DNA from: Embleya scabrispora
GTDB taxonomy: Bacteria; Actinomycetota; Actinomycetes; Streptomycetales; Streptomycetaceae
Direction of reading: 5' to 3'
Assembly: GCF_002024165.1 (NCBI RefSeq)
Contig: NZ_MWQN01000001.1
Location: forward strand, 2,737,365-2,769,364
Length of the DNA: 32,000 nucleotides
Both the position numbers and the translations under genes were made by a program. This document shows, in pieces, positions 1 to 32,000 of this stretch. Position 1 is the first letter of the stretch. Every line of letters begins with the position of its first letter. Under the pieces are notes generated by a model. That model was not told the origin of the DNA. It worked only from the letters and a program-made list of their open reading frames with translations, and made no database searches.

Positions 1-132
1 CCCGGCGCTGTTCGCGAGTCGAGGTGGCCCGCGGGCCCGGGAAATCATCCGGTTGGTGGTCCAGACCACCGGGGCCCGCCGTCGCGAGTTCGCAACGATA
101 CGGCGTTCTTGCAGCTCAGAGCCATGATCATC

Positions 133-217
133 TGGTCCCCGGAGCGGGACTCGAACCCGCACGACCTTGCGGTCAAGGAGGTTTAAGCTCCTCGTGTCTG
201 CGTTCCACCATCCGGGG
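133..217 (-). tRNA. bldA: tRNA-Leu, anticodon UAA (reads UUA); type II tRNA with a long variable arm and an encoded CCA
   Basis: Reverse complement reads CCCCGGA-TG-GTG-GAACGCAGA-CAC-G-AGGAG-CTTAAAC-CTCCT-TGACCGCAAGGTCG-TGCGGGTTCGAGTCCCGC-TCCGGGG-A-CCA. It has a 7-bp acceptor stem, a 5-bp anticodon stem, a CTTAAAC loop (anticodon TAA), a long variable arm and a GTTCGAGTC T-loop. The symbol is given by anticodon only. Confidence 0.9.
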
Positions 218-668
218 GCGATGCTGAGCGTAGCGGCCCCGGCGCACCGGGTTGACCCCCTGAATTTCGTGACGCCGCAAACGACTCTCGGCGACCCGTT
301 CGATAGCGGAGAGCGACGAAGGGCAACCCGTCCCGATGCCGCACGGATGATGCCGAATGGGTGCTTTGAGGCGCCTGAGCAGGGGATATACCGCATTCGG
401 CCGCGCTTGCGCGGCGCCCCGGTCGAGTCGGGAGTCCCACTTCGGGACGGCCGACTGGCGGCCGACGACCGGTCGCCGGAGGGGCGCGAGTCCGCCGCCG
501 GCACCGCTTGGCGCGATCGATTTGGACCATGCGTGAGCGAAACCGGCGAAGCGTGAGTAAGTGTGATCAGGCGTCCCGGATCATGCGCAATCTTGGGGAA
601 GCGTGGGTAGGCAGCACGAATCGGAACCATTCCGTCGCCCTGCGCAGCCCCGAGGAAAGAGGTCTCCT

Positions 669-1445
669 GTGACCGCCACCGAACCCATCGCGGGAGTCGG
701 GACGCACGGCGCGCTCGCCGCCGTCGCCACCGACCTGACCAAGGTCTACGGCGAGGGCGAGACGCGGGTGATCGCGCTCGACGGCGTCTCGGTCGGCTTC
801 CGGCGCGCGGAGTACACCGCGATCATGGGGCCCTCCGGGTCGGGCAAGTCCACGCTGATGCACTGCATGGCGGGGCTCGACTCGATCACGTTCGGCTCGG
901 TGCGACTCGGCGACGCGGAGTTGTCCACGTTGAACGACAAACAGCTCACCCTGCTCCGCCGGGAGAAGGTCGGTTTCGTCTTCCAGTCGTTCAACCTGCT
1001 GCCCACGCTCACCGCGCTGGAGAACGTCACGCTCCCGATGGACATCGCGGGGGTCAAGCCCGACAAGGCCTGGCTCGACCATGTGATCGAGACCGTCGGG
1101 CTGCGCGACCGGCTCAGGCACCGGCCGAGCGAGTTGTCCGGCGGCCAGCAGCAGCGCGTCGCGTGCGCCCGCGCGCTGGCGAGCAAACCGGAGATCATCT
1201 TCGCCGACGAACCGACCGGCAACCTCGACTCGCGCTCCGGCGCCGAGGTCCTGGGCTTCCTCCGCAGCAGCGTCTACGACCTGGGCCAGACCATCGTGAT
1301 GGTCACCCACGACCCGAACGCGGCCTCCTACGCGGACCGCGTGGTGTTCCTGGCCGACGGCCGGATCGTCGACGAGATGGCCGCGCCGACCTCCGACCTG
1401 GTCCTGGAACGCATGAAGCGCTTCGAGGCCCAGCGCACGAGCTGA
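669..1445 (+). CDS. ABC transporter ATP-binding protein (MacB/LolD/FtsE-like single NBD)
   Basis: Walker A GPSGSGKST, ABC signature LSGGQQQRVA, Walker B IIFADEPTGNLD, and an H-loop VTHD. The GTG at 669 is preferred over the track start at 603 because GGAAAGAGG lies 6 nt upstream. Confidence 0.9.
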   Translation: MTATEPIAGVGTHGALAAVATDLTKVYGEGETRVIALDGVSVGFRRAEYTAIMGPSGSGKSTLMHCMAGLDSITFGSVRLGDAELSTLNDKQLTLLRREKVGFVFQSFNLLPTLTALENVTLPMDIAGVKPDKAWLDHVIETVGLRDRLRHRPSELSGGQQQRVACARALASKPEIIFADEPTGNLDSRSGAEVLGFLRSSVYDLGQTIVMVTHDPNAASYADRVVFLADGRIVDEMAAPTSDLVLERMKRFEAQRTS

Positions 1446-1450
1446 GCGAA

Positions 1451-1497
1451 CGCGACGGAGCCCGGTACGCACAGGGCGTACCGGGCTCCGTGTCGCG
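1451..1497. terminator. Strong hairpin between the convergent ABC ATPase and ndh genes (candidate bidirectional terminator)
   Basis: GGAGCCCGGTACGC (1457-1470) pairs perfectly with GCGTACCGGGCTCC (1476-1489) around a 5-nt loop. The stem is extended by CGCGAC/GTCGCG. It sits in the 58-bp gap between the two stop codons. Confidence 0.7.
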
Positions 1498-1503
1498 AAC
1501 GAC

Positions 1504-2853
1504 CTACGACTTGGCCACGGGCTCCGCGGCCGGCCGGGGCGCGGGCAGCGCCGCCTCGGCGAACTCGTCGCGCGGGTGTTCCATCGCGCCGAGCGAGACG
1601 ATCTCGCGCCGGAAGAACGCCGACAGCGTCCAGTCGGCGAAGACCCGGAACTTGCGGTTGAACGTCGGCACCATCGCACCGTGGTAGGTGCGGTGGAACA
1701 GCCAGGCCGGCAGGCCCTTGAGCTTGAACCGGCCGAACATCACCGCGACGCCCTTGTGCAGACCGAGGCCGGCCACCGCGCCGAGGTTCTTGTGCTTGTA
1801 CTCCTGCGGCGGGAAGCCGCGCATGACCGAGACGACGTTGTCGCCCAGGACCCGGGCCTGCCGCAGCGCGTGCTGCGCGTTCGGCGGGCACCAGGCGCCC
1901 TCGCCCACGGCCAGGTCCGGCACCTGGGCGTTGTCGCCGGCGGCGAACACGTTGTCCATGCCGACCACCTGGAGGGTGGTGCGGGTGTCGACGTGACCGC
2001 GCGGGCCGAGCGGCAGACCGTACTCCGACAGCACCGGGTTGGGCTTGACGCCCGCGGTCCACAGGATCGTCGAGGCGTCGAACTCGACGTCGTTCGAGAG
2101 CACGCAGTGCTTGTCGACGCACGACTTGAGCGAGGTCTCCAGGTGGAACTCGATGTCGCGGCTCTTCAGCCGCTCCAGCGTCCACGCGCCGAGCTCGGGA
2201 CCGACCTCGGGGAGGATGCGGTTGGCCGCCTCCACCATCACGAAGCGCATGTCCTCGCGCTTGAGGTTCTTGTAGTAGCGCACCGCGTCGCGGGCCATGT
2301 CCTCGACCTCGGCCAGCGCCTCGATACCGGCGAAGCCGCCGCCGACGAAGCAGAACGTCAGCGCCTTGCGGCGGATGTCCTCGTCGGTGGTGGAGTCGGC
2401 CAGGTCGAGCTGCCCGAGCACGTGGTTGCGCAGTGCGATGGCTTCTTCGATGGTCTTGAGACCGATGCCGTTCTCGGCGAGGCCGGGAATGGGGAAGGTC
2501 CGCGATATGGAGCCGAGCGCGATGACGATGTAGTCGAAGCCGAGTTCGTAGGACTCGCCGGCCAGCGGCTCGACGAGCGCCACCTTGCGGTCGTGGTCGA
2601 CGGAGGTGACCCGGCCGTTGACGATCTCGGCGTTGGGCAGGACACGGCGCAGCGGCACCACGACGTGGCGCGGTGAGATGCTGCCGGCGGCCGCTTCCGG
2701 GAGGAAGGGCTGGTAGGTCATGTACGACCGCGGGTCGACGACCGTGACGGTCGCTTCGCCGAAGCGCATCTTCTTGAGGATGCGCTGCGCGGCGTACAGA
2801 CCAACGTAGCCGCCGCCGACGATGAGGATGCGAGGGCGATCCGTGTTGCTCAT
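1504..2853 (-). CDS. ndh: Type II NADH dehydrogenase (NADH:quinone oxidoreductase, FAD-dependent pyridine nucleotide-disulfide oxidoreductase)
   Basis: N-terminus MSNTDRPRILIVGGGYVGLY (dinucleotide-binding GxGxxG), a second FVGGGFAGIE motif, and AAGD near the C-terminal third. The ATG at 2853 is the first plausible start inside the longer track ORF. Confidence 0.9.
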   Translation of the reverse strand: MSNTDRPRILIVGGGYVGLYAAQRILKKMRFGEATVTVVDPRSYMTYQPFLPEAAAGSISPRHVVVPLRRVLPNAEIVNGRVTSVDHDRKVALVEPLAGESYELGFDYIVIALGSISRTFPIPGLAENGIGLKTIEEAIALRNHVLGQLDLADSTTDEDIRRKALTFCFVGGGFAGIEALAEVEDMARDAVRYYKNLKREDMRFVMVEAANRILPEVGPELGAWTLERLKSRDIEFHLETSLKSCVDKHCVLSNDVEFDASTILWTAGVKPNPVLSEYGLPLGPRGHVDTRTTLQVVGMDNVFAAGDNAQVPDLAVGEGAWCPPNAQHALRQARVLGDNVVSVMRGFPPQEYKHKNLGAVAGLGLHKGVAVMFGRFKLKGLPAWLFHRTYHGAMVPTFNRKFRVFADWTLSAFFRREIVSLGAMEHPRDEFAEAALPAPRPAAEPVAKS

Positions 2854-2944
2854 GTTTGGAAGTATCCACCGATCGAAGACGCCGGTGCTTCGAGGCCGCG
2901 CGCAGTACCGAAGGGGCCGTCTGGTACCCTTCGTCCTTTTGCTT

Positions 2945-2958
2945 GTGCATTTGTGCAC
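2945..2958. promoter_or_regulatory. Perfect 5-4-5 palindrome GTGCA-TTTG-TGCAC upstream of ndh (candidate Rex-type operator)
   Basis: Context is TTGTGCATTTGTGCACGG, about 92-105 nt upstream of the ndh ATG. It resembles the TTGTGAA-N4-TTCACAA class of Rex operators but has mismatches in both half-sites. Confidence 0.35.
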
Positions 2959-3325
2959 GGTGGGCGGTCGGGGCGGATCCATCCGACCCCGACACCCGGC
3001 GACTCGGTCCCGGTGACCTGCGTCGATCCTGCCCGAGGGGGGCGGGGACGGCGCAATGTGATCTCCACCTCGGCTCGTCGGCGACCGGAGTTTTCGAAGG
3101 CGGGGGCGTCTCGAACCGGGCCGACCAGAGGAAAACGGCCCCACATGGCCAACTTTTGCCCCGTCGACCATGTGAAGGGATTCACAAACTTTCGTCCGTG
3201 TCCGAACGTTGGACAGGGGTCGTTGGTTCCCCGACGGCGCTTGTTCGGTCGCTGTTCCTCGCTGTTCCTCGCTGTCCGGTTGGCTGTTCGGTTTGCTGCC
3301 GGCTCGTTGTCGACGCAGGGGCCAA

Positions 3326-3366
3326 CTCGCGGGCGCGCCACGGGGGTCGGGGGGCGCGCCCGCGAG
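3326..3366 (-). terminator. 14-bp perfect GC hairpin just downstream of the ppx stop
   Basis: CTCGCGGGCGCGCC (3326-3339) and GGCGCGCCCGCGAG (3353-3366) are exact reverse complements around a 13-nt loop. The hairpin ends 26 nt from the ppx stop codon at 3392. No clear U-tract is present. Confidence 0.55.
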
Positions 3367-3391
3367 CGTGGGGGCGGAAGCGGGGCGGGGG

Positions 3392-4339
3392 CTACTCGCC
3401 GGCCGGGGCCTCCGCCTCGGACCAGGCGATGCCGTCCAGGATGTCGTGTTCGCTGACCACGACCTCGGTCAGGCCGGTGCGTTCCATGATCGTGCGCAGG
3501 ACCAGGGCGCCGGCGGCGATGACGTCGACGCGGCCCGGGTGCAGGACGGGGATGGTCGCGCGTTCGGCGTGGGTGCTCGCCAGGAGGCGGGCGGTGACGG
3601 TGCGGACCTGGTCCAGGGTCGGCCGGGCGTGGTGGATCGCGGTCGAGTCGTATTCGGGCAGGTCGAGCGCGATGCCCGCGACCGTGGTCACCGAGCCGGC
3701 CAGGCCGACCAGGGTGCGGGCGCGCGCCAGGGGGACCACGGCCGCGACCTGGTCCAGGGCGGCCTCGATGTCGGTGATCGCGGCGGCGATCTGGGCCGGC
3801 GTCGGCGGGTCGTCGCGCAGGTGGCGCTCGGTCATCCGGACACAGCCGATGTCCACCGACCGGGCCGCCTCGGGCCGGTCGGTGCCGAGGACGAATTCGG
3901 TGGAGCCGCCGCCGAGGTCGACCACGAGGTAGGGCGTCTCGACGGCGCCGGTCCCGGCCAGTTCGCGGGTCGCCCCCACGAAGGACAGCGCGGCCTCCTC
4001 GTCGCCCGAGATCACCTCCGGCTCGACGCCCAGGATCTTGCGGACGCCGTCGCGGAACTCGTCCCGGTTCTCCGCGTCCCGGCTGGCGCTGGTGGCCACG
4101 AAACGCACCCGCTCGGCGCCCAGTTCGCGGATCACCTCGGCGTAGTCGACGCACGCCGCGAAGGTGCGCTCCAGGGCCTCCGGGGCCAGCCGGCCGGTCC
4201 GGTCCACGCCCTGGCCGAGTCGGACGATCCGCATTCGGCGGTCCAGGTCGACCAGGGTGCCGGCGGCCGGGTCCAGGTCGGCGACGAGCAGGCGGATGGA
4301 GTTGGTGCCGCAGTCGATCGCGGCCACGCGTCGGGTCAT
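3392..4339 (-). CDS. ppx: Exopolyphosphatase / guanosine pentaphosphate phosphohydrolase family protein (Ppx/GppA)
   Basis: MTRRVAAIDCGTNSIRLLVAD, VATSASRDAENR and VVDLGGGSTEF are ASKHA-fold phosphate-binding motifs typical of Ppx/GppA. The ATG at 4339 overlaps the upstream stop by 4 nt. The rest of the 683-aa track ORF is an Arg/Pro-rich artefact. Confidence 0.9.
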   Translation of the reverse strand: MTRRVAAIDCGTNSIRLLVADLDPAAGTLVDLDRRMRIVRLGQGVDRTGRLAPEALERTFAACVDYAEVIRELGAERVRFVATSASRDAENRDEFRDGVRKILGVEPEVISGDEEAALSFVGATRELAGTGAVETPYLVVDLGGGSTEFVLGTDRPEAARSVDIGCVRMTERHLRDDPPTPAQIAAAITDIEAALDQVAAVVPLARARTLVGLAGSVTTVAGIALDLPEYDSTAIHHARPTLDQVRTVTARLLASTHAERATIPVLHPGRVDVIAAGALVLRTIMERTGLTEVVVSEHDILDGIAWSEAEAPAGE

Positions 4340-4899
4340 CGGGTCTCGTCCTCCGGGGCGGCGACGTCGGCGGGCGGAGCGGCGGCGGGAGGGGTTGCGT
4401 CGGCGGGGGCGTCGGCGGGGGCGTCCACGCACACGCACGGGCCCTTGGCCCACCAGTCGGGCAGCGCGTCCAGCGCCTCGTCGCCGAGCGGGTTGACGCC
4501 GCGTCCGGCGGCGAGCGCGTGGCCGACCAGGACGTGCAGGCATTTGACCCGGTCCGGCATGCCGCCCGCCGACGGGAAGCCCTCCAGCACCTCGATCGTG
4601 TCCCGGCGCGCGATGTAGTCCTCGTGCGCGGCGGCGTACCGGGCGGCCAGGTCCTCGTCCTCCGCCAGGCGCGCGTTCATCTCGCGCATGACGTTGTTCG
4701 CCTCCAGCGTCCCGATCGCGGACGCCGCCCGAGGGCAGGTCAGGTAGTACAGCGTCGGGAACGGCGAGCCGTCCTCCAGGCGCGGGGCGGTCTCCACGAC
4801 GTCCGGCAGCCCACACGGGCACCGGTGGGCGACGCCGCGCAGACCACGCGGGGTACGGCCGAGCTGCGCCTTGACGGCGTCGATGTCCTGCTGATCCAT
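4336..4899 (-). CDS. DUF501 domain-containing protein
   Basis: It holds the conserved position between ftsB/divIC and ppx. Motifs seen are GVAHRCPCGLPDVVETAPRLEDGSPFPTLYYLTCP and GGMPDRVKCLHVLVGHALA. The stop is coupled to the ppx start (ATGA). Confidence 0.8.
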   Translation of the reverse strand: MDQQDIDAVKAQLGRTPRGLRGVAHRCPCGLPDVVETAPRLEDGSPFPTLYYLTCPRAASAIGTLEANNVMREMNARLAEDEDLAARYAAAHEDYIARRDTIEVLEGFPSAGGMPDRVKCLHVLVGHALAAGRGVNPLGDEALDALPDWWAKGPCVCVDAPADAPADATPPAAAPPADVAAPEDETR

Positions 4900-5031
4900 G
4901 GAGGGAGTATGTCCTGTTTCGCTGAATGGTTCGGACCGACGTTCGACCGGGGTGCCGCCCCGGAGCCGCGCGCGGCGGCCGGTCGCGGTCGCACGGCGCG
5001 CGACCCGGGGGTCGCCGAGACCCGGACCGGC

Positions 5032-5670
5032 CTAGCCGATCGACGTGGCGGGTGTCCTCGTGGGCGTCGGGGGCGTGCTCGGGGTCGGGGTACCGGCCTT
5101 GTCCGCGTCGCGGGTGGAGTCCCACAGGTTGCGGTACCACGGCGGCGAGCTGGCCTGGGCCGGGGTGGGCGGCGCCGGGTCGCCCGTAATGCCGCCCGGC
5201 GGCACCACCAGGTAGGCGGTGTCGCCCGGGTAGACGAAGTGCAGGCGCTCGCGCGCCTGTTGCCGGACGTACGCCGGGTCGTTCCAGCGCTCCAGATCGG
5301 ACCGCATGCGCTCGGTCTCGGACTGCTGCTTGCGGGTGCTCTCGCGCAGGTCGGCCACGTCGGAGCGCTGCGCCAGGTATTGCCGCAGCGGATAGACGAG
5401 GGCGATCGCCAGGCTCAGCACCACCAGGGTCAGCACGATCCACTTGCCGCCGCCGCGCCGGCGCAGCCGACCCAGGCTCGCCGCCGCGGCCGAGTCCTTG
5501 AAGGACCCGGCCGCGGTCTTCGGCTTGGCGGGCTTCGGCCCGGCCGACCTCGACGGGGCCGATGCCGGGCGCGTACCGCGGGCCTGACGCGGCGGTGCGA
5601 CGGCTCGGGACGCGCGGGCGGCCCGAGTCGGCCCGGCCGTCCTGCGACCGCCCTCGCCCTGCTCGCTCAC
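5032..5670 (-). CDS. ftsB: Septum formation initiator family protein (FtsB/DivIC-like), with a basic Ala/Pro-rich N-terminus and a Pro/Thr-rich C-terminus
   Basis: A single TM segment (WIVLTLVVLSLAIALVYPL) is followed by a coiled coil (RQYLAQRSDVADLRESTRKQQSETERMRSDLERWNDPAYVRQQARERLHFV). The GTG at 5670 is preceded by GGGAGG. The longer track ORF overlaps eno and is rejected. Confidence 0.8.
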   Translation of the reverse strand: MSEQGEGGRRTAGPTRAARASRAVAPPRQARGTRPASAPSRSAGPKPAKPKTAAGSFKDSAAAASLGRLRRRGGGKWIVLTLVVLSLAIALVYPLRQYLAQRSDVADLRESTRKQQSETERMRSDLERWNDPAYVRQQARERLHFVYPGDTAYLVVPPGGITGDPAPPTPAQASSPPWYRNLWDSTRDADKAGTPTPSTPPTPTRTPATSIG

Positions 5671-5726
5671 GCGTCCTCCCGCCGTTGTGTCGATCCGGCG
5701 CCGGCGGTCCCCCGCCCGACCGGGTG

Positions 5727-7133
<1,407 letters not shown>

Positions 7134-7169
7134 CTAGGGTGACGCTCGGTCGAGGGACGGGGCGTACAC

Positions 7170-7532
7170 ATGACCGAACCGGATCCGGGGGACATATCGC
7201 CGCTCGTGCGGGAGATCGGCCGGCTGCTCGCGGGCGAGGGCGACCCGCCGGCGCTGCTGAGCGCGCTGCTCGCGGCCCGGCTGTACTGCGAACGACCCGA
7301 GCGGGTCGGCTTCGCGGCGATCGGCCCGCCGGGTGGCGGGGTGGTCCCGGTGTTCACGTCGGAGGAGCAGTTGGCGCTGTTCGTCCGGGGCGGGTGCGAC
7401 TGGTTCGCCACCGAAGGCGCCGACCTGCTGCGGCTGTTGCCGCCCGGCTACGACATCGCCGTCGACCTGGCCGGCCCGCGACCGGTGCGGCTGCGGGCGA
7501 GTCTGTGGAACGCGGAGGCGGCGGATGGGTGA
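7170..7532 (+). CDS. SseB / SAV_915-like family protein (small cytoplasmic accessory protein)
   Basis: LLSALLAARLYCERPERVGFAAIGPPGGGVVPVFTSEEQLALF...DIAVDLAGPRPVRL matches the pattern of actinomycete SseB-like proteins. Its stop overlaps the next ATG (ATGGGTGA). Confidence 0.6.
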   Translation: MTEPDPGDISPLVREIGRLLAGEGDPPALLSALLAARLYCERPERVGFAAIGPPGGGVVPVFTSEEQLALFVRGGCDWFATEGADLLRLLPPGYDIAVDLAGPRPVRLRASLWNAEAADG

Positions 7533-7875
7533 CGACGGGTTCAGGGTCGACAGCGCCTTCGTGCGCGGGGCCGGTACGGAGCTGATCGAAGCGCTGACGG
7601 TGGCGCGGGAAATCGCCCAGAAGCAACAGCCGTTGCAGAAGCAGCTGGAAGCGCTGCAGAAGTACTACTCGTCACCGCTCCAGGCCGGCGAGATCGTGCT
7701 CGAAGCCGGCAAGGCGATGGCCGCGCTGGTCAACCTCGGCGAGAACATCGCGATCGCGCTGGAGATGGCCGCGCAGCAGTACGAAGCGGCCGAACGCGAC
7801 GCCAGGGCCCGGTTCTTCACGCCCGGCGGTGCGGCCTCGATCCACGCGGGCGACGACATGGGCACCACGAACTGA
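7525..7875 (+). CDS. Small (116 aa) all-helical protein, a candidate WXG100-like partner or targeting factor for the downstream toxin
   Basis: The ATG at 7525 overlaps the upstream stop. The sequence has heptad-like, helix-rich stretches (IEALTVAREIAQKQQPLQKQLEALQKYY ... ALVNLGENIAIALEMAAQQYEAAERDARARF). No canonical WxG motif is present. It ends 13 nt before the toxin start. Confidence 0.55.
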   Translation: MGDDGFRVDSAFVRGAGTELIEALTVAREIAQKQQPLQKQLEALQKYYSSPLQAGEIVLEAGKAMAALVNLGENIAIALEMAAQQYEAAERDARARFFTPGGAASIHAGDDMGTTN

Positions 7876-7888
7876 CGGAGGCCGCCCG

Positions 7889-8290
7889 GTGTTGACATCC
7901 GGCGAACCACTCACCCCCGACTCGCAGCCTCGCGGCCTGATACCGGGCGACTGGGAGGTGTTGCAGGCGGTCGCCGACATGCTGACCCGGTTCTCGGTGC
8001 AGGCGTTGGAGGCCAAGGGACGGCTCGGCAAGATCGAGGGCAAGGACCTCTGGCAGGGCGACGCGGCGGAGGGTTTTCGCAAGGACCTCGGGATCGTCAC
8101 CGAGATCCTGGGCCTGCACGGCAAGGAATACCCGAGCGTCGCCGCGAAGTTGCGCGAGTTCGCCGAGGTGTTGCGGTTCGCCCAGGGCGAGTGCGCGAAC
8201 GAGATCATCCCGAAGGCGAAGCAGGCGTTCTGGCTGATCGAGGCGCAGGCGCGCGAGCAGGAGTCGTACGACCTGGCCAAGCGCGATCAG
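7889..8290 (+). other. N-terminal helical WXG-like secretion domain of the Rhs toxin
   Basis: A WxG motif (LWQGD, W at 8051-8053) is embedded in long predicted helices, followed by FAEVLRFAQGECANEIIPKAKQAFWLIEAQAREQE. The domain boundary is approximate. Confidence 0.5.
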
Positions 8291-11200
8291 GATGTGCAGA
8301 AGGCCAACGGCGTCGGCAAGGAGTGCCTGCCCTCGTTGCCGCACAAGCCCGAGGGCCACCCGGGCGCGGACATGTTGCGCGAGGCGCAGGAGCAGTTGAA
8401 GCGGGTGCGCGAGCGGGTGGAAAGGGCCGACGCGCACGCGCTGTTGGAACTGCGCAAGTCCCGTGGCGTTCTCGACCTCGACCCGGACATATGGAAGACG
8501 CTCCGCCAGGCCGGGATCGATTTCGCCAAGGGCGCCGGCAGTGGAGTCTTCGAGCTCGCGAGCTTCGCGTGGACGATCGACCCGGCTCGGACCTTCGTCG
8601 ACCCGATCGCGTACGCCACCGATCTCAAGGGCATCGCGGGCGGCATGCTCGGCATCGCCCGGGACCCGGTGGGGTTCGCCCAGGACACGGTCGTCTCCTC
8701 GTGGGAGGACTTCAAGAAGAACCCGGCCCGCTGGCTCGGCCACGTGGCGCCCGACCTGGCCCTGACGCTGGCGACGCGCGGCGGCAACAAGGCGCTGACG
8801 CCCGCCGAGCAGGTCGAGAAGAACATCGCCAAGCGGGACAACCCGCGCTGCCGGGCCGCGGAGGCGTGCACACGCGAGGGCGAGCCGATCGACGTGGTCA
8901 CCGGCGAGATGGTGCTGCCGCAGACCGACGTGACGCTGCCGGGCGCGCTGCCGTTGGTGCTGGAGCGGCACCACCGGACGGCGTTCGGCGGGGGCCGGTT
9001 CTTCGGCGAGCGGTGGGCGTCGACGTTCGACCAGTGCCTGCGTCTGGGCGCGGACCGGGTCACGTTCACGGCCGCCGACGGGATGACGCTGCGCTACCCG
9101 GTGCCGAGGCCGGGCGAGCCGGTGCTGCCGATGGGCGGATATCGGTGGCCCCTGGCGTGGGACGGCGCCGGGAGCTTCACGGTCACCGACCCGCGGCGGG
9201 GGTGGACGTGGTCCTTCGCGGCCCTGCCGGGTGCGGCCTCGCGGCGAATACCGGTGCGAGCGCTGACGGATCGCAACGCCAACCGCGTCGAGTACGCCTA
9301 CGACGCGGAGGGCGTGCCGCGCGAGGTCACCCACTCGGGCGGCTACCGGGTGGCGGTCGACTCGGCGGCGAGCCTGGTCACGGGCCTGCGCCTCCTCGAC
9401 ACGGACCCCGTCACCCACGCGAGCACGTACGACCCGGCGGCCTCCGTCGACCTCGTCACCTTCACCCACGACGACGCCGGCAACCTCACCGAAGTCGTCA
9501 ACTCCTCCGGCCGCCCCCTGCGCTTCACCTACGACACCGACCACCGCATGACGTCCTGGACCGACCGCAACGGCACCTGGTACCAGTACGAGTACGACGA
9601 GGCGGGCCGCTGCGTACGCGGCTCCGGCATCGACGGCATCCTGGACAACACCTTCGCCTACGACGAGGCATCCCGGACCACCAGGATGACCGACGCGTTG
9701 GGCGCCGTCCGAACCTACGAATACAACGACTGGTCCCAGGTCATCCGCGAAACCGACCCGGCAGGCGGCACCCGCCACACCGAATGGGACTCCTACAACC
9801 GCCGAGTCGCAATCACCGACGAACTCGGCCACACCACGAGGTACACCTACGACGCGGCCGGCAACACCACCGGCGTAATCCTCCCCAACGGCACCTTCAC
9901 AGTCGCCGACCACGACCCCACCCTGTGCCGCCCGACCAGAATCACCGGCTTGGACGGCGGAGTCCGCAGCCACACCTACGACACCCGCGCCAACCTCCTC
10001 ACCACCACCGACGAACTCGGCGCCATCACATCCCACACCTACAACGAGGCCGGCCACCTCACAACCATCACCAACGCTTTGGGCCACACCACAACGGTCA
10101 CCCCCAACCCGGCCGGCCTCCCGATCGCGGTAACCGACCCACTCGGCGCCACCACGAAGCTCACCCGCAACGCCTTCGGCCGCCCCACCACGCTGACCGA
10201 CCCCATGGGCCACACCACCAAAACAACCTGGACGGTGGAAGGCCAACCAGCACGGCGCGAACGCCCAGACGGCACGATCGAATTTTGGACCTGGGACGGC
10301 GAGGGCAACCTCCGACACCACGTCAACCCAGCAGGCTTCACCACGTCCTACGAGTCGACGCACTTCGACTTGCCGGCGGCCCGAACCGGACCCGACGGCG
10401 CAAGGTTGGAATTCACCTACGACGCCGAACTCCGCCTCACCGAAGTCACCAACCCACAGGGTCGCACCTGGCGCTACGCCTACGACTCGGTAGGCCGCCT
10501 CGCCGCCGAGACGGACTTCAACGGTCGAGAATTGACCTACCATTACGATGCAGCCGGCCGGTTGATCCGACACAGGAACGGCGCGGGAGAGATCATCGCG
10601 TACACCCGCGACGCCACCGGCTGGGTCACTTCGCAGCGCCACGACGCAACCCAGTATGAAACGATTTACCACTTCGACGCCGCCGGCCGCCTGATCCGGG
10701 CTATCGCTCCGGAAGCGGATCTGATCCTCACGTATGACGCCCTTGGTCGTATCACGGCCGAGACTACCAACGGCCGTACGTTGTCCAACGCGTACGATGC
10801 GGCGGGAAACCGTATTCGCCGGACAACCCCCGCCGGCCACGTCACCGAATGGACCTACGATCCTTCGGGCCGCCCGACGGCCTTACATATTGCTGGAAAT
10901 AGGCTCGAATTTACCTTCGATCCCGCCGGGCGCGAAACAATCCGTCGTTTCGGAGACCGGGTAACCTTCGCTCAAGAGTGGAACGAGACTCATCACCTCA
11001 TCTCCCGGACAACCTGCGTCGGAGATCCGGCCGGCAGGATCGCTGCTTCCTTGGACCCGGACCTCGGCGTCATCGAACGTTCTCGTCAGAATTACACCTT
11101 CCGGGCCGACGGCTTCGTCACGTCGATCGACGAACCGAACATCGGCCTCAAGACGTATGACCTGAACGAGGTGGGCCGCGTCACCGCCGTTCGCGCGCAT

Positions 11201-12322
11201 GGTTGGACGGAACGCTATGCGTACGACCGGGCCGGAAATCAACTTCATGCCGACTGGCCCGAATCCGAAAGCGCCGGAGGCGGGCGGGAAGTCGTCGGAA
11301 CCCTGATCCGTCGCGCCGGCCGTATCCGCTATAAATATGACGAACAAGGGCGCATAATCCAACGGACACAAAAGACCCTGTCCGGAAAATCCAAGTCCTG
11401 GATCTACGCCTGGGGTCCGGAGGATCGACTGACGAGCGTCGTCACGCCGGACGGCATCACCTGGCAATACATCTATGATGCGCTGGCCCGCCGGATAGCC
11501 AAGCAACAATTGACGCCCAGCGGCACCGTTGCGACTGAAGTGCTCTTTTCCTGGGACAACTCATTCTTGGCAGAGCAGGATACGCCGGAGGACGCAACGA
11601 CCACCTGGGAGTACGAATCCGGGGATAATCACCGTCCACTCCTGCAGGTCGACACTTCTGTAGGAGAGGAAGGAAAAAACGTGTGCTGCCTCGCAATCGT
11701 GTGTGCCCTCGACGGAACTCCCGTCGAACTCATCGACACCGAAGGGGCAGTTGCCTGGCATTCCCGGCATACGCTGTGGGGTGCGAGGATTGCGGCCACT
11801 CCCGGAGACTTGGACTGCCCACTCGGTTTTCCGGGACAGTACCGCGATTCGGAGTCTCAAATATTCCATAGTGTTTTTCGACAATATGATCCAATCCTTG
11901 CTCAATTTTGCAGCCCCGACCCTTTGGGTATCGAAGCGTCACCCAACCATCACGCCTACGTTATAAACCCTGTCGCGTGGTCCGATCCGCTCGGACTGGC
12001 CCCCCAGGGCGCCAAGGATCCCATAAGTCTCGGTCCGGGATTCACGGCAAGAATTGATGTATTTCCCATGGGGTTGGGGACCGACTTCGAAATCCATGTC
12101 TACAAGGGCGGCGTCGACTACGGTGTCTACGGCAGCACTGGGTGGTTCGCCAAGCATGGCCACGGAACGGACATCGAAGTCCCCGCCGCGATCGAAAATT
12201 CATTGAGGGGGATGGCTATCGAAATGCTCCGCAGGACCAATAGATTGGGTCCACGCGGAACCGAAGACATCTCGGGCGATAATTGGCATCGCCCGAGGCT
12301 GACGGGCGGAGGATGTAAATGA
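7889..12322 (+). CDS. Rhs/YD-repeat polymorphic toxin with a WXG-type (T7SS-style) N-terminal domain and an unassigned C-terminal toxin tip
   Basis: The GTG at 7889 has GGAGG 7 nt upstream. The N-terminus is LIPGDWEVLQAVADML...DLWQGDAAEGFRKDL. A DUF6531-like segment follows (CTREGEPIDVVTGEMVLPQTDVTLPG). There are many YD repeats (YTYDAAGNTTGV, YAYDSVGRLAAETDFNGRELTYHYDAAGRLI, and others). The Rhs core ends RQYDPILAQFCSPDPLGIEASPNHHAYVINPVAWSDPLGL. Confidence 0.95.
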   Translation: MLTSGEPLTPDSQPRGLIPGDWEVLQAVADMLTRFSVQALEAKGRLGKIEGKDLWQGDAAEGFRKDLGIVTEILGLHGKEYPSVAAKLREFAEVLRFAQGECANEIIPKAKQAFWLIEAQAREQESYDLAKRDQDVQKANGVGKECLPSLPHKPEGHPGADMLREAQEQLKRVRERVERADAHALLELRKSRGVLDLDPDIWKTLRQAGIDFAKGAGSGVFELASFAWTIDPARTFVDPIAYATDLKGIAGGMLGIARDPVGFAQDTVVSSWEDFKKNPARWLGHVAPDLALTLATRGGNKALTPAEQVEKNIAKRDNPRCRAAEACTREGEPIDVVTGEMVLPQTDVTLPGALPLVLERHHRTAFGGGRFFGERWASTFDQCLRLGADRVTFTAADGMTLRYPVPRPGEPVLPMGGYRWPLAWDGAGSFTVTDPRRGWTWSFAALPGAASRRIPVRALTDRNANRVEYAYDAEGVPREVTHSGGYRVAVDSAASLVTGLRLLDTDPVTHASTYDPAASVDLVTFTHDDAGNLTEVVNSSGRPLRFTYDTDHRMTSWTDRNGTWYQYEYDEAGRCVRGSGIDGILDNTFAYDEASRTTRMTDALGAVRTYEYNDWSQVIRETDPAGGTRHTEWDSYNRRVAITDELGHTTRYTYDAAGNTTGVILPNGTFTVADHDPTLCRPTRITGLDGGVRSHTYDTRANLLTTTDELGAITSHTYNEAGHLTTITNALGHTTTVTPNPAGLPIAVTDPLGATTKLTRNAFGRPTTLTDPMGHTTKTTWTVEGQPARRERPDGTIEFWTWDGEGNLRHHVNPAGFTTSYESTHFDLPAARTGPDGARLEFTYDAELRLTEVTNPQGRTWRYAYDSVGRLAAETDFNGRELTYHYDAAGRLIRHRNGAGEIIAYTRDATGWVTSQRHDATQYETIYHFDAAGRLIRAIAPEADLILTYDALGRITAETTNGRTLSNAYDAAGNRIRRTTPAGHVTEWTYDPSGRPTALHIAGNRLEFTFDPAGRETIRRFGDRVTFAQEWNETHHLISRTTCVGDPAGRIAASLDPDLGVIERSRQNYTFRADGFVTSIDEPNIGLKTYDLNEVGRVTAVRAHGWTERYAYDRAGNQLHADWPESESAGGGREVVGTLIRRAGRIRYKYDEQGRIIQRTQKTLSGKSKSWIYAWGPEDRLTSVVTPDGITWQYIYDALARRIAKQQLTPSGTVATEVLFSWDNSFLAEQDTPEDATTTWEYESGDNHRPLLQVDTSVGEEGKNVCCLAIVCALDGTPVELIDTEGAVAWHSRHTLWGARIAATPGDLDCPLGFPGQYRDSESQIFHSVFRQYDPILAQFCSPDPLGIEASPNHHAYVINPVAWSDPLGLAPQGAKDPISLGPGFTARIDVFPMGLGTDFEIHVYKGGVDYGVYGSTGWFAKHGHGTDIEVPAAIENSLRGMAIEMLRRTNRLGPRGTEDISGDNWHRPRLTGGGCK
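11999..12319 (+). other. 107-aa C-terminal toxin tip downstream of the DPLGL cleavage motif (family not recognised)
   Basis: The sequence after DPLGL (D at 11984) is APQGAKDPISLGPGFTARIDVFPMGLGTDFEIHVYKGGVDYGVYGSTGWFAKHGHGTDIEVPAAIENSLRGMAIEMLRRTNRLGPRGTEDISGDNWHRPRLTGGGCK. I could not match it to a named toxin fold by eye. Confidence 0.6.
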
Positions 12323-12783
12323 AATTCATCGAGATCGAATGGCGGGACGACATTCGAGGATTTTGGCTGGACCCTCGGTCATATCTTGGTGAATTGCCGA
12401 AAATGAGTTCGCAACTTCCCCAGGGAGCCCGAGGATTCGCCACCGATCCGGGGCACTACGATTTCAGCAGCCCCAGATGCGTGAAGGATTTGGGGTTCGA
12501 AACCCTTGTAACCCCATCGGACAGTCGACAGGGTCTCGAGATCCTTTTCTCGCCCAATCCATGGAAGCACGAGGAAGCGCTTCGTATCCGATATGACGGC
12601 GTCGAAAGCCTGTCTGTGGATTGGGAAAGTCAAGCCGCGGGCGGCGGCGTCAAAGATTCCCTGCTGCTCGATGAAATCCTGCCCGCCGATGCGGGGTGCC
12701 GGCACGAGATCGCCCTCACCGGCGCAACCATCCTGATCGCGTGCGCCGACCTGACCGCATCGTGGGAGCCTCACAACCCATAA
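12319..12783 (+). CDS. Candidate cognate immunity protein (154 aa, unassigned family)
   Basis: Its ATG overlaps the toxin stop (ATGA at 12319-12322). It shares the low-G+C composition of the toxin 3' end. It has no signal peptide or TM segment. A bipartite beta-rich pattern (RIRYDGVESLSVDW ... HEIALTGATILIACADLTASWE) is reminiscent of small Imm families, but this is not verified. Confidence 0.7.
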   Translation: MKFIEIEWRDDIRGFWLDPRSYLGELPKMSSQLPQGARGFATDPGHYDFSSPRCVKDLGFETLVTPSDSRQGLEILFSPNPWKHEEALRIRYDGVESLSVDWESQAAGGGVKDSLLLDEILPADAGCRHEIALTGATILIACADLTASWEPHNP

Positions 12784-12896
12784 GACAACGAACCGGCATT
12801 TTTTGTGGAGCCGGCGGCTGTAGGCACCCTGAAATGCGCGGCGGCCTCGGGTCGCCAGGGTTTCGGGGTGGTCGACGACGATGGTGGGGTGGGGCT

Positions 12897-13586
12897 GTGC
12901 GGTGGGAGTTCGCGGTCCGGGGGACTGCGGAGGTGTACGCGTTTTCGGGTGGGATCGTGGACGAGATGGTGCGGGCGTTCGCGGTTTCGGAGGAGGAGGC
13001 GTTTCTCCGAGTGGATCGGCACATGCGGCCCTACCGTTGGGATTTCACGGAGGAGGGCGACCGCCGGTTCCTGTTCGAGTACTCCGAGGAACACTGGGCC
13101 GGCGAGATCTACCTGGAGTCGGATCCGTGGCTGCAACGGTCGGCTGACGATCACAGCCGGTCGCGGCCTCGGCCGATGCCCGAGGCCGGGGATCCGGAGT
13201 TCGGGGGCTTGGCGCTGGGGGACGATCTCGCGCCTGTCGAGATGTTCGTGACGTGGGACGGCGAGCTCGACGACTTCGCGTCCATCGTGGCCGGATCGCG
13301 GCAGAGCACGGGTGGGCGTGCCGCGCGGATCGAGAACGAGCGTGTGGTGATCTCCATCATCGATGAGTTGCACGACACCGAGTCCGACCGGGGATATGTG
13401 TCGATGACGTGCCGGCCGAAGCACGGCACATCCTGGGCGGACCTGTCCGAGGATTTGCGGGCGATCGTCTACCGGCTGCACGCTGCGGGATTGCAGTACT
13501 CGCGGGTGACCGTGGCCGATGCCGGCGGACCACTCAGGATTCTCCGACGGGATCGACGCACGTTCCATATGTTGCGGAGGGCGTGA
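12897..13586 (+). CDS. Hypothetical protein (about 229 aa; start ambiguous among ATG 12834, GTG 12897 and a downstream in-frame ATG at the MVRAF position)
   Basis: High third-position G+C holds across the frame. The sequence is acidic and non-repetitive (EEAFLRVDRHMRPYRWDFTEEGDRRFLFEYSEEHWAGEIYLESDPW...). The C-terminal ~80 aa are paralogous to the ORF at 13534..13914. Confidence 0.55.
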   Translation: MRWEFAVRGTAEVYAFSGGIVDEMVRAFAVSEEEAFLRVDRHMRPYRWDFTEEGDRRFLFEYSEEHWAGEIYLESDPWLQRSADDHSRSRPRPMPEAGDPEFGGLALGDDLAPVEMFVTWDGELDDFASIVAGSRQSTGGRAARIENERVVISIIDELHDTESDRGYVSMTCRPKHGTSWADLSEDLRAIVYRLHAAGLQYSRVTVADAGGPLRILRRDRRTFHMLRRA

Positions 13587-13914
13587 GGTCGGGTTCGGCC
13601 GTCGGGTCGCCGAACTCGATGCTCATCCGAGTCGCGCCTGCCTCCTGTAGGCGCCAGGCCATACGGCGTACGTCCCGCAGGGCCTCCTGCCACGAAACTC
13701 CTGCACGGGGCGTGCAGATCAGCGCCCACATCGGAATCGCCTCGGGGTCGTCGGGGGCCGGCTCCGGCAGGCGGGCGATCCGGACGTCGACGGCGGCGAG
13801 TTCGATCGCGTCGGCTTCGGATGAGGGGGCGCCGCCGGATCGTGTGCAATGGGCCGTGCCCGCAAGAGGGTTGCCGTGAGGACGTCCGCCTCCACCACCC
13901 ACGCGACCAGGCAC
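13534..13914 (-). CDS. Hypothetical small protein, paralogous to the C-terminal domain of 12897..13586 (possibly degenerate at its 5' end)
   Basis: IPMWALICTPRAGVSWQEALRDVRRMAWRLQEAGATRMSIEFGDP aligns by eye with YVSMTCRPKHGTSWADLSEDLRAIVYRLHAAGLQYSRVTVADAGGP. Third-position G+C is good only from about codon 30 onward. The start is a GTG at 13914, and the 3' end overlaps the convergent gene by 53 nt. Confidence 0.35.
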   Translation of the reverse strand: MPGRVGGGGGRPHGNPLAGTAHCTRSGGAPSSEADAIELAAVDVRIARLPEPAPDDPEAIPMWALICTPRAGVSWQEALRDVRRMAWRLQEAGATRMSIEFGDPTAEPDLTPSATYGTCVDPVGES

Positions 13915-13927
13915 ACCAGCGCCGTCC

Positions 13928-14323
13928 TCAGTCGCCGATCACCTCGCGGACCAGTTGCGGATCGACGGGCTCGGCTGCCGCCTCGGGAGCGAACTCGGCT
14001 CGCTCGATCACCTCCGCGAGCCGATCGCGGTCCTCCCACCCGTCGGCGATTGCCGAGGCCCACTGATTGGCGCTTGCGCGGCGAAGGAAGCGGGCGGCGT
14101 GTTCCCGCGGCATTCCGGCCACGGCGTCGAGCAGCGTCGACACCACCCAGCGGAACGCGTCACCGGCATACCAGTGGTGGCTGTCGGCCAGCTCTCGAAC
14201 CACCTCCGTAAGCGCCTCGCACACTTCGTCGTCGCCGGTCACCGTGGGCCCTTGTCCAACCGGAACCCGCCCACGCGGCAAGAGGCCCGCGTCGATCAGC
14301 GAGGCCGCGACGTGCATCGCCAT
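13928..14323 (-). CDS. Hypothetical protein (131 aa)
   Basis: The ATG at 14323 (MAMHVAASLIDAG...) begins a non-repetitive acidic helical sequence (CEALTEVVRELADSHHWYAGDAFRWVVSTLLDAV...WEDRDRLAEVIERAEF). It overlaps the upstream gene by 28 nt. The 5' part of the track ORF is an Arg-rich artefact. Confidence 0.5.
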   Translation of the reverse strand: MAMHVAASLIDAGLLPRGRVPVGQGPTVTGDDEVCEALTEVVRELADSHHWYAGDAFRWVVSTLLDAVAGMPREHAARFLRRASANQWASAIADGWEDRDRLAEVIERAEFAPEAAAEPVDPQLVREVIGD

Positions 14324-14790
14324 CGGTCCTCTACGGCGAAGCAGAACTCGGTGTGCGACTCGCGTCCGGCCGGGGGCTCGTATGGAGCGGGCACCACGTA
14401 CACCCGGACGGCGTCGCGGTCGGGGACGAAGCCGATCTTCGCCAACCAACTACGGGTGCCGGGCTCGCCAAGCCACCTCGGATTCAGATGCGAGACGTCG
14501 ACTCCCGGCTGGGTGTCGTCGAGCCCTGCGGCGACAAGCACCATGATGTACGGCTCGGATTGGGCGATGCGCTCGACGATCTCCTCTTCCGGGAGATCGG
14601 TCCACTCCATGAGCGTTTCGAGTGCCTCGGATTCGGGGTTTCGCGCGACGAAGGCGGCAAACATGACCACGTCGCCTGCGGTACGCATATTGCGCCCCCG
14701 CGACGGAACCGCACGAAACCGACCGGGATCCGCATCCACCGCCATCGTCGGCCCGTGCGACACATCAGTCCCTATGAGTTCGCCAGACAT
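14296..14790 (-). CDS. Hypothetical protein (164 aa)
   Basis: The ATG at 14790 (MSGELIGTD...) begins a good coding-like sequence (VVMFAAFVARNPESEALETLMEWTDLPEEEIVERIAQSEPYIMVLVAAGLDD...). The upstream 113 codons of the track ORF run through a repeat copy and are rejected. Confidence 0.55.
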   Translation of the reverse strand: MSGELIGTDVSHGPTMAVDADPGRFRAVPSRGRNMRTAGDVVMFAAFVARNPESEALETLMEWTDLPEEEIVERIAQSEPYIMVLVAAGLDDTQPGVDVSHLNPRWLGEPGTRSWLAKIGFVPDRDAVRVYVVPAPYEPPAGRESHTEFCFAVEDRWRCTSRPR

Positions 14791-14890
14791 GCTGCGACAG
14801 TATCCGGCGCGTAAATCACCAGGTCCCGGAGGCGAATCGCTCACGGTGGCGGTGGCGCCGGCGGTGGGCGGGGGCCTCTTGACATCGGCG

Positions 14891-15076
14891 CTTCGGTTGC
14901 GGGGTGCCGGTGCGGCGTTGATCCGGCCCGAGAGGCGGGCGGCACCCGGCGTTTCAGGGCTGCGAGACTCGAAGTCCGCGACGATACGGACGTATTGCTC
15001 GGCGAGAACCGGCCGGCAACGGAGCAGCGCACAAGGGGTTCGGTCGGGTTCCCGAAGAGCCTTCCCGAGCAGGTCG
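14891..15076 (+). repeat. Diverged copy (D) of the ~210-bp intergenic repeat family
   Basis: GGTTGCGGGGTGCCGGTGCGGCGTTGATCCGG...CCGGCGTTTCAGGGCT...GTATTGCTCGGCGAGAACCGGCCGGCAACGG...GGTCGGGTT...CCTTCCCGAGCAGGTCG is colinear with copies A and B at 16749-17170 and in the same orientation. Confidence 0.6.
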
Positions 15077-15180
15077 CGCGGGGAGTTTTCGAACCGGCGG
15101 CTCCATTCACATGGAAACAACCCGAACAAGTGACCGAGGGGGCTAGGGTTTGACGACCATCATCTCCGAGGAGGTAGGAA

Positions 15181-15531
15181 GTGTTTAGAGAACTAATCGT
15201 CCCATCGGATGATGATTTCCTTACCCACCTGGGCGTTACTCTGGAATCCTTGGAGCCCCACGGCACTCGGCAATTGATGTGGGAGCCATCGTCCGGCGCC
15301 AGTATCGCATTCTCCTTCTATATCCCGGGGCGCTCGGTTCGTCTGATCTGGCGTGAACAGGGGAGAGTCGTCGCCGATGTGTTTCGGGAGGGAGCCACGC
15401 AGATCTCACTGAAATCCGACAAACAGGAAGCCCATATGTGGATTCAATTTTTCATGGATTCACTAAACGGGGAACTGAAGGTTTGGCTCTACCCGAAGAT
15501 TCGACTACAGGATCGGATATTACTGACCTGA
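15181..15531 (+). CDS. Hypothetical small protein (116 aa), first gene of the low-G+C cassette
   Basis: A GTG start sits 6 nt after a strong GAGGAGG. The region is visibly A/T-richer than its flanks. There is an in-frame TTA codon at 15520-15522. No family was recognised. Confidence 0.6.
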   Translation: MFRELIVPSDDDFLTHLGVTLESLEPHGTRQLMWEPSSGASIAFSFYIPGRSVRLIWREQGRVVADVFREGATQISLKSDKQEAHMWIQFFMDSLNGELKVWLYPKIRLQDRILLT

Positions 15532-15605
15532 AGAAAACTTTCGCGTCACAGGTCATTCCGTCGACGTTTTTCGATCGAGATCTTTTAATCAGAGAGGTTT
15601 CCGGG

Positions 15606-16067
15606 ATGAGCGCGATCGTTGAGTTGTGGAAAAGACAGTCTCTTCCAATTTATGACGGCCTTTACTATGCAAATGGTCGATCATACGATCTGGCTCAAGA
15701 CCCGTCTTCGCCGAGTGGAGTCACGATGGGGCAGGCTTTCGACCTCGATTCCCTACTCCGGACTGCACCGGATCGGGTCACGAGCATCGATGTGACCAGA
15801 GTGGAGCAGATCAGCGAAGCGGAAGGCTATCTGTGCTGCGGCGAAGGTTCTTATGGTTCAGAAGGATTCTTCGCCAAAACCGACAGCGCCAAGCAACTGC
15901 TGTGGGTTGTGTATCTGGAAAACTCCAACCCCTTTCACGAAATCGAGATTCGGGAAGGCATGGCAATTTTCCGATCCACCTCCGGTACATGTATCACTGC
16001 CCCAATATATCTCTTAGGTTCGGGGCATGTTGGTCCCCGCCTCGATCCGAACCATCCACATGCCTGA
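15606..16067 (+). CDS. Hypothetical protein (153 aa), low-G+C cassette
   Basis: The ATG at 15606 (MSAIVELWKRQ...) contains GYLCCGEGSYGSEGFFAKTD and WVVYLENSNPFHEIEIREG. There is an in-frame TTA at 16014-16016. The start could lie further upstream in the same frame. Confidence 0.5.
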   Translation: MSAIVELWKRQSLPIYDGLYYANGRSYDLAQDPSSPSGVTMGQAFDLDSLLRTAPDRVTSIDVTRVEQISEAEGYLCCGEGSYGSEGFFAKTDSAKQLLWVVYLENSNPFHEIEIREGMAIFRSTSGTCITAPIYLLGSGHVGPRLDPNHPHA

Positions 16068-16077
16068 AAACCCGGGG

Positions 16078-16596
16078 ATGATCACAATGGATCCCTCGAA
16101 TGCTCACATATCTGCCCTGGAACCACATGGCAGTCGTGGCTATGGGGACACGCCGCTGGGGAGCAAGAGAGATCGGTTGATCGGGGCCTTCGTGGATCTT
16201 GTTGCAGGCCACGATGATTTGACCTATGCGATCGAAGTCGGACGGCAGAGCAGGCGGTGGGATGCTCTCGACACCTACGCCGCTCGGATGGCGTCGATCG
16301 CCGTTCGGGAACGTGACTCCGACATGCTTCGGCGAGGGCTGGTCGCGGCACTGATCGCCATGAAATCGACCGACGATGAACGTGAGGCCCTCCCGACCCT
16401 GAGTCTCCTCTACCGGGCGTGGGAAATTCTGGACGATCGGGGCTTGTGTTTTCGGGCGCCGCGCGATCTGCAAGTCCGAGAAGAGGATGATCCTTTCGTC
16501 GCCTTCGCTCGGCGCTCCCCCGATGACCGGGGAATCCGAGCAATGGGCTACCGCGAAGGGAGCGACTCCGAAGGGTTTCGATTCCTTGATCAATGA
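16078..16596 (+). CDS. Hypothetical protein (172 aa), low-G+C cassette
   Basis: Start is the ATG at 16078, or the ATG at 16060, which overlaps the previous stop. The sequence is helical and non-repetitive (DRLIGAFVDLVAGHDDLTYAIEVGRQSRRWDALDTYAARMASIAVRERDSDMLRRGLVAALIAM...). No family was recognised. Confidence 0.5.
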   Translation: MITMDPSNAHISALEPHGSRGYGDTPLGSKRDRLIGAFVDLVAGHDDLTYAIEVGRQSRRWDALDTYAARMASIAVRERDSDMLRRGLVAALIAMKSTDDEREALPTLSLLYRAWEILDDRGLCFRAPRDLQVREEDDPFVAFARRSPDDRGIRAMGYREGSDSEGFRFLDQ

Positions 16597-16748
16597 CTCG
16601 GCGGAGATGAGCGTCCGGGGTCGTGGGCGCCATTTGTTCCGCTCCGCGGCCGACCCCAACGCCCTCTCGTCGCGCCGCCGACCGGCAGTGGTTGTTTGTT
16701 GTCCTCCGGGCTGATCTGGCCTGTCCTGGCCTTCCCGCGTAGCCGGCC

Positions 16749-17170
16749 GTTTCCGGCGCGTGGTGCCGTTGCGTCTCGGGTTGCGGGGGGCCGGTGCGGG
16801 GTTGGTCCGAGTCGGTGATGGGCCGCCGCCGGCGTTCGGGGCTCCGAGGCTCCGGGCTCCCGACGGGACGAGCGTCTTGCTCGGCGAAAACCGGCTGGCG
16901 ACGGTGGGCGGAGAGGCGGTCGGGTCGAGTTCGCCGGCCGGCCTTTCCGAGTGGGTCGGCTGTTTCCGGCTCGCGTTGCTCTGTGAGTCTCGCGGGTGCC
17001 TGATGCGGGGCCGGTCCGAGTCGATGGTGGGCCGCCGCCGGCGTTCGGGGCTCCAAGACTCCGGGCTCCCGACGAAGCAGGTGTGTTGCTCGGCGAAAAC
17101 CGGCTGGCAGCGGCGGGGTGGGAGGTGGTGGGGTCGAGTTCGCCGGGGGGCTTTCCGAGTGGGCTGGGGC
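16749..17170 (+). repeat. Two tandem copies (A 16749-16961, B 16962-17170) of a ~210-bp G+C-rich intergenic repeat
   Basis: Both units begin GTTTCCGGC. Both contain GGTCCGAGTCG(G/A)TG(A/G)TGGGCCGCCGCCGGCGTTCGGGGCTCC...CTCCGGGCTCCCGACG...TTGCTCGGCGAAAACCGGCTGGC...GGGTCGAGTTCGCCGG...CTTTCCGAGTGGG. A third unit starts (GTTTGGGG at 17171) but does not continue. Confidence 0.85.
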
Positions 17171-17499
17171 GTTTGGGGAGGGGTTGGGATTCGGGACCGG
17201 ATCTCGGCGGTGGTTGTGGGCTTCGAACTTGGGTGACCTGTGGTTTTGGGTGGGCGGGGTGGGGAGTTGGGCGTCGAGGGCCGGTTTCGAGTGCTTCGGG
17301 CACTGCGGCCGCTCGGAGGCCGTGGAGGGGACCGCAAGTGCCCAGTGGGGGCGGAAACCGGATCTCGAGGCGCCTCAAACGCGCCGATTTTGGGCTGACC
17401 TGCGGTTTTCTCTCACACCGAGGCCACGGCAGCCCACGCCGTCCGGTTTCGTGAACTCTCGCCCCTCACGCACGCTGACCGCACTTCAAAATGCCCTGC

Positions 17500-17706
17500 C
17501 CGGCCCACTCGGGAAGGCTCTCCGGCGGGCCCGACCGCACCGCCCTCCCTGCCCGCCGCTGCCGGCCGGTTTTCGCCGGGCAAGACGCCCGTCTCGTCGG
17601 GAGTTTGGAGTCTTGGAGCCCCGAACGCCGGCGGCGGCCCATCACCGACTCGGATCAGCCTCGCACCGGCCACCCGCAACCCAAGACGCTGCGCCCGCCG
17701 GAAAAG
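17500..17706 (-). repeat. Inverted copy (C) of the same ~210-bp repeat
   Basis: The reverse complement of 17500-17706 reads CTTTTCCGGCGGG...GGGTTGCGGGTGGCCGGTGCGAGGCTGATCCGAGTCGGTGATGGGCCGCCGCCGGCGTTCGGGGCTCCAAGACTCC...GTCTTGCCCGGCGAAAACCGGCCGGCAGCGG...CCTTCCCGAGTGGGCCGG. This is colinear with copies A and B. Confidence 0.85.
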
Positions 17707-17846
17707 CGGTCGAGGTGCCCGGGTGGGGACTTCGGGGGGACGTGGTGGGGACGGGGAGGGGCGGATTGGGGTTTTGGCGTGATCGTGGGCATATCGGCGG
17801 TAGCGTGGCCGGTATTGGTCCATGCAGCCCTCGGGGGTGGCACGTC

Positions 17847-18914
17847 ATGACGGCGAAACCCGGCAATCCGGCGCTTGTTCGCGCCCGATACGCGCATGGG
17901 TGGATTGCGCAGCGGCATCTCTCGGCCGCCTTTCGGGAGTGTGCGGCGGGGTTGGGGCTGCGGTTGGACGTGAGTGCGCGGCAGGTTCGACGCTGGGAGT
18001 CGGCGAATCCGCCTTGGCCGACGCCCGATTACGTACGGGTGCTGGAGAGTATGTTCGGCGTGCCGCTGGATCGGCTGGGGTTCGTCCGCCCGGCGCACCT
18101 GGTCGATGTGGATCCGGACGGCTACGACGAAGGTCGGGCCTTTCATGAACTCCGAGGTGGCGAACAACCTGGCTGGTGGCGCTCCGAGTCCGACGAGATC
18201 GCGGCGAACGCCCACTATGCGCGACTGGTGGAGGCAGAGCAGTCCGCGGTGGCAGTGCGGTCGTATCTACCCACCCTGCTGCCTGGGCTGTTGCAAACCT
18301 TCGAATACGCCTTCGCCGTGATCAGGGCCAGTTCGCCGACCCTGACACAGGACGACGTGTTGCGCCGTACGAAGCGCCGCGTGGAACGACTCGGGTACGT
18401 CGGCAAGTGCTCGCCTGTGGGACGCTCCTTGTGGTTCATCGTCCACGATTCGGCGCTGCGCAATCCGGTCGGTGGATGGCATGCGCTCGCCGATCAACTC
18501 GGCCACATACTGGTCGTCCTTTCGCAGCGACCCGATGTAAGTCTCCAGGTGCTTCCCGATGATGTGGGCGCACATCCGGGGCTCAACTCCGGGCCATTCA
18601 CCTGGTATGACTTCGGGCGCGAACGTGTCGTCTATTTGGAAGATCTCACCGGCCGCTCTTGGACGTCACGTCCAACCTGTCTAGCGACCTACTCCCTGGC
18701 CTACGATCACCTGCAAGCGGCTGCCCTGACGGTGGACGAGTCCATCGAACTCATCGCGAAGAGGGCCCGGGAAGCGGAGATGAAGGCGTGGACCACAGGG
18801 ACAGGCCGGCTCGGTGGAGGGTCAGCAGCCACAGCGGACACGAAGACTGCGTCGCCGTCGCCCACTTCGGACACATCGGAGTCCGAGATTCCAAGGTCGC
18901 CGACGGACCGATAG
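17847..18914 (+). CDS. Helix-turn-helix (XRE-type) regulator with a DUF5753-like C-terminal domain (WhiJ/Scr1-type paralogue family)
   Basis: The ATG at 17847 is followed by an N-terminal HTH-like segment (LDVSARQVRRWESANPPWPTPDYVRVLESMFGVPLDRLGF). The central and C-terminal region (YARLVEAEQSAVAVRSYLPTLLPGLLQTFEYA...SLWFIVHDSALRNPVGG...LQVLP...GPFTWYDF) is typical of DUF5753 partners of DUF397 genes. The first 243 codons of the track ORF cover repeats and are rejected. Confidence 0.8.
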   Translation: MTAKPGNPALVRARYAHGWIAQRHLSAAFRECAAGLGLRLDVSARQVRRWESANPPWPTPDYVRVLESMFGVPLDRLGFVRPAHLVDVDPDGYDEGRAFHELRGGEQPGWWRSESDEIAANAHYARLVEAEQSAVAVRSYLPTLLPGLLQTFEYAFAVIRASSPTLTQDDVLRRTKRRVERLGYVGKCSPVGRSLWFIVHDSALRNPVGGWHALADQLGHILVVLSQRPDVSLQVLPDDVGAHPGLNSGPFTWYDFGRERVVYLEDLTGRSWTSRPTCLATYSLAYDHLQAAALTVDESIELIAKRAREAEMKAWTTGTGRLGGGSAATADTKTASPSPTSDTSESEIPRSPTDR

Positions 18915-18970
18915 TCACCCTGTCCCCGGCCGCGTGGCGTGCGCTCCTCTACGGAGTCCGTCCGCGCTGA
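18788..18970 (+). CDS. DUF397 domain-containing protein
   Basis: ARWRVSSHSGHEDCVAVAHFGHIGVRDSKVADGPIVTLSPAAWRALLYGV matches the DUF397 hallmark W-R-K-S-S-x-S...C-V-E-V-A...V-R-D-S-K...F/L...W..F. The GTG at 18788 has GGAG upstream. The gene overlaps the XRE gene tail out of frame. Confidence 0.8.
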   Translation: MDHRDRPARWRVSSHSGHEDCVAVAHFGHIGVRDSKVADGPIVTLSPAAWRALLYGVRPR

Positions 18971-19377
18971 TTGGGGACCTCTCGCCGCGAGCCGCGTATC
19001 CGCCGGAAGCAACTCGGCCCATGGCCGACTGAGTTAGCCATGCGCAACCGCCAAACCCCCGCATCCACACGGTTACACGGGCGGACCCGAACTCGCCCGG
19101 TATCCCGCGGGACCGTAGGGCCTGTGTAACACCCGCCATCGAGGTCCGCCGTGACGGCCCCCACCAGGGCAAACGTGGTGTTGGAGCGGCGCCGAACAGG
19201 GTGTGTCGGCTCTTTATGGTTCTCCTACGTGACCATGTCACCGGTCTGTGACAGCGCCGTCGTGGGTCGACGACTCCCGTATCGCCCCGGTGTTCGAGCT
19301 CGCCATAGTGATCGAGCAAGCACCGCGGGGCCTCGCCGGCTCCGGGCTTCGATCAACGGACACCAAGGGGACGTTCA

Positions 19378-20091
19378 ATGTTCGGGAACCGCAGCAGGGC
19401 CCTCCTCCTCTCCGCCGCCGTCGTCGGCGGCGCGATGACGATGACGGCATGCCAGGGCACCGACTCGGGCAACGCCGCGCAGGGCAACCCGCCCGCCGCC
19501 GCACCGGCCGGCCAGACCGTCACCCAACCGCCCGCACCCGGCGCATCGAACACCGGCGGCAACACCTCCACCGGCTCCGGCTCCACCGTCAAGGACTCCG
19601 CCTCGGGGAAGACCGTCACCCCGAACAAGGCCACCGGCACCACCTCCGGCGGCGCCGGCAACTCCGGCAGCGGCCCCGCCAAGTGCCGCACCGACGACCT
19701 CAGTTTCCTCGCCGACGACGCCACCATCGACGGCGACGACGACCGCACCGTCGCCGTCACCCTCAACAACCTCGCCGGCGACTGCACCATGACCGGCTTC
19801 GCCGGCGTCGACCTCAAGACCACCGCCGGAACCATCTCCGCCGAACGCACCGACGAACCCGTCGTCCCCATCATCCTCAAGCGCGACACGTCCATCTCCT
19901 TCGGCATCCACTACCCGGCCAACGACTCCGGCGGCTCCGGCATCCGCATCACCGGCCTGCTCGTCACCCCGCCCGGAGAGACCAAGTCCGCCGACATCCC
20001 CTGGCCCGGCGCCACCACCCTCCCCGTCACCGACGGCACCGGCACCCCCGTCACCGTCGGCCCCATGGGCAGCGCCGGCCAAGGCGGCTGA
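19378..20091 (+). CDS. DUF4232 domain-containing lipoprotein with a Gly/Ser/Thr-rich linker
   Basis: A signal peptide and lipobox (LLLSAAVVGGAMTMTAC) are followed by a low-complexity linker. After that comes CRTDDLSF...TVAVTLNNLAGDCTMTGFAGVDLKT...ISFGIHY...LLVTPPGETKS, typical of DUF4232. AAGGGG lies upstream of the ATG. Confidence 0.75.
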   Translation: MFGNRSRALLLSAAVVGGAMTMTACQGTDSGNAAQGNPPAAAPAGQTVTQPPAPGASNTGGNTSTGSGSTVKDSASGKTVTPNKATGTTSGGAGNSGSGPAKCRTDDLSFLADDATIDGDDDRTVAVTLNNLAGDCTMTGFAGVDLKTTAGTISAERTDEPVVPIILKRDTSISFGIHYPANDSGGSGIRITGLLVTPPGETKSADIPWPGATTLPVTDGTGTPVTVGPMGSAGQGG

Positions 20092-20109
20092 CACCCACCC
20101 GGCCCACCG

Positions 20110-21441
20110 TCACAGGTAGACCGGATGCAGCCGGCCCGAGCGCGCCACGTTGAGGCGTGCGTCGTGGCCGGTGCGGGCGAAGGCGGAGACCAGGCGGCCT
20201 TCGACGGCGCCGAGGGCGAGATCGTGACGTCGGCCCGACCCGTTCGGGGTGGCGGGTGCGCGCGGGGCGGGCACGTACTCCTGGACCAGCCAGCCGGATT
20301 CGAAGGCGTGCTCCACGGCGCGGGCCCAGGCGGCGTCCGGGGATTCCCGGCCGATGACGACCCCGCGGCCTCGCGTGTCGAGCGGGTGCTTGAGGACGTA
20401 GCGTTCCCGGTCGCGGGCCACGGCGCGCAGGACGGCGCCGTCGCACAGCGCGAGATTGCGCGACCAGGGGATGGCCGGCCGGACGCGGCGGTGATCGGCC
20501 GCGTCGAACAGGCCGGCGAACCGCGGGTCCGACAACACGGCCAGGCAGAGCTTGTTGTCCCCGAGGAATCGGCCGCGCAGGCCGTTCTGTACGAAGAGAC
20601 TCCCCTTCCGCACCGCCCGCAGGTACGGCAGCGCGTCGGCGCCCATCCGCAGCAGGTCCCGGGTCGAGATCTTGGCGTAGGCGTGCGCGATCGGCTCGCC
20701 GTCGACGACGGCGGCGCCGCCGGGGTCGATACGCAGATCGCGCGGATCGGCGTGCACCACCCGGATCCCGATCGCGGTCAGACCGGCCTCGTAGTCGTTG
20801 ATCTCGTTGCGATTGGCCCCACGCGGACACAGCAGGGCGACCGAGCGTGGTCGGACCCCGGTGTGCCGCAGCGCCAGATCGGCCGGCCAACTGCCGGTCC
20901 AGGTGGGCACGTCGGCGGGCAACGGCGGGGGCAGCGCGAGCCCGTGTCGGGTCAGCAACACCCGCCACGCGGCCCGGCCCCGGCCCGCCGCGGTGAGCCC
21001 GGCGGGACAGTTCGCGTTGGTCTCCAGTACCCGCAGCCCTCCGTCGGGGTGGGGCAGCAGGTCCAGCCGCATCAGATGTACGCGGTGATCGCGCGCCGCG
21101 TCGACCTCCTCGCGCAGCGGTTCCGGCACGGTGAGCACACGGCGCAGTCGCGGATCGTGGTCGTACGCGCGCAGGATCGTCTCGATCAGCCGGTGGTACG
21201 CGGCGAGGAAGGCGTCCAGTTCCGGGCGCAGTCCCGGCCGCAGGCACAGCGGCGGTCCCAAAGGGTGCGGCCGTTGGGCAACCCCGTCCCGCAGGACCAG
21301 GGAACGGGTCAGTTCCCGGCCCTGCGGCGTATGTGCCAGCCGAGCCGCGTATCGTGCGAACGATTCGTCGAGACCCGGCCAGACATGGGATCCGGGCCCC
21401 GCCGGCGAACGGCGCAGGGAATGACGCGTTGTCGCGGGCAC
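20110..21441 (-). CDS. ATP-grasp-type ligase, glutathionylspermidine-synthase-like (GSP_synth / circularly permuted ATP-grasp-like) family
   Basis: HLMRLDLLPHPDGGLRVLETNANCPAGL, LFVQNGLRGRFLGDNKLCLAVLSDPRF, YVLKHPLDTRGRGVVIG and GWLVQEYV follow the order of motifs I associate with GspS-like amide ligases. The GTG at 21441 has AGGAGG 9 nt upstream. Confidence 0.55.
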   Translation of the reverse strand: MPATTRHSLRRSPAGPGSHVWPGLDESFARYAARLAHTPQGRELTRSLVLRDGVAQRPHPLGPPLCLRPGLRPELDAFLAAYHRLIETILRAYDHDPRLRRVLTVPEPLREEVDAARDHRVHLMRLDLLPHPDGGLRVLETNANCPAGLTAAGRGRAAWRVLLTRHGLALPPPLPADVPTWTGSWPADLALRHTGVRPRSVALLCPRGANRNEINDYEAGLTAIGIRVVHADPRDLRIDPGGAAVVDGEPIAHAYAKISTRDLLRMGADALPYLRAVRKGSLFVQNGLRGRFLGDNKLCLAVLSDPRFAGLFDAADHRRVRPAIPWSRNLALCDGAVLRAVARDRERYVLKHPLDTRGRGVVIGRESPDAAWARAVEHAFESGWLVQEYVPAPRAPATPNGSGRRHDLALGAVEGRLVSAFARTGHDARLNVARSGRLHPVYL

Positions 21442-21505
21442 GATGCCGGTCCTCCTGACCTTCGTGGCCGACCGGCCCGGACCGGCGGCCGGCCCACGCC
21501 GCCGA

Positions 21506-22486
21506 TCACGTGCACAGCAGACCGCACAACAGATCCGCGTAGGCGTGCGTGATCCCGCGCGGCGAGCGGTCGTGCTCGGTTCCTTCGAGCGATCGCCATC
21601 GCGAGATGCTGGGATTCACCTCGATGATCACGGGACCGTCGGGGCCTTCCAGCAGATCCACCGACGCGATGTCGAGCCCGAGCGTCGCGGTCGCGCGCAG
21701 CACGAGTTTCTCGACCCGGGGCGGGAGTTCGGCCGCGGCCCAGCCGTGCGGGTAGAGCGGGTGATGGGTGTTGCCGTCGGGCGCGGTGTTCACGTGGAAG
21801 TAGCACGCCGCGACCCGCGACCCGATGACCACCACCCGTAGATCGCGCCCGGGGTTGGGAACGAAGCGCTGCACGCACAGCGCCCGGTGGCGTTCCAACA
21901 GGTGCCACACCAGGATCCCCGGGCGGGTACCGAGTCCCCCGGCGTGCGGACTGTCGGACCCCGCGGCCCGCAGGCGCAGGACGTCGACCGACGCGTGCCC
22001 GTACGGCGGCTTGACCACGACATCCCGCCATGCGCCGAGACAGGCGTCCACGTCCTGGGGGGTACGCGCCACCCGCGTGGCCGGTACCGGCAGTCCCGCC
22101 GAGGCCAGGGCCGCGATCTGGCGCACCTTGTTGTCGTAGGCGCCGAGGCTGCCCACGGGGTTGACCAGGCGCGTGCCGGCATCGGCCAGGAGCCCGAGCC
22201 AGGCGAGTTCGTCGGCCAGATGCCCCAAAGGGTGGCGGGTGAGCACCCGTGAGCACACCACCGCGAGCCGGGGCACCTGCAAGCGCCCGTCCTCGCGCAG
22301 TACGCCCGCCGGGACACAACTCGGGGTCAGGCCGGCCCAGTCGACCGCCTCGACCCGCAGCCCCCGTTCCGTCAGTTCGGCGCTCAGCGCCGCCGTCTCC
22401 CAGGGCGTATCGGTGCGGTCGGTCCCGTCGGGCCGATCGAGGATCCACACATCCGCCGCCACCGCGTCGGTACCGTCTGTCACCAC
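21506..22486 (-). CDS. RimK-family ATP-grasp domain protein
   Basis: LVNPVGSLGAYDNKVRQIAALASAGLPVPATRVARTPQDVDACLGAWRDVVVKPPYGHASVDVLRL...ALCVQRFVPNPGRDLRVVVIGSRVAACY...ASVDLLEGPDGPVIIEVNPS is a classic RimK/ATP-grasp layout. The GTG-GTG start at 22486/22483 follows GGGAGG. Confidence 0.8.
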   Translation of the reverse strand: MVTDGTDAVAADVWILDRPDGTDRTDTPWETAALSAELTERGLRVEAVDWAGLTPSCVPAGVLREDGRLQVPRLAVVCSRVLTRHPLGHLADELAWLGLLADAGTRLVNPVGSLGAYDNKVRQIAALASAGLPVPATRVARTPQDVDACLGAWRDVVVKPPYGHASVDVLRLRAAGSDSPHAGGLGTRPGILVWHLLERHRALCVQRFVPNPGRDLRVVVIGSRVAACYFHVNTAPDGNTHHPLYPHGWAAAELPPRVEKLVLRATATLGLDIASVDLLEGPDGPVIIEVNPSISRWRSLEGTEHDRSPRGITHAYADLLCGLLCT

Positions 22487-22790
22487 GGGCCTCCCGGTTC
22501 GACTGTATCCACTCACCGAACCCGGCAAACCGGACAACAACGAACCGCGCCGCCGCACCCCGGCCGCACCGCGCCGACCCGCAGGCCACGTGGGGCCCGC
22601 GCAGGGCGCCGCACAGCACTCGCGCAGCACTCACACACTGCGCGCACAGGGCCCACACGAGGACCGCTCAGCGCATCCGCCCGCCGACCCGCAGGGCCTC
22701 TCCCGCCGTAACAGGCGGCGGTTTCCGGCCACTTCTGGTTTGCTGGGATCAAACGTTTTCAGTCACAAGCCGGAAAGGGCTTGGTTCTGC

Positions 22791-23126
22791 GTGGAGTTGT
22801 TCGCGATTGTCTTCGTCTCCGTGGCCGGTGGGGGCGTTCTCGTCCGCGCGCGCACGGTCGTCCGGATGTACGAACTCGCCGCATGGCGACGCTGGTTGCC
22901 GCTGAGCCTCGCGCTGCTCGGAATCGCCGTGAGCCTGCTGCGGGCCGAGGACGTGGTGCCGGTCGCCGCGTTGATCGCCCTGCCGTGCTACGTGGCCTCG
23001 GTGTTGTTCACCCAGGCGGGGATCCAACACGCCGTGGACGAGGAGGCGGCCCGACACCGTCGCCACGACGTCGTCATGATCCCGGCCCCGGACCCAGACC
23101 GAACACCCGCCAGCGCTTGGGGGTGA
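22791..23126 (+). CDS. Small putative membrane protein (111 aa, 3 predicted TM segments)
   Basis: The GTG at 22791 opens a frame with high third-position G+C. Hydrophobic stretches are LFAIVFVSVAGGGVLV, WLPLSLALLGIAVSLL and VVPVAALIALPCYVASVLF. The 3' end overlaps the convergent PPOX gene by 53 nt. Confidence 0.5.
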   Translation: MELFAIVFVSVAGGGVLVRARTVVRMYELAAWRRWLPLSLALLGIAVSLLRAEDVVPVAALIALPCYVASVLFTQAGIQHAVDEEAARHRRHDVVMIPAPDPDRTPASAWG

Positions 23127-23502
23127 CCACGCCCAGGCTGGTGCCCTCGCGGGACAGCGGGCGCTGCTGTTGCGCCAGTCCCGCCTCGCCCAGGATGTGA
23201 CGCATCGCGAATTCCCAGCGCTCCTGCGCCCATTCGTCCTCGCGCATGGCGACCTCGCCCCACACGATGACGTGCGCGATGTCGCCATCGCGCGCCATCG
23301 ACAGACACACCCGCGGATCGTGTTCCAGGTTCGCCTTCTTGGTGCGACCGGTGAGGCTGAGGTAGAGGTACTCGTCGTCGTACGCCAGCATCACCGGGGT
23401 CACGTGCGGCTCCCCCGTCGGGGTCACCGTGCCCACGTGCACCCAGTGCTCCGGGTCGCCGAGCATCGCGTCCAGAGCGGTCTTCAGTTCGGGGTCGATC
23501 AC
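23074..23502 (-). CDS. Pyridoxamine 5'-phosphate oxidase family protein (PPOX-class, possibly F420/FMN-binding)
   Basis: HWVHVGTVTPTGEPHVTPVMLAYDDEYLYLSLTGRTKKANLEHDPRVCLSM...VIVWGEVAM follows the split-barrel PNPOx-like pattern. The start is a GTG. Confidence 0.7.
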   Translation of the reverse strand: MIDPELKTALDAMLGDPEHWVHVGTVTPTGEPHVTPVMLAYDDEYLYLSLTGRTKKANLEHDPRVCLSMARDGDIAHVIVWGEVAMREDEWAQERWEFAMRHILGEAGLAQQQRPLSREGTSLGVVTPKRWRVFGLGPGPGS

Positions 23503-23604
23503 GGAGGATCCGCCTTTCGCAGCACAGGGGCCTCACCGCCACCGTACTGCGCCTCCCACCCCACCGGTCACGGGATCACCGTCCCCACGGTGTTCGGAAT
23601 CCGT

Positions 23605-25107
23605 CTAGAAGTCGTCGGGATATGGCGCGGACACCACCTCGACCGCGCTCGGCGCCGGTGTCGTGTACCCGGGCAGCAGTTCGGACAGCAGCGCCCGCAC
23701 CGCCTTCGTGTCGTTGACCGCCGCCGCCTCGTACAACTCCGGCAGCCGGACCACCGCGTCCAGGGCCTGGCCCGGCGGCACGGTCGCCTGGATCCGCCGG
23801 TGCTCGGTCGGCAGTCGTTCCTCGCCGGCGGCGAACAGCGCCTCGTTGAGCTTCTCGCCGGGCCGCAGGCCGGTGAACCGGATCGGCACGTCGGGCAGGT
23901 TCACCTGTTCGGCGAACTTGTGCACCAGGTCCACGATCCGTACCGGCTCGCCCATGTCGAGGACGAAGATCTCTCCGCCCTGGGCCATCCGACCCGCCTC
24001 CAGGACCAGCCCGACCGCCTCCTCGATGGTCATGAAGAACCGGGTGACGTCGGGGTGCGTGACGGTGACCGGACCGCCGGCGCGCAACTGCTCGGCCAGT
24101 ACGGACAGCAGCGAGCCGCGGCTGCCCAGCACATTGCCGAACCGCACGCCCGCGAACACCCCGGGCGCCTGCGTATTCGCCTGCACGATCAGTTCGGCCA
24201 GCCGCTTGGTGGCGCCGAGCACCGAGACCGGATCCGCCGCCTTGTCGGTGGAGATCAGCACGAAGCGCTCGACCCCGATGTCCAGCGCCGCCCGGACCAG
24301 GTTCTCCGTACCCAGCACATTGGACTTCACCGCCTCGCACGGATGCCGTTCGAGCAGCGGCAGGTGCTTGTGCGCGGCGGCGTGGAAGACCACCTCCGGC
24401 TTGAGCTCGTGGAACAGCTGCTCGATGCGCGGCCGATCCCGGATGTCGGCGATCACCAACGACTCGTCGTCGAGCAACGCCTCGCCCCACACGTCGAGTT
24501 GCAGCCGGTGAAGGTTGGACTCGTCGTGGTCGAGCATGTACATCCGGCTCGGTCCGAAGCCGTACACCTGCCGGCACAGCTCGCTGCCGATCGAGCCGCC
24601 GGCACCGGTGATCAGCACCCGGCGCCCCGCGATCACCTCGCGCACCGACGCCGAGACCACGTGCAGTTCCTGCCGACCGATCAGCCGGTTCACGTCGAGC
24701 ATGCGCATGTCGCTGCCGACCACGTCGCGCCGCAACGCGACCAGGAAGGACGGCAGATACCGCACGGCGGCGCCGAGTGCCGCCGCGCCGGCGGCGATTT
24801 TGCGGAACTCCTCGTGCGGAAGGCCCGGGATGGCCAGGACGACCACCTCGATGCCGTGCTCCAATGCCACGTCGGTCAGGGCGTCGAGACCGCCCAGGAC
24901 CGGAAGCAGATGTTGTGGATTGTCCGCGTCGGCGACCCGGACCCCGTCCTTGTCGGGATCGTCGTCGAGAAATCCGATCGGACGCAACCCGAAATCGGGT
25001 GTCCGCAACAGATCCCTCGCCAACGCGCTGCCCGCCGACCCGGCCCCCACGACCAGGGTTCGCAGACCCGCTCCAGATACGTCCGTCGCTGCCGAACTCC
25101 GACCCAT
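23605..25107 (-). CDS. Polysaccharide biosynthesis protein, CapD/WbpM/PglF-like NDP-sugar 4,6-dehydratase/epimerase (soluble form, no N-terminal TM region seen)
   Basis: RTLVVGAGSAGSAL...GFLDDDP (N-terminal Rossmann-like domain), then RVLITGAGGSIGSELCRQV, VFHAAAHKHLPLLE, STDKAADPVSVLGATKR and VRFGNVLGSRGS. The ATG at 25107 is preceded by GAGGGGGG. Confidence 0.85.
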   Translation of the reverse strand: MGRSSAATDVSGAGLRTLVVGAGSAGSALARDLLRTPDFGLRPIGFLDDDPDKDGVRVADADNPQHLLPVLGGLDALTDVALEHGIEVVVLAIPGLPHEEFRKIAAGAAALGAAVRYLPSFLVALRRDVVGSDMRMLDVNRLIGRQELHVVSASVREVIAGRRVLITGAGGSIGSELCRQVYGFGPSRMYMLDHDESNLHRLQLDVWGEALLDDESLVIADIRDRPRIEQLFHELKPEVVFHAAAHKHLPLLERHPCEAVKSNVLGTENLVRAALDIGVERFVLISTDKAADPVSVLGATKRLAELIVQANTQAPGVFAGVRFGNVLGSRGSLLSVLAEQLRAGGPVTVTHPDVTRFFMTIEEAVGLVLEAGRMAQGGEIFVLDMGEPVRIVDLVHKFAEQVNLPDVPIRFTGLRPGEKLNEALFAAGEERLPTEHRRIQATVPPGQALDAVVRLPELYEAAAVNDTKAVRALLSELLPGYTTPAPSAVEVVSAPYPDDF

Positions 25108-25461
25108 CAAGCCCCCCTCGGTCAGGGGCAGCGTGATCGGCCTCGGATCGTGCACCGACCACACGCGGCACCGACACGCCGGTGCAGCCAGGCGTCCCGC
25201 CTCGTCGCACCACGCCCACCCCGGCGGTCGTACGCAACTGCCCCTATTGCCCCCACAACCCCGACGGCCCCACCGATCACGGCGTCACTTGCGGCCCAGG
25301 CGCATCGGGTGGACCAACAGCCGCGCAGGCAACCACCGGCACTCGGGATTCAGCGTAAGGCCCGCCTCGGGCCGCCGTCGCGGTTTTGCCCAAACGCCCG
25401 AGAGTTTGGTGTTTGCCGTTTGCGCGAGGGAACTCCACCCGCCTCCGCCACGTCCCCATCT

Positions 25462-25569
25462 GTTCCCCGAGCACGAGGGCCGAGCCCCACCCGCTCCGTT
25501 CCCCGAGCGCGAAGACCGAGCCCCACCCGCCCCGTTCGCCGAGCACGAAAATCGGCCCCGCCCGCGTCA
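25462..25569. repeat. Three tandem 36-bp units
   Basis: The units are GTTCCCCGAGCACGAGGGCCGAGCCCCACCCGCTCC, GTTCCCCGAGCGCGAAGACCGAGCCCCACCCGCCCC and GTTCGCCGAGCACGAAAATCGGCCCCGCCCGCGTCA. There are no unique spacers between them. The last unit merges into the terminator hairpin. Confidence 0.8.
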
Positions 25570-25587
25570 CACGCGGATGGGGCCGAT
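25547..25587 (-). terminator. Rho-independent-type terminator downstream of the Gly/Pro-rich WXG-like gene
   Basis: The minus strand reads ATCGGCCCCATCCGCGTGTGACGCGGGCGGGGCCGAT followed by TTTCG. The outer 9-bp arms are perfect and there is an inner GCGT/ACGC stem. It starts 20 nt after the stop at 25607. Confidence 0.65.
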
Positions 25588-25606
25588 CCCGAGTCCTACC
25601 CGACGA

Positions 25607-27058
25607 TCAATCGACCACCGGCGGAGCCGCGGTGCGGTCGCCCACCCACGTCTCCTCCTCCTCGCGCAGGTAGTCGGCGCGCTGCCGCCGGTTGCGCTGA
25701 TCGCGCTCCCCGCCGCCCGCGCCCATCCCGCCGCCGCCGCGCATCCCGCCGCGACCGGCGCCGGCCTGACCGCCCACCCCCGCGCCGGCCCGGCCGGCCA
25801 GACCGGTGCCGCCGGAGGAGAACTGGCCCGCCGCGCTCGCGGTACGCGGGGTGCCGCCCATCACGCCACCGCTCTGCCCGGTGAACCGGCGCCCACCCGC
25901 GCCCCCGGGCTTGCCGCCGGACGGGTGCTCGCCGCCACCGCCGCCGCCCGGACCGCGCCCGAAGGGCCGTCCGCCGGTGACCGGCTCGGTCGACGACCGG
26001 ACGTTGGGGTTGCGCCCGTTGCCGGGAAGCGGGTTCGAGGTCAACTGGGCCTTGCCACCCCCGGACTTGCCGCCCGGCGGGATGCCGCCCTTGCCGCCGC
26101 CCAACGCCGGCGGGAAGCCGCCGGGCAGACCACCGGGCGGATTCTGGAAGGGACCGCTGCCACCGGGACCGGGCAGACCGGGACCCGTGGGGCCGGGCGG
26201 CCCGTCCAACACCGGCGTGGGCCCGCTCTGGAACGGACCGGTGCCCTGGAGGTCGGTACCGGCCGGCGGCACGTAGCCACCGGGACCCCCGGACCCCGAG
26301 CCGCCCGGACCCGAGGCGTCGACGCCGGAGTGCACCACGCCGCCGTCCCCGTTGGGCCCGTGCCCGGGGATCAGCGTCCCGCCGTCACGACCCGTCGTGG
26401 CCCGCACCGTCGAGTTGTTGCCGACCCGCCGAGGGTCGCCGGTCGTGCCGCCGCCCCCCTTGTGCGTCACGTGCGGCAACGCGGGCAGCGGCGGGAATTC
26501 CACCGCCGGTGCCTTGGTCAGCGTCTCGGTGGTCACCGTGTAGGTGCTGCCCAGGCTCTCCATCCGCCGGATGGCCTCCTGGCGCGCCTTCTCCAACTCG
26601 GTCTGCGCCGAGGCGACCAGAGCCTTCTTGTCGGGGCTGTCGCCGGGTTGGCACATCAGCTTCTTGTCACCGTTGCTGTCCACGATGACCTTGGCGTTCG
26701 CCGGCACCTCCGGCATGGTCAGCAGCGCGAAGCTCAACTCGCTGCCCGCGTGGTCCATCGCGGTGCCGACCGTGCCCGAGTGCTCGGCGAACTTGCGCGT
26801 CGCGACCATGACCTTGCCGGCCCAGTCGCGGAAGCTGTCGGCCGACTTGCCCTTCCACTCCAGTCGGCTGATCCGCGTCTCCAACGCCGTCGTCAGCGTC
26901 TCCAACGTCTCCTTGGCATCGAGCAACGCCTTTCCCGACGCCGTCAGTTCGGCGGGTCGCGCGCCGTCGATCATCTTCTTCAGCGCTTCGTGCGAAAACT
27001 CGTCGAACTTGGTGGGACCGTCTCCCCACCCACCGCCACCGCCCGCATCCGCAACCAT
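25607..27058 (-). CDS. WXG-like helical N-terminal domain protein with a long Gly/Pro-rich disordered region and a charged C-terminal tail (candidate T7SS-type substrate)
   Basis: The N-terminal ~190 aa are helical with a WxG motif (RISRLEWKGKSADSFRDWAGKV). Then come about 260 aa of G/P-rich low complexity. The C-terminus is ERDQRNRRQRADYLREEEETWVGDRTAAPPVVD. ATG start. Confidence 0.7.
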   Translation of the reverse strand: MVADAGGGGGWGDGPTKFDEFSHEALKKMIDGARPAELTASGKALLDAKETLETLTTALETRISRLEWKGKSADSFRDWAGKVMVATRKFAEHSGTVGTAMDHAGSELSFALLTMPEVPANAKVIVDSNGDKKLMCQPGDSPDKKALVASAQTELEKARQEAIRRMESLGSTYTVTTETLTKAPAVEFPPLPALPHVTHKGGGGTTGDPRRVGNNSTVRATTGRDGGTLIPGHGPNGDGGVVHSGVDASGPGGSGSGGPGGYVPPAGTDLQGTGPFQSGPTPVLDGPPGPTGPGLPGPGGSGPFQNPPGGLPGGFPPALGGGKGGIPPGGKSGGGKAQLTSNPLPGNGRNPNVRSSTEPVTGGRPFGRGPGGGGGGEHPSGGKPGGAGGRRFTGQSGGVMGGTPRTASAAGQFSSGGTGLAGRAGAGVGGQAGAGRGGMRGGGGMGAGGGERDQRNRRQRADYLREEEETWVGDRTAAPPVVD

Positions 27059-27105
27059 CTCGTCACCCCGTCCCCGTAGTTCCCGTCACGTCGAATCGGC
27101 CCCGC

Positions 27106-27531
27106 TCAGGGGGACTTCGCCGGCGGCGCGGGAGCCGGCGCGTTGTTCGCGTAGTCCTGTTGCAGAGCCTTGTACTTGGCGGTGAACTCCGCCTCGTTGC
27201 CCTCGTACGTGCCCTGCACGTACTGGACGGTCATCTGCATCGCCTCGATCTGGCGCTTGAGCTGCGTCGACAGGTCGATCAGCTCGGAGCGCACGTCGAC
27301 GTAGGCCGACCACAGCCGGATCGCCTCGCCGAAGTTGCCCGAGGCGTCCAGCTCGACGCGGTTGTCCACCAGCTTGTGCGGTGCCGCGGTGGATGCGTCC
27401 AGGTCGTCCAGCGCGCGCTGCACGTCCTTTTGGAACTGCACCATCGATTCCAGTCCGACGGACAGCGCCTGCATGTCCGACGACGAGACCCCGACGGGTC
27501 CGCCGTCACCGGTGTCCGCTATGAGGACCAT
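27106..27531 (-). CDS. Small helical protein (141 aa), upstream partner of the WXG-like Gly/Pro-rich protein
   Basis: The ATG at 27531 is 9 nt after GGGGGA; the track start at 27540 is a GTG abutting the RBS. The sequence is helical (MQALSVGLESMVQFQKDVQRALDDLD ... IRLWSAYVDVRSELIDLSTQLKRQIEAMQMTVQYVQGTYEGNEAEFTAKYKALQQDY). A 47-bp gap separates it from the next gene. Confidence 0.6.
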   Translation of the reverse strand: MVLIADTGDGGPVGVSSSDMQALSVGLESMVQFQKDVQRALDDLDASTAAPHKLVDNRVELDASGNFGEAIRLWSAYVDVRSELIDLSTQLKRQIEAMQMTVQYVQGTYEGNEAEFTAKYKALQQDYANNAPAPAPPAKSP

Positions 27532-27784
27532 CTGCCACACTCCCCCGTGCGTGGAGCCGATACCTCACCCCGTCACCACGCAGCTAGTTACCAACGCACC
27601 GCGCGTGCCCCATCCGAGGCGGCGCATCGCGGCACACCCGTATCAGTGTCCTCAGACTACCCAGCCGATATGACCGATGGGTACGGGGTAACCCTCGCTT
27701 CGGACGGTGACCGGGTATCGATTCGGTGAACCACGAACGGGCGGAATACCCGACATATCCCGTCGCCGGGTCTCCCGATGCGAA

Positions 27785-29566
27785 CTATTCGGCCTCTTCG
27801 GCCAGTTCCAGCCAGCGCATCTCCAACTCGTCCCGCTCGTCCCGGATCGCGCGCAGTTCGGCGTCGAGCGCGGAGACCTTGTCGAAGTCGGTGGCATGCT
27901 CGGCCAGGCCGTCGTGCACCTTCTTCTCCCGGTCGGCCAGCTTGGACAACTGCCGCTCGACCCGCTGGAGTTCCTTCTTCGCCGCCCGGGTGTCCCCGCC
28001 GCTGCGGCGGACCGGCGCGGCGGCCGTGGCGCCCGCCTCGACGACGGCGTGCCGGCGCTGGAGGTATTCCTCGATGCCGCCCGGCAACATCCGCAACGTG
28101 CGGTCGCCGAGCAGCGCGAGCACGGTGTCGGTGGTGCGCTCGACGAAGTAGCGGTCGTGGCTGACGATCACCAGCGAACCCGGCCAGCCGTCGAGCAGGT
28201 CCTCGAGCTGGGTCAGCGTCTCGATGTCGAGGTCGTTGGTCGGTTCGTCCATGAACAGCACGTTGGGCTCGTCCATCAGCAGCCGCAGCAGCTGCAACCG
28301 GCGCCGCTCACCGCCGGACAGGTCGGAGACGGGCGTCCACTGCTTCTCGCCGGTGAAGCCGAACTGCTCGCACAGCTGACCGGCGGTCAGCTCCTTGCCC
28401 TTGCCGATCTCGACCCGCTCGCGCACCTGCGAGACCGCCTCCAACACGCGCAGCGTGCCCGGCAGTTCGACGACCTCCTGGGAGAGGTAGGCGAGCTTGA
28501 CGGTGCGCCCGACCACGATCTTGCCCGCGGCGGGTTGGCGGTCCTCGTAGGCCGCGTCCTTGAGCGCGCGAAGCAGCGAGGTCTTGCCGGCGCCGTTGAC
28601 CCCGACCAGGCCGATCCGGTCGCCCGGTCCCAGGTTCCAGGTCAGGTGCTCCAGGAGGATCTTGGGGCCCGTCTCGATCCGTACGTCGAGCAGTTCGAAC
28701 ACGGTCTTGCCCAGGCGCGCGTTGGCGAAGCCGCGCAGCGCCAGGGTGTCGCGCGGCGGCGGCTCGTCGGCGATCAGCTCGTTCGCCGCCTCGATCCGGA
28801 ACTTGGGCTTGGAGGTGCGCGCGGGGGCGCCGCGGCGCAGCCAGGCCAGCTCCTTGCGGACCAGGTTCTGCCGCTTGGTCTCCTCGGTGCTCGCGATCCG
28901 CGCGCGCTCGGCCCGGGCCAGGACGTACGCCGAGTAGCCGCCCTCGTAGTCGTGCACCTTGCCGCCCTGCACGTCCCATGTGCGGGTGCAGACCTCGTCC
29001 AGGAACCAGCGGTCGTGGGTGACCACGACGAGCGCGGAGCGCCGGGTCTTGAGGTGTCCGGCCAGCCAGGCGATGCCCTCGACGTCGAGGTGGTTGGTCG
29101 GCTCGTCGAGGATGATCAGGTCGTGCTCTTCGATCAGCAGCTTGGCCAGCGCGATCCGGCGCCGCTCGCCGCCGGACAGCGGGCCGATCACCGAGTCGAT
29201 GCCGCTCTCGAAGCCGGGCATGGACAACCCGCCGAACAGCCCGGTCAGCACGTCGCGGATGCGCGCGTCGCCCGCCCACTCGTGCTCGGGCCGGTCGCCG
29301 ACGATCTCGCGCCGTACGGTGGCCGTCGGGTCGAGGTCGTCCTGCTGGCTGAGGATGCCCAGGCTGAGCCCGCCCACGTGGGTGACCCGGCCCGAATCGA
29401 CCGGTTCCCGCTGGGCCATCACCCGGATCAGCGTGGTCTTGCCGTCACCGTTGCGACCCACGACCCCGATCCGGTCGCCCTCGGCCACGCCGAGGGACAC
29501 TTCGTCGAGCAGGGTGCGCATGACGTACGCCTTGCCGACTGACTCAAGATTGACCAGGTTCGCCAT
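27785..29566 (-). CDS. ABC-F family ATPase (two tandem NBDs, no TM domain, C-terminal coiled coil)
   Basis: There are two Walker A motifs (GRNGDGKTT, GVNGAGKTS), two signatures (LSGGERRRIALA, LSGGERRRLQLL) and two Walker B motifs (LIILDEPTNHLD, VLFMDEPTNDLD). The C-terminal helix is RAAKKELQRVERQLSKLADREKK...ELEMRWLELAEEAE. Confidence 0.9.
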   Translation of the reverse strand: MANLVNLESVGKAYVMRTLLDEVSLGVAEGDRIGVVGRNGDGKTTLIRVMAQREPVDSGRVTHVGGLSLGILSQQDDLDPTATVRREIVGDRPEHEWAGDARIRDVLTGLFGGLSMPGFESGIDSVIGPLSGGERRRIALAKLLIEEHDLIILDEPTNHLDVEGIAWLAGHLKTRRSALVVVTHDRWFLDEVCTRTWDVQGGKVHDYEGGYSAYVLARAERARIASTEETKRQNLVRKELAWLRRGAPARTSKPKFRIEAANELIADEPPPRDTLALRGFANARLGKTVFELLDVRIETGPKILLEHLTWNLGPGDRIGLVGVNGAGKTSLLRALKDAAYEDRQPAAGKIVVGRTVKLAYLSQEVVELPGTLRVLEAVSQVRERVEIGKGKELTAGQLCEQFGFTGEKQWTPVSDLSGGERRRLQLLRLLMDEPNVLFMDEPTNDLDIETLTQLEDLLDGWPGSLVIVSHDRYFVERTTDTVLALLGDRTLRMLPGGIEEYLQRRHAVVEAGATAAAPVRRSGGDTRAAKKELQRVERQLSKLADREKKVHDGLAEHATDFDKVSALDAELRAIRDERDELEMRWLELAEEAE

Positions 29567-29621
29567 CAGACCGAACCGCCATACCGCAACGCTCGCATTC
29601 GACCAAGCCTAACGGTCTCCA

Positions 29622-30563
29622 CTACACCGTGTTCTCGCGCTCCACCGGAACGACCCGGCGCGGCAGTACCCGGGCCCCGGGCACCGCGCCGAACGCGACC
29701 CGCGCGGCCCGGCAGGTGCCCGATCCGGTCAGCCGCTCGGCCACCAGGTGGGCCGTCTCCCGGTCCGGCGCCAGGAACGCGCAGGTGGGTCCGGAGCCGG
29801 AGACCAGCGAGCCGACGGCGCCCGCGGCCATCCCCGCCGCGAGCGTCGCGGCCAGCGCGGGCCGCAGCGACAACGCGGCCGGTTGCAGGTCGTTGACCAG
29901 GTTGGCGCCCAGCGCGTGCGCGTCGCCCGCCCGCAGCGCGGCGATCAGCTCGGCACGCGGCTCCGGCGGCCCGACCGGCTCGCCGGCCGACGCGCGCAGG
30001 CGGTCGCACTCGCCGTAGACGGCGGGCGTGGACAACCCGCCGTCGGCGAGCGCGAAGACCCAGTGGAAGCGCGCCGTGGTCGGCACCGACGCCAGCCGCT
30101 CGCCCCGTCCGGTACCGATCGCGGTCCCGCCCAGGTCGGAGAACGGTACGTCGCTGCCCAACTCCGCGCCGAGCCGGCGCAGCATCGGGCGCGGGGTGTC
30201 GCCGCGCCACAGCGTGTCGCACGCGAGCAGCGTGGCCGCGGCGTCCGCGCTGCCGCCGGCCATGCCACCCGCGACCGGGATGCCCTTGCGGATGTGGATG
30301 CCCACGTTCGGCTCGCGGCCGAGCCGGTCGGCGAGCAGGATCGCCGCGCGCGCGGCCAGGTTGTTGTGGTCCAGCGGGACGTCGCCGACGCCCTCGCCCT
30401 CACAGGTCACCGCGAGCCGATCCGCGGGCGTGACGGTGACCTCGTCGTACAGCGACACGGCGTGGAAGACGCTGACCAGCTCGTGGAAGCCGTCGGGCCG
30501 CACGCCGCCGACCGCGAGCTGCAGATTGACCTTCGCGGGAACGCTGACGGTGACGGAAGACAC
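29622..30563 (-). CDS. ispE: 4-(cytidine 5'-diphospho)-2-C-methyl-D-erythritol kinase
   Basis: PAKVNLQLAVGGVRPDGFHELVSVFHAVSLYDEV and the GHMP kinase motif IPVAGGMAGGSADAAATL. The GTG at 30563 is preferred because AAGGAG lies 11 nt upstream. The track start at 30665 is a GTG abutting the rsmA stop. Confidence 0.9.
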   Translation of the reverse strand: MSSVTVSVPAKVNLQLAVGGVRPDGFHELVSVFHAVSLYDEVTVTPADRLAVTCEGEGVGDVPLDHNNLAARAAILLADRLGREPNVGIHIRKGIPVAGGMAGGSADAAATLLACDTLWRGDTPRPMLRRLGAELGSDVPFSDLGGTAIGTGRGERLASVPTTARFHWVFALADGGLSTPAVYGECDRLRASAGEPVGPPEPRAELIAALRAGDAHALGANLVNDLQPAALSLRPALAATLAAGMAAGAVGSLVSGSGPTCAFLAPDRETAHLVAERLTGSGTCRAARVAFGAVPGARVLPRRVVPVERENTV

Positions 30564-30665
30564 GGCTAGTGGAACTCCTTCGTGGCCCTGTCGGGCCTCT
30601 TCGGACGCGGGCCGTGCGAACTCCCCGGCACCGTCGCCGATGGTATCGACGGCGGCACCCGGCAC

Positions 30666-31577
30666 TCAGTCGCGGGGCTCGTTCGGGGCGACTTCGGGGC
30701 GGCTGTCGAGCCCGCTGTCGGGCCGGTGCTCGGCGATCCGGGCGAACTCCGCCACCCCCAGCGCCTCGCCGCGCGTACGAGGGTCGATCCCGGCCGCGCG
30801 CAGCGCCTCCTCGGCCCCGGCCGCCGAGCCGGCCCAGCCCGCCAGCGCGGCCCGAAGCGTCTTGCGCCGCTGCGCGAAGGCCGCGTCCACCACCGCGAAC
30901 ACCTCCGCGCGGGTCGCGGTGGTCGGCGGCGGCTCGCGGCGGACGAACGACACCAGGCCGGAGTCGACGTTGGGCGCGGGCCAGAACACGTTGCGCCCGA
31001 TCGCGCCCGCGCGCTTGACGTCCGCGTACCAGGCGGCCTTGACCGACGGCACCCCGTACACCTTGCCGCCGGGCGTCGCCGCGAGCCGGTCGGCCACCTC
31101 GGACTGCACCATCACCAGGAGTCGATCGAGCGAGGGGAAGGTCTGGAGCATGTGCAGCAGCACCGGCACCGAGACGTTGTAGGGCAGGTTCGCCACCAGC
31201 GCGGTGGGCGCCGGGCCGGGCAGTTCGTCGACCGTCATGGCGTCGGCGTGCACGAGCGCGAAATCGGCCGCCCGCTCCGGCATCCGGGCCGCGATCGTGG
31301 TCGGCAGGTGCCGGGCCAGGACCGGGTCGATCTCGATCGCGACCACCCGCGCGGCGCTCTCCAGCAGGGCCAGGGTCAACGAGCCGAGGCCGGGGCCGAT
31401 CTCGACGACCACGTCGTCGGGCCGCACCCCGGCGGTGCGCACGATGCGGCGCACCGTGTTGGCGTCGATCACGAAGTTCTGGCCGAGCTGCTTGGTCGGA
31501 CGCACACCCAGGGCCTCGGCGAGCGCACGGATGTCCGCGGCACCGAGGAGTCCCGGTCCCGCGGGAAGATCACTCAC
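30666..31577 (-). CDS. rsmA: 16S rRNA (adenine1518-N6/adenine1519-N6)-dimethyltransferase
   Basis: [20 protein letters not shown], the SAM motif [17 protein letters not shown], and [14 protein letters not shown]. The GTG start overlaps the rpf stop (GTGA). Confidence 0.9.
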
Positions 31578-32000
31578 GAGAAGAGCCTACTGCCGCACAG
31601 CGGCCACGGACTCGCCCCGCGCTGGACATACATGAGCTTTGCCCGGTATGTCTGCTCGGACGCCGGCGCCTGACTGGCCACCCCGCTGCCGCCCATCGAC
31701 TGCCACGTCTGCGCGTCGAACTGGTAGAGGCCGTGATAGGTCCCCGACGCGTCCACCACGTTCGCCCGGCCGCCCGACTCGCACTGCGCGAGCGCGCCCC
31801 AGTTGAGCTGGTCGGCCCCCGCCACCGAGTCCGGCTTCTCCTTGGTGCCGACCTTGACGATCTGGGTGACCGGCTCCTTGATCACCTTCTCCGAGATCTT
31901 GCGCGGCTCCTGCTTGACGCCGTTGATCGTCTCGTAGGAGAAGGTGATCTGCCGCAGCCCGGTCACACCCTTGGTGGCGACCTCCTCGGTGCCCTTGAAC
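31574..32000 (-). CDS. rpfB: Resuscitation-promoting factor, RpfB-like (3' part only: G5 domain plus Rpf transglycosylase-like domain; the 5' end lies beyond the window)
   Basis: The frame is open to the window edge (...[56 protein letters not shown] is G5-like). It is followed by [39 protein letters not shown] (Rpf domain). The rpfB-ksgA-ispE order is as in mycobacteria. Confidence 0.85.

Follow-up and report, generated by a model that had tools for sequence, protein, structure and literature searches.

A 32,000-nt stretch of DNA from the soil actinomycete Embleya scabrispora (the window) carries four co-directional genes, g1 to g4, which raise the question of what kind of toxin module they form and by which route the toxin leaves the producing cell. 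The initial annotation had read the large gene product as a type VII-exported Rhs effector, and computation on its domains, linkage and motifs supports this reading. At a probability of about 65%, we regard the locus as a polymorphic Rhs toxin operon, and an ESX-type (type VIIa) system encoded at another place in the genome is the most likely exporter of its toxin (Table 1).

Table 1. Features of the toxin operon, numbered from the first base of the window.
Feature	Position	Strand	Description
g1	7170..7532	+	120-aa SseB-family α/β protein; first gene of module
g2	7525..7875	+	116-aa helical-hairpin protein, WXG100-like fold; predicted partner
g2 Y86-E-A-A-E90	7780..7794	+	YxxxD/E-type motif near helix 2 end; TAC GAA GCG GCC GAA
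GGAGG ribosome-binding site	7877..7881	+	sequence reading; 7 nt ahead of toxin GTG
g3 toxin	7889..12322	+	1477-aa Rhs polymorphic toxin; GTG start
T7SS_signal domain, WXG100-like helical	7910..8455	+	toxin residues 8-189; Pfam PF21725
W55-Q-G57	8051-8059	+	WxG motif inside T7SS_signal domain
Middle region	8456..8878	+	toxin residues 190-330; conserved among Rhs-type homologues
DUF6531	8879..9097	+	toxin residues 331-403; Pfam PF20148, 77.6 bits
YD/RHS-repeat shell	9098..11773	+	RHS_repeat 274.6 bits, 19 stretches; TIGR01643 268.7 bits
Rhs-associated core	11774..11998	+	toxin residues 1296-1370; TIGR03696, 62.7 bits (cut-off 32.5)
C-terminal toxin domain, putative	11999..12319	+	toxin residues 1371-1477, 107 aa
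g4	12319..12783	+	154-aa putative cognate immunity protein

The four-gene operon, interpreted as one for an antibacterial toxin, was confirmed as real, with a base-for-base match. The g1 stop codon (TGA, 7530–7532) falls within ATGGGTGA, and the g2 ATG at 7525 gives an 8-nt overlap, as the initial annotation had described. Re-reading of the sequence agrees with it also on the 13-base gap (7876–7888), GGAGG included, between the g2 end at 7875 and the toxin GTG at 7889, and on the ATGA (12319–12322) common to the toxin stop and the g4 start. Short gene overlaps are common in high-GC operons and therefore mean little alone; other genera share the gene order and have overlaps of identical length, 8 nt and 4 nt. 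All four ORFs show the high third-position GC typical of real genes in the same genome. Exact NCBI matches exist for g2 (WP_078975860.1, 116 aa), the toxin (WP_078975861.1, 1477 aa, which confirms the GTG start) and g4 (WP_078975862.1, 154 aa), and for g1 there is a 100% identical 120-aa E. scabrispora protein named "SseB family protein".

The body of the toxin is that of an Rhs protein. DUF6531 and the RHS repeats lie above the Pfam cut-offs and the Rhs core above that of NCBIfam, so that the DUF6531-like plug, YD repeats and DPLGIE...SDPLGL core named at first sight are borne out by matches to PF20148, RHS_repeat and TIGR03696; DUF6531 is taken here, as in that first reading, for the N-terminal plug of the Rhs cage. 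The core runs ...PDPLGIE...WSDPLGL/APQG (slash, predicted cut), and DPLGL at its end is the expected self-cleavage site. The C-terminal domain gave no Pfam match at E ≤ 10, no meaningful PDB sequence match and no plasmid match. It is identical at 106/107 positions in E. hyalina (90% for the whole protein), and the local GC of this region is 0.59–0.60, against ~0.70 upstream. At the same position, other Embleya strains carry Ntox43 or an RNase-type domain, the latter judged from the Barstar gene behind it, and the g4 position, which changes along with the C-terminal domain, holds Barstar or unrelated small ORFs; the C-terminal toxin and the immunity gene are swapped between Embleya strains. The g4 product itself has no family match in Pfam (E ≤ 10 included) or NCBIfam, and an orphan copy, 43% identical, occurs among IS elements on Streptomyces plasmids.

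An uncharacterised C-terminal domain and g4, together with the repeats and low-GC ORFs downstream of the operon, as found in defence islands, could also fit an intracellular system, namely a toxin–antitoxin or anti-phage defence module with an Rhs scaffold, rather than an exported weapon. We consider this highly improbable, since PADLOC matched 0/8 proteins tested, and the architecture, with its trafficking domain, cage, predicted self-cleaving core and swappable C-terminal toxin and immunity gene, is that of exported polymorphic toxins (PMC3482391).

The trafficking domain is found at the toxin N-terminus, for which a WXG type had been proposed from LWQGDAAEGF (residues 54–63). A check for homology to WXG, LXG or T7SS-signal families found it: the region scores 38.3 bits against Pfam T7SS_signal (PF21725; cut-off 27), and W55 and G57 are invariant in 10/10 homologues (23–89% identity). 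A profile of six such N-termini had the WXG100 protein EsxA (3zbh) as its best PDB match, with the WxG in register (E = 0.36), and a kindred T7SS_signal protein matches TIGR03930 (WXG100_ESAT6) at E = 2.7e-5. Pfam itself labels T7SS_signal a putative signal. A signal peptide, TM segment or hydrophobic N-terminus was looked for in the toxin and not found, and there was no PAAR match in the Pfam and NCBIfam profiles, in agreement with the earlier view that the layout is neither T6SS/PAAR nor Sec; no YxxxD/E motif was found in the toxin either. Behind the domain, residues 190–330 have no Pfam match at E ≤ 10 and show many invariant positions in the three lineages compared; they are a candidate docking site for g1.

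The small helical protein g2 may supply what the toxin N-terminus lacks. Its AlphaFold model is a two-helix hairpin (helices 10–44 and 51–97) with a disordered tail from residue 100. In Foldseek, the 20 best PDB matches of this model are all WXG100 secretion substrates and ranks 22–24 are also WXG100, at E-values of 0.13–1; a two-helix hairpin is a common shape. By sequence, g2 has no WxG motif and reaches no family threshold, its matches to WXG100 (12.9 bits vs 27.3), EspC (12 vs 23.5), EspB and PE25 all being sub-threshold. The family is rare, with 9 representatives among 1.84 billion. Among relatives of 20–79% identity, the tyrosine of the YxxxD/E-type motif is kept in 14/15, with W in one, and E/D at +4 in 15/15. 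The g2 YxxxE is a short motif within an Ala/Glu-rich helix. The modelled WXG100-type hairpin and the conserved YxxxE/D support g2 as the probable partner of the toxin, and the division of WxG on the toxin and YxxxE/D on g2 mirrors that of PE/PPE pairs.

Linkage across genomes ties these genes together. The order g1, g2, T7SS_signal protein, Rhs or non-Rhs, is kept in 14/14 loci of sufficient length (six from Embleya, two from Yinghuangia, one from Streptomyces sp. SID3343 and five on metagenome contigs), which answers the check on co-conservation of the three genes, and the overlapping stop/start junctions are conserved among related loci. Non-Rhs cargo is present in four of these loci; g1 and g2 accompany ~370-aa non-Rhs T7SS_signal proteins as well as Rhs toxins, and this helper pair is not Rhs-specific.

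The scanned ORFs of the window include no gene of the EccB, EccC, EccD or MycP type, in line with the initial annotation, which had noted a window without Ecc/Esx core genes, and no T7SS core gene adjoins any related locus. This would fit a toxin that is released by cell lysis, in vesicles or along an unknown pathway, or that remains on the hyphal surface, with the WXG-like N-terminus and g2 serving assembly, oligomerisation or attachment. Such a reading would also suit the "putative" in Pfam's definition and the size of the folded Rhs cage, roughly 86 × 65 Å against an estimate of ~30 Å for the channel of the secretion ATPase (PMC10327511); the cage is much wider than the channel, so export would need an unfolded or unusual state. 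However, such a route is distinctly unlikely, as the toxin lacks both a signal peptide and a TM segment, its WxG and the YxxxE/D of its partner are arranged as in PE/PPE substrates, and the g2 fold matches WXG100 proteins first. Distance from the machinery is normal for type VII toxin loci, which sit at hotspots in Listeria (PMC10327511) and at discrete locations in M. abscessus (PMC13444075).

Within a type VII-dependent module, the role of g1 has to be explained. Its SseB-like character, proposed from the sequence, holds at 25.7 bits against Pfam SseB (cut-off 21). It scores 26.8 bits against NCBIfam NF033532, "T7SS-associated protein" (cut-off 85); like g1 itself, every relative aligns over most of the model (E = 1e-6 to 1e-10), all scores lie at 27–41 bits against the cut-off of 85, and together they represent a sister group, not members. 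The AlphaFold model (pLDDT 78) has a mixed α/β fold, with the uncharacterised TTHA0547 (2z0r) as its best PDB match and weak Tic22 matches. Between Embleya strains with differing C-terminal toxin and immunity gene, g1 is ~80% identical, which indicates that it serves the constant toxin part rather than the toxin domain. We regard g1 as a putative cytoplasmic chaperone or adaptor. It is possible but unlikely that g1 is instead a regulator, a co-secreted component or a guard holding the toxin inactive until export. The fold search, with only an uncharacterised protein and weak Tic22, offers nothing that directly links g1 to chaperoning, and sequence search gave no PDB relative. Moreover, four metagenome loci have a larger ORF behind the T7SS_signal gene. 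Three of these ORFs were scanned, with one match to Pfam SseB and two weak ones to the g1-family profile or NF033532; the g1 family is therefore not tied to one position. Against these alternatives, g1 has no DNA-binding domain match (Pfam, NCBIfam), is translationally coupled to g2 and tracks the constant N-terminal toxin part, and globular helpers of this kind act as chaperones in a type VIIb precedent (PMC12478183).

A targeting or chaperone role of such small proteins had been called experimentally uncharacterised for actinomycete Rhs toxins, but the layout is better explored than this suggests. WXG plus RHS toxins of actinobacteria were tabulated by Zhang et al. in 2012 (PMC3482391), and Benedict et al. 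demonstrated helical Tap partners experimentally in 2026 for a mycobacterial toxin secreted by ESX-4 (PMC13444075). On the other hand, SseB does not occur in the accessible part of the text of PMC3482391, the main text of PMC13444075 mentions neither Rhs nor Streptomyces nor SseB, and actinomycete Rhs toxins and SseB-like helpers were not covered in the literature searched. The layout is a recognised one, of which the SseB-like helper is the less-known part.

The EatA-TapA1/TapA2-EatI locus of M. abscessus, of a type stated to be widespread in Actinomycetota (PMC13444075), is likewise actinobacterial and of type VIIa; its toxin begins with a helical domain, genes for small helical partners directly precede the toxin gene, an immunity gene follows it, and the secretion genes lie elsewhere. 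EatA itself, a 57-kDa glycoside hydrolase, lacks an Rhs cage and has two helical Tap partners, whereas the operon here combines a 1477-aa Rhs cage with one helical partner and one globular protein of the SseB family; g2 is likened to Tap proteins by locus layout. PE-PPE and EsxA-EsxB pairs share the composite signal, with WxG on one hairpin and YxxxD/E near the helix 2 end of the other. PE25, EspB and EsxA are among the best PDB sequence matches here, all non-significant; no PE, PPE or EspG family threshold was reached, the 50 best fold matches listed for g1 do not include EspG, and the WxG-bearing partner here is the N-terminal part of a giant toxin. LXG toxins follow the proposed logic in another phylum and secretion subtype (Bacillota, type VIIb), with helical Lap targeting factors, a separate globular toxin-specific DUF4176 (Ltc) chaperone that binds the middle region lying between signal domain and toxin, and then an immunity gene (PMC12478183). 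None of the four proteins has an LXG, Lap or DUF4176 match in Pfam, and g1 is of the SseB family. LrhA of Listeria monocytogenes, near essC8, is also an Rhs cage toxin with predicted type VII export, WXG100-like accessory genes and an immunity gene, likewise known from genome analysis (PMC10327511). Unlike the toxin here, it belongs to type VIIb, is encoded beside its ATPase gene and has three small accessory proteins, with no SseB-family gene described.

On the type VII reading, toxin residues ~1–190 would form a WXG100-like helical hairpin with the invariant WxG, and g2 a second hairpin, without WxG, which would contribute the conserved YxxxE together with its disordered tail. As PE-PPE, EsxA-EsxB, LXG-Lap and EatA-Tap pairs suggest by analogy, these hairpins may pack into one composite signal for export, to be read by the EccC ATPase. 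The g1 protein would most likely bind and stabilise the toxin–partner complex in the cytoplasm and not be exported itself, a role akin to that of EspG, EsaE or DUF4176 (Ltc) chaperones, though unrelated to them. The Rhs core is predicted to cut after DPLGL, which would free the 107-aa C-terminal toxin within its YD-repeat cage, ready to be delivered to a competitor, while g4 would neutralise this toxin in the producer.

On reading the sequence, the four genes that the initial annotation had joined into one operon were all found where it had placed them, and they encode a 120-aa SseB-family protein (g1), a 116-aa helical-hairpin protein (g2), a 1477-aa Rhs polymorphic toxin, and a 154-aa putative immunity protein (g4). 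The TGA stop codon of g1 (7530-7532) lies inside ATGGGTGA, with the ATG of g2 at 7525; a gap of 13 nt containing a GGAGG separates g2 from the GTG that opens the 1477-codon toxin frame, and the tetranucleotide ATGA is common to the toxin stop and the g4 start. All four frames show the excess of GC at third positions that real genes of this 70%-GC genome have. Exact-sequence look-ups at NCBI returned g2 (WP_078975860.1), the toxin (WP_078975861.1, named "DUF6531 domain-containing protein"), and g4 (WP_078975862.1) from Embleya scabrispora, and g1 is identical to an "SseB family protein" of this species. Since these NCBI proteins are identical, the start codons agree with an independent annotation. 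The operon diverges from a housekeeping cluster on the opposite strand (enolase, DivIC, DUF501, and Ppx). Simple scans gave no promoter or terminator site for it on the + strand, as expected for a high-GC actinomycete, and no known RNA family was found in the window.

Positions of the operon genes, neighbouring features, and modules at related loci
Feature	Sequence	Position	Strand	Remark
g1, SseB-family gene	window	7170-7532	+	120 aa
g2, helical-hairpin gene	window	7525-7875	+	116 aa
g2 C-terminal tail	window	7819-7872	+	aligned with relatives in alignment A3
GGAGG before the toxin gene	window	7877-7881	+
Rhs toxin gene	window	7889-12322	+	GTG start
Toxin C-terminal domain	window	11999-12319	+	last 107 residues
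g4, putative immunity gene	window	12319-12783	+	154 aa
Repeat, copy 1	window	14953-15089
Three low-GC ORFs	window	15181-16596	+	116, 153, and 189 aa; no Pfam or PADLOC match
Repeat, copy 2	window	16771-16945
Repeat, copy 3	window	16992-17154
Repeat, copy 4	window	17488-17689
HTH + DUF5753 regulator and DUF397 protein genes	window	17850-18970	+
Second candidate substrate gene	window	25607-27058	-	483 aa
Helical-protein gene of the second pair	window	27106-27540	-	144 aa
Shorter orthologous Rhs gene	L001 (Embleya sp. NBC_00896)	10380-13703		1107 aa
Four-gene module	L012	5590-8550		soil metagenome
Four-gene module	L013	1956-4790		soil metagenome
Four-gene module	L014	106-2943		soil metagenome
Four-gene module	L016	7815-10610		soil metagenome

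The proposed kinship of the toxin N-terminus with type VII signal families was borne out. Residues 8-189 match T7SS_signal (Pfam PF21725) with 38.3 bits against a cut-off of 27, and the motif W55-x-G57 is invariant in ten N-terminal homologues of 23-89% identity. The best PDB match of a profile made from six of these N-termini is the WXG100 protein EsxA (3zbh), aligned over the whole hairpin and at the WxG itself with E = 0.36, and a related T7SS_signal protein of 368 aa matches TIGR03930 WXG100_ESAT6 at E = 2.7e-5. A search with residues 1-330 returned 0 homologues at E <= 1e-5, a threshold too strict for the database of 5.8 billion sequences. The other type VII element, Y-x-x-x-D/E, is absent from these first 330 residues. 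Behind the signal domain follow DUF6531 at residues 331-403 (Pfam), the YD/RHS repeats of the shell (RHS_repeat, 274.6 bits in 19 stretches; TIGR01643, 268.7 bits), and the Rhs-associated core at residues 1296-1370 (TIGR03696, 62.7 bits against a cut-off of 32.5). The core ends in ...WSDPLGL|APQG, which places the DPxGL motif directly ahead of the toxin domain; self-cleavage freeing the C-terminal toxin is putative and suggested by this motif. Delivery by a type VI system or through Sec, which the initial annotation had discounted, would call for other features: the toxin has no PAAR match in Pfam or NCBIfam, and a simple scan over residues 1-420 found no transmembrane or signal segment (highest 19-residue Kyte-Doolittle mean, 0.96), which therefore argues against both routes. 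As for type VIIb components, none of the four operon proteins matched LXG, Lap, or DUF4176 in Pfam at E <= 1.

The missing Y-x-x-x-D/E is found on g2. In an AlphaFold model made from ten sequences (pLDDT 75), g2 forms a hairpin of helix 10-44, a turn, and helix 51-97, followed by a disordered tail, and Y86-x-x-x-E90 lies near the C-terminal end of the second helix as a putative secretion signal. In an alignment of g2-type proteins with 20-79% identity, the tyrosine is kept in 14 of 15 (W in one) and an E or D four positions later in all 15. The motif is similarly placed in PE25, EsxB, and EspB. When the model was searched against the PDB with Foldseek, WXG100 proteins occupied ranks 1-20 and 22-24, including B. 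anthracis EsxB, GBS1074, Geobacillus and S. aureus EsxA, and Thermomonospora EsxA/EsxB, with target-normalised TM-scores of 0.65-0.87 (0.46 for the Thermomonospora entry) and E-values of 0.13-1.1; the ranking of this predicted fold is consistent and its statistics are weak, as a two-helix shape would give. Sequence comparison places g2 below the family thresholds, with 12.9 bits against 27.3 for WXG100 (PF06013), 11.9 bits against 44.85 for TIGR03930, and E = 0.1-0.3 for WXG100, EspC, and TIGR03930 alike; its turn lacks the WxG. The g2 family profile drew eleven non-significant matches among PDB sequences, EspB and PE25 among them, the EspB alignment spanning the YxxxE region. Because only its fold resembles WXG100, g2 is better described as working like a PE, EsxB, Lap, or Tap partner than as a member of these families. 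It also belongs to a rare family, as an exhaustive profile search found only nine relatives among 1.84 billion representatives. With WxG on the toxin chain and YxxxD/E on the g2 chain, the arrangement resembles that of PPE and PE, for which PMC13444075 describes such a split. The disordered tails of g2-type proteins are Pro-rich and variable in length, and most carry a short D-[ML/I] element (GDDMGTT, PIDMTQP, PFDMTKP) that might be a second, putative recognition element for the secretion ATPase.

The SseB assignment of g1 rests on a Pfam match (PF07179, 25.7 bits against a cut-off of 21). A further link to type VII secretion comes from NCBIfam NF033532, "type VII secretion system-associated protein": the alignments of g1 and of each of its relatives cover most of this model (E = 1e-6 to 1e-10). 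The scores of g1 (26.8 bits) and of its relatives (28-41 bits) lie below the cut-off of 85, so that they are kin of this family rather than members. The model of g1 (pLDDT 78) is a small α/β domain with the uncharacterised TTHA0547 as its one clear neighbour in the PDB; matches to the protein-import factor Tic22 come next and are weak. A correspondence to EspG found no Pfam or NCBIfam match, and EspG was absent from the best 50 Foldseek PDB matches listed. A small protein encoded next to a polymorphic toxin might also be taken for an immunity protein, a role that is excluded for g1, because it is conserved (about 80% identity) between Embleya strains while their toxin domains differ.

The strongest evidence for a helper-trafficking module is the linkage of the three genes, whose co-conservation the initial annotation had proposed as a check. 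Together, g1, g2, and the WXG-type N-terminus occur in 14 of 14 judged loci (six from Embleya, two from Yinghuangia, one from Streptomyces sp. SID3343, and five metagenome contigs), whatever the cargo. In two Yinghuangia species, an SseB-like gene is followed by a small protein about 40% identical to g2, a DUF6531-Rhs toxin, and a small ORF, at different chromosomal sites and with the same 8-nt and 4-nt overlaps; T7SS_signal falls just under the cut-off in one of them. The same gene set is carried by Streptomyces sp. SID3343. A genome scan with a narrower g2 alignment gave three loci only. Scanning metagenomes with the g1 profile added eight, in which gene order was judged where the contig was long enough. 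In these metagenome loci, the ORF after g1 matches the g2 profile, the most divergent locus having a small helical ORF with YILAD, and the third ORF is a T7SS_signal protein (E = 1e-15 to 1e-22). Among these cargoes, four have about 370 aa and lack Rhs repeats, and the fifth is an Rhs protein of 1473 aa. Because the trio is constant across cargoes, and g1 across toxin domains, the helpers g1 and g2 are tied to the constant trafficking part of the toxin.

Four of the soil-metagenome contigs (L012, L013, L014, and L016) have a four-gene module in which the SseB-like gene, the YxxxE hairpin, and the T7SS_signal protein of about 370 aa precede a larger ORF of 283-522 aa. Of the larger ORFs scanned in three loci, that of L013 matches Pfam SseB, and those of L014 and L016 match the g1-family profile/NF033532 weakly. 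An acyl-CoA dehydrogenase gene adjoins the module in two of the four.

The far end of the toxin gene behaves differently. Across its 3' third and g4, GC drops from about 0.70 to 0.59-0.64, which fits a recently exchanged toxin/immunity cassette. At the same enolase-adjacent locus, other Embleya strains have the first three genes in common with the window and differ in the ends, the variable toxin end and the adjacent immunity gene being exchanged between strains: Barstar follows the toxin in three strains, one such toxin having a sub-threshold Pfam ribonuclease match; Ntox43 and then a 150-aa ORF occur in another; and another uncharacterised toxin/immunity pair is also present, making two different ones at this locus in Embleya. 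The toxin orthologue of E. hyalina (P0029) is 90% identical overall and identical at 106 of 107 positions in the C-terminal domain, which points to a recent cassette transfer or unusually strong constraint. The last 107 residues of the toxin match no Pfam family at E <= 10 and nothing meaningful among PDB sequences, and a plasmid search with this domain was without a match. A likeness of the H...KH pattern to Ntox35 was considered; no search supported it and it is not claimed. Similarly, g4 matches no Pfam family at E <= 10 and has no useful PDB sequence match. On two Streptomyces plasmids, IS elements surround a solitary copy of g4, 43% identical, which resembles the orphan immunity genes known from other toxin loci. 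No orphan Rhs core/toxin cassettes were found downstream of the operon. At L001, the orthologous Rhs gene is about 370 residues shorter, possibly through a deletion in the shell or through decay of the copy, and a Barstar gene still comes after it.

Further downstream, a repeat of about 70-160 nt occurs in four copies, in both orientations and with 80-87% identity, and matches no Rfam family. The copies bracket a low-GC block (GC 0.54 at 15.0-16.0 kb) with three uncharacterised ORFs, and the whole may be a small mobile or recombination element. A 44%-identical copy of the 153-aa ORF is located on a replicon of Streptomyces sp. BHT-5-2, just downstream of an ORF with an Rhs-fragment-like end (FTWDGATLCE), and the low-GC ORFs may be orphan immunity genes. 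Beyond them lies the regulator/DUF397 pair, which is also present in other Embleya loci, where it follows the toxin after a few genes, and in one Yinghuangia locus, where it immediately precedes the operon. A defence-system reading was dropped, as none of the eight proteins tested had a PADLOC match.

As the initial annotation had noted, the window is devoid of Ecc core genes: EccB, EccC, EccD, and MycP were not found among the window ORFs scanned, nor was any ORF like them among those scanned beside the related loci. An ESX-type locus is generally present in Streptomyces, as known from studies of S. coelicolor and S. scabies. The - strand of the window encodes another pair of candidate type VII substrates, a 144-aa helical protein and, directly downstream, a protein of 483 aa. 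The N-terminus of the larger protein (LEWKGKSADSF) resembles WXG100, T7SS_signal, and PPE at a sub-threshold level, its long body is rich in Gly and Pro, and its C-terminus (ADYLREEEETW) is charged; the pair has no accompanying SseB-like gene. If correctly assigned, the pair hints that a type VII system would have further clients. The pair was also considered as paralogous to g2 and the toxin N-terminus, a kinship that BLASTP did not detect (E = 0.1-0.3). The size of the toxin raises a further question. An Rhs cage measures about 86 x 65 Å, far wider than the estimated 30 Å or so of the ATPase channel (PMC10327511). The toxin would pass either in an unfolded state or in some unusual way.

Type VII interbacterial killing is well studied in Bacillota. 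There, LXG toxins require helical Lap targeting factors, and some also a globular DUF4176 chaperone that binds the middle region (PMC12478183), and for Listeria LrhA, an Rhs protein accompanied by three small accessory genes, export by type VIIb is predicted (PMC10327511). In mycobacteria, the ESX-4-dependent toxin EatA binds two upstream helical Tap proteins, and EatA-like loci are reported across Actinomycetota, according to a June 2026 report (PMC13444075); a 2025 paper notes a "targeting factor" upstream of an Amycolatopsis toxin (PMC12691689). Actinobacterial WXG + RHS toxins were tabulated in 2012 as predicted type VII cargo (PMC3482391), and the toxin N-terminal domain has a Pfam model. 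The logic of the Embleya operon is the same as in Lap/Tap-type systems; it differs in that the helpers are one YxxxE hairpin and an SseB-family protein and the cargo is a cage. Neither an SseB-like helper nor an actinomycete Rhs example is mentioned in the type VII toxin literature compared, as far as its accessible text extends.

The original observation is thus confirmed. Sequence, structure prediction, and comparative genomics support its first interpretation to the extent that such methods can. We put at roughly two in three the probability that the WxG hairpin of the toxin and the YxxxE hairpin of g2 form a composite type VII export signal; our confidence in the specific chaperone role of g1 is lower. 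A broader proposal, which we hold tentatively and would on balance bet against, is that SseB proteins of the g1 clade could be unrecognised substrate-specific chaperones or adaptors of actinobacterial type VII systems, making up with the YxxxE hairpin and the cargo WxG a three-part export module for diverse cargoes, an entire Rhs cage among them. If this is true, a type VIIa system could handle a β-cage protein of about 160 kDa, presumably held unfolded by the helper. Should the SseB-like protein prove to be a chaperone, a function could be given to the many proteins annotated as "SseB family".

The layout itself would not surprise a specialist; the conserved three-part module and the size of the Rhs cargo are concrete, testable leads. 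Experimental proof of type VII killing in Actinomycetota first came in 2026, from mycobacteria, and streptomycete-like bacteria are major soil competitors whose protein toxins have been little studied. The locus offers a compact, testable model that combines a YxxxE helical partner, a globular helper, a cage toxin apparently wider than the secretion channel, and an unclassified toxin/immunity pair, and the module would bear on how, and in which folding state, large cargo passes a type VII system.

Follow-up and report, generated by a model that had tools for sequence, protein, structure and literature searches.

The Rhs effectors studied best, those of Gram-negative bacteria, use PAAR/VgrG and type VI secretion, and the Rhs DNase effectors of Serratia and Dickeya are examples with nuclease tips and cognate immunity. 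Type VII delivery of Rhs toxins has been predicted before and is little studied. As a class, Rhs/YD-repeat polymorphic toxins with C-terminal tips and immunity proteins were described by Zhang et al. 2012 (PMC3482391), who also list the RNase toxin classes. [quoted passage not shown] The described pair most relevant to the present locus is PT7/PIM7 from Bacillus cereus (Nachmias et al., bioRxiv 10.1101/2021.10.19.465003; structure PDB 8owu). PT7 is an EDTA-sensitive, Mg2+-dependent DNase of Firmicutes and Proteobacteria whose toxicity is abolished by D37A, H47A and H73A, and it showed no tRNase activity (bioRxiv 10.1101/2021.10.19.465003). Here we analyse an Rhs locus of Embleya scabrispora within a window of 32,000 nucleotides, the whole stretch of DNA under study. 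Our best explanation of the whole, to which we give a probability of about one half, is an Rhs toxin that is exported by the T7SS, carries a probable metal-dependent nuclease tip, possibly a distant relative of PT7, and is neutralised by a 154-aa protein.

Organization of the Rhs locus

The features of the locus, in coordinates of the window, are as follows.

7170..7532, + strand: SseB-like protein, 120 aa, first gene of the operon (Pfam PF07179 SseB, E 1.4e-5, 25.7 bits against a cut-off of 21)
7525..7875, + strand: helical protein, 115 aa (faint WXG100/EspC matches only, E 0.48 and 0.72; position kept in E. hyalina)
7889..12322, + strand: predicted Rhs polymorphic toxin, 1477 aa (YD/RHS repeat shell, PF05593 RHS_repeat E 1.7e-83 in 18 stretches and TIGR01643 E 2.5e-82; domains below)
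about 7910-8455, + strand: T7SS_signal domain of the Rhs protein (PF21725, E 1.7e-9, 38.3 bits against a cut-off of 27)
about 8879-9097, + strand: DUF6531 domain of the Rhs protein (Pfam E 9.8e-22)
10500..12783, no strand: block of lowered GC3
11774..11998, + strand: Rhs-associated core (TIGR03696 Rhs_assc_core, E 3.5e-17, residues 1316-1390 of the 1497-aa ORF), ending DPLGI-x17-DPLGL, the motif being read directly
11999..12319, + strand, stop codon 12320-12322: predicted toxin tip, 107 aa (residues 1371-1477), first codon GCC
12319..12783, + strand: immunity candidate, 154 aa

The Rhs ORF likely starts at GTG 7889, which is preceded by GGAGG at 7877-7881; this start gives 1477 aa, the length of the E. 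hyalina orthologue as well. A first-pass annotation of this DNA had placed the tip and the 154-aa ORF at 11999-12783, and its coordinates proved exact; the Rhs ORF runs to 12322. It had described a compact 107-aa domain after SDPLGL, in agreement with a TIGR03696 core that ends ...WSDPLGL and a tail that opens directly at GCC 11999. It had also described the downstream ORF as start/stop-coupled, and the ATG at 12319 indeed overlaps the Rhs TGA (ATGA). By analogy with Rhs cores in general, whose autoproteolytic cleavage is established, the tip is predicted to be released by autoproteolysis at DPLGI-x17-DPLGL.

Upstream, the stop of the SseB-like gene overlaps the start of the following gene by 8 nt, and an SseB-like gene precedes the Rhs gene in E. 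hyalina as well. The 120-aa protein is a candidate secretion chaperone or targeting factor, and the 115-aa helical protein may be a WXG100-like partner for the N-terminal domain of the Rhs protein. The Rhs protein is probably exported via the ESX/type VII pathway; ESX core genes are absent from the 32-kb window.

Composition and codon usage of the 3′ region

The tip and the 154-aa ORF had been noted to share an atypical composition. This proved real but wider than claimed: in the GC profile, GC3 in 300-nt in-frame bins is 0.57-0.78 against 0.83-0.99 upstream, and the block starts at about 10500 inside rhs, taking in the last Rhs repeats, the core, the tip and the immunity gene. Over this block GC3 falls from about 0.9 to 0.57-0.69. 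It is probably a recombined or acquired 3′ cassette. Compared with E. hyalina, the tip differs by 30 synonymous codons and one non-synonymous codon, and the 154-aa ORF by 33 synonymous and 20 non-synonymous codons. Both reading frames are coding beyond chance, and each has numerous homologues. Purifying selection on the tip is strong.

Distribution of the tip and immunity families

An exhaustive HMMER search recovered 161 cluster representatives of the tip family at E ≤ 1e-3; a word-indexed search of protein sequences, with just the tip as query, was too insensitive to recover even the protein that carries it. The family is mainly actinobacterial (Actinomycetota), with some Bacteroidota, one Melainabacteria MAG and unclassified metagenome contigs. 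Following the suggestion in the first-pass annotation, we looked for the tip on other delivery scaffolds and found it behind Rhs cores (31 loci), PT-HINT (12) and other N-termini (5), as well as behind DUF637/PT-TG-like modules. The release-module motif ahead of the tip is VLVHN for PT-HINT and GKFANGA for the DUF637/PT-TG-like modules. As a modular cassette, the tip is exchanged from one delivery scaffold to another.

Both proteins had been called unassigned, and the two window proteins, like the relatives searched, match no curated family. Against Pfam and NCBIfam, the tip and the immunity protein had no match at E ≤ 1; Pfam, NCBIfam, PHROGs and PADLOC gave no match for either protein or for the family members; and 44 diverse tips and 19 immunity homologues searched against curated profiles gave isolated single-member noise only, at best E 0.018. 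PDB sequence searches with single proteins and family profiles of the tip and the immunity protein gave no match, as did tblastn against plasmids, and a literature search for the family motif strings returned no papers. Entries similar in motif in the table of Zhang et al. 2012, including Ntox22 and Ntox29, were rejected, as their Pfam models match no tip. PT5 of Nachmias et al. was likewise set aside, as its taxonomic range fits but its structural neighbours are all-alpha. The tip and the 154-aa protein are real, widespread families without a database name, although "new family" may need softening to a branch of a PT7-like superfamily that is divergent and has no name.

Linkage of the candidate immunity gene to the tip

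The 154-aa protein is identical to NCBI B4N89_12065 (Embleya scabrispora) and has 19 homologues. It is acidic (pI 4.7) and its N-terminus has no hydrophobic stretch, which bears out the earlier description of the protein as cytoplasmic. The scan of genomes for tip loci used 11 close tip sequences in alignment, the 44-sequence set having no conserved block. In all 59 of the species genomes found through the tip, Cellulophaga, Flavobacterium and the Melainabacteria MAG among them, an immunity homologue lies 0-40 nt downstream of it. An immunity-family gene also follows the tip at loci L007, L010, L072 and L073. On metagenome contigs, both of the divergent tips checked, which have a C-terminal extension, are followed by one (2/2, E about 1e-5). 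The co-occurrence that the first-pass annotation had proposed to check is therefore seen at 59/59 genome loci and 2/2 divergent metagenome loci.

The immunity family also occurs apart from intact tips. Orphan immunity genes are present in genomes without any tip, and at 11 loci an immunity-family gene stands beside a truncated tip; at one of these, L062, that gene is itself frameshifted. At L035 the immunity gene is tandemly duplicated. As genetic linkage, the downstream position, the orphans and the copies beside decayed tips are the classic toxin/immunity signature, and the tip and the 154-aa protein very probably form a toxin/immunity pair.

Conserved residues and predicted structure of the tip

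In the 44-sequence alignment (A2), D20, E31, H33, G42, K52 and H53 are invariant and R78, P62 and G87 near-invariant; those that are invariant are polar residues of a catalytic type. The first-pass annotation had proposed the His and Lys residues of KHGHG for mutation. Here K52-H53(-G54) is conserved across the family, and the second His is not. A C-terminal Cys, Cys106 in the Embleya tip, is found among the last 6 residues of 51 of the 62 short-tailed members, and in many long-tailed members longer Cys-containing tails replace it. The tip is neutral (pI 7.1), which is untypical of DNA-binding toxins.

The AlphaFold model of the tip (pLDDT 86) is a beta-meander plus helix, with strands in 9-50 and a helix at 63-79, in keeping with the beta-then-helix pattern guessed from the letters. 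Foldseek with this model against the PDB gave nothing significant (best E 0.36), with RNases absent and dsRBD matches at noise level, and BFVD held no significant neighbour either. We find it reasonably likely that the tip is a nuclease of some kind, and a metal-dependent nuclease site is most likely formed by D20, E31-x-H33 and K52-H53 together with R18 and R78.

Two established nuclease classes were considered for this site and rejected on topology. An HNH/His-Me finger has a beta-beta-alpha-metal motif whose catalytic His ends the first hairpin strand; in the tip model K52-H53 follow the last strand (48-50) and are separated from the helix by a 9-residue loop, and there is no HNH-type Pfam match. 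PD-(D/E)xK nucleases have a D...(D/E)xK spacing. The tip resembles them (Tox-REase) in that an acidic residue on one strand, D20, is followed 11-13 residues on by E-x-[basic], here E31-I-H33, in the next antiparallel strand, but it has His in place of Lys, its model has no N-terminal helix or alpha/beta sandwich, and the tips have neither a Tox-REase Pfam match nor a PDB neighbour with the restriction-endonuclease fold. This reading was rejected on model topology.

Possible relationship to PT7 and PIM7

The model of the immunity protein (pLDDT 87.5) has PIM7, from the PT7-PIM7 complex, as its top two PDB neighbours out of 350,542 chains (8owu_E, E 4.3e-4; 8owu_D, E 1.5e-3; prob 1.00), with TM 0.45 when normalised to the query and 0.58-0.60 when normalised to PIM7. 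Sequence comparison by hhalign gave P 0.3 (A1 against 2 PIM7 sequences) and P 0.47 (79 immunity against 34 PIM7 sequences). Since the two families lack sequence similarity, the fold link could be convergence.

For the tip, four motifs are colinear with PT7: LGxGY with LPxGW, RxD with RID37, E31-I-H33-V-Y with H47-V-H49-L-Y, and GxEVGxxG with GNPLDxNG. In this weak colinear alignment, the PT7 residues D37, H47 and H73 correspond to D20, E31 (His to Glu) and H53 of the tip, and PT7 H49 corresponds to H33. The tip HMM scores a PT7 subgroup at 7-8 bits, a level that only 3-15 of 5000 shuffles reach, and the PT7 reference at 1.2 bits only, which 540 of 5000 shuffles equal. A YD-repeat artefact behind the similarity was rejected: the best domain of the tip HMM among 8722 ORFs, Rhs bodies included, is 5.0 bits, against 7-8 for PT7. 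Caution remains, as the PT7 profile itself also matches YD-repeat-like segments. The 8owu toxin chain is absent from the 50 best PDB matches of the tip model in Foldseek, so that this search does not place the tip in the PT7 fold, and KSPDAHIP, the C-terminal signature that is invariant in PT7 homologues, is absent from the tip.

The first-pass annotation had stated that a confident profile hit to a described family would count against a new pair. For the tip there is none, since the PT7 link has an hhalign probability of 2-3% (P 0.014-0.022), below accepted thresholds. The tip is possibly a distant relative of PT7; that it is specifically a PT7-like DNase is a tentative reading with odds that come close to even at best. 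The small-nuclease guess of the first-pass annotation remains putative but gains indirect support from the PIM7-like immunity model and the colinear motifs.

Discussion

The operon has four genes: those for the SseB-like protein and the small helical partner come first, followed by the genes for the Rhs toxin and for immunity. With its N-terminal T7SS-signal domain, the Rhs protein would probably leave the cell by the ESX/type VII route, with the YD-repeat shell predicted to enclose the 107-aa tip until a cut at the core motif DPLGL|A frees it. The tip would then act as an enzyme in the cytoplasm of the target cell, with D20, E31-x-H33, K52-H53, R18 and R78 as a putative metal-dependent nuclease site. 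The acidic 154-aa protein would bind the tip, occlude its active site and so protect the producer, and bystanders with orphan immunity copies may be protected likewise.

The chemistry of the tip is where other readings of a toxin/immunity pair diverge. It could be a metal-independent RNase of the kind seen in barnase/RNase T1, colicin E3 or BECR-type toxins; E31/H33 and K52/H53 would then cleave tRNA, rRNA or mRNA by acid-base catalysis while R18 and R78 hold the phosphate. Invariant E, H, K and H with near-invariant Arg residues, on an antiparallel sheet with one helix, are the set of residues that small metal-independent RNases employ, among polymorphic toxin tips of about 100 aa no class is commoner than the RNases, and the acidic, cytoplasmic immunity protein would suit such a toxin. 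Yet none of the 44 tips matches a Pfam RNase toxin family (Ntox, Tox-Barnase, colicin, EndoU, RelE etc.) at E ≤ 1, the Foldseek matches include no PDB RNase, with dsRBD at noise level only, and invariant D20 beside E31/H33 on neighbouring strands resembles a metal site more. The sole described relatives that are hinted at, PT7 and PIM7, also belong to a DNase system that showed no tRNase activity, and we regard the RNase reading as unlikely. A tip with some other enzymology and an unseen fold, such as nucleotide or cofactor degradation, small-molecule or protein modification or a peptidase, would rely on the D/E/H/K/H cluster, to which the conserved C-terminal Cys may contribute as ligand or nucleophile. 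It would account for a confident model without a significant neighbour in the PDB or BFVD, for the neutral pI, and for a Cys that no nuclease model explains. Against it, a domain of about 95 residues leaves scant room for a cofactor-binding site, the motif links and the immunity fold point to a DNase system, and the Cys is absent in PT7 and gives way to longer Cys-containing tails in many long-tailed members; we judge it improbable. Equally hard to favour is its fullest form, in which the tip founds a new enzyme fold for something other than simple nucleic-acid hydrolysis, built on D20/E31/H33/K52/H53 and the C-terminal Cys and carried between actinomycetes in a type VII-exported Rhs cage, with the likeness to PT7/PIM7 being convergent.

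The pair might instead have nothing to do with toxicity: the tail would be a structural module that plugs or anchors the Rhs shell, and the protein encoded downstream would serve as its dedicated chaperone or as an adaptor for secretion. Constant co-transcription of the downstream gene would suit a chaperone too. However, the tail cannot be an Rhs plug, because it also occurs after PT-HINT and DUF637/PT-TG-like modules and on non-Rhs proteins, and its invariant residues are catalytic in type. A chaperone role is unlikely because homologues of the downstream gene, unlike a chaperone, are kept alone in genomes without any tip and beside decayed tips, and the downstream protein is modelled with the same fold as the proven immunity protein PIM7. 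This account is very hard to credit, and we retain the T7SS-exported Rhs toxin with a probable metal-dependent nuclease tip.

Coordinates, alignments and candidate catalytic residues now define a predicted toxin domain and an immunity family, both without a name, and D20, E31, H33, K52, H53, R78 and C106 are supplied as targets for mutagenesis. Both families occur widely among soil actinomycetes and extend to Bacteroidota, Melainabacteria and unclassified lineages from metagenomes, so that two "hypothetical proteins" in many Streptomyces genomes gain a description. If the PT7 link is true, the recently described "novel-fold" DNase of Firmicutes and Proteobacteria would become part of a superfamily that is much larger and differently elaborated at the C-terminus, and a second, very divergent immunity branch would become available for studying the evolution of specificity.

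Comparison with known systems

The Embleya tip and PT7 are both short C-terminal polymorphic-toxin domains with a cytoplasmic immunity gene directly downstream and a link to T7SS-type delivery, PT7 being carried on LXG proteins, and neither family is in Pfam. They differ in build: PT7 has 78 aa with an extra N-terminal hairpin and ends KSPDAHIPYKK, whereas helix 63-79 and the ordered C-terminal segment of the tip have no PT7 counterpart. Where PT7 has K-SPDA-H, the tip has K52-H53-G without the SPDA insert and with about 50 more residues after it, and it ends with a C-terminal Cys that PT7 lacks. The immunity protein, at 154 aa against the 117 aa of PIM7, has an added N-terminal hairpin and two helices.

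With Rhs polymorphic toxins in general the locus shares RHS repeats, a core ending DPxGL and a C-terminal tip that varies; the immunity gene that overlaps it, the existence of orphan cassettes and the change of composition towards the 3′ end are common features too. Unlike the best-studied Rhs effectors, the Embleya protein has an actinobacterial N-terminus of T7SS_signal and DUF6531, is accompanied by SseB-like and small helical partner genes, and bears a tip outside all named Tox/Ntox families. The upstream small helical genes, the N-terminal helical secretion domain, the C-terminal toxin and the downstream immunity gene recall the LXG/WXG-type T7SS toxins, but here a YD-repeat shell of about 1100 aa lies between secretion domain and toxin, and the secretion domain is Pfam T7SS_signal (PF21725) and not LXG. 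The locus is a concrete example of an Rhs toxin apparently routed via the actinobacterial type VII pathway. The current understanding of polymorphic toxins stands, and the pair adds to a well-known class of bacterial weapons.

Organization and composition of the Rhs locus

The C-terminal 107 residues (the tip, 11999-12319) of a 1477-aa Rhs protein and the 154-aa candidate immunity protein are encoded at the end of a translationally coupled operon of four genes. The immunity ORF matches NCBI B4N89_12065 of the streptomycete relative Embleya scabrispora without a difference, which places the window in that species. All coordinates reported in the first-pass annotation were confirmed.

7170-7532, + strand: SseB-like protein (PF07179, E 1.4e-5)
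7525-7875, + strand: 115-aa helical protein with only faint WXG100/EspC similarity
7889 (GTG) to 12322 (TGA), + strand: Rhs gene, with GGAGG ahead of the GTG
12319 (ATG) to 12783, + strand: 154-aa immunity ORF, its start overlapping the Rhs stop as ATGA

Domain searches of the Rhs protein identify T7SS_signal (E 1.7e-9) and DUF6531, RHS repeats in 18 stretches, and an Rhs-associated core (TIGR03696, E 3.5e-17) that ends in DPLGI-x17-DPLGL and is followed by the tip. No ESX genes lie within the 32-kb window, which otherwise carries housekeeping genes.

Relative to the syntenic E. hyalina orthologue, the tip has 30 synonymous and 1 non-synonymous codon differences and the Rhs body has 185 and 154, so no other part of the gene is as constrained as the tip. 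The immunity ORF has 33 and 20 (window 11999-12783 compared with 7681-8465 of the E. hyalina locus). The tip and the immunity ORF are more than chance ORFs. With 20 amino-acid changes between the two Embleya species against 1 in the tip, the immunity protein has changed far more: it drifts or diversifies while its cognate tip stays fixed.

GC3, ~0.9 further upstream, is 0.57-0.69 between about 10500 and 12783. The atypical composition thus takes in the tip and immunity gene as well as the Rhs core and final repeats, the pattern expected of a recombined 3′ cassette. In the ~6.5 kb 3′ of the immunity gene (12784-19300), no ORF shows the high GC3 typical of coding sequence in the flanks, GC drops to 0.51 at 15.5-16 kb, and a DUF5753 regulator (17118-18914) is the sole Pfam match. 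This stretch and the Rhs operon together resemble a low-GC island inserted among housekeeping genes, with eno/DUF501 at 4.3-7.0 kb on one side and ispE/ksgA/ABC-F at 27.8-31.6 kb on the other.

The tip family

The tip and the immunity protein have no match in Pfam or NCBIfam (E<=1) or in PHROGs or PADLOC (E<=0.1), and neither single-sequence nor profile queries of the PDB sequences gave a hit. When 44 diverse tips and 19 immunity homologues were scanned against Pfam, the matches were single-member noise only. Family members carry generic source annotations (e.g. 'RHS repeat-associated protein', 'hypothetical protein'), and no paper was recovered by a full-text literature search for the family motif strings.

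Across 1.84 billion cluster representatives, exhaustive phmmer searching identified 161 proteins with the tip at E<=1e-3, including 79 at E<=1e-10. In every case the tip lies at or close to the C-terminus, and the module that precedes it varies: Rhs cores (DPxGL), pre-toxin HINT domains ending in VLVHN, DUF637/PT-TG-like 'GKFANGA' modules, giant teneurin-like/RTX proteins, or membrane-anchored actinobacterial proteins without a known domain. Tips with a short C-terminus, among them those of the actinobacterial and Bacteroidota genome loci, typically end in RPRLxGGGC, and a Cys lies <=6 residues from the end in 51 of 62 short-tailed members (among P0020-P0169; Cys106 in the window, 12314-12316). 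Many others, including those of metagenome loci L072 and L073, carry an extra hydrophobic or Cys-containing tail of 30-90 aa.

In a 44-sequence alignment, D20, E31, H33, G42, K52 and H53 (tip numbering) are invariant, and V34, E40, G45, G48, G54, P62, G71, R78, G87 and I91 nearly so. The AlphaFold model built with this alignment (pLDDT 86, pTM 0.79) predicts a five-strand meander (9-50), a loop holding K52-H53, a helix (63-79) and an extended C-terminal segment that is well ordered. In Foldseek, this model has no significant neighbour in the PDB (best E 0.36) or BFVD (best E 0.098).

Linkage of the tip to the immunity gene

A word-indexed search recovered 19 homologues of the 154-aa protein. 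Some are encoded directly 3′ of a tip, as in the E. hyalina Rhs, a 418-aa metagenome PT-HINT protein (tip 61% and immunity 55% identical) and a JGI Rhs fragment; another (L010) sits after a tip remnant that keeps the HINT end 'VLVHN', and others are solitary, with no tip nearby (L001-L005, L008, L009). An 11-sequence tip profile, run against one genome for each GTDB species, gave 59 tip loci, including Cellulophaga, Flavobacterium and a Melainabacteria MAG. The tip sits on Rhs cores (31), PT-HINT (12) or other N-termini (5), or is a truncated remnant (11). An immunity-family gene starts 0-40 nt 3′ of the tip on the same strand in 59/59 loci, and those adjoining the 11 remnants are intact except in L062, whose copy is frameshifted. 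The divergent, C-terminally extended tips of metagenome contigs L072 and L073 are each followed by a distant immunity-family member (E about 1e-5 over about 115 residues). The toxin is modular, the downstream gene is always linked to it, orphan copies exist, and immunity genes persist after their toxins have decayed; this combination is the usual genomic hallmark of a polymorphic toxin/immunity pair, and we place the probability that the tip and the 154-aa protein are such a pair at about 0.9. With a pI of 4.7 the immunity protein is acidic, and no hydrophobic stretch is seen at its N-terminus, which implies a cytoplasmic target.

Several loci have further features. In Streptomyces sp. NRRL B-2790 (L035), tandem immunity genes (5327-5779 and 5973-6419) follow one Rhs tip. 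In L010 (4025-4830), the remnant (HINT C-terminus TVPVLVHN) and its intact immunity gene lie beside a RepSA replication gene and a PIN/antitoxin pair, and this orphan cassette appears to ride a plasmid-like or integrative element. On a contig of JGI metagenome 3300071325, the Rhs tip and immunity homologue are followed by a 107-aa ORF and a DUF4279 protein; since DUF4279 is the PIM9 immunity family (Nachmias et al., bioRxiv 10.1101/2021.10.19.465003), these are probably a second, orphan toxin/immunity cassette in an array.

Possible relation to PT7/PIM7 and candidate activity

The best PDB neighbours of the immunity model (pLDDT 87.5) are both PIM7 chains of 8owu (E 4.3e-4 and 1.5e-3, prob 1.00), followed by the uncharacterised Neisseria protein 5v77 (E 0.027) and noise. 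PIM7 confers immunity to PT7, a 78-aa LXG-associated Bacillus cereus toxin that is an EDTA-sensitive, non-specific endo-DNase with bound Mg2+, and whose toxicity is abolished by each of D37A, H47A and H73A (bioRxiv 10.1101/2021.10.19.465003). The PT7 sequence was partly rebuilt from published mutagenesis primers and used to retrieve its family, and diverse PT7/PIM7 pairs were gathered from metagenomes for comparison. Tip and PT7 align colinearly, in a register that rests on weak similarity, and in this weak alignment the three essential PT7 residues map onto family-invariant tip residues.

Colinear elements of the tip and PT7
Tip LGxGY; PT7 LPxGW
Tip, no counterpart; PT7 18-residue hairpin
Tip R18-x-D20; PT7 R35-I-D37
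Tip E31-I-H33-V-Y; PT7 H47-V-H49-L-Y
Tip GxEVGxxG; PT7 GNPLDxNG
Tip K52-H53; PT7 K68-(SPDA)-H73

The link between tip and PT7 is statistically weak. hhalign gave P 0.014-0.022 (probability 2-3%); the tip HMM scored 7-8 bits on one PT7 subgroup, equalled by just 3-15 of 5000 shuffles, and 1.2 bits on the PT7 reference, against a best background domain of 5.0 bits among 8722 ORFs, all Rhs bodies included. Foldseek did not connect tip and PT7, and no sequence similarity was detected between the immunity and PIM7 families. A PT7-like metal-dependent DNase is our leading hypothesis for the tip, at even odds or slightly less. The main rival is a metal-independent RNase that would use the same E/H/K/H/R set. 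That the tip is a nuclease of some kind is likely.

The PT7 family is itself heterogeneous in its proposed catalytic residues, since divergent metagenome PT7-like ORFs (L120-L126, L129, L130; for example ...AVRVMPGD...PYVRWQRNG...) keep the C-terminal KSPDAHIP and lack equivalents of D37 and H47/H49. At locus L085, an ORF (187-480) upstream of a PT7 homologue contains 'NTHNDIEVYDKNGNHLG' and scores 6.4 bits with the tip profile; it may also belong to this loose superfamily. One candidate that failed E. coli toxicity validation, GGT34515.1 of Streptomyces atratus (231 aa; Nachmias et al., Table S3, bioRxiv 10.1101/2021.10.19.465003), has an Rhs core and an unannotated C-terminus, and could carry the tip described here.

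Comparison with known systems

In architecture the locus is unremarkable among polymorphic Rhs toxin loci. Export by an ESX/type VII system with targeting partners is suggested by the T7SS_signal domain together with the SseB-like and small helical genes upstream, and this combination of a T7SS-type N-terminus with upstream partner genes parallels LXG-type operons. The YD shell and DPLGL core motif imply that the tip would be encapsulated and autoproteolytically released, by analogy with other Rhs toxins. What is new here is the identity of the cargo and antidote, two families outside Pfam, NCBIfam and the PDB, now sampled to 161 tip and at least 79 immunity members with a candidate catalytic residue set defined. 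The pair can serve annotation and offers a lead for experiments; specialists would find it moderately interesting but not surprising. At most, the two families represent a very divergent and differently elaborated branch of PT7/PIM7.
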